This document shows, one piece after another, positions 1-64,000 of a stretch of DNA of 64,000 nucleotides. The stretch's first letter is position 1, and the number at the start of each line of letters is the position of its first letter. The translations under genes and the position numbers were made by a program. Location of the stretch: NCBI RefSeq assembly GCF_055900595.2, contig NZ_CM148325.1; one strand, written 5' to 3'. The notes beneath the pieces were generated by a model that was not told where the DNA came from, did no database searches, and worked only from the letters and a program-made list of their open reading frames with translations.

Positions 1-293
1 AATGCCCTGGTCAACAGGGCGGTGTGGCTGGCGTCAATAACAATCTCACCAAAGGTCATCACCCCCAGCATCTTACGTCGGGCTTGCTCCTCTTCGACCT
101 GTGCAAGCCAATCTTCGTATTCCGTCTGTGGGCAGCGGAAGGCGACATTCAGACAATCAATCACGCCAACGTGATGACCGATAGCCAACGAGTAATACAT
201 TACCTGGGAGCTGTGTTCCGGCATCTCGTCGCTACTGGCGATAAATTTTTTTCGCAGCGTCCAGAAAACAATTTCCCCGCACTCCTCAGCCAT
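1..293 (-). CDS. hyfJ: Hydrogenase-4 maturation/accessory protein HyfJ (HycH-like), 5' portion only; gene runs off the window start
   Basis: Minus-strand ATG at 293..291 overlapping the hyfI stop; translation begins [27 protein letters not shown] and continues past position 1. Position immediately downstream of hyfI fits the hyf operon order. The plus-strand ORF 24..338 is its antisense shadow. Confidence 0.8.
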
Positions 294-1044
294 GTAACCC
301 CCGGAGAACGCGAAAGAGTTGCTGAACGATACTATTGAGACGCGGATCGTCGGCTTCGCGCAACCAGGTGTTAACCCGATTTCCTGTAGGATCGTCGCTT
401 AAATGGCGCAGGAGCCGATCGCAAATTTCTCGCCCCTGACGATAGCCCGCCAGCCGCCTCGCTTCTCGCTCAATGGCGATACGCTGTGATGGCGGGATCT
501 GCGGCCACAGCGGTTGCATGGTCACCCCGGTGGGATCGCGATAATCCACCGCGTGAATCTTCTGTTGTAGCAAACCGAGCGCCACGGCGAAACCGTGAAT
601 GGTGGCGGCCGGTGTTGGCGGACAGCCGGGGATCCAAACATCAATGGGGACAATGGTGTCGCTGCCGCCCCAGACGCTGTAGAGATCGTGGAAAATACCG
701 CCGCCGACACCGCACGCGCCGTAGGAAACACAGATTTTATGATCGGGGGCAGACTCATATGCCCGAAGTGCAGGCATACGCATCGCCCGGGTGACTGCGC
801 CAGTAAATAACAAAATATCGGCGTGACGCGGTGATGAAACAACCTTAATGCCAAAACGTTCTGCGTCGAATACTGGTGTGATGGCGGCAAAAATTTCGAT
901 TTCGCAGGCGTTGCAGCCGCCGCAATCGACGCGATAAACGTAGGCCGAGCGACGGATATCCTGTAACAAATGCTGCTTCATCTTTTGCGTTTGTTCGTCC
1001 AGCGTGATGGGCTGGCTGACATGTTGCGTAAGCACTGGACTCAT
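286..1044 (-). CDS. hyfI: Hydrogenase-4 small subunit-like protein (NuoB/HycG family)
   Basis: 252-aa ORF with the NuoB-type Cys cluster ([14 protein letters not shown]); sits in hyf operon order. Confidence 0.93.
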
Positions 1045-1586
1045 AGCTGCTCCTTAGCCACCCGGGGTTCATCTGTGTCGTCGTTGATCAGCGTCGCGCG
1101 TTGTTTGCATTCCGGGCAGACGCTCGCTTGCGCCCACAACATTTCGCGGTTTTGTGGTGCATTTTGTTGCTGTGCCAACAGTTCTGCAGCCAGTGCGACG
1201 GTTTTTTGCGGGGCAAACGGGCGTTCGCAACGGCTGCAACGTTGTAGATGGAACGTCGCGCGGGTATAGAGATCGGCTTTATTGGTGACGGTCAGTTCAA
1301 AGTTATTGGTAAGCTGAATGGCTCTGGTCGGGCACACTTCTTCACAACGTCCGCAGTAAATACAACGCCCCAGATAGAGCTGCCAGGTGCGCGTATTTTG
1401 CTGGTCGTCGGTCTGGATAGTCAGCGCATTTGCCGGACAAGCACAGGCGCAGGCACCGCAGGCAATACATTGGCTGGGCATCAGGTCCGGTTTCCCGCGA
1501 AAGCCTGGGCTGACCTCCAGTGGCGCGAAGGGATATTTCACCGTCGCGGTTCCGGCGCGCATAATAGTTTTCAGTAACTTCAGCAT
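1041..1586 (-). CDS. hyfH: Hydrogenase-4 ferredoxin-type 2x[4Fe-4S] subunit (NuoI/HycF-like)
   Basis: 181-aa ORF with two CxxCxxCxxxCP motifs ([24 protein letters not shown]); 4-nt overlap with the hyfI start. Confidence 0.93.
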
Positions 1587-1595
1587 TTTCTGTCC

Positions 1596-3311
1596 TTACT
1601 TCAGCGGCGAACGGTTACGATCAATGCCGTAGCGTTCGATCTCTTTATACGGCACGGTTTTTGACTGGCGCTTGCGCACATCAACCAGCGTCACACGGTC
1701 GGTACAGGAGTAGCAGGGATCAAGGCTACCGATAATCAGCGGTGCGTCAGAAACGGTATTGCCGCGCAGCATGTAACGCAGCACTGGCCAGTTGGCGTAG
1801 GTGGCGGCACGACAGCGCCAGCGGAACAATTTTTGGTTATTACCGAGCATGCTCCAGTGCACGTCTTCACCGCGTGGCGCTTCAACAAAGCCCAGCGCGA
1901 ATGCGTGAGGTTTATAGCTAAAGCCTTCGGTCAGCAGTGGGGTATCCGGCATGTTGTCGAGGGCAAATTCCAGCATTGCCAGCGAATCAAACGTCTCTTT
2001 GACACGGACCATCACGCGGGAGAAGACATCGCCGCCGGTAAAGGTAAACAGCGTTTTTGGAATATTGCCGTAGTCGGCGTAGGGGTGATCAAAGCGCAAA
2101 TCACGGGCAAAACCACTGCCACGGATCAGCGGCCCTACGGGGCTATAATCACGGGCGATTTGTCGGTCGAGAATGCCAATGCCCTGAGTGCGTTGTTCCA
2201 TATTCGGCGTGGCAAGCAGCATCTCTACCAGCTCCGACACGTCGGCGCGCATCTCGCGCACCAGTTTCATCGTTTGCAGACGTTGCTCTTTGAGAATATC
2301 GCGGCGAACACCACCAATCAGATTCAGACCGTAGGTTTTACGCGACCCGGTCAGCAATTCCGCCATCGTCATCGACTTTTCCCGCACGCGGAAAAATTGC
2401 ATAAAACCGGTATCAAAACCAACAAAATGGCAGGAGAGGCCAAGATTGAGCAAATGACTGTGCAGCCGTTCGACTTCCAGCAGAATCGAACGAATGGTAT
2501 GCGCTCGTTGTGGCACCTCAATCCCCAGTGCATTTTCAACCGAGTTGGTATAGGCCACACTGTGGGCAAAACCGCAAATCCCGCACACGCGGTCCGACAA
2601 GAAGGTCACTTCGTTGTAGCCCATCCGCGTTTCTGCCAGTTTCTCCATGCCGCGATGGACATAAAACAGGCGGTAATCAGCATCGACAATTTGCTCGCCA
2701 TCCACAAACAAGCGGAAGTGACCTGGTTCATCGGAGGTGATATGCAGCGGGCCAACAGGGATCACCCGCGCATCGCTGTTGCCCTCGTTGATAAACGGAT
2801 ACGTTTCGGTATCAGTCGTCGGTTCAGGGCGCAGTCGATAATCCATCGCGTCTTTGCGCAGCGGATGCATATCTTCCGGCCAGTCATCGGGCAACACCAG
2901 GCGACGCTGATCCGGCAGGCCAACCGGAATCAGCCCGTACATATCGCGAATTTCTCGCTCGCCCCAGACCGCGGCAGGGACGCGCGGTGTGACTGACGGA
3001 AACTCCCGACTGTCGGCATCGACCAGTGCCTTCACCACGATCCAGCATTTTTCGGCCCCTTCCATTGAAAGGGCATAATAAACCGCGTAATGACCGTTAA
3101 GTGTCCGCTCGTCGTTGCCAAACAGGACCGGAAGCCAGCCATCATGTTGATAATAAAGATAATGTACAACGTCAGGCAGCAGATTTATTTTCACCGTAAT
3201 GGTGACCTGTTCAGGCGTTTGTCGCTCTTCATCCAGCACCGCGCCGGGGAACTGCGTTTTCAGGGCGGCGAGAATCGCTTCGCCACGATTTGACGATGAA
3301 TTAACGTTCAC
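1596..3311 (-). CDS. hyfG: Hydrogenase-4 large [NiFe] catalytic subunit (HycE/NuoD-like)
   Basis: Long ORF with an N-terminal NuoC-like region and the C-terminal Ni-binding motif DPCYSCTDR. Start placed at GTG 3311..3309, which has a GGAGA Shine-Dalgarno 6 nt upstream; the six-frame ORF extends to an ATG at 3356 that lacks an obvious SD. Exact start is uncertain. Confidence 0.88.
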
Positions 3312-4881
3312 TGTGTTTCTCCGAAACAGATGCGGTGCCTGAAGGCAAAAAATCATGCCAGGTGCTACGTTGTGCAGGCAGGTCGTGCGTCCCTGAGAGG
3401 ACTATAGTGGAAGCGCCCGCCAGGATCCTGATGACAGGTTGTGGAATATGCGTTCCCATCGCCAGCATCATGACCAGCAGAATCACCATTGGCGAGGTGG
3501 TCAACCAGCCAAGTTCACCCCGGTTAACGGCCTGCGGCGGTTTCGCCATTAATACCCGCGCAGCCATCCGTACCAGGCCCGCCAGCACCAGCGTTAACAG
3601 CAATAACAGCAGGACGATAATCAACAGGTGATTACGAGCCAGTCCGGCGGTAACGGTCATAAATTCGCTAAGAAAAATGTTGAAGGGCGGCATCCCGGCC
3701 AGCGCCAGCGCACCGCCGCCAAACAGCACGGCGGTAAATGGCATGATTTTGAGCATTCCGCAGACGACGTTGAGATCGCGCGTGCCGTACTTGAGCAGTA
3801 CATTGCCGGAACCGCAGAACAGCAGCGTTTTTGCCAGACTGTGGTTTAAGGTGTGCAGCAGCGCAGCAAAAATTCCCAGCGGCCCGCCAATGCCTAGCGC
3901 CACCGCGACCAGTCCCATGTTCTCCACGCTGGAGTACGCCAGCAGACGCTTAATGTCCCGCTGTACCAGAATGAAAAATGCCGCCACGGCAACCGACAAC
4001 ATGCCGAAGATGAGCAACAACCGGTTGGGGAAATCGCTGCCGATGGCCTGGCAAATAATGATGTAATAGCGAATCAGCACCAACAGCGCGCAGTTCAGCA
4101 ATACGGCGGAGAGCAGGGCGCTGACCGGACTCGGCGCTTCACTGTGAGCATCCGGCAGCCAGGCGTGCATGGGAAATAGCCCGGTTTTGGTGCCAAAGCC
4201 AATTAGCACAAACACAAAGGCCAACAGCATTAATGTTGGGTCAAGCAAGGACGATTGCTTAAGAACCTCGCTCCAGAATATCGCCATTTCTGCCTGCGGC
4301 ATAACGCTGGCGGCGTTGGCGTATACCAGCACGGTACCGAACAGACCAAAAGCGACACCAACAGTACAAATAATGATGTACTTCCATGCAGCTTCCAGAG
4401 ATGAACGCTGACCGTAAATGCCTACCAGAAACGCCGAGCTTAAGGTGGTGGCTTCGATTGCCGCCCACATCACAATCAGGTTATTGCTGGTAACAACCAG
4501 CAGCATGGTGAACAAAAACAGATGGAAGAAACCGTAGTAATCGCACAGCGTAACGGGTGAAAGCTCGCCGTGAGCCACTTCATGACGCATGTAGCCAATC
4601 GAGTAAACACCGGTGAGAAAGCCAATCACACCAAGAATGGCGAGGAACAAACCGCCCAGACCATCAATATGAAGCCACAGTCCCGCAGCGAATATTTCTC
4701 CCGCATCAGCGGCAGTTTGGACCACCCACAGTGCCAGAATCAGCAGCAGTGTGATCCCTAAGCTATGTAGTACTGTCACCGTGCGAGTCGCAGAGTATCC
4801 CCGTTTCCGGCAGGCAAAACAGAGCAGCGAAAAAAGCAGCGGCGTGAGCAGGAGTAAAGCGAACATCACAGAATAACTCAT
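3301..4881 (-). CDS. hyfF: Hydrogenase-4 membrane subunit, NuoL/M/N antiporter-like
   Basis: 526-aa polytopic membrane ORF in hyf order; stop overlaps the proposed hyfG start. Confidence 0.93.
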
Positions 4882-4885
4882 CTCA

Positions 4886-5536
4886 TTATCCCTTCAGCGC
4901 GGTCAAGTTGTTCACGTCCAGCGTGCCGTGGGTACGCCATATTTTTCTTGCCAGTAACACCATCACAATGACGGCGAAGATGGCGTCGGTAGCGATACCA
5001 ATTTCCACCAGTTCCGGTGCACGCCAGGCAAGAAGCGCCAGCACCAGATGGGAGCCGTTTTCCATCAGGCAGTAACCAAAAATTTGCCGCAGGATATTGC
5101 GCTGGCTGACAATGCACAGCAGGCCAAGCAGAAAATGACCTAACGCCACCGCCAGCGCCGGTTTCAGCCCGGTAGCCATCGGTAGCTTCACGGGCTGAAC
5201 GACAAATGTGCAAAGCAGGACAATTAATGCCGCGAGCAATGCCATCATTGCCGGACCGAATAACGCTTTTTCCGGGAGGTTCTGGGGAATATTTCGTGCA
5301 GCGTAAATCATGATTAACGGTACCATCAGTACTTTGGTGATAAAGGCGCTGGCGGACCAGATCAGCAGTTGCTCTGCGGCGAACAGGCACGAGAGGGTGG
5401 CGAAAATAGACACCAGCACCAGCGACTGGCAGGCGTAAAATCCGCATGACAGGCGATAGCTTTTGACACTAATCACAAACAGCGATGTCAGCATCATCAG
5501 TCCCGCCAGATTATTTACGATCATAGAACCGGTCAT
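4886..5536 (-). CDS. hyfE: Hydrogenase-4 membrane subunit
   Basis: 216-aa hydrophobic ORF in hyf order. Confidence 0.9.
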
Positions 5537-5547
5537 TCATCATCTCC

Positions 5548-6987
5548 TTACTGCAACCAGGTCGCGGCGAATACGCTGGAAATCAGCGACATCACAATTA
5601 GTACAATCAACACCAGGCGCATTGATCCTGGCAGCGGTGCGGCAGCGGCGACGGCTTCGCTCGGTTTGCCAGGCACGACGCGACCAAACCAGCGAATAAA
5701 CCAGGCGAAACTGGCGACCGATTCAATCATCAGCAGAATCATGGCGGGCAGCAGGATCCAGTACTCCACTGACAACGAAAAACCGGCAGCAAACAGTGGG
5801 AATTTACTGAAGAAGCCGTTGAACGGCGGCACGCCAGTAATCGCCAGCGCGGCCACGCAGAAACCCACGCCTGGCAACGGCAGGGTGTGCAATACGCCAC
5901 GCAGGCGCGGCAACAAGCGCGTGCCGCAGCTGTAACTCAGCGCACCTGCTACAAGGAAAAACAGGCTTTTAGCGAACGCGTGGTTGACGATGTAGGCGAT
6001 GCTGCCCTCCAGTGCCAGCCGCGAGCCGAAGATGGAGAGCGACAAGCCGAAGAACATCCAGCCAAGTTGAGTGATGGTCGACCAGGCCAGCAACCGCTTC
6101 ATATCCTGCTGCGGCAAATACATCAGGAAGCCGTAAAGAATGGTGACCAGTGCCATGACCATGCCAATGCCGCCAATCACATGCGGGATATTGCCGCCGT
6201 CGATAATGGCGCGGGCAAAAATGTAAACGCCCACTTTCACCATCGATGCGGCGTGGAGATAGGCGCTGATCGGTGTTGGCGCTTCCATTGCATCCGGTAG
6301 CCACGCTTGCATCGGTAGCTGGGCCGATTTTCCCCACGCGGCAAACAGGATGCCGCCATAAACCAGATAACGTGCGTCGCCGTGTAACTCGCTCATCGCG
6401 CTAAGCGCAAACGTTCCGGTCTGCAAAAACAGCGTGGCGGCGGCAAGATACAACCCCAGCGAACCGATATGAGTGATAAGTAACGCTTTTAGTGCTGAAC
6501 GTTGCGCTTTATCGCTCTGGTAATAACTGATCAACGCCCAGGAGCAGCCGCCCGTAATTTCAAAAAACAACAACTGACCGAGCAGCGTCGAGGAGAGTAC
6601 CAGTCCCGCCATCGCGCCGATAAAAACCAGCAAAAATGCGTAATAACGATTCGTGCCGTTATGCGGGTGTTCGCGATTTTTATCCGTCAGATAACCCGTG
6701 GAGTAGATCGTGACCAGCAAACCGAGGAACACCACCACAAACAGAATCAGCGTACTCACGCGATCAATGACCAGGCCAAACAACGCCACATCCCCCACGT
6801 TGACCAACGTCAACGTGACGGCAACTTTATCGGCCTGATAAAACGCGGAGATCAGCGACAACATGCACAGCGTGGTCAGCGCGGCGAACAAAATCCCCCA
6901 TTCGGCGGCCCGACGTTGTGGCGAAAACGAAACGACCAGTGCGCCGATAAAAGGCAGCAATAACGTCGTCAGAGCAAGATTTTCCAT
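5548..6987 (-). CDS. hyfD: Hydrogenase-4 membrane subunit, NuoM/N antiporter-like
   Basis: 479-aa polytopic membrane ORF; conserved position. Confidence 0.93.
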   Translation of the reverse strand: MENLALTTLLLPFIGALVVSFSPQRRAAEWGILFAALTTLCMLSLISAFYQADKVAVTLTLVNVGDVALFGLVIDRVSTLILFVVVFLGLLVTIYSTGYLTDKNREHPHNGTNRYYAFLLVFIGAMAGLVLSSTLLGQLLFFEITGGCSWALISYYQSDKAQRSALKALLITHIGSLGLYLAAATLFLQTGTFALSAMSELHGDARYLVYGGILFAAWGKSAQLPMQAWLPDAMEAPTPISAYLHAASMVKVGVYIFARAIIDGGNIPHVIGGIGMVMALVTILYGFLMYLPQQDMKRLLAWSTITQLGWMFFGLSLSIFGSRLALEGSIAYIVNHAFAKSLFFLVAGALSYSCGTRLLPRLRGVLHTLPLPGVGFCVAALAITGVPPFNGFFSKFPLFAAGFSLSVEYWILLPAMILLMIESVASFAWFIRWFGRVVPGKPSEAVAAAAPLPGSMRLVLIVLIVMSLISSVFAATWLQ

Positions 6988-7003
6988 ATTCCGTCAGTGC
7001 TCC

Positions 7004-7951
7004 TTACAGACCGGTTAACCAGAAGACCCAGGCAAGCGCAGCAAGGCTGAAGCCAAGCCAGGTCACATGGTGAATGAGTAAAAAACGCCCGCGTGCCAGC
7101 GTGTTTTCTGCGATAGAGGCCAGAACAAAAATCAGCAAAACCTTGAGCAGCGTAACGACAAGTGAAGTCAGCAGGCAGGTGAGAGAAAGCTCTTGCGCGC
7201 GCCCAAAGGGCAGAAACAGGGCCACAAACAGTGCTGCCATCACGACCTGTTTCAGCCCCAGCCCCCATTTCGCCAACGCCAGCCCGGCACCGGAATATTC
7301 GGTCAGCGGGCCTTCCTGTAATTCCTGTTCTGCTTCAGCAACATCAAAGGGAATTTTTCCCATCTCAATGAAGCAGGCAAAACCACAGGCCAGTAACGCC
7401 AGTACGGTGGTTAGCGGCGAGTTCCAGCCCGTCGCCAGCGTCTTGCTGATCATCTCGATATGCGTGGAATCCGCTATCAGCGCCAATACCAGCAGTGAGA
7501 GAATGAGCATGGGTTCGACCAGAATGCCGAGCGTCAACTCGCGACTGGCACCGACACCCGCAAACGGACTTCCGGTATCCAGCCCGGAAAGAGCAAAGAA
7601 AAAACGAAACAGGGCAAGAAGATAGATAAGGGTGATCAGATCGCCGCCGCCCGTAAAAGGGGAAACAGTAATAAATAGTGGTAGGGCCATCGCCAGCACC
7701 AGCATGCTGCTGATTAATACCCACGGCATCAGGCGGAACATCAGACCTGAAGATGTCGGCGCAACTTCCTGGCGTTTAAACAGTTTGTGGATATCGCGAT
7801 AATCCTGCCAGATCCCCGGTCCGCGACGGGAGTGCATACGCGCGCGTATCTGCCGGGAAATCCCCGTAAAAAGCGGGGTTAGCGCCAGCAGAATCACGGC
7901 CTGTGCTAACGCAAAAATGATCAGATATCCGTCGCAAAGAGTTTGTCTCAT
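7004..7951 (-). CDS. hyfC: Hydrogenase-4 membrane subunit (NuoH/HycD-like)
   Basis: ORF 7004..7972 trimmed to the internal Met (MRQTLCDGYLIIF...) to give the expected 315 aa; polytopic membrane protein. Confidence 0.9.
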   Translation of the reverse strand: MRQTLCDGYLIIFALAQAVILLALTPLFTGISRQIRARMHSRRGPGIWQDYRDIHKLFKRQEVAPTSSGLMFRLMPWVLISSMLVLAMALPLFITVSPFTGGGDLITLIYLLALFRFFFALSGLDTGSPFAGVGASRELTLGILVEPMLILSLLVLALIADSTHIEMISKTLATGWNSPLTTVLALLACGFACFIEMGKIPFDVAEAEQELQEGPLTEYSGAGLALAKWGLGLKQVVMAALFVALFLPFGRAQELSLTCLLTSLVVTLLKVLLIFVLASIAENTLARGRFLLIHHVTWLGFSLAALAWVFWLTGL

Positions 7952-7961
7952 GGTGATTTCC

Positions 7962-9980
7962 TTAGACGGCAATAGCGATTAGCAGCACAACCAGTGCGGC
8001 GACCACATACAGGCAATAGAGACGAAAGTCGCCGCTTTGCAGATGCTGTATTTCTTTGGCCAGCCGTTGGGTGGCGCTCACGATGGGGCGGATCACCCGC
8101 TCATCCCAAAAGGGTTCTGTGCTCTGAGCCCTGGCGGTGATGTGCGCGAGACCTTTGTTCAGCCTCAGCGTAGGGTCGAGCTGTTGTCGTAGACGAAATA
8201 GCGCAGAAAAGACCACACGCAGCGGCTGCATCACGCCATTGCCTGACGGGGCCATCGCATTTTCCCAGCCGTAGCCGCATGCCCAGGCATCTCCTGTGCG
8301 ACGAAACGCTGCGCGGCGCGAACGACACCACAGCCAGTAAAGGCCAGGCAGCAAAGGCATCGCCAGTAGTAACAGCAACAGTAATGAGGGAGTGACCCGT
8401 GTATGAAACGTGCCGGGTACAAGTGCCATTCCGCTGGCGACAGTGACGGAAGGGGTATTGGTAAACGCATGGGCAATGTGCATTATCTTCGGTGCCAGCC
8501 AACTGGCACTAAGCGCAATGAATACGCAGAGTGCCGCGAGCAGTAGCATGGCGACGATCATCGTATTTGGCACTTCCTGTGCCTCTTCAGCGTGTGTACT
8601 GCGCGGCGCACCACAGAAAGTAATGCCGTACATTTTGACGAAGCACATTACTGCCAGCCCACCAGTGACTGCCAGCATCACCATAGCAATAGGACCCGCA
8701 AGTTGTAGCGCTACGGCTTCCACACGACTTAGTGAGAACAGCGACTGCCAGGTGTACCATTCGCTGATAAAACCATTCAGCGGAGGAATGGCTGATATCG
8801 CGAGGCAACCAATCAGGCATGCTGCGGCTGTCCACGGCATCCGTTTTGCCAGTGCCCCCATTTTTTCCATGTCGTGGGTATGCAAACGCGAAATAATCGC
8901 ACCCGCGCCGAGAAATAGCAGCCCTTTGAACAGCGCATGGTTGAGCAGATGAAACAGTGCGCCGAGCAGTCCAACCACGGTGAGCAGCGGGTCGTGCAGT
9001 GACAGACCGACCATGGACACACCGACCGCCAGCAAAATAATGCCGACGTTTTCGACGGTACTCCAGGCCAGCAGCCGTTTGATATCCTGTTCCGCCAGCG
9101 CATACAGCACGCCCAGGAGCGCGGAGATTGCGCCGATCGCCATCACCAGAATGCCCCACCACAGCGGCAAACCCGTTTGCGCCAGCAGATCCATCGCCAC
9201 TTTCAGGATGCCGAAAATACCGATTTTGACCATTACGCCAGACATCAACGCCGAAGCGTGCGATGGTGCGGCAGGATGAGCGCGCGGCAACCAGCTGTGC
9301 AACGGCATCATCCCGGCTTTCGCGCCAAAACCGAAGAAGGCCAGCAGGAACACCGCCGACGCCAGCCCCGGAGAAAGTGAAAGCGTGCGGAAACTGGCAA
9401 AATCGAGGTTGCCGCTTTCGCGCCACATCAGCAAGAAGGCAATCATAATCAGCACCGATCCGGCGTGGGCGATAAAAAAGTAGAGCATGCCAGCGTTGAT
9501 TGACGTTTTATCCTGCCTGGCAATGACCAGAAACCAGGAAGACAGCGACATCATTTCAAACAACACGATGAACCAAAAAGCGTTGTCCATCACCAGCAGG
9601 GCAACCATCGATGCGATGAAAAGATTCATAAAGAAGCCCATCGCCGCCGCGCCTTTGCCCTCGTATTCGCGCATATAAGTCAATGAATAGAGCGAACAAA
9701 CCACCACCAGCAAGGAGATAACCAGCACCATAAATGCCGAGAGGCTATCCATTCGCAGGGTTAAATCGGCAAAGTCAAAAGGCGTGGCAAAACGGGCGAC
9801 TAAAGTTACGCCTGCATGTAATTGCGTAATTCCGCTGATGATGCCAATCGCGCCGCCCACCAGCGATGTGATGCCGGAAAGCTTAATAGCCAGTCTGTCC
9901 AGACCGAGTAAAAACAGCGAAGCCAGACTGGCAAACAGATAGAGGATCAGCGACCAGGTTAATAATTGCAGGGCATCCAT
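7962..9980 (-). CDS. hyfB: Hydrogenase-4 membrane subunit, NuoL-like
   Basis: 672-aa polytopic membrane ORF (MDALQLLTWSLILYLF...); conserved position. Confidence 0.93.
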   Translation of the reverse strand: MDALQLLTWSLILYLFASLASLFLLGLDRLAIKLSGITSLVGGAIGIISGITQLHAGVTLVARFATPFDFADLTLRMDSLSAFMVLVISLLVVVCSLYSLTYMREYEGKGAAAMGFFMNLFIASMVALLVMDNAFWFIVLFEMMSLSSWFLVIARQDKTSINAGMLYFFIAHAGSVLIMIAFLLMWRESGNLDFASFRTLSLSPGLASAVFLLAFFGFGAKAGMMPLHSWLPRAHPAAPSHASALMSGVMVKIGIFGILKVAMDLLAQTGLPLWWGILVMAIGAISALLGVLYALAEQDIKRLLAWSTVENVGIILLAVGVSMVGLSLHDPLLTVVGLLGALFHLLNHALFKGLLFLGAGAIISRLHTHDMEKMGALAKRMPWTAAACLIGCLAISAIPPLNGFISEWYTWQSLFSLSRVEAVALQLAGPIAMVMLAVTGGLAVMCFVKMYGITFCGAPRSTHAEEAQEVPNTMIVAMLLLAALCVFIALSASWLAPKIMHIAHAFTNTPSVTVASGMALVPGTFHTRVTPSLLLLLLLAMPLLPGLYWLWCRSRRAAFRRTGDAWACGYGWENAMAPSGNGVMQPLRVVFSALFRLRQQLDPTLRLNKGLAHITARAQSTEPFWDERVIRPIVSATQRLAKEIQHLQSGDFRLYCLYVVAALVVLLIAIAV

Positions 9981-10597
9981 TAGCGTTGCTCCTGAGTGAG
10001 GGAAAGGGGATCCTCCCCGCCATTGGCAAACCAGCTTGCGGCAAGGCGCTGTTTTTCTTTCATCTGACGTTGCAGGCTATCGTCGGTGATCAGCCGTAAC
10101 GCATGATTCGGGCAAGCGCGAACGCAGGCCGGACCTTCTGGCAAGAAATCACACAGGTCGCATTTCACCGCGACGCTCTGGACACCCGGTTCCCAGCGCA
10201 GCAAAGCATGTTGGGTCGGCGCGTTTTCTTCGCCGTCTTTGAGTGAGCCGTCAGCCTGAAAAACATATTGCGCAGGGGCATTCACCGGACGGCTTCCTGA
10301 AGCGCTGATTGCGCCAAATGGGCAGACCACGGCGCAAAGCTTGCAGCCAATACAGAGGCTTTCGTTGAGTTGGATCGCATCATCTCTCTGGGAGATGGCA
10401 TTGACCGGGCAGACCTGCAGGCAAGGGGCTTCCTCACAGTGATGACACACGACAGGGGCAGTGAGTGTTGACGTCTTCGCCAGGGCCAGGCGCGGGTGTT
10501 GCTGTAAACCTTGCGTTTTATGCACGTCCGAACAGGCAGCGAGACAGGTATTACATCCTGTACACCACAGTGGTTCGGCCACCACAAAGCGGTTCAT
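9980..10597 (-). CDS. hyfA: Hydrogenase-4 4Fe-4S ferredoxin-type electron-transfer subunit
   Basis: ORF 9980..10636 trimmed to the Met at 10597 (MNRFVVAEPLWCTGCNTC...), giving 205 aa; multiple CxxCxxC Fe-S motifs; AGGAG SD upstream. Confidence 0.9.
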   Translation of the reverse strand: MNRFVVAEPLWCTGCNTCLAACSDVHKTQGLQQHPRLALAKTSTLTAPVVCHHCEEAPCLQVCPVNAISQRDDAIQLNESLCIGCKLCAVVCPFGAISASGSRPVNAPAQYVFQADGSLKDGEENAPTQHALLRWEPGVQSVAVKCDLCDFLPEGPACVRACPNHALRLITDDSLQRQMKEKQRLAASWFANGGEDPLSLTQEQR

Positions 10598-10638
10598 GTC
10601 GGCTCCTTGAAAATGATATGAAACATTGCATTTCATTT

Positions 10639-10654
10639 TGCATAAAGGATGCCA
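10639..10654 (-). promoter_or_regulatory. Candidate sigma-54 (-24/-12) promoter of the hyf operon
   Basis: Minus strand reads TGGCAT-CCTTTA-TGCA (GG-N10-GC spacing, close to TGGCAC-N5-TTGCA) about 45 nt upstream of the hyfA ATG. The hyf operon is reported to be sigma-54/FhlA/HyfR dependent. Confidence 0.5.
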
Positions 10655-10849
10655 GTCTGATTAATTTAATATATTCAATAAGTTATGTGTTAACTGGGTT
10701 CTGAACGGTACAAAAATGATGGTCATTAACGTTCAGCAATAAATGGATTCGACACCCGTGTCGCAGGGGAAAGCGAGAATGTGATCTTGATCACGAGAAG
10801 TGAGGTGTGCTGGCCGCAAGCGCAGCCAGCACTGAATGGAGCAAAGTAA

Positions 10850-11320
10850 TCAGGCGTGTTCTTTCAGCCAGTTCAGCACAACGTCGTGGTGATTGCTGGT
10901 TTTGAAATCGTCAAAGACATGTTCGATTTTGCCATCAGCGTCAATCAGGAAGCTGATGCGATGAATACCATCGTAGGTTTTGCCCATGAAGGACTTTTCA
11001 CCCCAGACGCCGAATTGTTCGCACACCTGGTGGTCCTCATCAGACAGGAGCGTAAAGTTAAGCAGCTCTTTTTCCGCAAAACGGGAGAGTTTTTCGGGTT
11101 TATCGGTGCTGATACCCAGCACATCAACGCCCGCTTTTTTCAATTCATCCATGTTATCGCGTAAGCCGCAGGCCTGTACGGTACAGCCGGGAGTCATGGC
11201 TTTTGGGTAAAAATAAACCAGAACACGCTGTCCCTGGAAGTCGGTCAAATTAACTTGTTCTCCGTCTTGATCCGGCAAGCTAAATTTCGGTGCGATATCA
11301 CCGGCTTTCAGTGGATTCAT
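10850..11320 (-). CDS. bcp: Thiol peroxidase / bacterioferritin comigratory protein (peroxiredoxin)
   Basis: 156-aa ORF MNPLKAGDIAPKFSLPDQDGE... with the peroxiredoxin PGCT motif. Confidence 0.95.
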   Translation of the reverse strand: MNPLKAGDIAPKFSLPDQDGEQVNLTDFQGQRVLVYFYPKAMTPGCTVQACGLRDNMDELKKAGVDVLGISTDKPEKLSRFAEKELLNFTLLSDEDHQVCEQFGVWGEKSFMGKTYDGIHRISFLIDADGKIEHVFDDFKTSNHHDVVLNWLKEHA

Positions 11321-11892
11321 TACTTAACTCCATCCTGTTCATCATGTGGGGAATAATTGACGACGTTTATACTGCCTTGTGCATTGAGTTCTGTACATAG
11401 GGCTTTAAACGCTTGCTCAATATTTGCTGCATCCGCAGAGGCGGGGCTGTGGGCGGTGATCTGAATATGCAACTGTGCAGCCCGTTCATTTTCAGCAGGT
11501 TGCGTGCGCGATACCAGCTCCGCAATGTTCATGTGGTGCGCGTCGAAAAGTGCCGTGAAGCGTTCAATTAAATGCGGGGAGTCTGCCACATCGACCTGAA
11601 CCCAGACAGATGCTGGCATTGGCGGACGCGGACGAGCCGTCGTGCGCTTCATCACGATTAAAAGATCCAGTTCGGCACCTTTCAACGGTAACGTTGATTC
11701 AATCAGAGTAATGGCATTCCATGAACCGGAAAGCAGCATGATAAACGTGAACTCTTCTCCCAGCATCGCCAGGCGACTGTCTTCAATATTACAGCCGCAA
11801 CTACTGACATGACGGGTGATGGTGTTCACAATTCCAGGGCGATCGGCACCCAACGCAGTGATCACCAGATAATGTTGCGATGACAGTGTCAA
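11320..11892 (-). CDS. gcvR: Glycine cleavage system transcriptional repressor
   Basis: ORF trimmed to a TTG start at 11892..11890 (M/L-TLSSQHYLVITALGADRPG...), giving 190 aa; ACT-domain-like protein. The bcp ATG overlaps its stop by 1 nt. Confidence 0.88.
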   Translation of the reverse strand: MTLSSQHYLVITALGADRPGIVNTITRHVSSCGCNIEDSRLAMLGEEFTFIMLLSGSWNAITLIESTLPLKGAELDLLIVMKRTTARPRPPMPASVWVQVDVADSPHLIERFTALFDAHHMNIAELVSRTQPAENERAAQLHIQITAHSPASADAANIEQAFKALCTELNAQGSINVVNYSPHDEQDGVK

Positions 11893-12037
11893 ACTGGTTA
11901 TTCCTTTAAGGGGTGAGTTGTTCTTAAGGAAAGCATAAAAAAAACATGCATACAACAATCAGAACGGTTCTGTCTGCTTGCTTTTAATGCCATACCAAAC
12001 GTACCATTGAGACACTTGTTTGCACAGAGGATGGCCC

Positions 12038-12916
12038 ATGTTCACGGGAAGTATTGTCGCGATTGTTACTCCGATGGATGAAAAAGGTAATGTCTGTCGG
12101 GCTAGCTTGAAAAAACTGATTGATTATCATGTCGCCAGCGGTACTTCGGCGATCGTTTCTGTTGGCACCACTGGCGAGTCCGCTACCTTAAATCATGACG
12201 AACATGCTGATGTGGTGATGATGACGCTGGAGCTGGCTGACGGGCGCATTCCGGTAATTGCAGGGACCGGCGCTAACGCTACTGCGGAAGCCATTAGCCT
12301 GACGCAGCGTTTCAATGACAGTGGTATCGTCGGCTGCCTGACGGTAACCCCTTACTACAATCGTCCGTCGCAAGAAGGTTTGTATCAGCATTTCAAAGCC
12401 ATCGCTGAGCATACTGACCTGCCGCAAATTCTGTATAATGTGCCGTCCCGTACTGGTTGCGATCTGCTCCCGGAAACGGTGGGCCGTCTGGCGAAAGTAA
12501 AAAATATTATCGGAATCAAAGAGGCTACAGGGAACTTAACGCGTGTAAACCAGATCAAAGAGCTGGTTTCAGATGATTTTGTTCTGCTGAGCGGCGATGA
12601 TGCGAGCGCGCTGGACTTCATGCAATTAGGCGGTCATGGGGTTATTTCCGTTACGGCTAACGTCGCAGCGCGTGATATGGCCCAGATGTGCAAACTGGCG
12701 GCAGAAGGGCATTTTGCCGAGGCACGCGTTATTAATCAGCGTCTGATGCCATTACACAACAAACTATTTGTCGAACCCAATCCAATCCCGGTGAAATGGG
12801 CATGTAAGGAATTGGGTCTTGTGGCGACCGATACGCTGCGCCTGCCAATGACTCCAATCACCGACAGTGGTCGTGAGACGGTCAGAGCGGCGCTTAAGCA
12901 TGCCGGTTTGCTGTAA
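12038..12916 (+). CDS. dapA: 4-hydroxy-tetrahydrodipicolinate synthase
   Basis: 292 aa from [18 protein letters not shown]...; ORF 12020..12916 trimmed to the second Met. Confidence 0.95.
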
Positions 12917-12932
12917 AGTTTAGGGAGATTTG

Positions 12933-13967
12933 ATGGCTTACTCTGTTCAAAAGTCGCGCCTGGCAATGGTTGCGGGTGTTTCGCTTGTTTTATTACTCGC
13001 AGCCTGTAGTTCTGACTCACGCTATAAGCGTCAGGTCAGTGGTGATGAAGCCTACCTGGAAGCGGCACCGCTTGCGGAGCTTCATGCCCCGGCTGGAATG
13101 ATTTTGCCGGTGACCTCCGGTGATTATGCAATCCCGGTGACCAACGGTAGTGGTGCTGTCGGTAAGGCGCTGGACATTCGTCCACCAGCCCAGCCGCTGG
13201 CACTGGTTTCTGGCGCGCGTACCCAGTTCACGGGCGATACCGCTTCATTGCTGGTGGAAAATGGTCGTGGCAATACTCTGTGGCCGCAGGTGGTTAGCGT
13301 GCTGCAGGCGAAAAACTACACCATCACCCAACGTGATGATGCGGGTCAGACGCTGACCACCGATTGGGTACAATGGAACCGTCTGGACGAAGACGAGCAG
13401 TATCGTGGTCGTTATCAAATCTCTGTTAAACCGCAAGGTTATCAGCAGGCGGTTACGGTTAAACTGCTGAACCTGGAACAGGCGGGCAAACCGGTTGCAG
13501 ACGCGGCTTCCATGCAGCGTTACAGCACGGAGATGATGAACGTTATTTCCGCCGGTCTGGATAAATCTGCCACTGACGCCGCGAACGCTGCGCAAAATCG
13601 TGCCTCCACCACTATGGACGTACAAAGTGCAGCTGATGACACCGGTTTACCGATGCTGGTCGTACGCGGGCCGTTCAATGTGGTTTGGCAACGTCTGCCA
13701 GCGGCGCTGGAAAAAGTGGGCATGAAAGTGACCGACAGCACCCGTTCGCAGGGCAACATGGCCGTAACTTACAAGCCGCTGTCTGACAGCGACTGGCAGG
13801 AACTGGGCGCGAGCGATCCAGGCCTGGCATCCGGTGACTATAAACTGCAGGTTGGCGATTTAGATAACCGCAGCAGCCTACAGTTCATCGATCCGAAAGG
13901 TCATACTCTGACTCAGAGTCAGAACGACGCGCTGGTAGCTGTCTTCCAGGCTGCGTTTAGCAAGTAA
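12933..13967 (+). CDS. bamC: Outer membrane protein assembly factor BamC (lipoprotein NlpB)
   Basis: 344 aa with a lipobox (LLLAACSS); immediately downstream of dapA. Confidence 0.93.
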
Positions 13968-13973
13968 AAATAC

Positions 13974-14000
13974 AGGGCTGGAGTCATCCGGCCCTTTTTT
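13974..14000 (+). terminator. Rho-independent terminator after bamC
   Basis: GC-rich imperfect hairpin (GGGCTGGA..TCCGGCCC) followed by a TTTTTT tract. Confidence 0.5.
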
Positions 14001-14010
14001 CTGATATGAT

Positions 14011-14026
14011 ACGCAAACGTGTGCGT
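14011..14026. promoter_or_regulatory. PurR operator (PUR box) in the purC control region
   Basis: Palindrome ACGCAAACGTGTGCGT closely matches the 16-bp PurR box consensus (ACGCAAACGTTTGCGT), about 150 bp upstream of purC. Confidence 0.55.
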
Positions 14027-14069
14027 CGGCAGAAAAATGCGATTTTAGCGGTAATTCGCACGAAATTTG

Positions 14070-14125
14070 TTTGTCGGACGTAGGTCGGATAAGGCGTTCT
14101 TGCCGCATCCGACAAAACATCCGGC
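14070..14125. repeat. REP (repetitive extragenic palindromic) element
   Basis: GTAGGTCGGATAAGGCGTT...GCCGCATCCGACA matches the REP/BIME consensus family. Confidence 0.6.
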
Positions 14126-14179
14126 ACACCAGACAGCAAAAGATTTTAAAACGTTAATTCACACCCAGGAGTGATAAAG

Positions 14180-14893
14180 ATGCAAAAGCAAGCTGAGTTG
14201 TATCGTGGTAAAGCGAAAACCGTATACAGCACGGAAAACCCGGACCTGTTGGTGCTCGAATTCCGCAATGATACGTCAGCAGGGGATGGCGCGCGCATTG
14301 AGCAGTTTGATCGCAAAGGTATGGTGAACAACAAGTTCAACTACTTCATTATGAGCAAACTGGCTGAAGCGGGTATCCCGACTCAAATGGAGCGTCTGCT
14401 CTCCGATACCGAATGTCTGGTGAAAAAGCTGGATATGGTGCCGGTTGAGTGTGTCGTGCGTAACCGTGCTGCTGGCTCTCTGGTGAAACGTCTTGGAATC
14501 GAAGAAGGTATTGAGCTGAACCCGCCGCTGTTCGATCTGTTCCTGAAAAACGACGCCATGCACGATCCGATGGTCAACGAATCTTACTGCGAAACCTTTG
14601 GCTGGGTAAGTAAAGAGAACCTGGCGCGTATGAAAGAGCTGACCTACAAAGCGAACGACGTGCTGAAAAAACTGTTCGATGATGCTGGTCTCATTCTGGT
14701 CGACTTCAAGCTGGAGTTTGGTCTGTACAAAGGCGAAGTGGTTCTGGGCGATGAGTTCTCCCCGGACGGCAGCCGCCTGTGGGACAAAGAAACGCTGGAG
14801 AAAATGGATAAAGACCGTTTCCGCCAGAGCCTCGGTGGCCTGATCGAAGCATATGAAGCCGTTGCCCGCCGCCTGGGTGTACAGCTGGACTGA
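14180..14893 (+). CDS. purC: Phosphoribosylaminoimidazole-succinocarboxamide (SAICAR) synthase
   Basis: 237 aa from [31 protein letters not shown]... Confidence 0.95.
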
Positions 14894-15060
14894 TTTTTCT
14901 ATTCATCATCTTGCCGTGCTGCTGGCACGGCAAGACAACCGCTCTCATAAGATGTGCATTGAACGCTCATTCCTCCGCCATTTCATCCCGCTTTCCTGTG
15001 GTAATCTTCCTCTGAACCACCTACGATCATTTCTATAATGAATATATTGCTGAGGTATCT

Positions 15061-15924
15061 ATGCGTTGGCAAGGGCGACGTGAAAGTGACAATGTTGAAG
15101 ACAGGCGCAATAGCTCCGGTGGTCCGTCAATGGGCGGTCCCGGTTTCCGTCTGCCAAGCGGTAAAGGCGGGCTGATTTTACTGATAGTCGTGCTGGTTGC
15201 AGGCTACTATGGCGTTGATTTAACCGGATTGATGACCGGACAGCCGGTTTCCCAACAGCAATCAACGCGGTCAATTAGCCCTAATGAAGACGAAGCCGCA
15301 AAATTCACCTCGGTGATTCTGGCAACCACGGAAGACACCTGGGGACAGCAATTCGAGAAGATGGGTAAAACCTATCAGCAACCGAAGCTGGTCATGTACC
15401 GTGGAATGACGCGCACCGGCTGCGGGGCGGGCCAGTCCATTATGGGACCGTTCTATTGCCCGGCGGATGGCACGGTTTATATCGATCTCTCCTTCTATGA
15501 TGACATGAAAGACAAACTTGGCGCGGATGGCGATTTTGCCCAGGGGTACGTTATCGCCCATGAAGTCGGTCATCATGTGCAGAAACTGTTAGGCATCGAG
15601 CCGAAAGTCCGTCAACTGCAACAAAACGCGACGCAGGCGGAAGTAAACCGCTTATCTGTGCGTATGGAACTCCAGGCCGACTGTTTTGCCGGTGTCTGGG
15701 GGCATAGCATGCAGCAGCAAGGCGTTCTGGAAACCGGCGATCTGGAAGAAGCGCTGAACGCGGCGCAGGCCATCGGCGATGACCGTTTACAGCAGCAAAG
15801 TCAGGGGCGAGTCGTACCAGACAGTTTCACTCATGGCACTTCTCAGCAACGCTACAGCTGGTTTAAACGTGGTTTCGACAGCGGCGATCCGGCACAATGC
15901 AATACTTTTGGTAAAAGCATTTAA
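15061..15924 (+). CDS. ypfJ: Putative neutral zinc metallopeptidase (YpfJ family)
   Basis: 287 aa with an N-terminal membrane anchor and an HExxH motif (AHEVGHHVQ). Confidence 0.9.
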
Positions 15925-15938
15925 CTTTCGGGGCAGGG

Positions 15939-17954
15939 ATGGCTGAACTGACTGCGCTTCACCCATTAACAGCGCAAATGAAACGTGAAGGGATCCGCCG
16001 CTTGCTGGTGTTGAGCGGGGAAGAACGTTGGTGCTTTAACTGTGCGCTTAAGTTGCGTGATGCTTTACCTGGCGACTGGTTGTGGGTTTCACCGCAGCCA
16101 GTCGCTGAAAACCACTGTACTCCCTCGGCGCTACAAACTTTACTTGGACGCGAGTTCCGGCATGCGATATTCGACGCCCGCCAGGGCTTTGATGCCGCTG
16201 CCTTTGCGGCACTTAGCGGAACGTTGAAAGCGGGAAGCTGGCTGGTGTTGTTACTCCCTGTATGGGAAGAGTGGGAAAACCAACCTGATGCCGATTCGCT
16301 GCGCTGGAGTGATTGCCCTGACCCTATTGCGACGCCGCATTTTGTCCGGCACCTCAAACGCGTACTTACGGCGGATCACGACGCTATCCTCTGGCGGCAA
16401 AACCAGCCGTTCACGTTGACGCATTTTATTCCCCGTACTGACTGGCAACCCGCGACTGGCGCACCACAACCGGAACAACAGCAACTCTTACAGCAGCTAC
16501 TCACCATGCCGCCGGGTGTGTCAGCGGTAACTGCTGCGCGTGGGCGCGGTAAGTCGGCGCTGGCAGGGCAACTCATTTCTCGTATTGCGGGCAGTGCGAT
16601 TGTCACCGCGCCTGCAAAAGCGGCAACGGATGTACTGGCACAATTTGCGGGCGAAAAGTTTCGCTTTATTGCGCCGGATGCCTTGTTAGCCAGCGATGAG
16701 CAAGCCGACTGGCTGGTGGTCGATGAAGCCGCAGCCATACCTGCGCCGTTGTTGCATCAACTGGTATCGCGTTTTCCTCGAACGTTGTTAACCACTACGG
16801 TGCAGGGCTACGAAGGTACCGGACGTGGTTTTTTGCTGAAATTTTGTGCGCGTTTCCCGCATTTACACCGTTTCGAATTGCAACAGCCGATCCGCTGGGC
16901 GCAGGGATGCCCGCTGGAAAAAATGGTCAGCGAGGCACTGGTTTTTGACGATGAAAACTTCACTCACGAACCACAAGGTGACATCGTCATTTCCGCTTTT
17001 GAACAGACCTTATGGCGAAGCGATCCGGATACACCGTTAAAGGTATATCAGCTATTGTCTGGCGCGCACTACCGGACCTCGCCGCTGGATTTACGCCGCA
17101 TGATGGATGCACCTGGGCAACATTTTTTCCAGGCGGCTTGTGAAAACGAGATCGCCGGGGCGCTGTGGCTGGTGGATGAGGGCGGATTATCTCAAGAACT
17201 CAGCCAGGCGGTATGGGCAGGTTTTCGTCGCCCGCGCGGTAATCTGGTAGCCCAGTCGCTGGCGGCGCACGGCAGCAATCCACTGGCAGCGACATTGCGC
17301 GGACGGCGGGTCAGCAGGATAGCAGTTCATCCAGCTCGTCAGCGTGAAGGCGTTGGGCAACAGCTTATTGCCCGTGCTTTAAACTATACGCATGACCTCG
17401 ACTATCTTTCGGTGAGTTTTGGCTACACCGCGGAGTTATGGCGTTTCTGGCAACGCTGCGGTTTTGTGCTGGTGCGAATGGGTAATCATCGTGAAGCCAG
17501 CAGCGGTTGCTATACGGCGATGGCACTGTTACCGATGAGTGATGCGGGTAAACAGCTGGCTGAACGTGAGCATTACCGTTTACGTCGCGATGCGCATGCT
17601 CTCACGCAGTGGAATGGCGAAACGCTCCCCGTCGATCCACGAAATGATGCCGTCCTTTCTGAGGACGACTGGCTTGAACTGGCCGGTTTTGCTTTCGCTC
17701 ATCGTCCGCTATTAACGTCGTTAGGTTGCTTAACGCGTCTGCTACAAACCAGTGAACTGGCATTACCGGCGCTGCGTGGTCGTTTACAGAAAAACGCCAG
17801 TGACGCGCAGTTATGTACCACACTTAAACTTTCAGGCCGCAAGATGTTACTGGCCCGTCAGCGAGAAGAGGCCGCGCAGGCGCTGTTCGCACTTGATAAT
17901 GTTCGCACTGAGCGTCTGCGCGATCGCATAACGCAATGGCAATTTTTTCACTGA
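15939..17954 (+). CDS. tmcA: tRNA(Met) cytidine acetyltransferase
   Basis: 671 aa with a Walker A-like TAARGRGKSA helicase-type domain plus a C-terminal GNAT region. Confidence 0.92.
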   Translation: MAELTALHPLTAQMKREGIRRLLVLSGEERWCFNCALKLRDALPGDWLWVSPQPVAENHCTPSALQTLLGREFRHAIFDARQGFDAAAFAALSGTLKAGSWLVLLLPVWEEWENQPDADSLRWSDCPDPIATPHFVRHLKRVLTADHDAILWRQNQPFTLTHFIPRTDWQPATGAPQPEQQQLLQQLLTMPPGVSAVTAARGRGKSALAGQLISRIAGSAIVTAPAKAATDVLAQFAGEKFRFIAPDALLASDEQADWLVVDEAAAIPAPLLHQLVSRFPRTLLTTTVQGYEGTGRGFLLKFCARFPHLHRFELQQPIRWAQGCPLEKMVSEALVFDDENFTHEPQGDIVISAFEQTLWRSDPDTPLKVYQLLSGAHYRTSPLDLRRMMDAPGQHFFQAACENEIAGALWLVDEGGLSQELSQAVWAGFRRPRGNLVAQSLAAHGSNPLAATLRGRRVSRIAVHPARQREGVGQQLIARALNYTHDLDYLSVSFGYTAELWRFWQRCGFVLVRMGNHREASSGCYTAMALLPMSDAGKQLAEREHYRLRRDAHALTQWNGETLPVDPRNDAVLSEDDWLELAGFAFAHRPLLTSLGCLTRLLQTSELALPALRGRLQKNASDAQLCTTLKLSGRKMLLARQREEAAQALFALDNVRTERLRDRITQWQFFH

Positions 17955-18027
17955 CTCCTTCAATTTTCTCCCATGGTCATTGTGAGTCAGCGGCGTAAAA
18001 TTAATGACATCAGTTAAGGAGTTCGCC

Positions 18028-18729
18028 ATGAAACATGACCATTTTGTTGTTCAAAGCCCGGATAAACCTGCACAACAGTTGTTACTGCTTTTCCACGGTG
18101 TCGGGGATAACCCGGTAGCGATGGGTGAGATCGGCAGTTGGTTTGCGCCGCTGTTTCCTGATGCACTGGTGGTGAGCGTCGGTGGCGCGGAGCCGAGCGG
18201 TAATCCGGCGGGGCGTCAGTGGTTTTCGGTGCAGGGTATTACGGAAGATAATCGCCAGGCGCGTGTGGATGCCATCATGCCGACGTTTATTGAGACGGTG
18301 CGCTACTGGCAGAAACAGAGCGGAGTAGGGGCAAACGCCACGGCGCTAATCGGTTTCTCACAAGGCGCGATTATGGCGCTGGAGAGCATTAAAGCCGAAC
18401 CGGGTCTTGCTTCGCGCGTCATTGCCTTTAACGGACGTTACGCCAGCTTGCCGGAAAACGCGTCTACAGCCACGACAATTCACTTGATTCATGGCGGTGA
18501 AGATCCGGTTATCGATCTGGCGCATGCGGTTGCGGCGCAGGAAGCGTTAATCAGTGCCGGTGGTGACGTGACGCTGGATATTGTGGAGGATTTAGGCCAT
18601 GCAATCGACAATCGCAGTATGCAATTTGCCCTGGATCACTTGCGTTATACCATACCGAAACATTATTTCGACGAAGCGCTAAGTGGTGGCAAACCTGGCG
18701 ATGATGATGTAATTGAAATGATGCAATAA
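18028..18729 (+). CDS. ypfH: Esterase / phospholipase-carboxylesterase family protein
   Basis: Starts MKHDHFVVQSPDKPAQQ...; alpha/beta hydrolase with GxSxG (GFSQGA). Confidence 0.88.
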   Translation: MKHDHFVVQSPDKPAQQLLLLFHGVGDNPVAMGEIGSWFAPLFPDALVVSVGGAEPSGNPAGRQWFSVQGITEDNRQARVDAIMPTFIETVRYWQKQSGVGANATALIGFSQGAIMALESIKAEPGLASRVIAFNGRYASLPENASTATTIHLIHGGEDPVIDLAHAVAAQEALISAGGDVTLDIVEDLGHAIDNRSMQFALDHLRYTIPKHYFDEALSGGKPGDDDVIEMMQ

Positions 18730-18734
18730 TAGCC

Positions 18735-18820
18735 TGGTAGGCCTGATAAGACGCGTGAGCGTCGCATCAGGCATCGTTCACCATTGCCGGATGCGGCATT
18801 AACGCCTTATCCGGCCACTT
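18735..18820. repeat. REP/BIME elements (two copies, inverted)
   Basis: GCCTGATAAGACGCG...GCGTCGCATCAGGC and GCCGGATGCGGC...GCCTTATCCGGCC between ypfH and ypfN. Confidence 0.6.
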
Positions 18821-18823
18821 AGC

Positions 18824-19024
18824 TTACTTCTTCGGTTGATCCTTTTTCGGCCAATCGTCGTCATCGTCCCACTTATCGTTGAAATCACGATGCGGGGGAA
18901 GCTCCGGCTTGTTGGCGAGAAATTTCTTATGGTCGACGCGCTTGAGATCTTTAATCACGTTCAGCAGGACGCCAACCAAAAAGACAATCACCAGAATCCA
19001 CCAATATTTAGCCAGCCAGTCCAT
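18824..19024 (-). CDS. ypfN: Small UPF0370-family membrane-anchored protein
   Basis: 66 aa [25 protein letters not shown]... with an acidic, Lys-rich tail; ORF trimmed to the internal Met. Confidence 0.8.
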
Positions 19025-19051
19025 GCTTATTTCCTCTTGCAGAACCACTCA

Positions 19052-20179
19052 TCAGGCGACGAGCTGTTCCATGATACGTTGATACATACGGGCAAGTAGC
19101 TGCAGGTCGGCAGCGTTCACACATTCATTAATTTTATGAATAGTGGCATTGACCGGCCCGAGTTCCACCACCTGCGCCCCCATGCGGGCAATAAAGCGCC
19201 CGTCGGACGTTCCGCCTGTGGTCAGTAGCTGCGGTTTAATTTCATTATAGTGCTCAACCGCGTTAACGACCGCATCCACCAGTTTACCGCGCGCGGTCAA
19301 AAATGGCTGCCCGGAAAGCCACCAATCCACCGTATAACGCAGTTGATGTTTTTCAAGCAGGGCAAGCACCTGCGCTTTGATCATCTCATCCGTCAGTTCG
19401 GTGCTAAAGCGGAAGTTAAACTGCACAAACAGTTCACCCGGAATAACGTTGTTACTGCCCGTTCCCGCCTGAATATTGGCAATCTGCATACTGGTCGCCG
19501 GGAAGAATTCATTACCCTGATCCCACTCAATAGCCACTAATTCATTAAGGAAAGGTGCTGCGCGATGTACCGGATTGTCAGCCAGATGCGGGTAGGCTAC
19601 ATGCCCCTGCACGCCATGAATGGTAAGGTTGCAGGTTAACGATCCGCGACGACCATTTTTCACCACGTCACCAACCACTTCGATGCTCGATGGTTCGCCG
19701 ACCAGGCAGTAATCGAGACGCTCATTACGCGCCATTAACGCTTCGACGACTTTTACCGTACCGTTGTGGGCACTGGCTTCTTCATCAGAAGTGATCAGGA
19801 ATGCCAGTCGACCTGTATGGTTGGGATGTTGCGCGACAAAACGTTCTGCTGCTACCACCATCGCCGCCAGTGAGCCTTTCATATCTGCCGCACCACGCCC
19901 GAACAACATGCCGTCACGAATGGTTGGTTCAAACGGCGGATTAATCCAACGGTCGGCGTCGCCAGGCGGTACCACGTCGGTATGTCCGGCAAAGGCTAAC
20001 GTTTCGCCCTGCCCACGCCACGCCCAAAAGTTTTGCGTATCGGCAAAGTCCATGCGTTCAACGGTAAAACCGATCGCCTGCAAACGTTCAATCAACAAAG
20101 CCTGGCATCCTGCGTCATCAGGACTCAGGGAAGGGCGGCGAATAAGCTGCTGGGTCAGCTCAATAACCGGGCACGACAT
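19052..20179 (-). CDS. dapE: Succinyl-diaminopimelate desuccinylase
   Basis: 375 aa M20 peptidase family ([26 protein letters not shown]...). Confidence 0.95.
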
Positions 20180-20182
20180 AGA

Positions 20183-20557
<375 letters not shown>

Positions 20558-20919
20558 TTATGAGAATAAATACTCATTTAAGAGTGAAAACATTTTGCCT
20601 GCAAATGATTATCAGGAAATATAACATTATCGAAGTATTCAAATTAACAACTATTAAATAATATTAAACATTTTTAACGTAAACATTAAGAATATTCATC
20701 TTGTTATCTGTCTGTATTTTAACCAGAATTAAATAAGTATTAGATGCCGTATGAATATCTCGAAATGTTGCTGTGTATCACATACAAATCATCACCGCAG
20801 GACCATAGTATTTACATAAGGTTTGTCCCCCGGAGGTAGTCATCGCAGCAATCGAGTAAATTAGCTTCACCACGGTATATTGTTTCCGTAGAATACCCAT
20901 AATTATAAGAGAGGTTGTT

Positions 20920-20979
20920 ATGATTGAACGTGAACTGGGGAACTGGAAAGACTTTATCGAAGTTATGCTTCGTAAGTAA
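20920..20979 (+). CDS. ypfM: Micro-protein YpfM (19 aa)
   Basis: ATG with AGAGAGG SD upstream; encodes MIERELGNWKDFIEVMLRK, matching the described E. coli small protein YpfM; too short for the six-frame track. Coordinates by manual counting, +/-1. Confidence 0.6.
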   Translation: MIERELGNWKDFIEVMLRK

Positions 20980-21039
20980 TTCCTGAGACAAAGTACAAAC
21001 AGAAAGTACCTGCTGAACAGGTTCTTTATCGGAAAGTTG

Positions 21040-21072
21040 AAAAAGGCGACACATTAGTATGTCGCCTTTTTA
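21040..21072. terminator. Bidirectional rho-independent terminator (ypfM / acrD)
   Basis: AAAAAGGCGAC-loop-GTCGCCTTTTT: perfect stem flanked by A-run and T-run, between the ypfM stop and the acrD stop. Confidence 0.6.
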
Positions 21073-21077
21073 ATTGC

Positions 21078-24000
21078 TTATTCCGGGCGTGGCTTCAGCG
21101 GGAAGCGGCGGCGCACCAGCACAAAGAACAGCGGCACGAAGTAAATAGCCAGAATCGTGGCCGAAATCATCCCGCCCATTACGCCAGTACCCACCGCATG
21201 CTGGCCACCGGAACCGGCCCCCGTGCTGGTTGCCATTGGCAATACGCCGAAGATAAAGGCCAGAGAGGTCATCAGAATCGGACGTAAACGCTGACGGCAG
21301 GCGTGGAGCGTCGCTTCAAACAGGTCGTGGCCTTTTTGGTTCATCTCGTTAGCAAACTCGACGATCAGGATGGCGTTTTTCGCCGATAAACCAATGACCG
21401 TTAACAGGCCTACCTGGAAGTAAACGTCGTTTTCCAGCCCGCGCAGCCAGGTTGCCAGCAGCGCGCCGATAACGCCCAGCGGCACGACCAGCATTACCGA
21501 GAACGGCACTGACCAGCTTTCATACAGCGCCGCCAGACACAGGAATACCACCAGCAATGAAATGGCATACAGCGCCGGAGCCTGCGCGCCGGAAAGCCGC
21601 TCCTGATACGACATCGCCGTCCACTCCAGACCAAAGCCGTTTGGCAGCTGCTTCACTAACGATTCCATAATATCCATCGCCGTACCGGTGCTGACCCCCG
21701 GCGCGGCTTCCCCGACAATCTCTACCGCTGAATAACCGGTATAGCGTTCCAGACGCGGCGAGCCTGTTTCCCAGCGTGAGGTCGCGAAAGCAGAGAAGGG
21801 GACCATGCCACCATCTTTATTTCGTACATACCAGAGATTGATGTCATCTGGCAGCATGCGATATGGCGCAGCGGCCTGCACATAGACTTTCTTCACGCGA
21901 CCGCGATCCATAAAGTCATTCACATAGCTCGAACCCCACGCGGTTTGCAGCGTGTCGTTAATATCGTCGATAGCAACGCCCAGCGCCTGAGCTTTACGCT
22001 GATCGATATCAATCTGCAACTGCGGACTGTCGTCGAGGCCGTTATGGCGTACACGGGTTAACTCCGGATTTTCCGCCGCCAGAGCCAGCAACTGGTTACG
22101 TGCTGCCATCAGCGCATCGTGACCCGCACCAGCGTGGTCCTGCAACTCCATATCAAAACCCGCAGAACTGCCAAGGCCGCTAATTGCTGGCGGGCTGCTG
22201 GCGATAACGCGAGCTTCTTTAATCTTATTAAATTCCTTCGTTGCTCGTTCGATAATGGCAAACGAGGTGCCGGTCTTACTGTCGCGTTCGCTCCAGTCTT
22301 TCAGGCGGATAAACATTCGTGCCACGTTTTGCCCGTTCCCCCCGGGGCCAGAACCAACGGTGGCAAACACCGACATGATATTGTCTTTTTCATGGGTGAA
22401 GTAATACTTCTCGATTTGCTCAACGACTTTCAGGGTCTGTTGCTGAGTTGAACCGCTGGGTAATTGCACCGAGGTAGTGAACATGCCACGGTCTTCCAGT
22501 GGCAAGAACGACGTCGGCAAACGCAGGAACAGGAACACCATGCCGCCAAGCAGCAGGACATAAATCACAATCCAGCGCAGGCTACGGTGGAGAATTTTCG
22601 CTACCCCTTTTTCGTAGCGTTCGGCGTTACGATTAAACATCTGGTTAAACCAGGCAAAAAAGCCTTTTTGCCCGTGATGCTCACCTTTTTTCAGCGGCTT
22701 AAGTAGCGTGGCGCACAGAGCCGGAGTGAGGATCATCGCTACCAGTACTGACAGCACCATCGCCGCAACAATGGTAATAGAGAACTGGCGATAGATAGCT
22801 CCGGTGGTGCCACCGAAGAAGGCCATTGGCACAAATACCGCCGACAGCACCATCGCAATCCCGACCAGTGCCCCCTGGATCTGCCCCATCGATTTACGTG
22901 TGGCTTCGCGAGGAGTGAGTCCTTCCTCACTCATAATACGTTCGACGTTTTCCACCACCACGATGGCGTCATCCACCAGCAGACCGATCGCCAGCACCAT
23001 CGCGAACATGGTTAAGGTGTTGACGCTGTAACCGAAGGCGTAAAGTACGGAGAAGGTTCCCATCAACACCACCGGCACGGCGATAGTTGGTATCAGCGTG
23101 GCACGGAAGTTTTGCAAGAACAGATACATAACGAGGAAAACCAGGGCGATAGCTTCCAGCAGCGTTTTCACCACGTCTTCAATGGAGGCTTTAACAAATG
23201 AGGTGGTTTCATATGCCACCTTGTATTCCAGTCCATGTGGGAAGTACTGCGTCAGTTCGTCGAGACGATTGAGTACCAGCTCCGCTGTTGCCATTTCGTT
23301 CGCGCCGGAGGCCAGTTTTACCCCCAGCCCGGAGGCTGGCTTACCGTTGAAGCGGCTGAGATAATCGTATTTCTCTGCCCCCATTTCGACGGTGGCGACA
23401 TCGCCCAGCCTTACTTCTGAGCCGTCCTGATTCACCCGTAAGGTGATATCGCGGAACTGTTCTGGTGTTTGCAGCAGTGACTGGGCGTTAATGGTGGCGT
23501 TGAGCGCCTGCTTATCGACGGAAGGCGTACCACCAAGTTGCCCAACCGCAATCTGCGCGTTCTGTGACTCAATGGCATCAGTGACATCTTTAGCCGTCAT
23601 CTGAAAACTGTTGAGTTTCGCCGGGTCCAGCCAGATACGCATTGAATATTGCGAACCATAGGCATCGATATCCCCGACGCCATTCACGCGGCTTAATGGG
23701 TCCTGAATATTACTGGCAACGTAATCGGCAATATCTTGCTTATCCATCGAACCATCGGTAGAGACGAAGGCAATGGTAAGAATGTTGGTATCGCCGGTTT
23801 TACGCACCGTCACGCCCTGATTTTGCACCGCCTGCGGCAACTTTCGCATGGCTGATTGCAGCTGGTTTTGTACTTGCTGCACTGCTTCGTCCGGATCGGT
23901 GCCCGCTTTAAAACTTAAGGTGACAGATGCCTGACCGGTGCCACTGCTTTGAGACGACATATACATGAGATTATCGAGGCCGGTCATATTTTGCTCGATA

Positions 24001-24191
24001 ACCTGGGTCACGGTGTTTTCCAGCGTCTGAGCCGATGCGCCGGGATAGTTAGCGGTTACTCGCACATTAGGCGGTGCAAGATCGGGGTATTGTTCAACGG
24101 GCAATGAGAAAATCGCCAGGGTTCCTGTCAGACACAACAGGATTGCCAGCACCCAGGCAAAAATGGGGCGATCAATAAAGAAATTCGCCAT
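21078..24191 (-). CDS. acrD: RND-family aminoglycoside/multidrug efflux pump
   Basis: 1037-aa 12-TM RND transporter ([23 protein letters not shown]...). Confidence 0.95.
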
Positions 24192-24354
24192 TAAAAGAGG
24201 ACCTCGTGTTTCTGCGTATTGTTGTTGGCATGCCTTGCTTCACTGTAGCGGCAAGGTACGGACCAATCGTGGAGAAAAAAAGGAGTTAATGTAAATTATC
24301 ATGCCCTTTTATACTGAACCTTAAGTGCAAGTATTCTTTGGTCAGTAGGTGGCA

Positions 24355-26055
24355 TTACATTAGCTGGCTTTCCTCACCCTCCGCAGAGCGAAAGCTAATA
24401 CTCACTAACGTGCCGCCACCGGAAGGTTGTGAAAAAGTCAGCGTTCCACCCAGTCGTTCCGCGCGTTCGCGCATAATATTCAGACCATAGTGACCTTCGG
24501 GTTCTTTCGGTTCTCCGATGCCAATCCCGTTATCACGGATATAGACTGTGTGATTGCCGTCCGGCGCGGTGACGCAGCTGACGGCTATTTCGCTGGCGTT
24601 GGCGTGCTTCATCGCATTGAGTACCGCTTCGCGAATAATTTGCAACAAATGCACCTGCATTTGCGCATCCAGCGCCAGTGTTGGCAGACGGCAGTCGAGA
24701 GTCAGTTTTGCGCTGGTTTGATTTTGTAACGTATCCAGCATTTCCCGCAACGCGGAGGGAAGATCCGCTTGCTGCAGCGTCAGGCGGAACGTGGTCAACA
24801 GCTCGCGTAACTGTCGATAAGCATCATTCAATGCCTGGGAGAAATCGGCCATGATATTTTGTGCGGTGGCGTTATCTTCCGGTATCGAACGTTTAAGTAA
24901 CGTCAACTGGATACGTAAGTAAGAAAGCACCTGGGCCAGCGAATCATGTAATTCCCGTGCGATGGTGGCACGTTCTTCCATCAACAGTAACTGCTGAAAA
25001 TGCTTCTGCGCCTGATTAAAGTACAAACCGCGTCCCAGCATCGACGAAACGCTGTTAAGCAGCGGTTCTGATGATGACACGTGGCTATTTTGCCAGTGCA
25101 GTTCGCCGTAAACCGTCTCTTGCATCGTTACCGGTAAAATCTGCATCGGCAATTCGGGGTTTGGTTTCCCTTCACTAATCCGCCAGTTTTCACCGACATT
25201 CAACTCCAGATATTCAGCCGCTTCATTGTCGCGAACAATCTGCAAAATATGGCGGAAACAATGCACATCTATCTGGCTGGTGTTCAGCGCCTGCGAACAC
25301 TGATACAACACTTCCAGGCGACGCTTGGCCTCGTGGAGATCACGGGTTTTTTCTTCTACTGACGCTTCCAGCGAACGATACAATTTATGCAGCTCGCTCG
25401 ACATCTGGTTAAAGGTTTTGGCCAACAGTCCCAGCTCATTGGGCAGACTGGTATCCAGCGGCGGCGAATCGAACTGGCCGTGTTCAATACGCTGACTGGC
25501 GGTAACCAGCTGATTCAGCGGGGCAACCACCTGATGGCGTATGCGGCGCAAAGTAAAAAAGACCAGCGTGAAAATACCGATGCCGCCAGCCAGGGAAATC
25601 GCCACCACCAGCAGCATTTTGCGTTCAGCGTAGTGCTGTAAAGCCAGCACGAACAGGTCTATCTGATTAACATAATTATTAATATTGGCCTGATACCACG
25701 GCAAGTCGCCCTTGCTGAGCCGATTATTCATCTCCAGCCAGTTGGCATTCAGATGCGCATAGCGAGTTTTTACTGCCTCTGGCACATACCAGACGTTGAG
25801 ATTGGTTAATACCGGTGAATGCAGTGCCTGCTGAAATAACTGGCGATGTGCATTGAGTTGTGGACTGCCACTTTGCAAGTCGTAGCCCAGGCGGTAACTC
25901 TGCATACGCAGCGATCCGGCAATATTGATAGCCTCAGCGTCGCGCAAACTGCTCGCCAGAGTTAGCAGTGCGGTACCCGTGGAAAGAATCGACAGCAGCA
26001 CAATGTAAAAAAAGGCCCGGGCCAAACTGGCCGAGACGGGGCGTTTAACAATCAC
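24355..26055 (-). CDS. narQ: Nitrate/nitrite sensor histidine kinase
   Basis: Two TM segments, HAMP, H-box (ELHDSLAQ), ATPase domain; start placed at the internal GTG (…VIVKRPVSASLA) to give 566 aa; the ORF extends 5 codons further to an upstream GTG. Confidence 0.92.
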   Translation of the reverse strand: MIVKRPVSASLARAFFYIVLLSILSTGTALLTLASSLRDAEAINIAGSLRMQSYRLGYDLQSGSPQLNAHRQLFQQALHSPVLTNLNVWYVPEAVKTRYAHLNANWLEMNNRLSKGDLPWYQANINNYVNQIDLFVLALQHYAERKMLLVVAISLAGGIGIFTLVFFTLRRIRHQVVAPLNQLVTASQRIEHGQFDSPPLDTSLPNELGLLAKTFNQMSSELHKLYRSLEASVEEKTRDLHEAKRRLEVLYQCSQALNTSQIDVHCFRHILQIVRDNEAAEYLELNVGENWRISEGKPNPELPMQILPVTMQETVYGELHWQNSHVSSSEPLLNSVSSMLGRGLYFNQAQKHFQQLLLMEERATIARELHDSLAQVLSYLRIQLTLLKRSIPEDNATAQNIMADFSQALNDAYRQLRELLTTFRLTLQQADLPSALREMLDTLQNQTSAKLTLDCRLPTLALDAQMQVHLLQIIREAVLNAMKHANASEIAVSCVTAPDGNHTVYIRDNGIGIGEPKEPEGHYGLNIMRERAERLGGTLTFSQPSGGGTLVSISFRSAEGEESQLM

Positions 26056-26260
26056 ACGCGTCTTCTCCACATAAAATCATTAATGTTCCAGTTTGCTGAA
26101 ATGCAATTTAGTCAGTGATGGGATTATTTGATCTGCCACAGTTTATAGCGAAATAGTGACTTATTCTGGGCACATGAACATTGCCGATTCCCCTGTAAGT
26201 CGGGTAATAACAACACTCATATAAAGAATAAGGTTTTTACAACCAAAAAAGAAGGTCGTT

Positions 26261-28240
26261 ATGAATCGTTTTATTATGGCCAACAGTCAGCAATGTCTGG
26301 GTTGTCATGCTTGTGAAATCGCCTGCGTCATGGCTCACAATGATGAGCAACATGTCCTGAGCCAACACCATTTTCATCCCCGAATTACGGTTATCAAACA
26401 TCAGCAGCAACGTAGTGCGGTGACCTGTCACCATTGCGAAGATGCGCCCTGTGCCCGTAGTTGCCCTAATGGCGCGATCAGCCATGTTGATGACAGCATT
26501 CAGGTCAATCAGCAAAAGTGTATTGGCTGTAAATCCTGCGTGGTAGCTTGTCCATTTGGTACGATGCAAATCGTCCTGACACCCGTCGCGGCAGGCAAAG
26601 TTAAAGCCACGGCGCATAAATGCGACCTTTGTGCAGGTCGCGAAAGCGGTCCTGCCTGTGTCGAGAATTGTCCGGCGGACGCTCTGCAACTGGTCACTGA
26701 CGCCGCACTCTCCGGCATAGCGAAATCTCGCCGCCTGCGCACCGCACGTCAGGAGCATCAACCGTGGCATGCCAGTACTGGGGCACCAGAAATGCCGGCG
26801 ATGAGTAAAGTCGAGCAAATGCAGGCAACCCCCGCACGAGGCGAGCCGGATAAACTGGCGATTGAAGCGCGCAAAACTGGTTTTGATGAAATTTATCTGC
26901 CATTTCGCGCCGACCAGGCACAACGGGAAGCCTCGCGTTGCCTGAAGTGCGGCGAGCACAGCGTTTGTGAATGGACCTGCCCTCTGCATAACCACATTCC
27001 ACAGTGGATAGAGCTGGTGAAAGCCGGAAATATCGACGCCGCCGTCGAGCTTTCTCACCAGACCAACACCCTGCCAGAAATTACCGGACGCGTTTGTCCG
27101 CAAGACCGTCTGTGCGAAGGAGCCTGCACCATTCGCGATGAGCACGGAGCGGTAACTATCGGCAACATCGAACGCTACATTTCGGATCAGGCGTTGGCGA
27201 AAGGTTGGCGTCCTGACTTAAGCCATGTCACCAAAGTGGATAAGCGGGTGGCGATTATCGGTGCAGGTCCGGCAGGGCTAGCCTGTGCGGATGTTCTGAT
27301 CCGCAATGGCGTGGAGGTGACGGTGTACGATCGCCATCCAGAAATCGGTGGCCTGCTCACCTTCGGCATTCCTTCTTTCAAACTGGATAAGTCCCTGCTG
27401 GCGCGTCGCCGGGAAATCTTCAGCGCGATGGGGATTCACTTCGAACTCAATTGTGAAGTGGGTAAAGATGTCTCTTTGGATTCGCTTTTGGAACAATACG
27501 ACGCGGTCTTCGTTGGCGTAGGCACTTACCGTTCCATGAAAGCGGGTTTACCTAATGAAGATGCGCCGGGCGTTTATGACGCGCTGCCATTCCTCATCGC
27601 CAATACTAAACAGGTGATGGGACTTGAAGAGTTACCTGAAGAGCCGTTTATCAATACCGCCGGACTCAATGTCGTGGTACTGGGCGGTGGCGACACCGCG
27701 ATGGACTGTGTGCGTACCGCGCTGCGCCATGGCGCGAGTAACGTCACCTGTGCCTATCGTCGTGATGAAGCTAACATGCCTGGCTCGAAGAAGGAGGTGA
27801 AGAACGCCCGCGAAGAGGGGGCAAACTTCGAATTTAACGTCCAGCCGGTGGCGCTTGAGCTGAATGAGCAAGGTCATGTTTGCGGAATTCGTTTCCTGCG
27901 TACGCGTCTTGGCGAGCCGGATGCCCAGGGGCGTCGGCGTCCGGTGCCGGTGGAAGGCAGTGAGTTTGTGATGCCAGCAGACGCGGTGATTATGGCGTTT
28001 GGCTTCAATCCGCACGGGATGCCGTGGCTGGAGTCGCACGGTGTAACGGTAGACAAATGGGGCCGCATCATCGCGGATGTGGAAAGCCAGTACCGTTATC
28101 AGACCACGAATCCGAAAATCTTCGCAGGTGGCGATGCCGTGCGTGGTGCGGATCTGGTGGTTACCGCAATGGCAGAAGGACGTCATGCGGCACAGGGGAT
28201 TATTGACTGGCTGGGGGTAAAATCAGTCAAATCTCACTGA
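26261..28240 (+). CDS. aegA: Fused Fe-S ferredoxin-type / GltD-like NAD(P)H oxidoreductase, anaerobically expressed
   Basis: 659 aa; N-terminal 4Fe-4S CxxCxxCxxxCP clusters, C-terminal FAD/NAD-binding GltD-like domain (IIGAGPAGLACA). Confidence 0.92.
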   Translation: MNRFIMANSQQCLGCHACEIACVMAHNDEQHVLSQHHFHPRITVIKHQQQRSAVTCHHCEDAPCARSCPNGAISHVDDSIQVNQQKCIGCKSCVVACPFGTMQIVLTPVAAGKVKATAHKCDLCAGRESGPACVENCPADALQLVTDAALSGIAKSRRLRTARQEHQPWHASTGAPEMPAMSKVEQMQATPARGEPDKLAIEARKTGFDEIYLPFRADQAQREASRCLKCGEHSVCEWTCPLHNHIPQWIELVKAGNIDAAVELSHQTNTLPEITGRVCPQDRLCEGACTIRDEHGAVTIGNIERYISDQALAKGWRPDLSHVTKVDKRVAIIGAGPAGLACADVLIRNGVEVTVYDRHPEIGGLLTFGIPSFKLDKSLLARRREIFSAMGIHFELNCEVGKDVSLDSLLEQYDAVFVGVGTYRSMKAGLPNEDAPGVYDALPFLIANTKQVMGLEELPEEPFINTAGLNVVVLGGGDTAMDCVRTALRHGASNVTCAYRRDEANMPGSKKEVKNAREEGANFEFNVQPVALELNEQGHVCGIRFLRTRLGEPDAQGRRRPVPVEGSEFVMPADAVIMAFGFNPHGMPWLESHGVTVDKWGRIIADVESQYRYQTTNPKIFAGGDAVRGADLVVTAMAEGRHAAQGIIDWLGVKSVKSH

Positions 28241-28307
28241 TAGCCTGCGCAGACAAAACTGACTTCACAGCGTAAGATAATTGTTCATTTCGCGCTGTGG
28301 AGTCGGT

Positions 28308-28883
28308 ATGACGCAACAAATCACCCTCATTAAAGACAAAATTCTCTCCGATAACTATTTCACCCTGCACAACATTACTTACGATCTCACGCGAAAAGAT
28401 GGCGAAGTTATCCGCCATAAACGTGAAGTTTATGATCGCGGTAATGGTGCGACGATCCTCCTGTACAACGCGAAGAAAAAGACCGTCGTTCTGATTCGTC
28501 AGTTCCGCGTCGCTACCTGGGTTAATGGCAATGACAGCGGGCAGTTGATTGAAACCTGCGCCGGGCTGCTGGATAACGACGAACCGGAAGTGTGTATTCG
28601 CAAAGAAGCGATTGAAGAGACGGGGTATGAAGTTGGCGAAGTCCGCAAATTATTTGAACTGTATATGTCGCCAGGCGGTGTGACTGAGCTAATCCACTTT
28701 TTTATCGCCGAATACAGTGACAGCCAGCGCGCTAATGCGGGCGGTGGTGTCGAAGATGAAGATATTGAAGTACTCGAGCTGCCGTTCAGCCAGGCGCTGG
28801 AGATGATCAAAACCGGCGAGATACGTGACGGTAAGACGGTGTTATTGCTTAACTATTTGCAAATGTCACATTTAATGGACTGA
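28308..28883 (+). CDS. nudK: GDP-mannose pyrophosphatase (Nudix hydrolase)
   Basis: 191 aa from [18 protein letters not shown]...; Nudix box [21 protein letters not shown]. Confidence 0.92.
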
Positions 28884-29008
28884 AAAATAACAATAATATT
28901 TCGTTGTTTATTATTGGCTCAATCCGATAAATCCGATTGAGCCGCGCTACCTGCGCAACGAAGATACGACTTGTGCTGTTTGTTTGAACTTCTGGGGTCG
29001 TACCGTCC

Positions 29009-30052
29009 ATGCGCTATCGCATTTTTCTTCTCTTTTTTTTCGCTTTATTGCCGACGTCTTTGGTGTGGGCGGCACCAGCGCAACGGGCATTTTCCGACTG
29101 GCAGGTCACCTGTAATAATCAAAATTTCTGTGTGGCGCGCAATACGGGCAATCATAACGGACTGGTGATGACCCTGAGCCGCAGCGCCGGGGCGCGTACC
29201 GATGCCGTTTTACGTATTGAGCGCGGCGGGTTGAAGTCGCCGGATGCGTCAGAAGGGGAGATAGCGCCACGGCTGCTGTTAGATGGCGAGCCGTTGGCGT
29301 TAAGTGGTGACAAGTGGCGGATTTCACCATGGTTATTAGTAACCGATGATACGACAACCATCACCGCGTTTTTGCAGATGATTCAGGAAGGGAAAGCGAT
29401 CACCTTACGCGACGGCGATCAGACCATTTCACTGAGTGGCTTAAAAGCAGCGTTGTTGTTTATTGATGCCCAGCAAAAGCGCCTCGGCAGTGAAACTGCG
29501 TGGATCAAGAAAGGGGACGAACCGCCGCTCAGCGTACCGCCAGCGCCTGCGCTAAAAGAGGTCGCGGTAGTGAACCCGACGCCGACCCCACTTTCTCGTG
29601 AAGAACGTAACGATTTGCTGGATTACGGTAACTGGCGGATGAATGGTCTGCGCTGTTCGCTTGATCCGTTGCGTCGTGAAGTGAATGTGACTGCGCTGAC
29701 CGACGATAAAGCATTAATGATGATTAGCTGTGAAGCAGGCGCGTATAACACCATTGATCTTGCGTGGATTGTGTCGCGTAAAAAGCCACTGGCCTCGCGC
29801 CCGGTACGGTTGCGTTTACCGTTCAACAACGGTCAGGAGACCAATGAACTGGAACTGATGAACGCAACATTCGATGAAAAATCGCGTGAACTGGTGACCT
29901 TAGCGAAAGGGCGCGGATTAAGCGATTGTGGCATTCAGGCGCGCTGGCGCTTTGACGGTCAGCGTTTTCGCCTGGTGCGTTACGCTGCAGAACCCACCTG
30001 CGATAACTGGCATGGACCAGACGCCTGGCCCACGTTGTGGATCACCCGTTAA
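29009..30052 (+). CDS. ypfG: Secreted DUF1176-family protein
   Basis: 347 aa with a signal peptide (MRYRIFLLFFFALLPTSLVWAAPA). Confidence 0.88.
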   Translation: MRYRIFLLFFFALLPTSLVWAAPAQRAFSDWQVTCNNQNFCVARNTGNHNGLVMTLSRSAGARTDAVLRIERGGLKSPDASEGEIAPRLLLDGEPLALSGDKWRISPWLLVTDDTTTITAFLQMIQEGKAITLRDGDQTISLSGLKAALLFIDAQQKRLGSETAWIKKGDEPPLSVPPAPALKEVAVVNPTPTPLSREERNDLLDYGNWRMNGLRCSLDPLRREVNVTALTDDKALMMISCEAGAYNTIDLAWIVSRKKPLASRPVRLRLPFNNGQETNELELMNATFDEKSRELVTLAKGRGLSDCGIQARWRFDGQRFRLVRYAAEPTCDNWHGPDAWPTLWITR

Positions 30053-30059
30053 ATATAAT

Positions 30060-30180
30060 AGCGGGAACATGTCAGCCTGATAAGACGCGTCAGGCCGGAT
30101 AAGACGCGGTAGGCCGGATAAGACGCGTCAGCGTCGCATCCGGCAATCAGCATCCGGCAATCAGCATCCGGCGATCACCA
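30060..30180. repeat. REP/BIME cluster with embedded 14-nt tandem repeats
   Basis: Three REP-like units (CTGATAAGACGCGTCAGGCCGGATAAGACGCG...), then three tandem copies of GCATCCGGC(A/G)ATCA at about 30136..30177. Confidence 0.65.
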
Positions 30181-32184
30181 TCAGGCACCTTTCACTCCCA
30201 GTACCTTATGCGCTTTTGCCACAATATTCTCGGCGGTAAAGCCAAAGAACGGGAACAGCTTATCCGCAGGAGCAGATTCCCCATAACCCGTCATCCCGAC
30301 AATTGCCCCTTTCAGACCAACATATTTGTACCAGTAATCGGCGATGCCTGCTTCCACCGCCACGCGAGCCGCAACGTTAGAAGACAACACAGACTCCCGA
30401 TATTCCTCATCCTGGGCGTCGAAAATATCGGTCGAGGGCAGGGAAACTACGCGTACATTGCGACCTTCTCCCGCTAATTTCTCCGCTGCTTGCAAGGTGA
30501 TTTCCATCTCTGAACCAGTGGCAATCAAAATAATATCCGGCTTGCCGCCGCTGTCTTTCAACACATAACCACCGCGGGCAATCTCTTTTACCTGATCTGG
30601 CGTACGTTCCACCTGGGCCAGATTCTGTCTTGAGAGGATCAGCGCCGTCGGCCCGTTGTGACGCTCGACCGCCAGCTTCCAGCCCACCGCAGCTTCCACC
30701 TGATCACACGGTCGCCAGGTGCTGAAATTCGGCGTTAAGCGCAGACTTGCAAGTTGTTCAACCGCCTGGTGCGTCGGACCATCCTCCCCCAGACCAATTG
30801 AGTCGTGGGTATAAACCATAATTTGCCGCGCTTTCATCAGTGCCGCCATCCGCGCGGCGTTACGGGCGTATTCAACAAACATCAGGAACGTCGCGGTATA
30901 CGGCACAAAGCCGCCGTGGTGCGCGATGCCGTTGGCGATGGCGGTCATGCCAAATTCACGTACCCCGTAGTGAATATAATTCCCCGCTGGATCTTCCTTC
31001 AGCGACACAGAACCTTTCCAGATGGTGAGGTTGCTGGGAGCCAGATCCGCCGAACCGCCAAGCAGTTCAGGCAGCATGGGCCCGTAAGCGTTAAGCGTAT
31101 TTTGCGAAGCCTTACGAGTAGCGATTTTCGCCGGATTCGCCTGCAACTCATTGATATATTTCTGCGTCGTTTTTTCCCAGTCTTTTGGTAAACCACCGCT
31201 CATCCGGCGAGTAAACTCTTCTGCCAGTTGCGGATGAGCCTTTTTATACGCGGCAAACTTCTCATTCCAGCTCTGCTGTGCTTTTTCGCCTTTTTCGCGA
31301 GCGTCCCAGGCGTGATAAATCTCTTTGGGGATCTCAAATGGCGGATGATGCCAGCCCAGTTTTTGCCGTGCCAATGCCACTTCTTCTTCCCCCAGTGGTG
31401 CGCCATGCGCCTCTTCCTTACCTGCTTTATTCGGCGAACCAAAGCCAATCACCGTACGGCAGATAATCAACGACGGCTTATCTTTTACGCTTTGCGCTTC
31501 AAGAATCGCTTCCTTCACCGCCTGCGGATCGTGACCGTCGATTTCATGGATCACATGCCAGTGATAGGCTTCAAAACGTTTTGCCGTATCGTCGGTAAAC
31601 CAGCCTTCGGTTTCACCGTCGATGGAAATACCATTGTGATCGTAAAAACCAATCAGCTTGCCCAGCCCCAGCGTGCCCGCCAGCGAACAGACTTCGTGAG
31701 AAATACCTTCCATCAGGCAGCCGTCGCCCATAAACACATAGGTGAAGTGATCGATAATTTCATGATCCGGCTGGTTAAACTGCGCCGCTAGTGTACGTTC
31801 TGCTATCGCCAGTCCGACCGCGTTCGCCAAACCTTGTCCAAGTGGACCGGTGGTGGTTTCAACACCAGGCGTATAGCCAATCTCCGGGTGACCAGGGGTT
31901 TTCGAATGCAACTGACGGAAGTTCTTCAGCTCTTCCAGCGGCAGGTCGTAACCGGTCAGATGAAGCAAACTGTAGAGCAGCATCGACGCGTGACCGTTGG
32001 AGAGAATAAAGCGGTCGCGATCATACCAGGTTGGATCGGTGGGGTTATGTTTAAGAAAATCGTTCCACAGCACTTCGGCAATATCAGCCATGCCCATCGG
32101 CGCGCCGGGATGACCAGAATTGGCTTTTTGTACCGCATCCATACTGAGCGCGCGAATCGCATTGGCAAGGTCTTTTCGGGACAT
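30181..32184 (-). CDS. tktB: Transketolase 2
   Basis: 667 aa from [31 protein letters not shown]...; ORF trimmed from the upstream in-frame ATG at 32247. Confidence 0.95.
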
Positions 32185-32203
32185 ATAACACTCCGTGGCT
32201 GGT

Positions 32204-33154
32204 TTATAGTTTGACGGCAAGAAGATCTTCCAGTTTGCGTTGATCAACGGCGAACAGGCGGATGCCTTCAGAGAGTTTTTCTACCGCCATTGCATCCTGA
32301 TTGTGCTCCCAACGGAACTCCGCTTCGCTCATCGGGGCTGGGCGTGGGAACGTCTGAGAAGGCGGGATTAATTTACGCACTACTGGAGAAACTTTTTCCT
32401 GCAGCTCCTTCAGCAAATTCGGCGCAATAGTCAGTCGATCGCAGCCGGTTAAGGCGAGGATTTGTTCGGTGCGACGGAAGCTCGCGCCCATTACAATGGT
32501 TTCGTAGTGGTGTTGCTTATAGTAGTCGTAGATATTGCGCACTGACTTAACGCCCGGATCTTCTTCCACCACATACGGGTCCATCGGCTTACGCGCCTGA
32601 TACCAGTCATAAATACGCCCGACAAACGGCGAAATCAGAAAAACGCCTGCTTCTGCACAGGCCCGCGCCTGAGCAAAAGAAAACAGTAGCGTCAGGTTGC
32701 AGTTAATACCTTCTTTTTCCAGTTCTTCTGCCGCGCGAATTCCTTCCCAGGTTGAAGCCAGCTTGATCAGAATACGTGATTTCTCAACGCCTTGTTGCTG
32801 ATACAAGTCCACCAAATGGCGCGCCTTCTCAATACTTTTTTCTTTATCAAAAGAGAGGCGTGCATCAACTTCTGTTGACACGCGACCGGGTACGATTTTG
32901 AGAATTTCAGTACCGAAATTGACCGCCAGTTTGTCACATGCAGCGACCACCTGTTGTTCCTGGGTCTTGCCATTTTTTTTACCCCAGGCGATAGCATCGT
33001 CTATTAAATGCTCATATTGTGATAATCCGGCAGCCTTGAGTAACAGCGAAGGATTGGTGGTGGCATCCTGGGGATGATAATGGCGAATGGACTCAATATC
33101 GCCGCTGTCTGCCACGACAGTGGTGAACTGTTTGATGCCGTCTAACTCGTTCAT
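32204..33154 (-). CDS. talA: Transaldolase A
   Basis: 316 aa [23 protein letters not shown]...; forms the talA-tktB operon. Confidence 0.95.
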
Positions 33155-33442
33155 AGGAAATACTCCTTGAAAAGTAAAGTGTTAGATGAGTGCGTTAATT
33201 CACACTTCTGAGAAATTTCGCTAAACGCATCAAAAAAGCATAGCAGACAGGCATGGTATTGCTGGATTAAGCAGGTAACATCAGTGTTATAGGATTATTA
33301 CCAAAACATTATATTAATGGTGAGAGTTTGGACTTGCTCAAAGTCTGTAGACTCCGGCAAGGTAATAATGTGCGCCACGTTGTGGGCAGGGGCTGTTGCC
33401 CACACACTTTATTTGTGAACGTTACGTGAAAGGAACAACCAA

Positions 33443-35722
33443 ATGGATGACCAGTTAAAACAAAGTGCACTTGATTTCCATGAATTTCCAGTTCCAGGGA
33501 AAATCCAGGTTTCTCCAACCAAGCCTCTGGCAACGCAGCGCGATCTGGCGCTGGCCTACTCACCAGGCGTTGCCGCACCTTGTCTAGAAATCGAAAAAGA
33601 CCCGTTAAAAGCCTACAAATATACCGCTCGTGGTAACCTGGTGGCGGTGATCTCTAACGGTACGGCGGTGCTGGGGTTAGGCAACATTGGCGCGCTGGCA
33701 GGCAAACCGGTGATGGAAGGCAAGGGCGTTCTGTTTAAGAAATTCGCCGGGATTGATGTATTTGACATTGAAGTTGATGAACTTGACCCGGACAAATTTA
33801 TTGAAGTTGTCGCTGCGCTCGAACCGACCTTCGGCGGCATCAACCTCGAAGACATTAAAGCGCCAGAATGTTTCTATATTGAACAGAAACTGCGCGAGCG
33901 GATGAATATTCCAGTATTCCACGACGATCAGCACGGCACGGCAATTATCAGCACTGCAGCCATCCTCAACGGATTGCGCGTGGTGGAGAAAAACATCTCC
34001 GACGTGCGGATGGTGGTTTCCGGCGCGGGTGCAGCAGCAATTGCCTGTATGAACCTGCTGGTGGCGCTGGGGCTGCAAAAACATAACATCGTGGTTTGTG
34101 ATTCAAAAGGCGTTATCTATCAGGGCCGTGAGCCAAATATGGCGGAAACCAAAGCCGCATATGCGGTGGTAGATGACGGCAAACGTACCCTCGATGATGT
34201 AATTGAAGGCGCGGATATTTTCCTGGGCTGTTCCGGCCCGAAAGTGCTGACCCAGGAAATGGTTAAGAAAATGGCTCGTGCGCCGATGATCCTGGCGCTT
34301 GCGAACCCGGAACCAGAAATTCTGCCGCCGCTGGCGAAAGAAGTGCGTCCGGATGCCATCATCTGTACCGGCCGTTCCGACTACCCGAACCAGGTTAATA
34401 ACGTGCTTTGCTTCCCATTCATCTTCCGTGGCGCGTTGGACGTTGGTGCAACAGCCATCAACGAGGAAATGAAACTGGCGGCGGTACGCGCGATTGCAGA
34501 ACTGGCCCATGCGGAACAGAGCGAAGTCGTTGCTTCGGCGTATGGCGATCAAGATCTGAGCTTCGGCCCGGAATACATCATTCCAAAACCGTTTGATCCG
34601 CGTTTGATCGTTAAGATCGCTCCTGCGGTCGCTAAAGCGGCGATGGAGTCGGGCGTGGCGACGCGTCCGATTGCTGATTTCGACGTCTACATCGACAAGC
34701 TGACTGAGTTCGTTTACAAAACCAACCTGTTTATGAAGCCGATTTTCTCCCAGGCCCGCAAAGCGCCGAAGCGCGTTGTTTTACCGGAAGGGGAAGAGGC
34801 ACGCGTTCTGCATGCTACTCAGGAACTGGTGACGCTGGGACTGGCGAAACCGATCCTTATCGGTCGTCCGAACGTGATCGAAATGCGCATTCAAAAACTG
34901 GGCTTGCAGATCAAAGCGGGCGTTGATTTTGAGATCGTCAATAACGAATCCGATCCGCGTTTTAAAGAATACTGGACCGAATACTTCCAGATCATGAAGC
35001 GCCGTGGTGTAACTCAGGAGCAGGCACAGCGGGCACTGATCAGTAACCCGACAGTGATCGGCGCGATCATGGTTCAGCGTGGCGAAGCCGATGCAATGAT
35101 TTGCGGTACGGTGGGCGATTATCATGAACACTTCAGCGTGGTGAAAAATGTCTTTGGTTATCGCGATGGCGTTCACACCGCAGGCGCAATGAACGCGCTG
35201 CTATTGCCGAGTGGTAACACTTTTATTGCCGATACCTACGTCAATGACGAGCCAGACGCAGAAGAGTTGGCGGAGATCACCTTGATGGCGGCAGAAACTG
35301 TTCGTCGTTTTGGTATTGAGCCGCGTGTGGCTCTGTTGTCACACTCCAACTTTGGTTCTTCTGACTGCCCGTCGTCGAGCAAAATGCGTCAAGCGCTGGA
35401 ACTGGTCAGGGAGCGTGCGCCAGAACTGATGATTGATGGTGAAATGCACGGCGATGCAGCGCTGGTGGAAGCGATTCGCAGCGATCGTATGCCGGACAGC
35501 CCTTTGAAAGGTTCCGCCAATATTCTGGTGATGCCGAACATGGAAGCTGCCCGTATTAGTTACAACTTACTGCGCGTTTCCAGCTCGGAAGGTGTGACTG
35601 TCGGTCCGGTGCTGATGGGTGTGGCGAAACCGGTTCACGTGTTAACACCAATCGCATCCGTACGTCGTATCGTCAACATGGTGGCGCTGGCCGTGGTTGA
35701 AGCGCAAACCCAACCGCTGTAA
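33443..35722 (+). CDS. maeB: NADP-dependent malic enzyme with C-terminal phosphotransacetylase-like domain
   Basis: 759 aa [23 protein letters not shown]... Confidence 0.95.
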
Positions 35723-35739
35723 TTCATTCTTAACTCTCA

Positions 35740-35772
35740 CGCTTACCCTGAATATTCAGGGTAAGCGGTTTT
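35740..35772 (+). terminator. Rho-independent terminator after maeB
   Basis: Perfect hairpin CGCTTACCCTGAATATTCAGGGTAAGCG followed by GTTTT. Confidence 0.5.
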
Positions 35773-36013
35773 ACTGCAATATATTAGTAAAGCTTATTAC
35801 TAAGTTTTCGAGTAATAAAAAAGCAGCATATAAACTATCTCGATATTATTTTATTTATATTCATGCGTTGCATATGAAAGTTTATGCATCACAGTAAATA
35901 TCTCTCCATTCTTAGTGATCTACCTCACCTTTTAAACGCGCTTGCCGAATTTTGTTATTTACTCTGACGAAAAATTGTCACGATACACGCAAGTTTTTCA
36001 CAGGCGGCGACTC
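35773..36013 (+). promoter_or_regulatory. AT-rich control region upstream of eutS (main eut promoter region)
   Basis: About 240 bp of non-coding AT-rich DNA between the maeB terminator and eutS; expected site of the EutR-dependent promoter. No specific operator identified. Confidence 0.4.
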
Positions 36014-36349
36014 ATGGATAAAGAACGCATCATTCAGGAATTTGTGCCCGGCAAACAGGTCACACTGGCGCATCTCATCGCGCATCCCGGCGAGGAACTG
36101 GCGAAGAAAATCGGCGTTCCGGATGCGGGCGCAATCGGCATTATGACGCTAACACCCGGCGAAACGGCGATGATCGCCGGTGATTTAGCGCTGAAAGCCG
36201 CCGATGTGCATATCGGTTTTCTCGACCGTTTTAGCGGCGCGCTGGTGATTTATGGCTCGGTGGGTGCAGTAGAAGAAGCGTTATCACAAACCGTCAGTGG
36301 TTTAGGTCGCTTATTAAATTATACGCTGTGTGAAATGACCAAAAGTTAA
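36014..36349 (+). CDS. eutS: Ethanolamine microcompartment shell protein (BMC domain)
   Basis: 111 aa from [32 protein letters not shown]... Confidence 0.92.
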
Positions 36350-36361
36350 TACGAGGCATTC

Positions 36362-36841
36362 ATGAAACGAATTGCGTTTGTGGGTACCGTCGGGGCAGGA
36401 AAAACAACGTTATTTAATGCGTTGCAGGGGAATTATACCCTCGCCAGAAAAACACAGGCCGTGGAATTTAATGATAAGGGCGATATTGATACGCCGGGTG
36501 AATATTTTAGCCATCCCCGCTGGTATCACGCCTTAATTACCACGCTACAGGATGTGGACATGCTGATTTATGTCCACGGCGCGAATGACCCGGAAAGCCG
36601 ATTGCCTGCCGGGTTGCTGGATATTGGTGCCAGCAAACGGCAAATCGCCGTCATCAGTAAAACGGACATGCCGGATGCTGACGTCGCAGCAACGCGAAAG
36701 TTATTGCTTGAAACTGGTTTTGAAGAGCCGATTTTCGAGCTAAACAGCCACGACCCGCAAAGCGTGCAGCAACTGGTGAATTATCTGGCATCTCTCACCG
36801 AACAGGAGGAAGCAGGTGAAAAAACTCATCACAGCGAATGA
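36362..36841 (+). CDS. eutP: Ethanolamine utilization GTPase/acetate kinase-like protein (EutP/PduV family)
   Basis: 159 aa with Walker A GTVGAGKTT. Confidence 0.92.
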   Translation: MKRIAFVGTVGAGKTTLFNALQGNYTLARKTQAVEFNDKGDIDTPGEYFSHPRWYHALITTLQDVDMLIYVHGANDPESRLPAGLLDIGASKRQIAVISKTDMPDADVAATRKLLLETGFEEPIFELNSHDPQSVQQLVNYLASLTEQEEAGEKTHHSE

Positions 36842-37517
36842 TATTCGTGAAGCACATGCGCGCGGCGAACAGGCAATGTCTGTGGTTCTGCGCGCCAGCA
36901 TTATTACCCCGGAAGCCCGCGAAGTGGCGGACTTGTTGGGGTTTACCATCACCGAATGCACTGAATCGACGCCAGTAGCGGCATCTGTTCCCGTCAGCGT
37001 GCCTGCCGATAAAACTGAAAGCCAGCGTATCCGCGAAACCATCATCGCCCAGCTGCCGGAAGGCCAGTTTACCGAAAGCCTGGTCGCGCAGCTGATGGAA
37101 AAAGTGATGAAGGAAAAACAGTCGCTGGAGCAGGGGGCAATGCAGCCGAGTTTTAAATCGGTGACCGGCAAAGGCGGCATCAAAGTTATTGATGGCAGCA
37201 GCGTGAAGTTTGGTCGTTTCGATGGCGCGGAACCGCACTGCGTAGGCTTGACTGATCTCGTGACCGGAGACGACGGCAGCAGCATGGCCGCCGGTTTTAT
37301 GCAGTGGGAGAACGCCTTCTTCCCGTGGACCCTGAACTACGACGAAATCGACATGGTACTGGAAGGGGAGCTTCATGTTCGCCATGAAGGCGAAACCATG
37401 ATCGCTAAAGCAGGCGACGTGATGTTTATCCCGAAAGGTTCCAGCATCGAATTTGGTACGACATCCAGTGTGAAATTCCTGTATGTCGCCTGGCCGGCTA
37501 ACTGGCAATCCCTATGA
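36816..37517 (+). CDS. eutQ: Ethanolamine utilization cupin-domain protein
   Basis: 233 aa; start overlaps the eutP 3' end by 26 nt. Confidence 0.92.
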   Translation: MKKLITANDIREAHARGEQAMSVVLRASIITPEAREVADLLGFTITECTESTPVAASVPVSVPADKTESQRIRETIIAQLPEGQFTESLVAQLMEKVMKEKQSLEQGAMQPSFKSVTGKGGIKVIDGSSVKFGRFDGAEPHCVGLTDLVTGDDGSSMAAGFMQWENAFFPWTLNYDEIDMVLEGELHVRHEGETMIAKAGDVMFIPKGSSIEFGTTSSVKFLYVAWPANWQSL

Positions 37518-38317
37518 AAGATTTCATCACCGAAGCATGGCTAAGAGCGAACCATACGCTCAGCGAAGGCGCAGAGATCCATCTCCCTGCGGACAGTCGC
37601 CTGACGCCCTCTGCCCGGGAGTTACTGGAAAGCCGCCATCTGCGCATCAAGTTTATTGACGAGCAGGGCCGCCTGTTTGTTGACGATGAACAGCAGCAGC
37701 TACAGCCCGTTCACGTGCTGACCAGTAGTGATGAACATCCGCAGGCGTGCTGCGAACTGTGTCACCAGCCAGTGGCGAAAAAGCCGGACACGCTGACTCA
37801 CCTGTCGGCGGAAAAAATGGTCGCCAAAAGCGATCCGCGCCTGGGTTTTCGCGCTGTTCTCGACAGCACCATTGCGCTGGTAGTGTGGCTGCAAATTGAG
37901 CTGACAGAACCGTGGCAGCCGTGGCTGGCGGATATCCGTTCGCGTCTTGGCAACATTATGCGTGCCGATGTGTTGGGCGAACCGATGGGCTGCCAGGCGA
38001 TTGTCGGGTTTTCTGACGAAGATCTGCATCGACTTTCTCACCAGCCACTGCGTTATCTCGACCACGATCATCTGGTGCCGGAAGCCAGCCACGGACGCGA
38101 TGCGGCGTTGCTGAATCTGCTACGCACCAAAGTGCGGGAAACCGAAACCGTCGCGGCGCAGGTGTTTATTACCCGTAGTTTTGAAGTATTACGCCCGGAC
38201 ATCTTGCAGGCGCTGAACCGCCTTTCCAGCACGGTTTACGTGATGATGATTTTGAGCGTAACGAAGCAGCCGCTAACGGTGAAGCAGATCCAACAACGAC
38301 TGGGGGAAACGCAATGA
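37514..38317 (+). CDS. eutT: Ethanolamine utilization corrinoid adenosyltransferase
   Basis: 267 aa; 4-nt overlap with eutQ. Confidence 0.92.
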
Positions 38318-39330
38318 TTATTGAACGTTGTCGTGAACTGGCGTTGCGAGCGCCCGCCAGAGTGGTTTTTCCTGATGCGTTAGACCAACGCGTGCTGAAA
38401 GCTGCGCAATATTTACATCAACAAGGTCTGGCAACGCCCATTCTGGTCGCCAATCCGTTTGAACTTCGTCAGTTTGCGCTCAGTCACGGCGTGGCGATGG
38501 ACGGGCTACAGGTGATAGATCCGCATGGCAACCTCGCAATGCGGGAAGAATTTGCTCTCCGCTGGCTGGCCCGTGCGGGCGAAAAAACGCCGCCGGATGC
38601 GCTGGAAAAACTCACCGATCCGCTGATGTTCGCTGCCGCAATGGTCAGCGCCGGGACAGCGGATGTCTGTATCGCGGGCAATCTCTCTTCCACGGCAAAT
38701 GTGCTGCGTGCCGGATTACGCATTATTGGCTTACAGCCAGGCTGTAAAACGCTCTCCTCCATTTTCCTGATGCTGCCACAGTACAGTGGCCCCGCGTTGG
38801 GCTTTGCCGATTGCAGCGTAGTGCCACAGCCGACGGCGGCACAACTGGCGGATATCGCGCTTGCCAGCGCCGAAACCTGGCGAGCCATCACCGGAGAAGA
38901 GCCGCGCGTGGCGATGTTGTCGTTCTCCAGTAACGGCAGCGCCCGTCACCCCTGCGTTGCCAACGTGCAGCAAGCGACAGAAATCGTCCGTGAGCGCGCA
39001 CCGCAGCTGGTCGTCGATGGCGAGTTGCAGTTTGACGCCGCCTTTGTGCCAGAAGTGGCGGCGCAAAAAGCGCCAGCCAGCCCGCTACAGGGCAAAGCCA
39101 ATGTGATGGTTTTTCCGTCGCTGGAGGCGGGAAATATTGGCTACAAAATCGCACAACGACTTGGCGGATATCGTGCCGTCGGGCCATTGATACAAGGACT
39201 TGCCGCGCCGATGCACGATCTCTCTCGTGGTTGTAGCGTGCAGGAAATTATCGAGCTGGCGCTGGTGGCAGCTGTGCCGCGTCAGACAGAAGTGAACCGC
39301 GAAAGCAGTTTACAAACACTGGTTGAATGA
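38314..39330 (+). CDS. eutD: Phosphotransacetylase of the eut operon
   Basis: 338-aa Pta-family protein; 4-nt overlap with eutT. Confidence 0.93.
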
Positions 39331-39368
39331 ACGGTCCCGTTCTGGACCCTGATAAAGAGGAAAGCACA

Positions 39369-39662
39369 ATGGAAGCATTAGGAATGATCGAAACCCGGGG
39401 CCTGGTTGCACTGATTGAGGCTTCTGATGCGATGGTGAAAGCTGCGCGCGTCAAACTGGTTGGTGTTAAGCAGATTGGTGGCGGCCTGTGTACTGCCATG
39501 GTTCGCGGTGATGTTGCAGCCTGTAAAGCCGCGACCGATGCCGGTGCCGCAGCGGCACAGCGTATCGGTGAACTGGTATCCGTACATGTTATTCCGCGTC
39601 CGCACGGCGATCTGGAAGAGGTCTTCCCGATCGGCCTGAAAGGCGATAGCAGCAACCTGTAA
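39369..39662 (+). CDS. eutM: Ethanolamine microcompartment major shell protein (BMC-H)
   Basis: 97 aa from [32 protein letters not shown]...; ORF 39327.. trimmed. Confidence 0.93.
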
Positions 39663-39767
39663 TCACCCTGTGTGACGTCGATCCGGGCGTCACGCTCTCT
39701 CCGTTTTCTTTTACCTTCCGCGGAGGGTAAGGAGAGCTTTTACCTGAAATACGCCACGGAGGCGGGT

Positions 39768-40055
39768 ATGAAACTGGCAGTCGTCACAGGACAAATTGTT
39801 TGTACCGTACGCCATCACGGACTGGCGCATGACAAATTGCTGATGGTGGAAATGATTGATCCACAAGGTAATCCTGATGGGCAATGTGCTGTCGCCATCG
39901 ACAATATTGGCGCGGGAACCGGGGAGTGGGTGTTGCTGGTGAGTGGCAGTTCCGCCCGCCAGGCGCATAAAAGCGAAACGTCACCGGTCGATCTGTGCGT
40001 AATTGGCATTGTCGATGAGGTGGTCTCTGGCGGTCAGGTAATTTTCCACAAATAA
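39768..40055 (+). CDS. eutN: Ethanolamine microcompartment vertex protein (BMC-P, EutN/CcmL family)
   Basis: 95 aa from MKLAVVTGQIVCTVRHHGL...; ORF trimmed to the internal Met. Confidence 0.9.
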   Translation: MKLAVVTGQIVCTVRHHGLAHDKLLMVEMIDPQGNPDGQCAVAIDNIGAGTGEWVLLVSGSSARQAHKSETSPVDLCVIGIVDEVVSGGQVIFHK

Positions 40056-40066
40056 GGCAGAACATC

Positions 40067-41470
40067 ATGAATCAACAGGATATTGAACAGGTGGTGAAAG
40101 CGGTACTGCTGAAAATGCAAAGCAGTGACACGTCGCCCGCCGCCGTTCATGAGATGGGCGTTTTTGCTTCCCTGGATGACGCCGTTGCGGCGGCCAAAAT
40201 TGCCCAGCAAGGGTTAAAAAGCGTGGCAATGCGCCAGTTAGCCATTGCTGCTATTCGTGAAGCAGGCGAAAAACACGCCAGAGATTTAGCGGAACTTGCC
40301 GTCAGTGAAACGGGTATGGGCCGCGTAGAAGATAAATTTGCCAAAAACGTCGCTCAGGCACGCGGTACGCCAGGCGTTGAGTGCCTCTCTCCACAGGTGC
40401 TGACCGGTGACAACGGCCTGACTTTAATTGAAAACGCGCCCTGGGGCGTGGTGGCTTCGGTGACGCCTTCCACTAACCCGGCGGCAACCGTAATTAATAA
40501 CGCCATCAGCCTGATTGCCGCGGGCAACAGCGTCATTTTTGCCCCGCATCCGGCGGCGAAAAAAGTCTCTCAACGGGCTATTACGTTGCTCAACCAGGCG
40601 ATTGTTGCCGCAGGCGGGCCGGAAAACTTACTGGTTACTGTGGCAAATCCAGATATCGAAACCGCGCAACGCTTATTCAAGTTTCCGGGCATCGGTCTGT
40701 TGGTGGTGACCGGCGGCGAAGCGGTGGTGGAAGCGGCGCGCAAACACACCAATAAACGTCTGATTGCCGCAGGTGCTGGCAACCCGCCGGTGGTGGTGGA
40801 TGAAACCGCCGACCTCGCCCGTGCCGCTCAGTCTATCGTCAAAGGCGCTTCTTTCGATAACAACATCATTTGTGCCGATGAAAAGGTACTGATTGTTGTT
40901 GATAGCGTAGCCGATGAACTGATGCGTCTGATGGAAGGCCAGCACGCGGTGAAACTGACCGCAGAACAGGCGCAGCGACTGCAACCGGTGTTGCTGAAAA
41001 ATATCGACGAGCGCGGAAAAGGCACCGTCAGCCGTGACTGGGTGGGGCGCGATGCGGCGAAAATCGCGGCGGCAATCGGCCTGAACGTGCCGCAAGAAAC
41101 GCGCTTGCTGTTTGTAGAAACCACCGAAGAACATCCGTTTGCCGTAACCGAATTGATGATGCCGGTGCTGCCGGTCGTGCGCGTCGCCAACGTGGAGGAT
41201 GCCATTGCGCTGGCGGTGAAACTGGAAGGCGGTTGCCACCACACGGCGGCAATGCACTCGCGCAATATCGAGAACATGAACCAAATGGCGAACGCCATTG
41301 ATACCAGTATTTTCGTTAAGAACGGACCGTGCATTGCCGGGCTGGGGCTGGGCGGGGAAGGCTGGACCACGATGACCATCACTACGCCAACCGGTGAAGG
41401 GGTAACCAGCGCGCGTACGTTTGTCCGTCTGCGTCGCTGTGTATTAGTCGATGCGTTTCGCATTGTTTAA
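40067..41470 (+). CDS. eutE: CoA-acylating acetaldehyde dehydrogenase
   Basis: 467-aa aldehyde dehydrogenase family protein. Confidence 0.94.
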   Translation: MNQQDIEQVVKAVLLKMQSSDTSPAAVHEMGVFASLDDAVAAAKIAQQGLKSVAMRQLAIAAIREAGEKHARDLAELAVSETGMGRVEDKFAKNVAQARGTPGVECLSPQVLTGDNGLTLIENAPWGVVASVTPSTNPAATVINNAISLIAAGNSVIFAPHPAAKKVSQRAITLLNQAIVAAGGPENLLVTVANPDIETAQRLFKFPGIGLLVVTGGEAVVEAARKHTNKRLIAAGAGNPPVVVDETADLARAAQSIVKGASFDNNIICADEKVLIVVDSVADELMRLMEGQHAVKLTAEQAQRLQPVLLKNIDERGKGTVSRDWVGRDAAKIAAAIGLNVPQETRLLFVETTEEHPFAVTELMMPVLPVVRVANVEDAIALAVKLEGGCHHTAAMHSRNIENMNQMANAIDTSIFVKNGPCIAGLGLGGEGWTTMTITTPTGEGVTSARTFVRLRRCVLVDAFRIV

Positions 41471-41480
41471 GGAGTAACCG

Positions 41481-42317
41481 ATGGCGCACGACGAACAATG
41501 GCTTACCCCGCGGCTGCAAACGGCGGCAACGCTGTGTAACCAGACGCCCGCCGCGTCGGAATCTCCGCTGTGGCTGGGGGTGGATCTGGGCACCTGCGAT
41601 GTGGTGTCGATGGTTGTCGACGGCGACGGTCAGCCGGTGGCGGTATGCCTCGACTGGGCCGATGTGGTCCGCGACGGCATCGTCTGGGATTTCTTCGGTG
41701 CTGTCACCATTGTTCGTCGCCATCTCGATACCCTTGAGCAGCAATTTGGTCGCCGTTTTAGCCATGCGGCGACCTCATTTCCTCCTGGTACGGACCCGCG
41801 TATTTCCATCAACGTGCTGGAGTCTGCCGGGCTGGAAGTGAGCCATGTGCTGGATGAGCCAACCGCAGTCGCGGATCTACTGCAACTGGATAACGCAGGC
41901 GTAGTGGATATTGGCGGCGGCACTACCGGAATTGCCATCGTGAAAAAGGGCAAGGTGACTTATTCAGCGGATGAAGCGACCGGCGGACATCACATTTCTC
42001 TGACTCTCGCCGGAAATCGCCGTATTTCGCTGGGAGAGGCAGAGCAGTACAAGCGCGGTCACGGTGACGAGATTTGGCCTGCGGTGAAGCCGGTGTACGA
42101 AAAAATGGCGGACATTGTTGCCCGACATATTGAAGGGCAGGGCATTACTGATTTATGGCTGGCGGGCGGCTCCTGTATGCAACCGGGCGTGGCGGAACTG
42201 TTTTGCAAACAATTCCCGGCGTTACAGGTGCATCTACCGCAGCACAGTTTGTTTATGACCCCGCTGGCGATCGCCAGTAGCGGGCGAGAGAAAGCGGAGG
42301 GGATCTATGCAAAATGA
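41481..42317 (+). CDS. eutJ: Ethanolamine utilization chaperone-like protein (actin/Hsp70 fold)
   Basis: 278 aa with DxG and GGGT ATPase motifs. Confidence 0.92.
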   Translation: MAHDEQWLTPRLQTAATLCNQTPAASESPLWLGVDLGTCDVVSMVVDGDGQPVAVCLDWADVVRDGIVWDFFGAVTIVRRHLDTLEQQFGRRFSHAATSFPPGTDPRISINVLESAGLEVSHVLDEPTAVADLLQLDNAGVVDIGGGTTGIAIVKKGKVTYSADEATGGHHISLTLAGNRRISLGEAEQYKRGHGDEIWPAVKPVYEKMADIVARHIEGQGITDLWLAGGSCMQPGVAELFCKQFPALQVHLPQHSLFMTPLAIASSGREKAEGIYAK

Positions 42318-43494
42318 ATTGCAGACCGCGCTCTTTCAGGCGTTCGATACCCTGAATCTGCAACGGGTAAAAACATTTAGCGTTCCACCGGTGACGCTTT
42401 GCGGCCCGGGCGCGGTGAGCAGTTGCGGACAGCAAGCACAAACGCGTGGGCTGAAACATCTGTTCGTGATGGCAGACAGCTTTTTGCATCAGGCGGGGAT
42501 GACCGCCGGGCTGACGCGCAGTCTGGCCGTTAAAGGCATCGCCATGACGCTCTGGCCATGTCCGGTGGGCGAACCGTGCATCACTGACGTGTGTGCCGCC
42601 GTGGCGCAACTGCGCGAATCAGGCTGTGACGGGGTGATCGCGTTTGGCGGTGGCTCGGTGCTGGATGCGGCAAAAGCCGTTGCGTTGCTGGTGACGAACC
42701 CCGACAGCACGCTGGCAGAAATGTCAGAAACCAGCGTTCTGCAACCGCGTCTGCCGCTGATTGCCATTCCAACTACCGCCGGAACCGGCTCTGAAACCAC
42801 CAATGTAACGGTGATTATCGACGCGGTGAGCGGGCGCAAGCAGGTGTTAGCACATGCCTCGTTGATGCCGGATGTGGCGATTCTCGATGCCGCGCTGACC
42901 GAAGGTGTGCCGTCGCATGTCACGGCAATGACCGGTATCGACGCGTTAACTCATGCCATTGAAGCGTACAGCGCGCTGAACGCTACACCGTTTACCGACA
43001 GTCTGGCGATTGGTGCCATTGCGATGATTGGCAAATCACTGCCGAAAGCAGTGGGCTACGGTCACGACCTTGCCGCGCGCGAGAGTATGTTGCTGGCTTC
43101 ATGCATGGCGGGAATGGCATTTTCCAGTGCCGGACTTGGGTTATGTCACGCGATGGCGCATCAGCCGGGGGCGGCGCTGCATATTCCGCACGGACTGGCG
43201 AACGCCATGCTGCTGCCCACGGTGATGGAGTTTAACCGGATGGTCTGTCGCGAACGCTTTAGTCAGATTGGTCGGGCGCTGCGAACTAAAAAATCCGACG
43301 ATCGTGATGCTATTAACGCGGTAAGTGAGCTGATTGCGGAAGTCGGGATTGGTAAACGACTGGGCGATGTTGGTGCGGCATCTGCGCATTACGGCGCATG
43401 GGCGCAGGCCGCGCTGGAAGATATTTGTCTGCGCAGCAACCCGCGTACCGCCAGCCTGGAGCAGATTGTCGGCTTGTACGCAGCGGCGCAATAA
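42307..43494 (+). CDS. eutG: Iron-containing alcohol dehydrogenase of the eut operon
   Basis: 395-aa Fe-ADH family protein; overlaps the eutJ end by 11 nt. Confidence 0.93.
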   Translation: MQNELQTALFQAFDTLNLQRVKTFSVPPVTLCGPGAVSSCGQQAQTRGLKHLFVMADSFLHQAGMTAGLTRSLAVKGIAMTLWPCPVGEPCITDVCAAVAQLRESGCDGVIAFGGGSVLDAAKAVALLVTNPDSTLAEMSETSVLQPRLPLIAIPTTAGTGSETTNVTVIIDAVSGRKQVLAHASLMPDVAILDAALTEGVPSHVTAMTGIDALTHAIEAYSALNATPFTDSLAIGAIAMIGKSLPKAVGYGHDLAARESMLLASCMAGMAFSSAGLGLCHAMAHQPGAALHIPHGLANAMLLPTVMEFNRMVCRERFSQIGRALRTKKSDDRDAINAVSELIAEVGIGKRLGDVGAASAHYGAWAQAALEDICLRSNPRTASLEQIVGLYAAAQ

Positions 43495-43496
43495 AT

Positions 43497-43580
<84 letters not shown>

Positions 43581-43610
43581 ATAAATAACAACTAACAGGG
43601 AGTAAAGGCG

Positions 43611-44837
43611 ATGGGAATTAACGAAATCATCATGTACATCATGATGTTCTTTATGCTGATAGCTGCCGTGGACAGGATCCTGTCGCAGTTCGGCGGTTCT
43701 GCTCGTTTCCTCGGTAAGTTCGGTAAAAGTATCGAAGGATCCGGCGGCCAGTTCGAAGAAGGCTTTATGGCAATGGGCGCACTGGGCCTGGCGATGGTCG
43801 GTATGACCGCACTGGCACCAGTTCTGGCCCACGTACTTGGGCCGGTGATTATCCCGGTTTACGAAATGCTCGGTGCTAACCCATCGATGTTCGCCGGAAC
43901 ACTGCTGGCGTGCGACATGGGCGGCTTCTTCCTCGCGAAAGAGCTGGCGGGCGGCGATGTGGCAGCGTGGCTATACTCTGGGTTAATTCTCGGATCGATG
44001 ATGGGGCCAACGATTGTGTTTTCCATTCCGGTGGCGCTCGGCATTATCGAACCTTCTGACCGTCGTTATCTGGCGCTCGGCGTGCTGGCGGGCATTGTGA
44101 CCATTCCAATTGGCTGTATCGCTGGAGGTCTGGTAGCTATGTATTCCGGTGTGCAGATCAACGGGCAGCCGGTGGAATTCACCTTTGCGCTTATCCTGAT
44201 GAATATGATCCCGGTACTTATCGTCGCGGTACTGGTGGCGCTGGGGCTGAAATTCATCCCGGAAAAAATGATCAACGGCTTCCAGATCTTCGCCAAGTTC
44301 CTCGTTGCATTGATCACCCTCGGTCTTGCTGCCGCGGTAGTGAAATTCCTCCTTGGCTGGGAACTGATCCCCGGTCTTGATCCGATCTTTATGGCCCCTG
44401 GCGATAAACCCGGTGAAGTGATGCGCGCCATTGAAGTTATCGGTTCTATCTCCTGCGTGCTGTTAGGGGCGTATCCGATGGTGCTGCTGCTGACCCGCTG
44501 GTTTGAAAAACCGCTGATGAGCGTCGGTAAAGTGCTGAATATGAACAACATCGCGGCAGCCGGCATGGTGGCAACGCTTGCCAACAACATCCCGATGTTT
44601 GGCATGATGAAGCAGATGGATACCCGCGGCAAAGTCATCAACTGTGCCTTCGCCGTTTCCGCTGCTTTCGCCCTGGGTGACCACTTAGGCTTCGCCGCTG
44701 CCAACATGAACGCCATGATCTTCCCGATGATTGTCGGCAAGTTGATCGGCGGCGTAACGGCGATTGGCGTGGCGATGATGCTGGTGCCAAAAGAAGACGC
44801 GACCGCGGCTAAAACCGAAGCGGAGGCACAATCGTGA
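43611..44837 (+). CDS. eutH: Ethanolamine permease / transporter
   Basis: 408-aa polytopic membrane protein. Confidence 0.93.
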   Translation: MGINEIIMYIMMFFMLIAAVDRILSQFGGSARFLGKFGKSIEGSGGQFEEGFMAMGALGLAMVGMTALAPVLAHVLGPVIIPVYEMLGANPSMFAGTLLACDMGGFFLAKELAGGDVAAWLYSGLILGSMMGPTIVFSIPVALGIIEPSDRRYLALGVLAGIVTIPIGCIAGGLVAMYSGVQINGQPVEFTFALILMNMIPVLIVAVLVALGLKFIPEKMINGFQIFAKFLVALITLGLAAAVVKFLLGWELIPGLDPIFMAPGDKPGEVMRAIEVIGSISCVLLGAYPMVLLLTRWFEKPLMSVGKVLNMNNIAAAGMVATLANNIPMFGMMKQMDTRGKVINCAFAVSAAFALGDHLGFAAANMNAMIFPMIVGKLIGGVTAIGVAMMLVPKEDATAAKTEAEAQS

Positions 44838-46237
44838 ACACTCGCCAGCTACTGAGCGTCGGTATCGATATCGGCACTACCACCACCCAGGTGATCTTCT
44901 CCCACCTGGAGCTGGTTAACCGTGCGGCGGTGTCGCAGGTGCCGCGCTACGAATTCATCAAACGCGAAATTAGCTGGCAAAGCCCGGTGTTCTTTACCCC
45001 TGTCGATAAACTGGGCGGTTTAAAAGAAGCGGAACTGAAAACCTTAATCCTCGAGCAATATCAGGCTGCGGGCATTGCGCCGGAAAGCGTTGATTCTGGT
45101 GCCATCATCATCACCGGTGAAAGCGCGAAAACCCGCAATGCTCGCCCGGCGGTGATGACGCTCTCCCAGTCGCTTGGCGATTTTGTCGTCGCCAGCGCCG
45201 GGCCGCATCTCGAATCCGTGATCGCCGGTCACGGTGCCGGGGCGCAAACCCTTTCTGAACAACGGCTGTGTCGGGTACTGAATATCGATATTGGCGGTGG
45301 CACCGCGAACTACGCTTTGTTCGATGCCGGAAAAATCAGCGGCACCGCTTGCCTCAACGTCGGCGGTCGCCTGCTGGAAACCGACAGCCAGGGGCGCGTG
45401 GTTTACGCTCATAAACCGGGGCAGATGATAGTGGATGAGTGCTTCGGTGCAGGCACTGACGCCCGTTCGCTGACTGGCGCGCAGCTGGTGCAGGTTACCC
45501 GGCGGATGGCGGAACTGATTGTCGAAGTGATTGACGGAACGCTCTCGCCGCTCGCGCAGGCATTGATGCAAACCGGTTTGCTGCCCGCAGGTGTTACGCC
45601 AGAAATCATTACGCTTTCTGGCGGCGTGGGCGAATGTTATCGCCACCAGCCCGCTGACCCGTTCTGTTTTGCCGATATTGGCCCGCTTCTGGCAACGGCG
45701 CTGCATGACCATCCGCGCCTGCGTGAGATGAACGTGCAGTTTCCGGCGCAAACCGTACGCGCCACGGTGATTGGCGCGGGCGCACATACCCTTTCGCTCT
45801 CTGGCAGCACAATCTGGCTGGAGGGGGTACAACTGCCGCTGCGCAATTTGCCGGTGGCGATCCCAATTGATGAAACGGATCTGGTGAGTGCCTGGCAACA
45901 AGCGCTAATTCAGCTGGATCTTTGCCCCAAAACTGACGCGTACGTGCTGGCGCTTCCCGCCTCGCTGCCTGTGCGTTACGCCGCGGTACTGACGGTCATC
46001 AACGCGCTGGTCGATTTCGTCGCGCGTTTTCCGAATCCGCATCCCCTGCTGGTGGTGGCCGGGCAGGATTTTGGTAAAGCTCTGGGCATGTTGTTGCGCC
46101 CACAGCTACAACAACTCCCGTTGGCAGTCATTGACGAAGTGATTGTCCGCGCGGGGGACTATATCGACATTGGTACGCCTCTTTTTGGCGGATCGGTTGT
46201 GCCGGTGACGGTGAAATCACTCGCATTTCCTTCCTGA
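44834..46237 (+). CDS. eutA: Ethanolamine ammonia-lyase reactivating factor
   Basis: 467 aa; 4-nt overlap with eutH. Confidence 0.93.
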   Translation: MNTRQLLSVGIDIGTTTTQVIFSHLELVNRAAVSQVPRYEFIKREISWQSPVFFTPVDKLGGLKEAELKTLILEQYQAAGIAPESVDSGAIIITGESAKTRNARPAVMTLSQSLGDFVVASAGPHLESVIAGHGAGAQTLSEQRLCRVLNIDIGGGTANYALFDAGKISGTACLNVGGRLLETDSQGRVVYAHKPGQMIVDECFGAGTDARSLTGAQLVQVTRRMAELIVEVIDGTLSPLAQALMQTGLLPAGVTPEIITLSGGVGECYRHQPADPFCFADIGPLLATALHDHPRLREMNVQFPAQTVRATVIGAGAHTLSLSGSTIWLEGVQLPLRNLPVAIPIDETDLVSAWQQALIQLDLCPKTDAYVLALPASLPVRYAAVLTVINALVDFVARFPNPHPLLVVAGQDFGKALGMLLRPQLQQLPLAVIDEVIVRAGDYIDIGTPLFGGSVVPVTVKSLAFPS

Positions 46238-46248
46238 GGGAACGACTT

Positions 46249-47610
46249 ATGAAACTAAAGACCACATTGTTCGGCAATGTATATCAGTTTAAGGATGTAA
46301 AAGAGGTGCTGGCTAAAGCCAACGAACTGCGTTCGGGGGATGTGCTGGCGGGCGTTGCAGCGGCAAGTTCACAGGAGCGCGTGGCGGCAAAGCAGGTGTT
46401 GTCGGAAATGACCGTAGCGGACATCCGCAATAATCCGGTGATTGCCTATGAAGATGACTGCGTGACGCGGCTGATTCAGGACGACGTTAACGAAACGGCC
46501 TACAACCAGATTAAAAACTGGAGCATCAGCGAACTGCGTGAGTATGTGCTGAGTGATGAAACCAGCGTGGACGACATTGCCTTTACCCGCAAAGGGCTGA
46601 CCTCGGAAGTGGTCGCGGCGGTAGCGAAGATTTGCTCCAACGCGGACCTGATCTACGGCGCGAAGAAAATGCCGATTATCAAAAAGGCCAATACTACCAT
46701 CGGTATTCCGGGCACCTTTAGCGCCCGTTTGCAGCCGAACGATACCCGTGACGACGTGCAGAGTATCGCCGCGCAAATCTACGAAGGGCTTTCCTTCGGG
46801 GTAGGCGATGCGGTGATCGGCGTTAACCCGGTGACTGACGACGTGGAAAACTTAAGCCGCGTGCTGGATACCATCTATGGCGTGATCGACAAATTCAACA
46901 TTCCGACCCAGGGCTGCGTGCTGGCGCACGTTACTACCCAGATTGAAGCGATCCGTCGCGGCGCGCCGGGCGGGCTGATTTTCCAGAGCATCTGCGGCAG
47001 CGAAAAAGGGCTGAAAGAATTTGGCGTGGAGCTGGCGATGCTCGATGAAGCACGCGCAGTGGGCGCAGAGTTTAACCGTATCGCCGGGGAAAACTGCCTC
47101 TACTTCGAAACCGGGCAAGGTTCTGCGCTATCGGCGGGCGCTAACTTCGGCGCAGATCAGGTAACGATGGAAGCGCGTAACTACGGGCTGGCACGTCATT
47201 ACGATCCGTTTATCGTCAACACCGTAGTGGGCTTTATTGGGCCAGAGTATCTCTACAACGACCGGCAGATTATCCGTGCGGGCTTAGAAGATCACTTTAT
47301 GGGCAAACTGAGCGGCATTTCTATGGGCTGTGACTGCTGCTACACCAACCACGCTGACGCTGACCAGAACCTCAACGAAAACCTGATGATCCTGCTCGCC
47401 ACCGCAGGCTGCAACTACATCATGGGGATGCCGCTGGGTGATGACATCATGCTCAACTACCAGACCACCGCATTCCACGATACCGCCACTGTGCGTCAGT
47501 TACTCAACCTGCGCCCGTCACCGGAGTTTGAACGCTGGCTGGAAAGCATGGGCATTATGGCAAACGGTCGCCTGACCAAACGGGCGGGCGATCCGTCACT
47601 GTTCTTCTGA
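46249..47610 (+). CDS. eutB: Ethanolamine ammonia-lyase large (heavy) subunit
   Basis: 453 aa MKLKTTLFGNVYQFKDVKEVLAKANELRSGD...; directly follows eutA after an 11-nt spacer. Confidence 0.95.
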   Translation: MKLKTTLFGNVYQFKDVKEVLAKANELRSGDVLAGVAAASSQERVAAKQVLSEMTVADIRNNPVIAYEDDCVTRLIQDDVNETAYNQIKNWSISELREYVLSDETSVDDIAFTRKGLTSEVVAAVAKICSNADLIYGAKKMPIIKKANTTIGIPGTFSARLQPNDTRDDVQSIAAQIYEGLSFGVGDAVIGVNPVTDDVENLSRVLDTIYGVIDKFNIPTQGCVLAHVTTQIEAIRRGAPGGLIFQSICGSEKGLKEFGVELAMLDEARAVGAEFNRIAGENCLYFETGQGSALSAGANFGADQVTMEARNYGLARHYDPFIVNTVVGFIGPEYLYNDRQIIRAGLEDHFMGKLSGISMGCDCCYTNHADADQNLNENLMILLATAGCNYIMGMPLGDDIMLNYQTTAFHDTATVRQLLNLRPSPEFERWLESMGIMANGRLTKRAGDPSLFF

Positions 47611-47630
47611 TGACGCGGAGATAACACATC

Positions 47631-48518
47631 ATGGATCAAAAACAGATTGAAGAAATTGTACGCAGCGTGATGGCGTCAATGGGACAAGCGGCCCCCGCGC
47701 CGTCAGAAGCAAAATGCGCCACTACCACCTGTGCAGCACCGATGACCTCGGAAAGCTGCGCGCTGGATTTAGGTTCCGCAGAAGCAAAAGCGTGGATTGG
47801 CGTTGAAAACCCACATCGCGCAGACGTATTAACTGAACTGCGCCGCAGCACCGTGGCTCGCGTCTGTACCGGTCGTGCCGGTCCGCGTCCGCGTACCCAG
47901 GCGTTGCTGCGTTTCCTGGCCGATCACTCTCGTTCGAAAGACACCGTACTGAAAGAAGTGCCGGAAGAGTGGGTGAAAGCGCAGGGCTTGCTGGAGGTCC
48001 GCTCTGAAATTAGCGACAAAAATCTCTATCTGACTCGCCCGGATATGGGCCGCCGCTTGTGTGCAGAGGCTGTTGAAGCGCTGAAAGCGCAGTGTGTTGC
48101 CAATCCGGACGTACAGGTCGTTATTTCTGATGGCCTGTCAACTGATGCGATCACCGTGAACTACGAAGAGATCCTGCCACCGCTGATGGCGGGCCTGAAA
48201 CAGGCCGGGTTGAAAGTCGGCACACCGTTCTTTGTGCGTTACGGTCGCGTGAAGATTGAAGATCAGATTGGCGAACTTCTTGGCGCGAAAGTGGTGATCC
48301 TGCTGGTGGGGGAACGCCCAGGATTAGGGCAGTCAGAAAGCCTCTCCTGCTACGCCGTTTACTCGCCGCGTATGGCAACCACCGTTGAGGCCGATCGCAC
48401 CTGTATCTCTAACATTCACCAGGGCGGCACGCCGCCGGTTGAAGCCGCAGCCGTCATTGTGGATTTGGCGAAACGTATGCTGGAGCAGAAAGCATCCGGC
48501 ATCAACATGACCCGATAA
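47631..48518 (+). CDS. eutC: Ethanolamine ammonia-lyase small (light) subunit
   Basis: 295 aa. Confidence 0.94.
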
Positions 48519-48527
48519 GGAGGCATC

Positions 48528-49187
48528 ATGCCAGCTTTAGATTTGATTCGACCGTCGGTAACCGCCATGCGGGTGATTGCCTCTGTCAACGCCGAATTTG
48601 CGCGTGAACTGAAATTGCCGCCGCATATTCGTAGCCTCGGGCTGATTTCTGCTGATTCCGATGACGTCACCTACATTGCGGCTGACGAAGCGACCAAGCA
48701 GGCGATGGTTGAAGTCGTGTATGGTCGCTCGCTGTATGCGGGAGCTGCACACGGGCCGTCACCGACTGCCGGTGAGGTGCTGATTATGCTTGGTGGGCCA
48801 AACCCGGCGGAAGTGCGTGCTGGTCTGGATGCGATGGTTGCGCATATTGAAAATGGCGCTGCTTTCCAGTGGGCTAATGATGCAGAAAACACAGCCTTCC
48901 TGGCGCATGTCGTTTCGCGTACCGGCTCTTATCTCTCATCAACCGCCGGGATCACGCTTGGCGATCCGCTGGCGTATCTGGTGGCACCGCCGCTGGAAGC
49001 GACCTACGGCATTGATGCAGCGTTGAAATCTGCCGACGTGCAGCTGGTGACCTATGTCCCGCCACCGTCTGAAACCAACTACTCGGCAGCATTTTTAACC
49101 GGTAGCCAGGCCGCGTGTAAAGCAGCCTGTAACGCCTTTACCGATGCAGTGCTGGAAATCGCGCGTAATCCAATCCAGCGTGCGTAA
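48528..49187 (+). CDS. eutL: Ethanolamine microcompartment shell protein (tandem BMC domains)
   Basis: 219 aa. Confidence 0.93.
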
Positions 49188-49199
49188 CGGAGGTTGCCG

Positions 49200-49700
49200 A
49201 TGATCAATGCACTGGGATTGCTGGAAGTGGACGGCATGGTCGCCGCGATAGATGCAGCTGATGCCATGCTCAAAGCAGCTAACGTTCGTCTGCTCAGTCA
49301 CGAAGTGCTTGACCCTGGTCGCCTAACGCTGGTGGTGGAAGGCGATCTGGCGGCGTGTCGTGCGGCGCTGGACGCAGGTTGTGCTGCCGCGATGCGTACC
49401 GGGCGTGTCATCAGCCGTAAGGAGATCGGTCGGCCAGACGATGACACCCAGTGGCTGGTTACTGGCTTTAACCGCCAGCCGAAGCAACCCGTAAAGGAAC
49501 CCGACGCGCCAGTTATCGTCGCGGAATCTGCTGACGAGTTGTTGGCGCTGTTAACATCAGTACGTCAGGGAATGACGGCAGGAGAAGTGGCTGCCCACTT
49601 TGGCTGGCCGCTGGAAAAAGCCAGAAATGCGCTCGAACAGCTCTTTTCTGCCGGGACGTTACGTAAACGCAGTAGTCGTTATCGTCTCAAGCCCCATTAA
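49200..49700 (+). CDS. eutK: Ethanolamine microcompartment shell protein with C-terminal nucleic-acid-binding-like domain
   Basis: 166 aa from MINALGLLEVDGMVAAIDAADAMLKAANV... Confidence 0.9.
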   Translation: MINALGLLEVDGMVAAIDAADAMLKAANVRLLSHEVLDPGRLTLVVEGDLAACRAALDAGCAAAMRTGRVISRKEIGRPDDDTQWLVTGFNRQPKQPVKEPDAPVIVAESADELLALLTSVRQGMTAGEVAAHFGWPLEKARNALEQLFSAGTLRKRSSRYRLKPH

Positions 49701-49745
49701 CCTGTCGGAGGTGCCGGGTGTCCTACAACACCCGGCATTAACATC

Positions 49746-50798
49746 ATGAAAAAGACCCGTACAGCTAATTTGCACCATCTTTATCATGAACCCTTACCCG
49801 AAAACCTGAAGCTAACGCCGAAGGTCGAAGTGGATAATGTTCATCAACGGCAAACAACGGATGTCTATGAACATGCTTTGACGATTACCGCCTGGCAGCA
49901 GATTTACGATCAGCTGCATCCGGGCAAATTTCATGGTGAATTTACGGAAATTCTGCTCGATGATATTCAGGTTTTCCGTGAATACACGGGGCTGGCGCTG
50001 CGTCAGTCGTGCCTGGTCTGGCCGAATTCGTTCTGGTTTGGCATTCCGGCGACGCGCGGTGAGCAGGGATTTATCGGTTCGCAATGTCTGGGAAGCGCAG
50101 AAATAGCGACGCGCCCTGGTGGAACCGAGTTTGAATTAAGTACGCCGGACGATTACACGATCCTTGGCGTGGTGCTTTCTGAAGATGTCATCACCCGGCA
50201 GGCTAACTTTTTGCATAACCCGGAAAGGGTGCTGCATATGTTACGTAACCAGTCGGCGCTGGAAGTGAAAGAGCAGCATAAAGCCGCGCTGTGGGGCTTT
50301 GTCCAACAGGCTCTGGCGACATTTTGCGAGAACCCGGAAAATCTCCATCAGCCTGCAGTGCGAAAAGTGCTGGGGGATAATTTGCTAATGGCGATGGGGG
50401 CGATGCTGGAAGAAGCGCAGCCAATGGTGACGGTGGAAAGCATCAGTCATCAGAGTTACCGTCGGTTGCTTTCCCGCGCCCGTGAATATGTGCTGGAAAA
50501 CATGTCCGAACCGGTGACGGTGCTGGACTTGTGTAATCAACTGCACGTCAGTCGCCGCACCTTGCAAAACGCATTTCACGCTATTTTGGGCATTGGCCCG
50601 AATGCGTGGCTGAAACGCATTCGCCTGAACGCCGTGCGCCGTGAACTGATTAGCCCGTGGTCGCAAAGTATGACGGTAAAAGACGCCGCCATGCAGTGGG
50701 GATTCTGGCATCTTGGGCAGTTTGCCACGGATTATCAGCAATTGTTTGCAGAAAAGCCTTCACTGACGCTGCATCAGCGGATGCAGGAACTGGAGTGA
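49746..50798 (+). CDS. eutR: AraC-family transcriptional activator of the eut operon
   Basis: 350 aa with a C-terminal AraC-type HTH. Confidence 0.93.
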
Positions 50799-50874
50799 GG
50801 GTGAGGGCCGGATGAGGATGGTGTTTGATCCGGTCCATAGTGAAGTTACAAATTACGTTGAATTGCTATGTATT

Positions 50875-51192
50875 TTATTGCCCAACGGGATAGGCGATAA
50901 ACAAACCGACAATTGTCAAAATACACGCCAGCAGGAATACCAACATACAATTTACGCGCTTTCGCGAAATTTTAAATAAATAGCAAAATAGTGTTGTTAC
51001 CACGATCACTACCGGGATAGTCATAAAATTAATAACGATGAGTGCTATCAATCCAAAACTTGCTCCTCCACCGTGGGGAATAAAAATGTGTTCTTCAAAA
51101 TAAACTTCTATAGCAAATGCCAGCACACATCCCAGAAAACTCATATCCAGATGAGGGTGCCATTTACTTTCTTTATGTGATGTGTCTGACAT
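50875..51192 (-). CDS. Hypothetical small membrane protein (105 aa, about 3 predicted TM helices)
   Basis: ATG preceded by a GGGAG SD; hydrophobic segments FLGCVLAFAIEVYF, FGLIALIVINFMTIPVVIVVTTLFCYLF, CMLVFLLACILTIVGLFIAYPV; 40 nt downstream of and co-oriented with the 420-aa gene. Confidence 0.6.
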   Translation of the reverse strand: MSDTSHKESKWHPHLDMSFLGCVLAFAIEVYFEEHIFIPHGGGASFGLIALIVINFMTIPVVIVVTTLFCYLFKISRKRVNCMLVFLLACILTIVGLFIAYPVGQ

Positions 51193-51232
51193 TCTTAAAT
51201 GCTCCCGTGAGCAAACTGGCGCAAAATAATTT

Positions 51233-52495
51233 CTAAGATTGCTGATAAGACGTCGCTGTTGTCCGGCACTCCGGGCAGATAAACGCGTAAATTATCCCTT
51301 CGCCGTATTGTTCAATATCGGCATAATCCAGTTGCGCAAGAAACATCATTGTGTGGGAACATTGCGGACAGAGAGGATATTCCGCGTCCTGAATCCAGGT
51401 TGGATGCCCGCCAAGTTGCGAGAAAGAGACAGGTAAAAATGGGTCTGCGGCAAATAACGGTGACCTAAGGTTTCCCTGTCTCATGCTGTTTACAGGGAGT
51501 CGACGCCATTCCGATACATCATCCGGCAGCCAGGCAGGCGGGATATTTTTTGCAGACAAATGAGCGTTACCCTTTGAGTCCATGTAGCCGAAAATGGTGC
51601 TGTAGGCGGTGCAACATTCGCAAGTCACGACGCGAAAACTGCCGTTATCGCTAAGACCCGTTGCCTTCAGGTCAACGTCGAAAAGATTTGTTAGTGGCAA
51701 TGCGCAATTTGGACAGGTATCGTTGCGTTCATCAACAACACGCAAAGCTTCGCAAGACCCGGTGCTTTTCATCTCCAGATGAAAACATTGAGGAAAATAG
51801 AGATTACGCCTTTGATCTTCAGCGGTTAACTCCCAACCGGCCTCATGCGCATATTCTTCAGGCTCGATGTAAAGGGAGCTGCGCCACGGCGGTGGGCTAT
51901 TGCGCCAGTGGGCAAAACGTTCAACGACAACGTCATCCCCAATCCATGCCAGACATTGCAGAATACAATTTCTGTTTTCTGCATCATCCTCAACCCGTTC
52001 TAACAGCCTGTCGCGTACATCTGTGGGGGCGCGGTGGAAAGGCATATAAGAATCATTGTCCAAATCATCGTAAGAGATCCATTCTCTGAAATAGGCATTC
52101 AGATTCGCCTGGGTAAATGCCGCCAGACAAAGGCAAATCTCCTGAGCGAGCTTATATTCACCAGATGCAAAGCGTTCTGTGGCGTAATCAGCCATCAGCT
52201 GCGCTTGATCGGTGGTCAGTTGTTGATACAGGGCATCTGTGGGAACGGGGCAGGGAGTCCAGTCGATTAACGCATCGAATTTCCGCGGTTGGTGAATTAA
52301 TTTCAGCATGACAACCGGATCGCTTAACCCTGCAAACGCATTCACGATCTTTTTGTTTTTCTTGATATATTCGTCGTGCTCACGTTGCTGTTGGGCCTGC
52401 TCGCAGGGCATGCAGTATCCGTTAGTACGCGCTGCGGTTTCCGGAAGAATGGTTGATATACAAGCGGGGCTTTTACAGGGAATACGGTGAGTCAT
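51233..52495 (-). CDS. Hypothetical cysteine-rich protein (420 aa) with zinc-ribbon motifs and a DUF1963/YwqG-like C-terminal region
   Basis: ATG with an AAGGAG SD 8 nt upstream; N-terminal C-x4-C...C-x2-C (CKSPAC...CMPC), internal CPNC...CECC, and C-terminal GGHPTWIQDAEYPLCPQCSHTMMFLAQLDYADIEQYGEGIIYAFICPEC. Family assignment is from memory, not a search. Confidence 0.7.
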   Translation of the reverse strand: MTHRIPCKSPACISTILPETAARTNGYCMPCEQAQQQREHDEYIKKNKKIVNAFAGLSDPVVMLKLIHQPRKFDALIDWTPCPVPTDALYQQLTTDQAQLMADYATERFASGEYKLAQEICLCLAAFTQANLNAYFREWISYDDLDNDSYMPFHRAPTDVRDRLLERVEDDAENRNCILQCLAWIGDDVVVERFAHWRNSPPPWRSSLYIEPEEYAHEAGWELTAEDQRRNLYFPQCFHLEMKSTGSCEALRVVDERNDTCPNCALPLTNLFDVDLKATGLSDNGSFRVVTCECCTAYSTIFGYMDSKGNAHLSAKNIPPAWLPDDVSEWRRLPVNSMRQGNLRSPLFAADPFLPVSFSQLGGHPTWIQDAEYPLCPQCSHTMMFLAQLDYADIEQYGEGIIYAFICPECRTTATSYQQS

Positions 52496-52633
52496 AGAGG
52501 CGCTCCTTGCCTGAGGATATTAAGTCGAAAGAGATTATTATTAGATATTAGGGTGTCACTATGGCACACAAATTAAAACAGCATTAATTTTATGCCACCA
52601 ACCGAGGGTTATTTTTCTTTTATTTTCATGATA

Positions 52634-53536
<903 letters not shown>

Positions 53537-54406
53537 TTACCGCTTTCTCGAGTGTGCTTTCTGGTTGTCAAACCAGTGGAAATAACTGATCACGCCTTCG
53601 GCAATGGCTGTGGCGATTTTCTGGCGAAATGCCGCCGTGCCTAACAGCCGCTCTTCTTCCGGGTTGGTGATAAAAGAAGTTTCCACCAGCACCGAAGGAA
53701 CAGATGGCGATTTCAACACTACAAACGCGGCTTGTTCGGTATTGCGGCTGTGCAGCTTATGCACCGGCTTAATCTTCTTCAGAATATGTGAGCCGAGCGT
53801 CAGGCTGTTTTTAATAGTATCGGTTTGTACCAGATCAAACAGCACTTGTTGCAATAGGTGATCCTTGTCAGTCGCTTTTTTACCGGCAACTTCATCAGCG
53901 CGGTTTTCGCGTTCAGACAGGTATTTCGCCATTGCGCTACTTGCCCCACGGTTAGAGAGAGCAAATACCGAAGCACCGGCAGCTTTCGGGTTGGTAAAGC
54001 CATCGGCATGAATTGACATAAACAGATCTGCGCCATGTTTATGGGCGATTTCAACGCGATCGTAAAGTGGGATAAACGTATCGCCAGAACGCGTTAAACG
54101 CGCATCAATGCCATGATTACGCAAAATGGAACGGACGTTTTTGGCAATTGCCAGCACCACATGTTTTTCTTTCGAACCGTTGCGACCAATCGCCCCGGTA
54201 TCAATCCCGCCGTGGCCTGGATCGAGAACAACGACACGTTTGCCGCCGTTTTTTTTTGCTTTCGGCTTGCTGTGTCCGTTGCTGGTTTTTAAAGGTTCTT
54301 CTTTGGCGATGGCTTGCGACATTCCTGACAACGTCAGGGCAGCCAATCCGGCTTTCAGCACCTGGCGGCGCGAAGTGAGTGTTTTTAGTGGTTTAAAAGT
54401 GCTCAT
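53537..54406 (-). CDS. amiA: N-acetylmuramoyl-L-alanine amidase A
   Basis: 289 aa with a Tat signal (TSRRQVLKAGLAAL) and Amidase_3 domain. Confidence 0.94.
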   Translation of the reverse strand: MSTFKPLKTLTSRRQVLKAGLAALTLSGMSQAIAKEEPLKTSNGHSKPKAKKNGGKRVVVLDPGHGGIDTGAIGRNGSKEKHVVLAIAKNVRSILRNHGIDARLTRSGDTFIPLYDRVEIAHKHGADLFMSIHADGFTNPKAAGASVFALSNRGASSAMAKYLSERENRADEVAGKKATDKDHLLQQVLFDLVQTDTIKNSLTLGSHILKKIKPVHKLHSRNTEQAAFVVLKSPSVPSVLVETSFITNPEEERLLGTAAFRQKIATAIAEGVISYFHWFDNQKAHSRKR

Positions 54407-54619
54407 ACGGCCTGAGTTGTAATAATAAAGTTCCAGATGTTATATCGTATCGCGTAATCCGTTACGACCGTTTGCTGTTGAGAATTGTTTTACTTTTCAT
54501 TTCAATAGTTGACAACTCCCCATTATGCCACTTTTTCAACCGATTTTCGTCAGATATTGGCTAATTCGACCGTTCACGCCATAATCAGCCTTTTAACCCG
54601 CAAAAAGGTAACGAATACC

Positions 54620-55045
54620 ATGGAGATACGCGTATTTCGCCAGGAAGATTTCGAAGAGGTCATCACCCTTTGGGAGCGTTGCGACTTGCTGCGTCCGTGG
54701 AACGATCCGGAAATGGACATCGAGCGTAAGATGAACCATGACGTCAGTTTGTTTCTGGTCGCTGAGGTAAACGGTGAAGTGGTCGGAACGGTGATGGGCG
54801 GTTATGACGGGCATCGCGGGTCTGCTTATTATCTTGGCGTGCATCCAGAGTTTCGTGGGCGTGGGATTGCTAATGCGTTGCTTAATCGGTTGGAGAAAAA
54901 GCTGATTGCTCGCGGCTGCCCGAAAATTCAGATCAACGTGCCGGAAGATAACGACATGGTGCTCGGAATGTATGAACGCCTGGGATATGAACACGCCGAC
55001 GTGCTGAGTCTGGGTAAGCGTTTGATTGAAGATGAAGAGTACTGA
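54620..55045 (+). CDS. ypeA: GNAT-family N-acetyltransferase
   Basis: 141 aa from [21 protein letters not shown]...; ORF 54509.. trimmed. Confidence 0.9.
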
Positions 55046-55481
55046 GTTTCATCCTGTCCATTATGATGCGCACGGTCGCCTGCGTTTACCCTTGCTCTTC
55101 TGGCTTGTGCTATTGCTTCAGGCGCGAACCTGGGTGCTGTTTGTCATTGCCGGTGCGTCGCGCGAGCAGGGTACTGCGCTGCTAAATCTGTTTTATCCCG
55201 ATCACGATAATTTCTGGCTGGGGTTGATTCCCGGTATTCCGGCGGTGCTGGCGTTTTTGTTGAGTGGTCGGCGGGCTTCATTTCCCCGTATCTGGCATGT
55301 GCTCTATTTTCTGTTGCTGTTGGCGCAGGTGGTTTTACTTTGCTGGCAACCGTGGCTGTGGCTGAACGGTGAATCCGTTAGCGGTATCGGTCTGGCGCTG
55401 GTGGTGGCGGATATTGTGGTGTTAATCTGGCTGCTGACCAATCGACGTTTACGCGCTTGTTTTAATGAAGAAAAAGAATAA
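55032..55481 (+). CDS. yfeZ: Inner membrane protein YfeZ
   Basis: 149-aa hydrophobic protein ([29 protein letters not shown]...); overlaps the ypeA 3' end. Confidence 0.85.
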
Positions 55482-55541
55482 CGGCACTTTTTGGTGAATT
55501 TGCACTCCAAGCAACGTTATTGAATAACCAAAGGAAGTGAC

Positions 55542-56117
55542 ATGAAATCGCTGCGTTTAATGTTATGCGCTATGCCGTTGATGCTGACCGGCTGTTCCAC
55601 GATGTCGTCAGTTAACTGGTCTGCCGCTAACCCGTGGAACTGGTTTGGGTCGTCCACCAAAGTGAGCGAGCAGGGCGTTGGTGAATTAACGGCGTCCACA
55701 CCACTGCAAGAACAAGCCATTGCCGATGCGCTTGATGGCGATTATCGCCTGCGCAGCGGAATGAAAACCGCGAACGGCAACGTGGTGCGCTTTTTTGAAG
55801 TGATGAAAGGCGACAACGTGGCGATGGTAATTAACGGCGATCAGGGCACGATCAGCCGCATTGATGTGCTGGATAGCGATATTCCTGCTGACACCGGTGT
55901 TAAAATCGGTACACCGTTTAGCGACCTTTACAGCAAAGCATTTGGCAATTGCCAAAAAGCTGATGGTGATGATAATCGTGCCGTCGAATGTAAAGCCGAA
56001 GGCAGTCAACATATTAGCTACCAGTTCAGCGGGGAATGGAGTGGTCCTGAAGGGTTAATGCCTTCGGACGATACCCTGAAAAACTGGAAAGTCAGTAAAA
56101 TTATCTGGCGGCGTTAA
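55542..56117 (+). CDS. yfeY: Lipoprotein YfeY
   Basis: 191 aa with signal peptide and lipobox (PLMLTGCS). Confidence 0.88.
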   Translation: MKSLRLMLCAMPLMLTGCSTMSSVNWSAANPWNWFGSSTKVSEQGVGELTASTPLQEQAIADALDGDYRLRSGMKTANGNVVRFFEVMKGDNVAMVINGDQGTISRIDVLDSDIPADTGVKIGTPFSDLYSKAFGNCQKADGDDNRAVECKAEGSQHISYQFSGEWSGPEGLMPSDDTLKNWKVSKIIWRR

Positions 56118-56128
56118 TTTGCGTCTGA

Positions 56129-57112
<984 letters not shown>

Positions 57113-57130
57113 GCGCTTCTGATTCGATGA

Positions 57131-57167
57131 TTAAAGGCCAGCCAGTATCACAACTGACTGGCCTTTT
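57131..57167. terminator. Bidirectional rho-independent terminator between convergent yfeX and yfeW
   Basis: AAAGGCCAGCCAGT-loop-ACTGACTGGCCTTTTT hairpin with flanking A/T runs. Confidence 0.55.
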
Positions 57168-57169
57168 TA

Positions 57170-58471
57170 TTACTGCTTTAACGCCGCATACACCTGATCC
57201 ACCACCCAACCATAAGTTGCAATCGGTAACTGACCGCTTTCGAACATATTGGGATTTTTTTGTGGATCGGCAACTGGCGAATGTGGCTTGTTGCTTAACA
57301 TCACAATCGCCATATGATTGATAGGATCGATAACGGTCACCGTCCCGGTCCAGCCCGTGTGACCGTAGGTTTGCGGGCTTGCCAGCGTACCAAACGTCGG
57401 CGTCATGGTGGCATTACCATTCACGCGCCAGCCGAGGCCAAAAGTGGCGTCTTCCTTTGAGCTGGTGGTGAACATCTTAACCGTTTCCGCACTGAACAGC
57501 GTCACATCACCATAGCCGCCGCCGTTCAGCATCGTTTGCATTAACACCGCAATATCACCGGTATTGGAAAACAAACCTGCGTGCCCGGAAACGCCGCCCA
57601 TCGAATAGAATGCTTTTTCATCGTGCACCTGACCCCAGAGAGTGGAGGTGCGGATATTCGGGAAGTGAATCACGCCATCGCGGGTATTGCCGTTCAGTTC
57701 CGTGGCGGCAATTTGCTGTGGTTTAAAGCCTTTCAGCAGCGGATTAAACACCGTATGCGTCAGGCCGAGCGGGCGATAAATCGACTCTTCAACATAGCGG
57801 TCAAGCGGCTGACCAGTAACTGACTCGACGATAAATCCAAGCAGCATATAATCGACATCGCTGTAGATATGTTTGCTGCCGGGCTGATATTCCAGCGGCG
57901 TGCGCTTGATCATTTCCAGCGTCTGGCCTTTATCCTGGGAATATAACGCGCCCGCGACGGCTTTATTTGGGTATTGCGGGTCCGCCGGGAAACCGCCGCT
58001 GTGATGCAGCAGATCAGAAATCCGCAGCGTGTTTTTGCCTTTGATGGTGTCATTTGGACTGTCGGCAAATCCCGGAATATATTTCGCAATCAGATCGTCA
58101 GGATGTAGTTTGCCTTCGCTCATTAGCTTTTGTAGGGCGAAGTTAGTGGCGTACATTTTTGTGTTTGAGGCCAGGTCATACAGCGTCTCGGTGGTTGCTT
58201 TTACTGGCTGCTTCATTAACACGCTGCCATCGTACTTTTTCGCCGCGCCCCAGGCTTTGCGATACACAATCTGATTATCTTTTATAATCAGCAGGTTTAC
58301 GCCGGGATAACCATCATCAACTTGCTGGCTTATCCAGCGATCCATCTGGTTAAGCCGTTCCACATTGAACCCTGCTTTCTCTGGCGAACTTTCTGTCAGA
58401 ACAGGGTATTTTGCGGCGCTGACGCTACAGCTGACAGCCAGCAGAGAAAAATAGAGCATTGTCCGTTTCAT
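57170..58471 (-). CDS. yfeW: Penicillin-binding protein 4B (class C beta-lactamase fold)
   Basis: 433 aa with signal peptide and SxxK motif (ASNTKMYA). Confidence 0.9.
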   Translation of the reverse strand: MKRTMLYFSLLAVSCSVSAAKYPVLTESSPEKAGFNVERLNQMDRWISQQVDDGYPGVNLLIIKDNQIVYRKAWGAAKKYDGSVLMKQPVKATTETLYDLASNTKMYATNFALQKLMSEGKLHPDDLIAKYIPGFADSPNDTIKGKNTLRISDLLHHSGGFPADPQYPNKAVAGALYSQDKGQTLEMIKRTPLEYQPGSKHIYSDVDYMLLGFIVESVTGQPLDRYVEESIYRPLGLTHTVFNPLLKGFKPQQIAATELNGNTRDGVIHFPNIRTSTLWGQVHDEKAFYSMGGVSGHAGLFSNTGDIAVLMQTMLNGGGYGDVTLFSAETVKMFTTSSKEDATFGLGWRVNGNATMTPTFGTLASPQTYGHTGWTGTVTVIDPINHMAIVMLSNKPHSPVADPQKNPNMFESGQLPIATYGWVVDQVYAALKQ

Positions 58472-58473
58472 AA

Positions 58474-59898
<1,425 letters not shown>

Positions 59899-59901
59899 GG
59901 G

Positions 59902-60798
59902 TTATTCCTTGTCTAAAACCTGACGAATAAAGCCGCCGTGTTGATCCAGGCGTTTTTTAGCTTCTGCGGCATCGAGATTTTTCAGCACCATCACAATGGC
60001 CGTTTTGCAGTTGCGCTCGCAAGCAATTAACGCCGCTTCCGCTTGTTCGGCGTTACATCCGGTGGCGTTTTTAACGATATTGACCTGGCGCACATGCAAT
60101 TTTTCGTTGGTGGCGACCACATCGACCATCAGGTTGCCAAACACTTTGCCGGATTTAATCATCAGCCCGGTAGAAAGCATATTGAGCACCAGTTTCTGCG
60201 CTGTGCCTGCTTTCATTCGCGAAGAACCGGTAACCACTTCGGCACCAACCACCGGAGTAATAGCAAACTCAGCGGTGGTTGAAACGGCGCTCCCCGGATT
60301 ACAGGAAATGCCCACTGTGCGGCAACCGAGTTGGCGTGCGTATTCCAGCCCGGCAATCACATACGGTGTGCGACCGCTGGCAGCAATACCAACCACCACA
60401 TCCTGTGCGGTTAAGCCGATATTTTTTAGATCGTTAACACCACCTTCCTGGCTATCTTCTGCGCCTTCCACCGCGTGCTGAATGGCATATTCACCGCCAG
60501 CAATCAAACCAACCACCAGGCCCGGTTTGACGCCGTAGGTCGGCGGACATTCGCTGGCATCAAGAATACCCAGACGACCGGAAGTCCCCGCACCGATGTA
60601 AATCAGTCGACCGCCGCCGCTTACCTGGGCGTGGATAACATCGATCGCTGCGGCGATATCCGGCAGTACACGCTCAACGGCAAGTGGTACGGTTTTATCT
60701 TCATCGTTGATAATCCGGCACATTTCCAGCGTTGATACGCGGTCAATTTCAGCCGAAGCGGCATTCGAGCCTTCGGTAATCATCTTTTCAAGTTGCAT
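59902..60798 (-). CDS. murQ: N-acetylmuramic acid 6-phosphate etherase
   Basis: 298-aa SIS-domain protein [26 protein letters not shown]... Confidence 0.95.
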
Positions 60799-60961
60799 CG
60801 GTGGTGACCTTACTATTTACGATCAAATAATTGCAGATGGATGGAATCATATATCCCGAATTGACAGACTTAAAGGAATCATTGAGTCTACACTCGCAGA
60901 GTGTGAAGAGCGTCATAAGAACTTAAGCGGAATTTTTGCTGCCAGCCCAGGAGAGTGGAAG

Positions 60962-61819
60962 ATGTTGTACCTGACGAAAATACGCAATGCAGAAAGTGAA
61001 TTTACCGAGAACGAGCAAAAAATAGCTGACTTTCTGCAGGCTAAAGTGAGTGAGCTGAAATCCGTCTCTTCGCGCAAGATGGCGAAACAGCTCGGCATCA
61101 GCCAGTCGAGTATTGTGAAGTTTGCCCAGAAGCTCGGCGCGCAAGGATTTACTGAATTGCGTATGGCGTTAATTGGCGAATACAGTGCCAGCCGGGAGAA
61201 AACGAATGCCACGGCGCTGCACTTGCACAGTTCGATTACCAGTGATGATTCGCTGGAAGTGATTGCCCGCAAACTGAATCGCGAAAAAGAGCTGGCACTG
61301 GAGCAAACCTGCGCCTTACTCGATTACGCGCGGCTGCAAAAAATCATTGAGGTCATCAGTAAAGCGCCGTTTATCCAGATAACAGGCCTGGGCGGGTCGG
61401 CGCTGGTGGGGCGCGATCTTTCATTCAAACTGATGAAAATTGGTTATCGCGTGGCCTGTGAAGCCGACACGCACGTACAAGCTACCGTTTCCCAGGCGTT
61501 GAAAAAAGGTGATGTACAAATCGCTATCTCTTACAGCGGCAGTAAAAAAGAGATTTTGCTATGCGCCGAGGCAGCGCGAAAGCAGGGGGCAACGGTGATT
61601 GCCATTACTTCACTGACTGACTCTCCGCTGCGGCGGTTGGCACATTTCACCCTCGATACCGTTTCTGGTGAAACCGAATGGCGTAGCTCGTCGATGTCCA
61701 CCCGCACGGCGCAAAATTCGGTTACCGATTTACTGTTTGTTGGGCTGGTACAACTTAATGATGTCGAGTCATTGAAAATGATTGAGCGCAGCAGTGAGCT
61801 AACACAACGCCTGAAATGA
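60962..61819 (+). CDS. murR: RpiR-family transcriptional repressor of murQP
   Basis: 285 aa from [25 protein letters not shown]... (HTH plus SIS domain); ORF 60707.. trimmed because the extension overlaps murQ antisense. Confidence 0.9.
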
Positions 61820-61947
61820 TGCATAAAGCAGCGACTGGATTGAGATTTTCCTGAATTAGTGAGCTGATCCGCAGCAATATTTTGTTTATCCTGTATTTTC
61901 AGAGGGAATGGAGTGTAACGCTCTGTATTAACAAGGAGAGCATTAAA

Positions 61948-62739
61948 ATGGGTAAACTCACGGGCAAGACAGCACTGATTACGGGCGCATTGCAGGGAAT
62001 TGGCGAAGGAATTGCCAGAACTTTTGCGCGTCATGGCGCAAACCTAATCTTGCTGGATATCTCCCCTGAGATCGAAAAGCTGGCGGACGAACTGTGTGGT
62101 CGTGGTCATCGCTGTATGGCGGTTGTCGCCGATGTGCGTGACCCGGCGTCGGTAGCCGCAGCTATCAAGCGCGCAAAGGAAAAAGAAGGGCGCATTGATA
62201 TCCTGGTGAATAACGCAGGCGTTTGTCGTCTGGGCAGTTTCCTCGATATGAGCGATGAAGATCGCGATTTCCATATTGATATCAATATAAAAGGCGTATG
62301 GAACGTCACGAAGGCGGTGCTGCCGGAGATGATTGCCCGCAAAGATGGTCGCATTGTGATGATGTCTTCGGTCACTGGCGATATGGTGGCCGATCCGGGC
62401 GAAACGGCGTATGCCTTAACGAAAGCGGCGATTGTTGGCCTGACTAAATCGCTGGCGGTGGAGTACGCGCAGTCTGGTATTCGCGTTAACGCCATCTGCC
62501 CTGGATACGTTCGCACGCCAATGGCGGAAAGCATCGCGCGTCAGTCAAACCCGGAGGATCCGGAATCGGTGCTGACTGAAATGGCGAAAGCAATCCCGCT
62601 GCGTCGCCTCGCCGATCCGCTGGAAGTTGGCGAACTGGCGGCCTTCCTCGCATCCGATGAATCCAGCTATTTAACCGGTACACAGAATGTGATTGATGGC
62701 GGCAGCACACTGCCGGAGACGGTTAGCGTCGGCATCTGA
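61948..62739 (+). CDS. ucpA: Short-chain dehydrogenase/reductase
   Basis: 263 aa from MGKLTGKTALITGALQGIG... with Rossmann TGxxxGxG and catalytic YxxxK. Confidence 0.9.
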   Translation: MGKLTGKTALITGALQGIGEGIARTFARHGANLILLDISPEIEKLADELCGRGHRCMAVVADVRDPASVAAAIKRAKEKEGRIDILVNNAGVCRLGSFLDMSDEDRDFHIDINIKGVWNVTKAVLPEMIARKDGRIVMMSSVTGDMVADPGETAYALTKAAIVGLTKSLAVEYAQSGIRVNAICPGYVRTPMAESIARQSNPEDPESVLTEMAKAIPLRRLADPLEVGELAAFLASDESSYLTGTQNVIDGGSTLPETVSVGI

Positions 62740-63042
62740 TTCACCTCTGTTTCCTCCCTGTATTTGTGGGGAGGATTTCGTCTTGAACTAAGTTCACCAG
62801 GCTATTTTATTTGTCATTTTGGCCCCGGGCAGTGCTCGAAATCCTCACGTACTATGTGTACGCTCCGGTTTCTCCGCGCTGTTCGTGTCCAAACTGACTG
62901 CAACAATTACGCCTGTTGAACCAAGTTCTTATTCCCTTTTCAACTTCCAAATCACCAAACGGTATATAAAACCGTTACTCCTTTCACGTCCGTTATAAAT
63001 ATGATGACTAATAGAAAGTCATTTAATTAATAAGGGTGCGCA
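62740..63042 (+). promoter_or_regulatory. cysP upstream control region (expected CysB-dependent promoter)
   Basis: About 300 bp of non-coding DNA upstream of cysP; assignment by position only. Confidence 0.35.
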
Positions 63043-64000
63043 ATGGCCGTTAACTTACTGAAAAAGAACTCACTCGCGCTGGTCGCTTCTCTGCTGCTGG
63101 CGGGCCATGTACAGGCAACGGAACTGCTGAACAGTTCTTATGACGTCTCCCGCGAGCTCTTTGCCGCCCTGAATACCCCGTTTGAGCAACAATGGGCGAA
63201 AGATAACGGTGGCGACAAGCTAACGATTAAACAATCTCATGCCGGGTCATCAAAACAGGCGCTGGCGATTTTGCAGGGCTTAAAAGCAGACGTTGTCACT
63301 TATAACCAGGTGACCGACGTGCAGATCCTGCATGATAAAGGCAAGCTGATCCCGGCTGACTGGCAGTCGCGTCTGCCGAATAACAGCTCGCCATTTTACT
63401 CCACCATGGGCTTCCTGGTGCGTAAGGGCAACCCGAAGAATATCCATGACTGGAACGACCTGGTGCGCTCCGACGTGAAGCTGATCTTCCCGAACCCAAA
63501 AACCTCCGGTAACGCGCGTTATACCTATCTGGCGGCATGGGGTGCAGCGGATAAAGCTGACGGTGGCGATAAAGCCAAAACCGAACAGTTTATGACTCAG
63601 TTCCTGAAAAACGTGGAAGTGTTCGATACCGGCGGTCGTGGCGCAACTACCACCTTTGCCGAGCGCGGGCTGGGCGATGTGCTGATTAGCTTCGAATCGG
63701 AAGTGAACAACATCCGCAAGCAGTATGAAGCGCAGGGCTTTGAAGTGGTGATTCCGAAAACCAACATTCTGGCGGAATTCCCGGTAGCGTGGGTCGATAA
63801 AAACGTGCAGGCCAACGGCACGGAAAAAGCGGCAAAAGCTTACCTGAACTGGCTCTACAGCCCACAGGCGCAAACGATCATTACCGACTATTACTACCGC
63901 GTAAACAACCCGGAAGTCATGGACAAACTGAAAGACAAATTCCCGCAGACCGAGCTGTTTCGCGTGGAAGATAAATTTGGCTCCTGGCCGGAAGTGATGA
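63043..64000 (+). CDS. cysP: Thiosulfate/sulfate ABC transporter periplasmic binding protein, 3'-truncated by the window end
   Basis: ATG at 63043; translation [44 protein letters not shown]... continues to the window end without a stop, so it is absent from the ORF track. Confidence 0.9.

Follow-up and report, generated by a model that had tools for sequence, protein, structure and literature searches.

A conserved, covarying hairpin between eutK and eutR and its possible part in a split ribosome-binding site

The 45-nt spacer between eutK and eutR, at the distal end of the eut operon on the + strand of the E. coli DNA examined here (a window of 64,000 nucleotides, to which all plain positions refer), contains a hairpin that is real, conserved and covarying, and that constitutes an evolutionarily maintained RNA structure. 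The best explanation available is that this hairpin makes a split ribosome-binding site like those of phage T4 genes 25 and 38, a mechanism to which we assign a probability of about 0.5. Its effect on eutR would more likely be enabling, with the hairpin bridging the Shine-Dalgarno (SD) sequence and the AUG, than one of simple occlusion. From sequence comparison we infer that ribosomes may use a distal SD across the hairpin, and the same holds for the sign and size of any effect.

EutR activates ethanolamine utilisation in E. coli and Salmonella and also influences virulence-gene expression in EHEC. The level of EutR is critical, given autoinduction of the operon and the targeting of eutR mRNA by both RNase E and the sRNA MavR. 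A conserved split site, if true, would represent an unrecognised post-transcriptional layer that sets the amount of EutR made per operon transcript. The literature searched contains no description of a structure in the eutK-eutR spacer; the original Salmonella papers lay outside this search and a prior mention there is possible.

The junction is made up of the following features.

49200-49700, + strand: eutK coding sequence from the open reading frame list, 166 aa, with a BMC domain and an EutK_C domain; stop codon TAA at 49698-49700
49701-49706, + strand: spacer from the eutK stop to the SD, 6 nt, cctgtc
49707-49711, + strand: Shine-Dalgarno sequence GGAGG, assigned by anti-SD duplex energy; its GGAG is invariant in core junctions
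49712-49721, + strand: 5' arm of the hairpin, T followed by GCCGGGTGT (49713-49721)
49722-49727, + strand: hexaloop cctaca between the arms
49728-49737, + strand: 3' arm of the hairpin, ACACCCGGC (49728-49736) followed by A, covarying with the 5' arm
49738-49745, + strand: 3' spacer ttaacatc from the stem to the start codon, A/U-rich and without an SD
49746-50798, + strand: eutR coding sequence, 350 aa, AraC-type activator of the eut operon; start codon ATG at 49746

Read in order, the spacer (49701-49745) and start codon are cctgtc GGAGG t GCCGGGTGT cctaca ACACCCGGC a ttaacatc ATG. Further evidence supports the gene assignments on either side: eutK measures 501 nt in the RefSeq annotation of the identical K-12-type locus, Pfam BMC and EutK_C matches are recorded for its orthologues, eutR is annotated in 5,400 E. 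coli genomes, and the MKKT.. N-terminus of EutR is kept across loci. The ATG at 49746 is the first in-frame start past the in-frame eutK stop codon.

A sequence-only reading of this DNA had reported a perfect 9-bp stem-loop in the spacer, ending about 10 nt before the eutR ATG and lacking a T-tract. All of this was borne out, with arms at 49713-49721 and 49728-49736, a loop at 49722-49727, a measured distance of 9 nt to the ATG, and attaacatc as the bases that follow the stem. Pairing of T49712 with A49737 brings the total to 10 Watson-Crick pairs, and the minimum free energy fold, in which the hairpin also appears, adds the G.U pairs G49711.U49738 and G49710.U49739. The isolated hairpin has a predicted stability of -17 to -20 kcal/mol, while a fold of the surrounding 120 nt reaches -34 kcal/mol (z = -4.06), a value equalled by 0 of 200 shuffles. 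A single 9-bp hairpin within 64 kb is unremarkable by itself and only weakly beyond chance: the window holds 16 nested entries at 9 places for perfect hairpins of at least 9 bp with loops of 3-10 nt, against a Markov-1 random expectation of 2.6 +/- 1.9 entries. The eutR hairpin exceeds chance because of its conservation and the compensatory substitutions found across genera.

What the earlier reading overlooked is the GGAGG at 49707-49711 on the 5' side of the stem, together with the lack of an SD in the 3' spacer. This GGAGG is the only strong anti-SD complement upstream of eutR and adjoins the 5' base of the stem. Anti-SD duplex energies are -8.9 to -10.1 kcal/mol for the 5' flank of the stem, compared with +2.0 kcal/mol for the 3' spacer and -1.7 kcal/mol for the canonical -17 to -4 window, and by this measure no SD occurs in the 8-9 nt between the stem and the eutR ATG. 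Whatever other role the hairpin plays, initiation at E. coli eutR must work with the SD on its far side. The linear distance from GGAGG to ATG is 34 nt, while the distance across the folded base of the hairpin is 8-10 nt. Among 95 open reading frame starts in the window (at least 100 aa), eutR is alone in having all three of a stable hairpin, a strong SD 5' of it and a proximal spacer without an SD. The start region of eutR is A-rich and predicted to be mostly unpaired (mean ensemble probability of being unpaired 0.43-0.92). The SD is often left partly paired in predicted context folds, which in E. coli involves two G.U pairs with the 3' flank.

Several other observations concern the start region and its annotation. 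An EutR cluster with 2,937 members is called at 357 aa (L065:1501-1522, protein P0015), from an in-frame TTG that belongs to the loop of the hairpin and precedes the conserved ATG by 21 nt; further clusters, P0001, P0014 and P0016, are called at 353-359 aa. The longer calls probably reflect wrong starts chosen by gene callers because of the displaced SD; a true N-terminal extension in the P0015 lineage is less likely. Most genera other than Escherichia carry a GATC (Dam site) right before the eutR ATG (aGATCATG), at the place where Escherichia has CATC (49742-49745). In Salmonella enterica (L064) and in L007, RNAfold pairs the conserved CUGUCGGAGG with UUUUCUGACGG inside eutK codons, about 65 nt upstream of the SD, a pairing that would mask the SD on untranslated (P2-type) transcripts in Salmonella and Citrobacter. 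It is not regarded as conserved, however, since no such long-range pairing between the SD region and eutK is predicted in E. coli. Coupling through a leader peptide was likewise considered and set aside: the E. coli candidate (GTG-MSYNTRH-TAA) is missing in 5 of 16 representatives, and frame, length and stop position all differ in the remainder.

The DNA beyond eutR also varies. In the window, eutR is followed directly by two open reading frames of 105 aa and 420 aa (50875-52495, - strand), whereas hemF (coproporphyrinogen oxidase) and amiA directly follow eutR in L068, L071 and L073, and a 425-aa gene with a faint DUF1963 match follows it in S. enterica (L064). One E. coli strain (H30) has an integrase beside a truncated eutR. 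The gap between eutR and hemF looks like a variable insertion spot.

Within E. coli the junction is nearly invariant. Of 5390 genomes, 5365 share the 48-nt spacer without a single difference, and the surrounding 401 nt show 1-2% divergence in most genomes. Rare variants in E. coli and close Escherichia touch only the loop or the 5' spacer (cgtaca, catata), and E. whittamii carries a compensated change of a U-A to a C-G pair in the stem. The comparison was extended to 63 eutR loci, with one genome per species, and 12 further loci found through EutR homologues, which yielded approximately 40 junctions of the same type with 19 distinct helices. These junctions come from Escherichia, Salmonella, Citrobacter, the Klebsiella oxytoca group, a K. 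pneumoniae-like metagenome contig, Pseudocitrobacter, Phytobacter, a Pluralibacter MAG, strain ESL0689 and other relatives. The sequence-only reading had proposed conservation across Enterobacteriaceae as a check on its claim, and across the genera just listed the stem is indeed kept by compensatory changes.

The core layout consists of the eutK stop (TAA or TAG), 6 nt, GGAG[G/A], 0-2 nt, the hairpin, 8-11 nt that contain no SD, and the start codon of eutR (ATG, and once GTG). GGAG is invariant in all core junctions, and the 6-nt spacer between stop and SD is fixed in length, although its sequence differs in L067 (tgaacc) and L068 (caagct). Core hairpins have 7-12 bp and stabilities of -14 to -23 kcal/mol, with the exception of the weaker one in Klebsiella sp. 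S69, and the SD-AUG distance is 34-38 nt when linear and 8-13 nt when collapsed. An A/U-rich single-stranded stretch lies upstream of the element in most genera. In Intestinirhabdus alba (L028:2915-2990) the hairpin has grown to approximately 75 nt by an insert that carries its own GCCTGATG-type inner stem-loop, with the SD, basal stem and 3' spacer unchanged, an expansion compatible with a model in which what counts is the helix base, whatever the helix length. Among the core-type junctions, only that of Klebsiella sp. S69 (L069:1451-1512) has a degenerate hairpin, whose 5-bp stem (GCCGG/CCGGC) closes a 16-nt loop (-6.5 kcal/mol); this junction keeps the SD GGAGA, has no proximal SD, and may be viewed as a natural 'mutant' of the hairpin.

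The pattern of substitution in the helix was examined in two ways. A MAFFT alignment gapped one arm only and was therefore unfit for counting pairs, the arms being too divergent between genera; it was replaced by an Infernal covariance-model alignment of 31 distinct sequences and by a stem-anchored table of rungs built on the CCGG/CCGG core. In the rung table, rungs 1, 2 and 6-11 show alternative Watson-Crick or G.U pairs: rung 7 occurs as UA, CG, AU, GU and UG, rungs 9-11 switch among UA, CG, GC and UG, rung 2 changes from CG to UA in Phytobacter and is constant elsewhere, and rung 1 changes from GC to AU in L076. By our count, about five of approximately 190 cells in this table are unpaired. 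In the covariance-model alignment, 86.7% of cells are paired compared to 80.1% in shuffles (0 of 500 reached the observed value), changes on both sides affect 7 of 11 pairs (9 of 500 shuffles), and the covariation score is 0.249 compared to 0.158 in shuffles (0 of 500). Pairing falls to 36-61% in slid controls, in which the 3' partner is shifted. These values understate pairing, as the alignment misregisters two apical rungs and scores 14 of 31 cells there as unpaired. In addition, the sense-strand hairpin is more stable than its antisense counterpart in 21 of the 31 sequences (mean -18.5 vs -15.6 kcal/mol) because of G.U pairs. Together these patterns point to an mRNA structure, and not a DNA site, as the probable nature of the element.

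The suggestion that the stem-loop might mark an internal promoter found no support: no sigma-70-like match was found in 49100-49900 and evolution that changes the sequence while preserving the pairing argues against a DNA signal. A weak constitutive promoter, P2, is described as one that 'precedes eutR' in Salmonella, without coordinates (PMC5821096). An Rfam cmscan search of 47000-52000 (E<=10) returned only a chance 5.8S match inside eutR. The site at which MavR pairs lies towards the 3' end within the eutR coding sequence, away from the spacer (PMC8565329).

Outside the core junctions the arrangement ends in two different ways. A canonically spaced SD and no hairpin are found in Buttiauxella, Hafnia, Morganella, Pluralibacter gergoviae, Brenneria, Dickeya, Pectobacterium and Lonsdalea. 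In Buttiauxella eutK is adjacent, with a gap of 18 nt and the SD AAGGA; Hafnia, Morganella and Pluralibacter gergoviae have another BMC gene upstream of eutR; and in Brenneria, Dickeya, Pectobacterium and Lonsdalea the upstream gene is eutE, at a distance of 109-260 nt. Other relatives keep the hairpin with a different SD placement: Yokenella (L030) and L071 have SD-like sequence at both sides, and L070 and L072 (Entomohabitans-type) have an SD on the 3' side only. Among the junctions compared, none that bore a hairpin lacked an SD on both sides at once. The stem starts 9-12 nt past the eutK stop in E. coli, 11-13 nt past it in core junctions and 5-13 nt past it in the hairpin-bearing outgroups, and this distance between stop and stem is the one distance kept in all hairpin-bearing junctions. 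The older and constant feature is thus a hairpin 5-13 nt past the eutK stop and approximately 11 nt before the AUG, while an exclusive 5' SD is the mark of the Escherichia-Salmonella-Citrobacter-Klebsiella clade. Since the hairpin persists in outgroups whose SD is on its 3' side, it has, or had, a role that is independent of bridging; an additional or older role as an mRNA stability boundary, or through a stop-proximal effect on eutK, is likely. The core clade represents essentially one origin of the 5'-SD arrangement, so that the association of SD and hairpin amounts to a single evolutionary case.

A split ribosome-binding site would operate as follows. In an extended chain, GGAGG at 34 nt upstream of the AUG would be beyond the working range, but the hairpin of 24-26 nt fills nearly the whole interval between SD and AUG, and folding would place the two 8-10 nt apart across the stem base, a usable spacing. 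The 30S subunit would bind the SD, possibly right after terminating at the eutK stop 6 nt upstream, with the hairpin kept clear of the mRNA track and the AUG, in its unstructured and A-rich surroundings, set in the P site. The net outcome would be a fixed and probably modest translation efficiency for a regulator encoded at the end of a strongly induced operon.

Split sites can be recognised by an SD more than approximately 15 nt from the start codon, a stable hairpin that fills the interval and leaves a functional collapsed distance, the lack of a canonically spaced alternative SD, and phylogenetic upkeep of the intervening structure. At eutR the distance is 34 nt (34-38 nt in all core junctions), the collapsed distance is 8-13 nt (5 and 11 nt in T4), anti-SD duplex energies reveal no canonically spaced alternative, and the structure is kept in 19 helices with covariation above that of controls. 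The earlier proposal that the stem could modulate initiation of eutR translation is thus favoured by the covariation, by the SD-hairpin-AUG geometry and by the hairpin-less taxa with a canonical SD, whereas the action on the ribosome is the part that we infer. Several points weigh against a split site: besides the outgroup pattern, the single origin and the partial pairing of the SD in context folds, the collapsed spacing of 8-13 nt plus the width of the helix is at the long end of the functional range, the A-rich and unstructured AUG region might support initiation independent of the SD, and Klebsiella sp. S69 keeps only its 5-bp stem and 16-nt loop.

There are several other potential explanations for the conservation of the hairpin. 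It is possible, if rather unlikely, that the element serves as intercistronic mRNA punctuation, that is, chiefly as an RNA-stability element for which adjacency to the SD is secondary, a role compatible with a split ribosome-binding site. Such a hairpin could act as a barrier to 3'-5' exonucleases, guarding the upstream eutS...eutK message after cleavage in eutR, or both this and a 5'-proximal stem that shields from RNase E an eutR message that is processed or comes from P2, or such a stem alone. The processing site that the sequence-only reading had also suggested belongs to this class of live rivals. The hairpin predates the 5'-SD arrangement, given the 3'-side SD of Yokenella, L070, L071 and L072, and eutR mRNA is an RNase E target (PMC8565329); the A/U-rich single-stranded stretch before the element in most genera and the presence of other intercistronic hairpins and a REP pair within the eut operon would also suit such a function. 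However, punctuation leaves unexplained the invariant GGAG abutting the stem, the lost 3' SD and the fixed spacer lengths.

A combination of roles, which we regard as doubtful, is a dual device, possibly derived from a REP element, that lies right behind an SD and close enough to the eutK stop for a ribosome there to reach it, and that would throttle EutK termination and output and also hand the ribosome over the hairpin base to the eutR AUG. If true, this would amount to shunt-like translational coupling of regulator synthesis to shell-gene translation. In a bolder variant, the C-terminal domain of EutK, a nucleic-acid-binding domain, would bind the hairpin on its own mRNA and thereby gate EutR translation.

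More doubtful still is a purely stop-proximal stem-loop, one that impedes the ribosome terminating on eutK and lowers synthesis of the shell protein EutK, with any effect on eutR being incidental. The stem lies 9-12 nt past the eutK stop (5-13 nt in all hairpin-bearing junctions), under the limit of 16 nt, and its basal stem, GCCGG[G/A]T...A[C/T]CCGGC, is like that of REPs. By the rule of Liang et al. 2015, as summarised in PMC12306157, an upstream gene is translated less when a REP follows its stop codon by less than 16 nt. The eutR element, however, is no REP, being single-copy and without GTAG/CTAC, and a stop-proximal effect leaves the conserved SD and the lost 3' SD unexplained. With regard to the ribosome footprint, a stem that starts 11-12 nt past the stop need not unwind for the stop codon to enter the A site.

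No better placed is initiation independent of the SD, from the A-rich start region aucAUGAAAAAGA, with the hairpin as an insulator that locks GC-rich sequence away or as a brake that holds EutR low by separating SD and AUG. This is consistent with a start region that is A-rich and mostly unpaired in ensemble predictions, and with the partial pairing of the SD in several predicted context folds. However, GGAG is strictly kept 0-2 nt from the stem even though the neighbouring 6 nt have diverged, and the canonical SD of every hairpin-less relative suggests that eutR initiation is normally SD-dependent.

A palindrome bound by protein at the DNA level, such as an operator bound by the C-terminal part of EutK, which is encoded just upstream, or by a transcription factor that controls P2, is very improbable. 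The outer half-sites CCGG...CCGG are invariant, the EutK C-terminal domain is a helix-turn-helix domain without known function (PMC5821096), and each hairpin-bearing junction is preceded by an EutK_C-containing gene, but this co-occurrence is trivial because the junction exists only where eutK precedes eutR. The inner 4-7 bp vary freely while pairing persists, rungs 1 and 2 also compensate, and the G.U pairs favour sense RNA over duplex or cruciform DNA. In addition, Buttiauxella and a Telmatospirillum MAG have, by inspection, the same EutK C-terminus beside eutR and no hairpin. Least probable of all is a terminator or attenuator limiting read-through into the regulator gene, for although a stable GC-rich hairpin does lie at a gene boundary, no aligned species has a U-tract (or T-run) after it, the scan of 49100-49900 found no terminator-like site, and eutR is expressed from the main promoter P1 in a positive feedback loop (PMC5821096), so that read-through is required.

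The split ribosome-binding site that remains our preferred reading can be compared with several known systems. Rho-independent terminators share a stable GC-rich hairpin after a stop codon, but eutR lacks the U-tract and transcription must continue. REP and BIME elements are, like the eutR element, GC-rich intercistronic palindromes less than 16 nt past a stop codon; REPs make the mRNA upstream of them more stable and can reduce how much of the preceding gene is translated. The eutR basal stem, GCCGG[G/A]T...A[C/T]CCGGC, resembles the REP basal stem GCCGGAT...ATCCGGC, and the basal 5-7 bp of the REP consensus stem (GCCGGATG..., approximately 35 nt) match the eutR element, exactly so in L067. 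In contrast, the eutR element measures 24-27 nt, has an inner stem unlike that of REPs, and shows orthologous, compensatory evolution where REPs show presence/absence polymorphism. The GTAG/CTAC tetranucleotide is a motif associated with the RAYT transposase, and it is absent at the eutR element, whose flanks are GGAG (5') and ATTAAC (3'). A blastn search of 5,389 E. coli genomes with the 48-nt spacer (word size 11, E<=10) found a median of 1 place per genome and so no family of REP copies. An origin from a REP is possible, although unproven.

Elsewhere in the window, a REP pair in opposite orientation (BIME), GCCGGATGCGACGCTTGTCGCGTCTTATCCGGCCTAC and GTAGGGCGGATAAGGCGTTCACGCCGCATCCGCC, both carrying CCTAC/GTAGG, occupies 43495-43590, between a 395-aa open reading frame that ends at 43494 (eutG-like) and a gene from 43611 (MGINEII..., eutH-like). 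Another strong intercistronic hairpin of the eut operon, CCCCGCTGGCGATCGCCAGTAGCGGG, lies at approximately 42260-42300 (about -21 kcal/mol for the region) and is followed by a canonical GGAGG before the open reading frame at 42307, an order opposite to that at eutR.

Noncontiguous translation-initiation regions are described as rare in bacteria (PMC7297116). In the E. coli thrS and rpmE initiation regions, as at eutR, a conserved stem-loop is tolerated and both of its sides contribute (PMC7297116). However, the thrS/rpmE hairpin parts an AU-rich enhancer from a normally spaced SD and is the operator of a protein repressor, whereas at eutR the SD itself lies beyond the hairpin, for which there is no known binding protein.

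The closest parallels come from phage T4. In gene 38 (Gold 1988, as cited in PMC3014915 and PMC7297116), a hairpin brings the SD-AUG distance from 22 to 5 nt; eutR is similar in that a hairpin joins SD and AUG, while gene 38 is a phage gene with a shorter collapsed spacing. In gene 25, at the gene 26-25 junction, the distance changes from 27 to 11 nt (Nivinskas et al. 1999 and Malys & Nivinskas 2009, as reviewed in PMC3014915). Mutations that destabilise the hairpins of genes 38 and 25 lower initiation (PMC3014915; PMC7297116), and the T4 split site is found in close relatives and missing from distant ones, which have ordinary sites (PMC3014915). Like gene 25, eutR has a stable intercistronic hairpin that parts SD from AUG, with a linear distance of 34 nt compared to 27 nt and a collapsed spacing of 8-10 nt compared to 11 nt, and in both cases the arrangement occurs in close relatives while distant ones have ordinary sites. 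There are also differences: for gene 25, a late gene of the phage, the evidence comes from reporters, mutations and DMS, whereas for chromosomal eutR it is comparative; the eutR site precedes the operon's own activator; and the hairpin of some eutR outgroups has its SD on the opposite side. Natural arrangements of SD, hairpin and AUG have been described as rare and characterised mainly in phage T4, and eutR would add a deeply conserved chromosomal example with rich covariation and a tractable test of how the 30S subunit handles structured spacers.

Follow-up and report, generated by a model that had tools for sequence, protein, structure and literature searches.

The stretch of chromosome between hemF and eutR raises a question that has two parts: is the short, AT-rich open reading frame found there a gene and, if it is, does its small hydrophobic product work with the larger protein encoded beside it? 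The frame occupies positions 50875-51192, on the minus strand, of the window, by which is meant the whole 64,000-nucleotide stretch of contig NZ_CM148325.1 (RefSeq assembly GCF_055900595.2) that was analysed. It runs from an ATG start to a TAA stop, encodes 105 aa and corresponds to RefSeq CDS WP_032184838.1, which is annotated by PGAP as a hypothetical protein. It is called ypfK here, after the Pfam family to which its homologs are assigned.

Upstream of ypfK, also on the minus strand, lie a gene for a 420-aa protein (51233-52495) and the housekeeping gene hemF (52634-53533); amiA is two genes upstream of ypfK in the window annotation. On the other side, eutR (49746-50798, plus strand) is convergent, with its stop codon 76 nt from that of ypfK. 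On its left the islet is bounded by hemF in every enterobacterial locus, and on its right by eutR in Escherichia and Salmonella. The 420-aa gene has its stop at 51233 and is separated from the start of ypfK by a spacer of 40 nt (51193-51232, minus strand), compared with 15 nt in Kluyvera, 19 nt in metagenome contig L018 and 92 nt in Klebsiella. Within the 40-nt spacer, a Shine-Dalgarno-like GGGAG can be read at 51202-51206 (minus strand), 9 nt 5' of the ATG, and this motif is also kept in the E. coli strain EPEC E2348/69. A start at Met17 was dismissed, since Salmonella has an isoleucine at this position and no Shine-Dalgarno sequence lies 5' of Met17. ypfK has a GC content of 38.4% and a GC3 of 35.8%, as against 49.5% and 49.9% for the 420-aa gene and a GC content of 53.2% for the window. 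The original prediction, which had described a 105-aa ORF with a good Shine-Dalgarno sequence and a low GC content, 40 nt from the 420-aa gene, was thus accurate on all of these points. A consensus scan of positions 50600-53700, including the 40-nt spacer, found no promoter- or terminator-like motif. The region 3' of ypfK contains no convincing terminator (fold z = -1.0), and no Rfam family was found within 50500-52800. A spacer of 40 nt free of promoter or terminator motifs is compatible with co-transcription, with read-through from hemF or from the 420-aa gene.

The length of the frame is by itself weak evidence that it is a gene: when the 434-nt gap was dinucleotide-shuffled 5000 times, 70 of the shuffled sequences (1.4%) contained an ORF of at least 105 aa. 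The decisive evidence is its conservation. ypfK is carried by 25 of 5426 complete E. coli genomes (0.46%), including EPEC E2348/69; in each of the 25 the ORF is complete, aligns without gaps (95-100% identity) and has been annotated as a CDS. Among 5.8 billion protein clusters, a search retrieved full-length homologs with 55-98% identity from E. coli, E. fergusonii, E. albertii, Salmonella enterica, and Kluyvera georgiana, and contig look-ups together with a profile search added orthologs from a Klebsiella sp. (50% identity) and a metagenome (44%). In comparisons with the EPEC, Kluyvera, Klebsiella, and Salmonella orthologs, dN/dS ranges from 0.16 to 0.24, and pN lies far below pS in each comparison (Fisher p 8e-3 to 6e-12). 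The number of variable alignment columns at the three codon positions (68, 51, and 101 of 105) follows a coding-type pattern. At least four genera (Escherichia, Salmonella, Kluyvera, and Klebsiella) thus have intact orthologs that are subject to purifying selection, as would be expected of the real gene that had been proposed, and it can be said with high confidence that ypfK is a genuine protein-coding gene maintained by purifying selection.

Damaged copies are found in some genomes, as is usual for an accessory gene. Examples are the E. albertii copy, which is frameshifted in its N-terminal part, a Salmonella locus (L005) in which 12 aa of the second transmembrane segment (TM2) are deleted, and frameshifted or truncated fragments. 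In the E. albertii copy (L010, 4940-5317), in which the N-tail is frameshifted and replaced, a new ATG restart yields a 95-aa product that keeps the three helices, which may reflect either a dispensable N-tail or a gene in decay.

As judged by sequence, the window ORF can be regarded as a typical member of Pfam family PF26378 (YpfK). This membership is indirect and was established via a cluster and the labels of homologs, the scanned Pfam-A library being evidently older than PF26378. The homologs at 88-98% identity and all other full-length homologs (44-98%) bear the precomputed label PF26378 "YpfK", and the window protein falls within the same 90%-identity cluster as P0004, which bears this label too. 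Against Pfam-A (in the library without PF26378), NCBIfam, PADLOC, and PDB sequences, YpfK gave no significant match, and nothing among the PHROGs scored under E = 0.1. With a YpfK profile, eight hits were obtained among 1.84 billion representative proteins; apart from fragments, they make up about three full-length clusters at 50% identity. All hits that could be traced are enterobacterial, and remote homology in the same collection revealed no parent family. Copies were not found in phage genomes, plasmids, or viral contigs. The YpfK family therefore appears to be an uncharacterised family that is restricted to Enterobacteriaceae and exclusively chromosomal. It is already catalogued, as a RefSeq hypothetical protein and as Pfam PF26378, with no published function, and none of the papers in the library that was searched refers to the gene.

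The original prediction of three hydrophobic helices holds for two of them, at residues ~47-72 and ~81-101 (mean Kyte-Doolittle 2.4), and only in part for the first. The protein begins with a hydrophilic, His-rich N-tail (residues 1-16, 51145-51192, minus strand; SHKESKWHPHLD), predicted to be cytoplasmic and disordered (pLDDT <50). Helix 1 (residues 17-38, 51079-51144, minus strand; helix 13-32 in the AF2 model) is only marginally hydrophobic, with a mean Kyte-Doolittle value of 1.5, because it holds about three conserved acidic residues, including the invariant Glu29. Gly21, Ala25, and Phe32 are also invariant in this helix, and Cys22 nearly so. The first loop (residues 39-46, P-x-G-G-G-A-S-F, 51055-51078, minus strand), in which Gly42, Gly43, and Phe46 are invariant, is predicted to be periplasmic and lacks lysine and arginine in all orthologs. 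Helix 2 (residues 47-72, 50977-51054, minus strand; AF2 helix 47-72) is a strong transmembrane segment, with a mean Kyte-Doolittle value of 2.45 and with invariant Asn55 and Pro60. It is followed by a basic loop (residues 73-80, K-I-S-R-K-R-V-N, 50953-50976, minus strand) that contains the invariant Arg77 and is predicted to be cytoplasmic. Helix 3 (residues 81-101, LLACILTIxGLFIAY, 50890-50952, minus strand; AF2 helix 79-100), also a strong transmembrane segment (mean 2.35), is the best-conserved block of the protein, and only a four-residue C-tail follows it. Glu29, Asn55, Pro60, Cys22, and Cys90 are the conserved polar or special residues within the helices. Over 13 orthologs, lysine and arginine together average 2.7 residues in the N-tail and 2.9 in loop 2, as against 0 in loop 1 and 0.5 in the C-tail, a distribution from which the positive-inside rule gives an N-in/C-out topology. 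YpfK is thus probably a three-helix inner-membrane protein with its N-terminus in the cytoplasm and its C-terminus in the periplasm. The AF2 model built with the 13 orthologs places helices at 13-32, 47-72, and 79-100, with low confidence (pLDDT 55).

The neighbouring 420-aa protein combines an N-terminal C4 zinc ribbon, HEAT/ARM-like repeats, a C-terminal TYPP (DUF1963/YwqG-like) beta domain, and further CxxC pairs. Its Pfam match to DUF1963 is weak. Across its family, the zinc ribbon is invariant and is accompanied by the further CxxC pairs, a GGHP motif, and an invariant Gln, so that the protein displays the GGxP motif, the conserved Gln, and the two-repeat YwqG-like beta fold that characterize TYPP/DUF1963 proteins. 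The AF2 model (pLDDT 94.4) has a YwqG-like TYPP fold together with HEAT-like repeats. Judged from this model and its domains, the protein consists of protein-binding modules only, with no recognisable enzymatic or toxin domain, and it has no match in PADLOC. In the TYPP 'family 2' of Burroughs and Aravind, a Zn finger is combined with a helical domain and a TYPP domain; for TYPP domains in general, a protein-binding, chaperone-like role has been inferred, and fusions of the YwqG family to transmembrane regions have been noted (PMC4275035).

The 420-aa family is well conserved (~420-435 aa) and is found in a few enterobacteria, Chitinimonas, Verrucomicrobia, Planctomycetes, and Clostridium, and above all in Paenibacillus. 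Paenibacillus and Clostridium also dominate the GTDB species representatives carrying the family, only three of which are enterobacterial. The identity between the 420-aa protein and its Gram-positive relatives is about 40% over the full length, and this value, together with the phyletic pattern, suggests that the family has spread horizontally.

The case for a tie between the two proteins comes from comparison of their loci. Each inspected YpfK locus adjoins hemF and either a TYPP gene or a TYPP relic. The order hemF-TYPP-ypfK is found in E. coli, E. albertii, Kluyvera, Klebsiella, and metagenome contigs L018 and L019. In Salmonella enterica (L021, 137-1872), the order is swapped to hemF-ypfK-TYPP, with ypfK starting 20 nt past hemF. 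Even there the two genes are co-oriented, as they are wherever ypfK is present. In another Salmonella locus (L006, 4579-5200), ypfK is intact and TYPP is reduced to a C-terminal relic of about 50 codons behind it, and in L007 (4817-5991) a 67-codon N-terminal TYPP relic overlaps the start of an intact ypfK. The L007 locus also encodes, after ypfK, a 223-aa protein homologous to a 221-aa protein of an E. coli locus described below (L011), which hints at an ancestral three-gene set made of TYPP, ypfK, and the 22x-aa protein. The two genes have similar inter-genus dN values (0.26-0.42 for ypfK and 0.34-0.37 for TYPP), both about four times that of hemF. The genetic coupling to the 420-aa gene that had been anticipated from a single locus is therefore recovered in each ypfK lineage, as adjacency and co-orientation that persist even where the gene order is swapped, and this survival through a swap is the best evidence that comparative data offer for a functional ypfK-TYPP tie.

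This tie appears to be one-sided, most members of the TYPP family doing without YpfK. An HMM search of 80 TYPP loci from GTDB species-representative genomes found no YpfK homolog (0/80), and a small multi-TM neighbour on the same strand was present at only 2 of 78 GTDB TYPP loci. hemF-TYPP arrangements with neither ypfK nor a ypfK relic occur in Yokenella, Superficieibacter, and UBA3516, and in three E. coli genomes a soluble 221-aa protein follows TYPP in place of ypfK. An alignment scan of GTDB species-representative genomes with YpfK itself gave no match. A short hydrophobic query might be masked in such a scan, but the TYPP scan and the HMM search did find representative TYPP loci, which lack ypfK, so that the null result is attributed to rarity rather than to a failure of the tool. 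All enterobacterial loci share a single chromosomal site, and the adjacency could therefore also be explained by common descent. On balance, the comparison of loci tips somewhat in favour of a functional link between YpfK and the TYPP gene.

The original prediction had placed ypfK in an islet, and the comparison of E. coli chromosomes bears this out: beside the 25 carriers among 5426 complete genomes stands K-12, in which only 5 nt separate the eutR stop codon from that of hemF, with no islet relic detectable. From the variants found at this site, the hemF|eutR junction emerges as an apparent small variable hot spot in E. coli. In strains 2017-02-2CC and WL297 (L011 and L012, positions 147-2440), an alternative islet carries TYPP and then the soluble 221-aa protein, which matched nothing in Pfam, NCBIfam, or PADLOC; the opposite strand carries a Tli3-family type VI secretion system (T6SS) immunity gene and SEL1/TPR repeat genes. 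In EPEC E2348/69 (L013, 4295-6651) and in L007 (6121-9564), a ~1147-aa SNF2-family helicase (DUF3670/DUF8276) is encoded beside TYPP-ypfK. It matches ZorD and DpdE in PADLOC, as well as the SCO1167-family helicase of NCBIfam, the NCBIfam matches lying below curated cut-offs, and it may be a defence gene located in the same hot spot. The flanks in the window (49746-54406) are themselves unusually divergent from K-12, with a DNA identity of 93.8% for hemF (dS 0.29), 94.0% for eutR, and 95.0% for the 3' part of amiA. The whole eutA-hemF block may have been imported, together with the islet, by recombination from a divergent Escherichia lineage.

Taken together, the reading favoured here, tentatively and at a little under even chances, casts YpfK as a lineage-specific partner of the TYPP protein in the membrane, whether as its anchor or as its client. 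ypfK and the gene for the 420-aa cytoplasmic TYPP protein would form a two-gene module, probably transcribed together from the hemF side. The peptide-binding cleft of the TYPP protein would bind the cytoplasmic N-tail of YpfK, its basic loop, or both, and the outcome of this docking would be either that the TYPP protein is tethered to the membrane or that YpfK is its dedicated client. The analogy is with the eukaryotic TYPP proteins PDCD2/Tsr4, chaperones devoted to one client only, uS5; PDCD2 is described as a dedicated uS5 chaperone (PMC7736825). This particular docking or client mechanism, drawn by analogy, is more doubtful than the partnership itself and has to be considered unlikely in its details.

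In a first alternative, YpfK would act on its own as a small membrane protein, for example as an accessory of the envelope or the stress response expressed by read-through from the amiA-hemF operon, and its adjacency to TYPP would be a historical accident of one insertion downstream of hemF. All enterobacterial loci do lie at the same site beside hemF, and in Salmonella ypfK comes 20 nt after hemF and ahead of TYPP. ypfK also stays intact where only a relic of TYPP is left (L006), and TYPP homologs elsewhere have no such neighbour. Nevertheless, an accident of insertion does not readily account for an adjacency that persists through a swap of gene order, nor for two genes that both evolve with a similar and unusually fast dN, about four times that of hemF. 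Several damaged YpfK-family sequences also speak against it, though anecdotally: the TM2-deleted YpfK is found in a Salmonella locus (L005) where the TYPP gene is missing, and frameshifted or truncated fragments occur as well. A stand-alone role is thus unlikely, but it deserves to be kept in mind.

The variable nature of the site brings in a second alternative, in which the pair would belong to a conflict system, with YpfK as a membrane immunity protein or an effector acting against a membrane-targeting toxin, a T6SS effector, or a phage, now left as an orphan in the hot spot. Strain-level patchiness (0.46% of complete E. coli genomes), low GC and GC3, and fast evolution would all fit, as would the company kept by the site elsewhere: the Tli3-family T6SS immunity gene with SEL1/TPR genes and, in other strains, the SNF2 helicase resembling ZorD and DpdE models. 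The size of YpfK and its three-TM N-in/C-out layout are also like those of the colicin E1 immunity protein. Against this, ypfK has neither a toxin nor an effector gene next to it in the window, where a bacteriocin or T6SS immunity gene would be expected beside its cognate toxin, and no immunity or defence family is matched. Neither protein has a match in PADLOC, Pfam, or NCBIfam (for YpfK in the library without PF26378, and with only the weak DUF1963 match for the 420-aa protein). There is no copy in plasmids, phages, or viral contigs, and the family is confined to one place in the chromosome, whereas mobile immunity genes are not so confined. Neither an enzymatic nor a toxin domain is present in the neighbour, and an obligate toxin/antidote pair is argued against by the fact that each gene occurs intact without the other. 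A conflict role is therefore improbable, and the proposal that ypfK encodes an effector or an immunity partner finds no backing in its gene neighbourhood, in the PADLOC models, or in the protein-binding modules of its partner.

The original prediction had also suggested a holin-like pore former, that is a toxic protein that would depolarise or permeabilise the membrane. Its 105 aa and three hydrophobic helices do superficially recall lambda S105, and an amidase gene, amiA, lies two genes upstream. However, AmiA is a housekeeping amidase of the periplasm that all E. coli have, whether they carry the islet or not, and the context is not that of a phage or a lysis cassette. YpfK is absent from phage, viral, and plasmid collections, and no PHROG matches it at E = 0.1. 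Its predicted topology is opposite to that of a holin, its four-residue C-tail is not a charged cytoplasmic tail, and it has no dual-start motif. In some Salmonella, ypfK is intact without its neighbour, which is hard to square with an unneutralised toxin. This reading is therefore very improbable, and none of the labels immunity protein, effector, or holin is supported for YpfK. Weaker still, the idea that the ORF is a chance untranslated open frame in AT-rich intergenic DNA can practically be dismissed: it could draw on a length that is only modestly unusual (70 of 5000 shuffles), on an orphan family with no detectable relatives, and on a poor structure model, but it is contradicted by strong purifying selection, by coding-type variation across codon positions, by conservation across genera between which dS is saturated, and by the intact ypfK of all 25 E. 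coli carriers.

In its most certain part, the finding is correct but fairly ordinary: a suspicious low-GC ORF turns out to be a real, selected gene, and its product is a conserved hypothetical small membrane protein. What is added is that this orphan membrane protein has its gene at one and the same place in the chromosome, where the gene for a TYPP/DUF1963 protein, or a relic of that gene, is always the neighbour. The result is a concrete hypothesis, namely a genetically linked candidate partner for a bacterial TYPP protein in a tractable strain, EPEC E2348/69. If the partnership with the TYPP protein is true, YpfK would be the first identified partner for bacterial TYPP/DUF1963 proteins, in parallel to the PDCD2-uS5 pair. 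It is a long shot that the locus represents an undescribed bacterial module, in which TYPP would be the dedicated adaptor or chaperone of one small membrane protein, or else a fast-evolving conflict module of a new kind, situated at the hemF|eutR hot spot.

Comparison with known systems places these readings in context. Class I holins such as lambda S105 are proteins of about 105 aa with three hydrophobic helices. They have an N-out/C-in topology and a charged cytoplasmic C-tail, whereas YpfK is predicted, by rule, to have the opposite topology, with a C-tail that holds about 0.5 lysine or arginine residues on average. In addition, class I holins are encoded in phage lysis cassettes, beside an endolysin, whereas ypfK is flanked by hemF, the TYPP gene, and eutR. 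The toxins of type I toxin-antitoxin systems were rejected as a model as well: they are shorter than 60 aa, have a single TM segment, and are paired with an overlapping antisense RNA, in contrast to the 105 aa and three helices of YpfK and to a 50500-52800 interval with no Rfam family. The ColE1 immunity protein, which acts against a pore-forming colicin, is a small inner-membrane protein of about 113 aa with three TM helices, possibly arranged in the same N-in/C-out layout as YpfK. YpfK differs from it in that it is not plasmid-borne, has no adjacent bacteriocin gene, and shows no similarity to any family in the Pfam library without PF26378.

The likeness to PF26378 concerns protein and locus alike. 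In their length (105-109 aa), their helix layout, and their position beside hemF, the members of this family agree with the window protein, whose gene lies on the downstream side of hemF and beside a TYPP/DUF1963 gene. As for the TYPP superfamily, a separate small membrane-protein partner has not been reported, and the survey of these proteins has only YwqG-TM fusions (PMC4275035). Its eukaryotic members have as their client a ribosomal protein and not a membrane protein. The 420-aa protein encoded beside YpfK shares with TYPP family 2 the same architecture, in which a Zn finger is followed by a helical domain and a TYPP domain (PMC4275035).

Follow-up and report, generated by a model that had tools for sequence, protein, structure and literature searches.

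We find that the 420-residue protein encoded between eutR and hemF on an Escherichia chromosome carries all four hallmarks of the TYPP superfamily, and that its layout (an N-terminal C4 zinc finger, an all-alpha domain and a C-terminal, two-repeat TYPP domain) fits the bacterial "family two" of that superfamily. This architecture was already described computationally in 2014. We tentatively propose that the protein may be a stoichiometric, non-enzymatic binder of another protein, most likely of an immunity type directed against a polymorphic toxin domain.

The window, by which we mean the whole 64,000-nucleotide stretch that was analysed, is a piece of Escherichia chromosome in which eutA-B-C-L-K-R on the plus strand are followed by a 105-residue open reading frame (ORF), the 420-residue ORF, hemF and amiA on the minus strand. 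The 420-residue ORF is intact and of exact length in the ORF list, and its product is 100% identical to RefSeq protein WP_032303504.1, which is named "DUF1963 domain-containing protein". Comparison with diverged E. coli copies gave dN/dS values of 0.22-0.33, and we therefore regard the ORF as a real coding gene; a single copy, that of E. coli EC42405, has become a pseudogene. Consensus scans for promoters and terminators over positions 50700-52800 detected none. The protein contains 20 cysteines and no hydrophobic segment, and the latter suggests that it is soluble and cytoplasmic. The features of the locus and of the protein are as follows.

50802..52633, no strand assigned: segment of 1,832 bp between eutR and hemF that carries the 105- and 420-residue genes (blastn).
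50875..51192, minus strand: gene for a 105-residue membrane protein with 2-3 hydrophobic spans, co-directional with the 420-residue gene and 40 nt past it (ORF; Kyte-Doolittle).
51233..52495, minus strand: ORF for the zinc finger, helical domain and TYPP domain protein, stop codon included (ORF list; WP_032303504.1).
52503..52508, minus strand: Shine-Dalgarno sequence AAGGAG, 7 nt 5' of the ATG (read from the sequence).
52355..52495, minus strand: N-terminal predicted C4 zinc finger, residues 1-47, C7-x4-C12-x15-C28-x2-C31 running into a long helix (4 Cys invariant in 56 homologues).
51854..52354, minus strand: HEAT/ARM-like all-alpha domain, residues 48-214, with the conserved motif NRNxxLxALAWIGDxxVV.
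51461..51853, minus strand: TYPP repeat 1, residues 215-345, with an AGWE strand, inserted hairpins and the predicted zinc ribbon C261/C264...C292/C295.
51611..51715, minus strand: predicted zinc ribbon of repeat 1, CPNC ... CECC, residues 261-295 (Cys conservation).
51236..51460, minus strand: TYPP repeat 2, residues 346-420, with GGHP (362-365), C376/C379...C407/C410, the pocket glutamine Q388 and a conserved TATxYQQ tail.
51266..51370, minus strand: predicted zinc ribbon of repeat 2, CPQC ... CPEC, residues 376-410.

The TYPP superfamily was established in 2014 by Burroughs and Aravind, who united TSR4, YwqG/DUF1963, PDCD2L and PDCD2 (PMC4275035). Its hallmarks are a pair of repeats produced by an ancient duplication, a GGxP motif, an almost invariant glutamine at the base of a pocket and, sporadically, a CxxC pair in each repeat (PMC4275035). 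In the preliminary description, which was made from the DNA alone, the C-terminal block of the 420-residue protein had been likened to DUF1963/YwqG, and profile comparisons bear this out. HMMER, the check proposed at that stage, matched PF09234 (DUF1963) with an i-E of 5.8e-5, although the match is weak and partial, pairing residues 359-406 with positions 1-51 of the 216 in the model. The same model was matched by all 56 family members at E<=0.1 and by 27 of the 56 at E<=1e-3. Using hhalign against canonical DUF1963 paralogues, we obtained a probability of 92.7% and an E of 4e-7 over 52 columns only, with the last 52 residues of the 420-residue protein pairing with the first repeat of canonical DUF1963. 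The matching unit is thus the first repeat in YwqG and the last repeat in the 420-residue protein, and a full-length match to the 216-position model within a protein of about 250 residues was not found. The sequence of the C-terminal block was confirmed, and G362, G363, P365, W367 and Q388 are invariant inside it. The assignment of repeat 2 draws on the Pfam DUF1963 and hhalign matches and on these residues together with invariant C376 and C407. Q388, which lies in the motif FLAQ, occurs in all 56 sequences, and hhalign pairs it with the glutamine of the canonical FLAQ.

The region upstream of this block, which had at first seemed unrecognisable, is TYPP repeat 1. Comparison of the protein with itself showed that residues 260-305 (CPNC...LTNLFD...TCECC) are collinear with residues 375-420 (CPQC...MFLAQLD...ICPEC), with an E of 1.4e-4, and the middle and C-terminal ribbons are therefore counterparts of each other, one in each repeat of a single TYPP domain. 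An AF2 model built from the alignment (pLDDT 94.4, pTM 0.88) divides the protein into a zinc knuckle with a long helix (residues 1-47), an all-alpha region (about 48-214) and an all-beta region (about 215-420). Within residues 215-420 of the model, a structural match covers 148 of 206 residues, and the protein has the two-repeat, all-beta, stacked-sheet fold seen in YwqG (1PV5). Repeat 1 carries a degenerate AGWE in place of GGxP, with G220 and W221 invariant in the 56 sequences, and paired CxxC motifs occur in both repeats (C261/264 with C292/295, and C376/379 with C407/410). YwqG of B. subtilis (PDB 1PV5), a canonical DUF1963 protein, is 12% identical in sequence to the 420-residue protein; it is about 250 residues long and lacks the zinc finger, the helical domain and the CxxC pairs.

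The three CxxC-type cysteine sets pointed out in the preliminary description hold up across the family alignment of 56 homologues (38-95% identity). C7, C12, C28 and C31 are invariant in the N-terminal set, as are C264, C292 and C295 in the middle set and C376 and C407 in the C-terminal set, whereas C261 and C379 are conserved at 90% or more and C410, present in the query, is variable among some members. Because the homologues are so diverged, this conservation is not due to chance. Zinc coordination by Cys4 sets is predicted from their invariance together with a weak similarity to the ZPR1/NrdR zinc ribbons. Polar residues that are invariant in the alignment include S359, Y373 and E222.

The N-terminal module (residues 1-47) is modelled as two short strands followed by helices at 18-23 and 29-47, the helix after the finger being long and charged, and no Pfam family was found for it. 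An exhaustive HMMER search with this module recovered 582 representative clusters, and the best 150 of the 582 matches all have the architecture of about 420 residues or are fragments of it. Many database entries begin at Met29, and half of the finger is lost in them. One homologue, P0235, is a natural variant that lacks the N-terminal finger entirely. An apparent DUF2625 fusion (P0104) was given no weight, as it may be a gene-call read-through. The region from about residue 48 to residue 214 is all-alpha in the model and similar to alpha-solenoids.

This layout matches published descriptions of family two, most members of which have an uncharacterised alpha-helical domain N-terminal to the TYPP domain, and several of which begin with a C4 zinc finger assigned to the dksA/traR type (PMC4275035). 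The suggestion that the architecture might be new is therefore superseded by the 2014 account, which set out the same arrangement. Family two and the 420-residue protein share the GGxP motif, the conserved glutamine, paired CxxC motifs in both repeats, the position of the helical domain and a narrow, patchy bacterial range. They differ on two points. Pfam does not reproduce the dksA/traR assignment for the 420-residue family, as zf-dskA_traR was matched neither by the query (E<=10) nor by any of the 56 members (E<=0.1). In addition, the immunity-gene arrays that we describe below around members of this family go unmentioned for family two in PMC4275035.

Other searches added little. In sequence searches of the PDB, neither the protein nor the family profile found a meaningful match; NCBIfam gave an FmdB zinc ribbon only, below threshold, and PHROGs gave no match. 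Pfam PDCD2_C was not matched significantly, one of 56 members reaching E 0.077. PADLOC returned no family at E<=1 for the 420-residue protein or its 105-residue neighbour. No enzyme family was matched in Pfam, NCBIfam or PDB, and from the absence of such matches we judge that the protein is probably non-enzymatic.

A chaperone-like role in protein-protein interaction was predicted for the TYPP domain (PMC4275035), and PDCD2 and Tsr4 have been shown experimentally to be chaperones of the ribosomal protein uS5, with binding that needs the TYPP motifs (PMC7736825). The earlier statement that the family has no established function thus stands for the bacterial members but not for the superfamily as a whole; the authors of the PDCD2 study explicitly raised the function of bacterial TYPP proteins as a question (PMC7736825). 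PDCD2, PDCD2L and Tsr4 share with the 420-residue protein a two-repeat TYPP domain with GGxP, CxxC-like motifs and the glutamine, and also a further zinc module (MYND in PDCD2, a predicted C4 finger in the 420-residue protein), which PDCD2 carries between its repeats and the 420-residue protein at its N-terminus. The function of PDCD2 and Tsr4 is the binding of an unstructured client segment, and that segment, the N-terminal extension of uS5, is eukaryote-specific (PMC7736825).

We scanned one genome per species across 100,044 species representatives and found about 97 carriers of the gene, from which 80 loci were retained. Paenibacillaceae account for 48 of these; the other Bacillota are Lysinibacillus, Sporosarcina, Solibacillus and Clostridium, and the remaining loci include Planctomycetota, Verrucomicrobiota, Chitinimonas, Shewanella, Steroidobacter and three Enterobacteriaceae. 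No partner gene is conserved family-wide, the best neighbour cluster occurring at 17 of 80 loci and looking like a generic ABC ATPase, and assorted housekeeping genes make up most of the 149 immediate neighbours. We counted the patchy spread, the loss in 99.5% of E. coli, the single pseudogene and the dN/dS of 0.22-0.33 as typical of immunity genes.

At 19 of the 80 loci, the surroundings include at least one gene from a co-occurring set made up of canonical DUF1963, Ank+DUF4274, DUF6138, SMI1_KNR4 and two unknown families. These array genes are tightly packed and often co-directional, with gaps of 19-20 nt. According to precomputed Pfam annotation, the 20 kb around the gene in Lysinibacillus odysseyi (L099) hold Ank, Cys_rich_CPCC, two DUF1963, SUFU, SMI1_KNR4/SUKH_5/SUKH_6, DUF6138, Imm10 and DUF6881 genes. 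In Shewanella electrica, an SMI1_KNR4 gene lies directly upstream of the family gene, with DUF1963, DUF3916 and a TIR gene (CAP12-PCTIR) nearby, and loci in Paenibacillus and Solibacillus contain Ank+DUF4274, DUF6138, DMP19, SMI1_KNR4 and DUF1963. Recognisable immunity or toxin genes are absent from the vicinity of the gene in the window itself and at 61 of the 80 loci. No cognate toxin was found next to family members, and the annotated neighbourhoods contain no toxin domain. Literature searches on DUF2625, DUF3916, DUF6881/2, DUF4274, DUF6138 and ypfK found nothing useful.

SUKH, SuFu, Imm-Ank, Imm10 and HEAT-repeat proteins were described by Zhang et al. in 2012 as immunity proteins of heterogeneous polyimmunity loci, which are tight, co-directional, strain-variable arrays that usually lack toxins (PMC3482391). 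These immunity proteins are small-to-medium cytoplasmic binders. The 420-residue family resembles them in lying within such arrays at about a quarter of its loci and in having a HEAT-like domain, but it falls outside the listed Imm families, and most of its members, including the copy in the window, are solitary. No literature linking DUF1963 or TYPP with immunity proteins was found among searchable papers, and the link that we draw between DUF1963 and immunity comes from the genomic context assembled in the present analysis.

The position of the gene in Escherichia is well defined. A blastn alignment of the window to a K-12-like locus (L093) stops at 50801 and restarts at 52634, and in E. coli strains that lack the gene eutR and hemF lie about 5 bp apart, with positions 50802-52633 cleanly missing. 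The gene is present in 28 of 5,426 complete E. coli genomes and missing from the other 5,398. Identity to K-12 is an even 95-96% along the whole window, which places the strain in a deep-branching lineage. A homologue lies directly downstream of hemF in Klebsiella, Yokenella, Superficieibacter, the uncultured enterobacterium UBA3516 and E. albertii, and this shared position across genera indicates that the gene was present ancestrally and has been lost repeatedly. Recent acquisition on an island was considered and rejected, given the shared hemF-side position and the uniform identity of the window to K-12. No plasmid or phage copies were found by tblastn. Their absence was counted against an immunity function, as was the hemF-side synteny across enterobacterial genera, which looks vertically inherited and unlike a mobile cassette.

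The 105-residue membrane protein is a lineage-specific neighbour. It is 50% identical to a 109-residue Klebsiella protein that carries PF26378 (YpfK), and its gene has a dN/dS of 0.2-0.24. We rejected it as an obligatory partner, because Yokenella, E. coli 2013C-4282 and all non-enterobacterial loci lack it. The eutR-hemF gap is a variable hotspot in E. coli. In enteropathogenic strain (EPEC) E2348/69, whose family gene is E2348C_RS14080, it holds an extra gene for a 223-residue hypothetical protein and a ZorD/DpdE-like SNF2 helicase. The 420-residue gene of E. coli 2013C-4282 is followed by a related gene for a 221-residue hypothetical protein, a Tli3-family immunity gene of the type VI secretion system (T6SS) and two Sel1-repeat genes.

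In the immunity-type reading, the zinc ribbons at residues 261-295 and 376-410 would be structural, one for each TYPP repeat, and would keep the two stacked beta-sheets together. GGHP and Q388 would line a pocket that grips an extended segment of the partner, much as the eukaryotic relatives need these elements for their unstructured client, and the HEAT-like solenoid and N-terminal finger could supply further binding surface. The TYPP pocket and the helical solenoid would then clamp the partner between them, and the protein would act stoichiometrically. The likeliest target would be a polymorphic toxin domain, either incoming or made by the cell itself, and the E. coli copy may be an orphan retained in a variable hotspot of conflict genes. 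We infer both that a client is bound and what kind of client it would be. The case for a toxin partner is made by the arrays at about a quarter of the loci and in E. coli 2013C-4282, by the patchy range with frequent loss and by the relaxed dN/dS.

The main rival to this reading, and a serious one, is that the protein serves a client of the cell's own as its dedicated chaperone or adaptor, in the style of PDCD2/Tsr4 and uS5. It would hold on to an unstructured stretch of some housekeeping or secreted protein until that protein is assembled, and would have no role in conflict between bacteria. We take this seriously because the gene is mostly solitary, no cognate toxin has been seen and the enterobacterial synteny is stable. 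Those TYPP proteins that have been characterised by experiment are all client-specific chaperones (PMC7736825), such a role was favoured by the original computational analysis (PMC4275035), and the ordinary neighbours at most loci and the stable hemF-side position in Enterobacteriaceae agree with it. A housekeeping chaperone should, however, occur more widely than in about 97 of 100,044 species representatives and should not be dispensable in 99.5% of E. coli, no conserved neighbour (17 of 80 loci at best) suggests a client, and the uS5 extension bound by Tsr4/PDCD2 is confined to eukaryotes. On balance, we consider this explanation rather unlikely. The protein could instead be an accessory of anti-phage defence or conflict islands that acts as a sensor or adaptor and not as toxin immunity, as the helicase that shares the eutR-hemF gap in E2348/69 and the TIR gene that adjoins the Shewanella member might imply. 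Such defence-like neighbours are sporadic and differ from locus to locus, though, the PADLOC models match neither the protein nor its small neighbour, and the SNF2 protein falls below all NCBIfam cut-offs, leaving this account improbable.

Several other roles have still less to recommend them. A transcription-associated regulator, in which a DksA/TraR-type finger contacts RNA polymerase while the TYPP domain senses a ligand or partner, would accord with the finger assignments made for several family-two members (PMC4275035) and with the long charged helix after the finger, but we judge it quite improbable given that the corresponding Pfam model is unmatched and that fingerless natural variants such as P0235 show the finger not to be the functional core. 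We give equally little credence to an enzyme, for instance a peptide-modifying one, that uses the conserved pocket glutamine. Burroughs and Aravind raised this as a "more radical" option for which there is little enzymological precedent (PMC4275035); Q388 and the polar residues S359, Y373 and E222 are indeed invariant, yet no known catalytic motif or enzyme fold is matched and PDCD2 works by binding (PMC7736825). Finally, a functional tie to the genes next door, namely hemF (haem synthesis), amiA (cell-wall amidase) or eut (ethanolamine utilisation), is rejected as essentially excluded by distribution, and we rate it the most improbable of all. The 420-residue gene is co-directional with amiA-hemF and directly downstream of hemF in five enterobacterial genera, but hemF accounts for just three of the 149 immediate neighbours, all three of them enterobacterial, a 138-nt AT-rich gap separates it from the 420-residue gene, and amiA-hemF and eut persist in nearly all E. 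coli in the absence of that gene.

The immunity-type reading can be extended to bacterial TYPP proteins more widely, in a form that we regard as doubtful. Both the zinc-finger/HEAT/TYPP proteins and the YwqG/DUF1963 proteins that share arrays with them might constitute an unrecognised class of immunity-type proteins of polymorphic toxin systems that neutralise toxins by clamping extended segments of them in the glutamine pocket, with PDCD2/TSR4 descended from such conflict binders. If this were true, the origin of PDCD2/TSR4 would parallel proposals made for SUKH and SuFu. The repeated placement of the family with canonical YwqG in SUKH/SuFu/Imm arrays offers a concrete toxin-immunity hypothesis of a kind that we did not find in the searchable literature, and EPEC E2348/69, which is genetically tractable and carries a member of the family, makes its function directly testable in E. 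coli.

Comparison of the window with the corresponding locus of a K-12-like genome (L093) showed that the two strains differ within the eut operon. The CPZ-55 prophage remnant (intZ and yffL-yffS) occupies the eutA/eutB junction in the K-12-like genome (L093 9148-15771), whereas eutB directly follows eutA at positions 46237-46249 of the window. The window strain thus lacks the CPZ-55 insertion at this junction and its eut operon is uninterrupted. Identity to the K-12-like locus is just 94.7-96.3% in all aligned blocks (window 37192-64000), and eutR and hemF are 92-94% identical to those of almost all E. coli. These sequence identities suggest a source strain from a deep-branching lineage within Escherichia, though it is labeled E. 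coli in RefSeq.

The K-12-like genome also carries yfeS, which encodes a WGR-domain protein (L093 36146-36880), about 16 kb from hemF and outside the window. Fusions of WGR to TYPP domains of the YwqG family have been noted by Burroughs & Aravind (PMC4275035).

The window also contains a small membrane protein gene:

50875-51192, minus strand: 105 aa, 2-3 hydrophobic spans; 50% identity to a Klebsiella gene

The Pfam scan returned no match for this protein, and its Klebsiella relative carries Pfam PF26378 "YpfK". The gene is under purifying selection, with dN/dS of about 0.2.

Many database entries of the TYPP-gene family (e.g. P0030, P0033-P0041 and P0160) begin at Met29 ("MPC..."), which leaves the N-terminal zinc finger without its first Cys pair. 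These Met29 starts are probably a systematic start-codon miscall. Another entry, P0104 (667 aa, from a Paenibacillus MAG, locus L086), has a DUF2625 domain N-terminal to a full family member, which could be a true fusion or read-through across two adjacent genes.

Within the Bacillota, the same gene block recurs around the family member in four genera (loci L021, L025, L030, L035, L050, L065 and others). Upstream of the family member it holds genes for an acidic protein of 224 aa (12 loci) and a protein of 123 aa (7 loci), and downstream an Ank+DUF4274 gene (7 loci) and one encoding a 555-aa DUF6138 protein (10 loci). In Lysinibacillus odysseyi, the 20-kb immunity-type array opens with two genes, one for a KTI12/AAA_33+HD protein and the other for an RNA ligase (L099 1-1244). 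These two may represent an RNA-repair pair tied to the array.

The eutR-hemF hotspot of two other E. coli strains holds additional genes beside the TYPP gene:

L095 1363-3657, flanked by the TYPP gene and eutR in E. coli 2013C-4282: 221-aa hypothetical gene, Tli3-family T6SS immunity gene and two Sel1-repeat genes
L097 17313-21430, flanked by hemF and the TYPP gene in E. coli E2348/69: SNF2 helicase gene (1149 aa) and 223-aa hypothetical gene, convergent

The Tli3-family assignment rests on a Pfam match of 1.2e-15. No toxin is in view at this 2013C-4282 locus, whose four genes look like an orphan immunity cluster. The 221-aa hypothetical gene is 57% identical to the 223-aa gene of E2348/69. 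The E2348/69 helicase is similar to ZorD, DpdE and DrmD, scoring under every NCBIfam cut-off, and it may constitute an uncharacterized defense module in the TYPP-gene hotspot.

Follow-up and report, generated by a model that had tools for sequence, protein, structure and literature searches.

The AT-rich spacer behind hemF as a probable native leader of an ancestral enterobacterial DUF1963-ypfK gene pair

Analysis of the window, a stretch of 64,000 nucleotides from contig NZ_CM148325.1 (assembly GCF_055900595.2), suggests that the AT-rich spacer behind hemF is a native leader, lying between hemF and an old, vertically inherited pair of genes that encode a YwqG/TYPP (DUF1963) protein and YpfK, a small membrane protein. 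A clean deletion would have removed this pair from most E. coli, bringing the stop codons of hemF and eutR to within 5 bp of each other. In the window, the spacer supplies the ribosome-binding site for the first gene of the pair.

Position and composition of the spacer

The spacer occupies positions 52496-52633 of the window and is read, like the genes on either side of it, on the minus strand. It is preceded by hemF (52634-53533, minus strand, stop codon at 52634-52636), encoding oxygen-dependent coproporphyrinogen III oxidase (Pfam PF01218, Coprogen_oxidas, E-value 7e-136), the upstream neighbour of which is amiA (53537-54406, minus strand). It is followed on the same strand by an ORF of 420 aa (51233-52495) and an ORF of 105 aa for a small hydrophobic protein, ypfK (50875-51192), while eutR (49746-50798, plus strand) converges on ypfK, the 420-aa gene and hemF. 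The first-pass annotation had placed an AT-rich region of about 140 bp between the hemF stop and the start of the 420-aa gene; this region measures exactly 138 bp with a GC content of 34.8%, and both sequence strings quoted from it are present. The ATG of the 420-aa gene is the correct start, since it aligns with the start codons of six orthologues (seven loci in all).

The GC content of the spacer compares with 53.2% for the window, 46.0% for the whole segment of 1835 bp between the eutR and hemF stop codons (50799-52633), and 38.4% for ypfK. Only 0.86% of all stretches of 138 bp in the window are equally AT-rich, and the spacer is the AT-richest of the 23 gaps of at least 60 bp that remain after a crude masking of all ORFs that begin with ATG and reach 150 aa. 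Its AT-richness is real and not a product of chance. A GC content of 36% or less over 138 bp is reached at about nine further places in the window, several of which are ordinary gaps with native regulatory sequence, for example the divergent amiA/ypeA region (54372-54559). The AT-richness of the spacer is the usual composition of regulatory gaps in Escherichia and is no signature of foreign DNA.

At the far end of the segment, the convergent stops of eutR and ypfK are separated by a gap of 76 bp (50799-50874). It begins with a tandem GTGAGG-GTGAGG and contains an imperfect inverted repeat, GGCCGGAT...ATCCGGTCC, which lacks a T-run; no terminator was called in this gap.

Distribution of the segment in E. 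coli

The segment 50799-52633 is absent from 5394 of 5426 complete E. coli genomes (99.4%), and a DUF1963 gene was found at the junction in 28 (0.5%). In genomes that lack the segment the eutR and hemF stops are 5 bp apart, with GGGAG in place of the 1835 bp, as in the typical E. coli Combat11I9, where the junction reads TGA-GGGAG-TTA (eutR stop, 5 bp, hemF stop). In about 5,400 genomes the megablast matches set in at query base 1935, corresponding to position 52634 of the window, which is the hemF stop. Because the homology of ordinary E. coli begins exactly there, the variable segment comprises the whole of 50799-52633, including the spacer.

Where the hemF/eutR junction carries extra cargo, this differs from strain to strain and always occurs together with the DUF1963 gene. 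The junction of strain E7-1N7 contains a tacA-tacT (GNAT) toxin-antitoxin pair, and that of E2348/69 contains genes for a 223-aa hypothetical protein and a 1149-aa SNF2-related helicase, the C-terminal half of which matches models of ZorD/DpdE-type defence helicases. In WL297 and 2013C-4282, ypfK is replaced by genes for a hypothetical protein of 221 aa, a T6SS immunity protein of the Tli3 family and two TPR proteins. In some carriers the DUF1963 gene itself shows decay: E7-1N7 has ATA where other alleles carry the ATG start (positions 3195-3197 of locus L004), and the EC42405 copy contains an internal stop and is annotated as a pseudogene.

The genes flanking the junction on the hemF side are unusually polymorphic in E. 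coli. Pairwise dS values of hemF and amiA among the window, Combat11I9, E2348/69, WL297 and one metagenomic Escherichia sequence (L012) are 0.1-0.3, up to half of the distance between E. coli and E. albertii (0.51-0.66). The combinations of adjacent hemF and amiA alleles also differ: between L012 and Combat11I9, dS is 0.03 for amiA and 0.24 for hemF. Such mismatched combinations indicate recombination breakpoints near the junction.

Gene order and divergence of the DUF1963-ypfK pair

At least six further enterobacterial lineages have the pair on the downstream side of hemF. One order and orientation, amiA-hemF-DUF1963(-YpfK), is common to E. albertii, Kluyvera, Yokenella, a Klebsiella-like genome and a metagenomic Escherichia. 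E. albertii has amiA-hemF-DUF1963-YpfK; maeB comes next in Kluyvera georgiana and in the Klebsiella-like genome, an unclassified Klebsiella (hemF-DUF1963-YpfK-maeB), as it does in Yokenella (hemF-DUF1963-maeB). In Citrobacter sp. S2-9 an ankyrin gene is interposed, giving hemF-ankyrin gene-DUF1963-eutR, and on a Salmonella Paratyphi A contig the pair is reversed (hemF-YpfK-DUF1963). On that contig ypfK starts 20 bp past hemF, and a spacer of 128 bp with 41% GC precedes the DUF1963 gene; the pair appears to be widespread in Salmonella, the protein cluster there having 1074 member sequences.

Two metagenomic Escherichia sequences (L012 and L013) are 96% identical to the window. In both of them, as in Yokenella, Kluyvera and the Klebsiella-like genome (L017-L019), maeB follows directly after ypfK (in Yokenella, after the DUF1963 gene) and the entire eut operon is missing. 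The eut operon thus appears, on these gene orders, to be an insertion between ypfK and maeB or else to have been deleted from there, and judging from L012 and L013 there is at least one Escherichia lineage near the window that lacks eut altogether.

Regarding divergence, the pairwise dS of the 420-aa gene is similar to that of hemF across four genome pairs. Between the window and E2348/69 the values are 0.22 for the 420-aa gene and 0.27 for hemF, and they are 0.62 and 0.54 against E. albertii, 0.98 and 1.57 against Citrobacter, and 0.10 and 0.14 against the metagenomic Escherichia L012. The dN/dS ratio is 0.16-0.33 for the 420-aa gene, 0.24-0.30 for ypfK and 0.03-0.07 for hemF; by these ratios the 420-aa gene and ypfK are under purifying selection, weaker than that acting on hemF. 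The GC content of the 420-aa gene is 5-9 points lower than that of hemF in every genus compared. Outside the enterobacteria, Chitinimonas and Paenibacillus have distant homologues that stand alone, neither hemF nor YpfK being nearby, so the linkage to hemF looks inherited rather than functional.

The first-pass annotation had considered the composition of the spacer typical of acquired DNA and its promoter possibly silenced by H-NS. Such a horizontally acquired islet, with the spacer as its AT-rich edge, would agree with the low GC content of the spacer and of ypfK, with the absence of the segment from nearly all E. coli and with the variable cargo at the same junction (tacAT; the SNF2-related helicase and a hypothetical protein; Tli3 and TPR proteins). 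The segment also resembles an acquired islet or region of genome plasticity in that few strains carry it, its GC content is below that of its flanks, and its boundaries are sharp, lying at two convergent stops. It differs from one in that the pair occupies the same site across genera with hemF-like synonymous divergence, and in the lack of an integrase, a tRNA gene, direct repeats and homology to mobile elements. The ORFs of the segment include no mobility genes, no flanking repeats were found, and searches of plasmid and phage records with the segment gave no match. Of the marks of a horizontal islet that were looked for, atypical composition was found, and absence from the site in sister taxa, discordant dS and mobility signatures were not. 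Outside Escherichia the orthologous spacers have about 50% GC, and within the window native gaps are of comparable AT-richness.

As to the proposed silencing by H-NS, no high-affinity H-NS motif (TCGATAAATT-like) occurs in the spacer within three mismatches, and its H-NS-relevant features are confined to AT-richness and short A/T tracts. Acquisition together with H-NS silencing is regarded as very unlikely.

The simplest reading of these results is that the pair is ancestral and was deleted by most E. coli; the presence/absence polymorphism is most readily understood as the loss of a stretch that the ancestor possessed. A far older acquisition, before these genera diverged, is possible and would be compatible with the lower GC content of the 420-aa gene relative to hemF. 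The presence of the segment in 0.5% of E. coli could also reflect its re-import, along with its flanks, from a divergent Escherichia.

Predicted products of the pair

The 420-aa protein has a Cys-rich segment at its N-terminus, an alpha-solenoid domain and, at its C-terminus, a beta domain of the YwqG/TYPP (DUF1963) type. The Pfam DUF1963 match covers only residues 359-406 and lies just above the cut-off; the AF2 model of the protein has a pLDDT of 94. This family includes B. subtilis YwqG (PDB 1PV5), and its fold is marked by a GGxP motif, a conserved Q and CxxC pairs; a role in protein-protein interaction or a chaperone-like role has been proposed for it (Burroughs & Aravind 2014, PMC4275035). 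The GGxP, Q and CxxC features are invariant or nearly so among 39 homologues of the 420-aa protein, which is, by its predicted domains and motifs, a member of the YwqG/TYPP (DUF1963) superfamily. It differs from the family in an additional N-terminal region of about 220 aa, made up of the Cys-rich segment and the alpha-solenoid (HEAT/ARM-like). Orthologues of the 105-aa protein carry the precomputed Pfam label PF26378 (YpfK). Searches of both proteins with PADLOC and NCBIfam gave no match, and a peptide-pattern scan of genome contigs with the 420-aa protein brought up no relatives.

Organisation of the spacer

The 420-aa gene is preceded by a Shine-Dalgarno sequence, AAGGAG (52503-52508, minus strand), 7 nt upstream of the ATG, the GGAG core of which is kept in all Escherichia and Citrobacter alleles. 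Outside Escherichia the spacer could not be aligned across genera, and the conserved footprint is limited to the Shine-Dalgarno sequence and the ATG. Among the carriers, differences in the spacer cluster at about 52583-52605 and the remainder is near-identical.

Comparison with E7-1N7 divides the spacer into two parts. The hemF-proximal part A (83 bp, 52551-52633, minus strand) shares 82% identity with the hemF-tacA spacer there, and the gene-proximal leader, part B (55 bp, 52496-52550, minus strand), matches its tacT-DUF1963 spacer. The tacAT cassette of E7-1N7 is located exactly at the joint of the two parts, GTGACACC|CTAATATC, with TAAC microhomology. The spacer is, on this comparison, modular and has evidently been an insertion point for a toxin-antitoxin cassette. 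That part A might be the cassette's own promoter was tested and rejected, as the cassette occurs in one genome only and part A was seen next to hemF only. A mini-ORF in part A, ATGAAAATAAAAGAAAAATAA (MKIKEK, 52629-52609), is retained in E7-1N7 as MKINEKS; having no Shine-Dalgarno sequence and lying in AT-rich sequence, it was judged to be due to chance.

The modular structure allows a broader interpretation, in which the hemF/eutR junction would be an old balanced presence/absence polymorphism in Escherichia, the spacer a landing pad, and part A a portable promoter block for whatever cargo arrives at the joint of parts A and B. Part A, with a -35 element partly inside hemF, would then drive tacAT in E7-1N7 and the TYPP gene in the window. 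To our knowledge the TYPP and YpfK pair is unstudied because K-12 lacks it. This interpretation is considered unlikely, and the reading of the spacer as the native leader of an inherited pair is preferred.

Transcription through and from the spacer

A scan of positions 50600-53000 for intrinsic terminators found none, and none were found in four orthologous spacers. With a C/G ratio of only 1.18, the RNA of the spacer is neither C-rich nor G-poor, so that it offers no obvious Rho loading site and Rho loading is unlikely. As the spacer has no recognisable hemF terminator, it is proposed that the amiA-hemF transcript reads through into the 420-aa gene and ypfK, with a second contribution from an internal sigma-70 promoter of low strength, for which the best-placed candidate would be GTGACA-16-TAATCT with a start at about 52525. 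Such a combination of read-through and a weak internal promoter is the most likely arrangement and, as far as the sequence can tell, a rather probable one.

Within the spacer RNA, a fold prediction gives an AU-rich hairpin of 15 bp with a 7-nt loop (52561-52598, minus strand), lacking a U-run. It might be a functional element, either a terminator without a U-tract or a 3' stabiliser or processing site, fixing the 3' end of the hemF mRNA. Its 15 pairs, and the ability of each orthologous spacer to fold one hairpin with a long loop, would fit such a role. However, the fold energy of the spacer is at chance level (z = 0.07), and of six orthologous spacers that were folded all were likewise at chance except that of Yokenella (z = -2.0), with no conserved structure. 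The missing U-run and the empty terminator scan do not point to a terminator, GC pairs of the stem are lost in the E7-1N7 allele, an Rfam search (cmscan, E-values up to 1, 50500-53000, both strands) returned no matches, and nothing of the kind follows hemF in ordinary E. coli. A functional role of the hairpin is very unlikely. The suggestion that the spacer serves as the hemF 3' end holds only trivially: it contains no terminator-like element, and ordinary E. coli, with the hemF and eutR stops 5 bp apart, lacks the spacer altogether.

Regarding initiation inside the spacer, a consensus sigma-70 scan of 50600-53000 (at least 9 of 12 matches to TTGACA/TATAAT with a spacing of 16-18) found no promoters, and consensus promoter and terminator scans of the spacers of E. 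albertii, Yokenella, Kluyvera and the Klebsiella-like genome were equally negative. The -10/-35 prediction by which the first-pass annotation would have had its promoter checked therefore gave no consensus site in this region. Its claim that the spacer must contain the promoter is borne out to the extent that the spacer directly precedes a well-formed gene start, but the necessity is not, given that consensus sites are absent and the weaker candidates are matched by shuffled sequence: the best weight-matrix score within the spacer was equalled or beaten by 55% of spacer shuffles. For this reason the candidates carry no statistical weight and are hypotheses rather than findings.

Three such candidates were obtained with the weight matrix, all on the minus strand. 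Candidate P1 (TTAAGG-17-TATCAT, -35 at 52656-52651, -10 at 52633-52628) has the top score in the region and is kept in all part-A alleles; the last hemF codons contain its -35 element, and the hemF stop is directly followed by its -10 element. Candidate P2 (52558-52587) combines TTAATG, after 18 nt, with an extended -10 element, TGcCATAGT, and its counterpart in E7-1N7, upstream of tacA, has the -35 element TTGACT and a 17-nt spacer. Candidate P3 (GTGACA-16-TAATCT, -35 at 52559-52554, -10 at 52537-52532), below 9 of 12, is the one placed best; it spans the joint of parts A and B, and its predicted start at about 52525 would give a 5'UTR of about 30 nt. In E2348/69 the 420-aa gene lies behind the divergent SNF2 gene, so its promoter must be within 98 bp, and a candidate TTATCA-18-TATTAT is present there. 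The distance from the end of the candidate -10 element to the ATG is 36 nt for P3, 39 nt in E7-1N7 and 32 nt in E2348/69.

A sigma-54 reading of TGGCAT-N-TAATGC was rejected by eye, as GG and GC lie 2 nt too far apart and the sister allele has lost the GC. On the plus strand, the 3' end of hemF (52634-52662) contains TTAAAC-17-TAAACT (weight-matrix score 8.0), directed antisense into hemF, which is probably due to chance.

An internal promoter is plausible on this sequence evidence. It would be consistent with the retention of part B next to the gene where tacAT is inserted upstream, and with the stand-alone position of the distant homologues. It could also be dispensed with if the spacer were simply an intra-operonic gap of an amiA-hemF-DUF1963-ypfK transcript, providing only the ribosome-binding site. 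For this speak the co-orientation kept in all hemF-adjacent arrangements, the lack of terminators in all five spacers examined, the lack of a consensus promoter and the equality of the candidates with shuffles, and the start of Salmonella ypfK only 20 bp after hemF. The weight matrix, moreover, gave no decent candidate in the spacers of Yokenella, Kluyvera and the Klebsiella-like genome, which favours pure read-through in those genomes. Set against this are the intact gene of E2348/69, with a dN/dS of 0.33 indicative of purifying selection in spite of its position behind a divergent SNF2 gene, the length of the gap (93-138 bp), which is long for a coupled operon, and the monocistronic distant homologues. 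Read-through alone is possible but doubtful, and its combination with a weak internal promoter is preferred. A literature search found no transcript data for any strain carrying the spacer.

In its general features the spacer resembles an ordinary enterobacterial intergenic region: it is AT-rich, 138 bp long, has a strong Shine-Dalgarno sequence at canonical spacing, and combines several weak -35/-10 pairs with the lack of an upstream terminator, which would allow both read-through and internal initiation. It differs from such a region in having no hexamer pair at 9 of 12 with a spacing of 16-18, and in its mosaic make-up, parts A (83 bp) and B (55 bp) having separable histories.

Implications

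The mechanistic importance of the spacer is small, as it would be a normal intergenic leader. The wider consequence is a correction: what had been taken for an islet would be no foreign DNA but a pair of genes of enterobacterial ancestry, deleted in 99.4% of the sequenced E. coli genomes, K-12 included. AT-richness and a patchy distribution within a species should therefore not be counted in favour of acquisition or of H-NS silencing unless sister genera have been checked. The analysis also draws attention to a conserved, uncharacterised YwqG/TYPP and YpfK pair, for the study of which laboratory E. coli is unusable.
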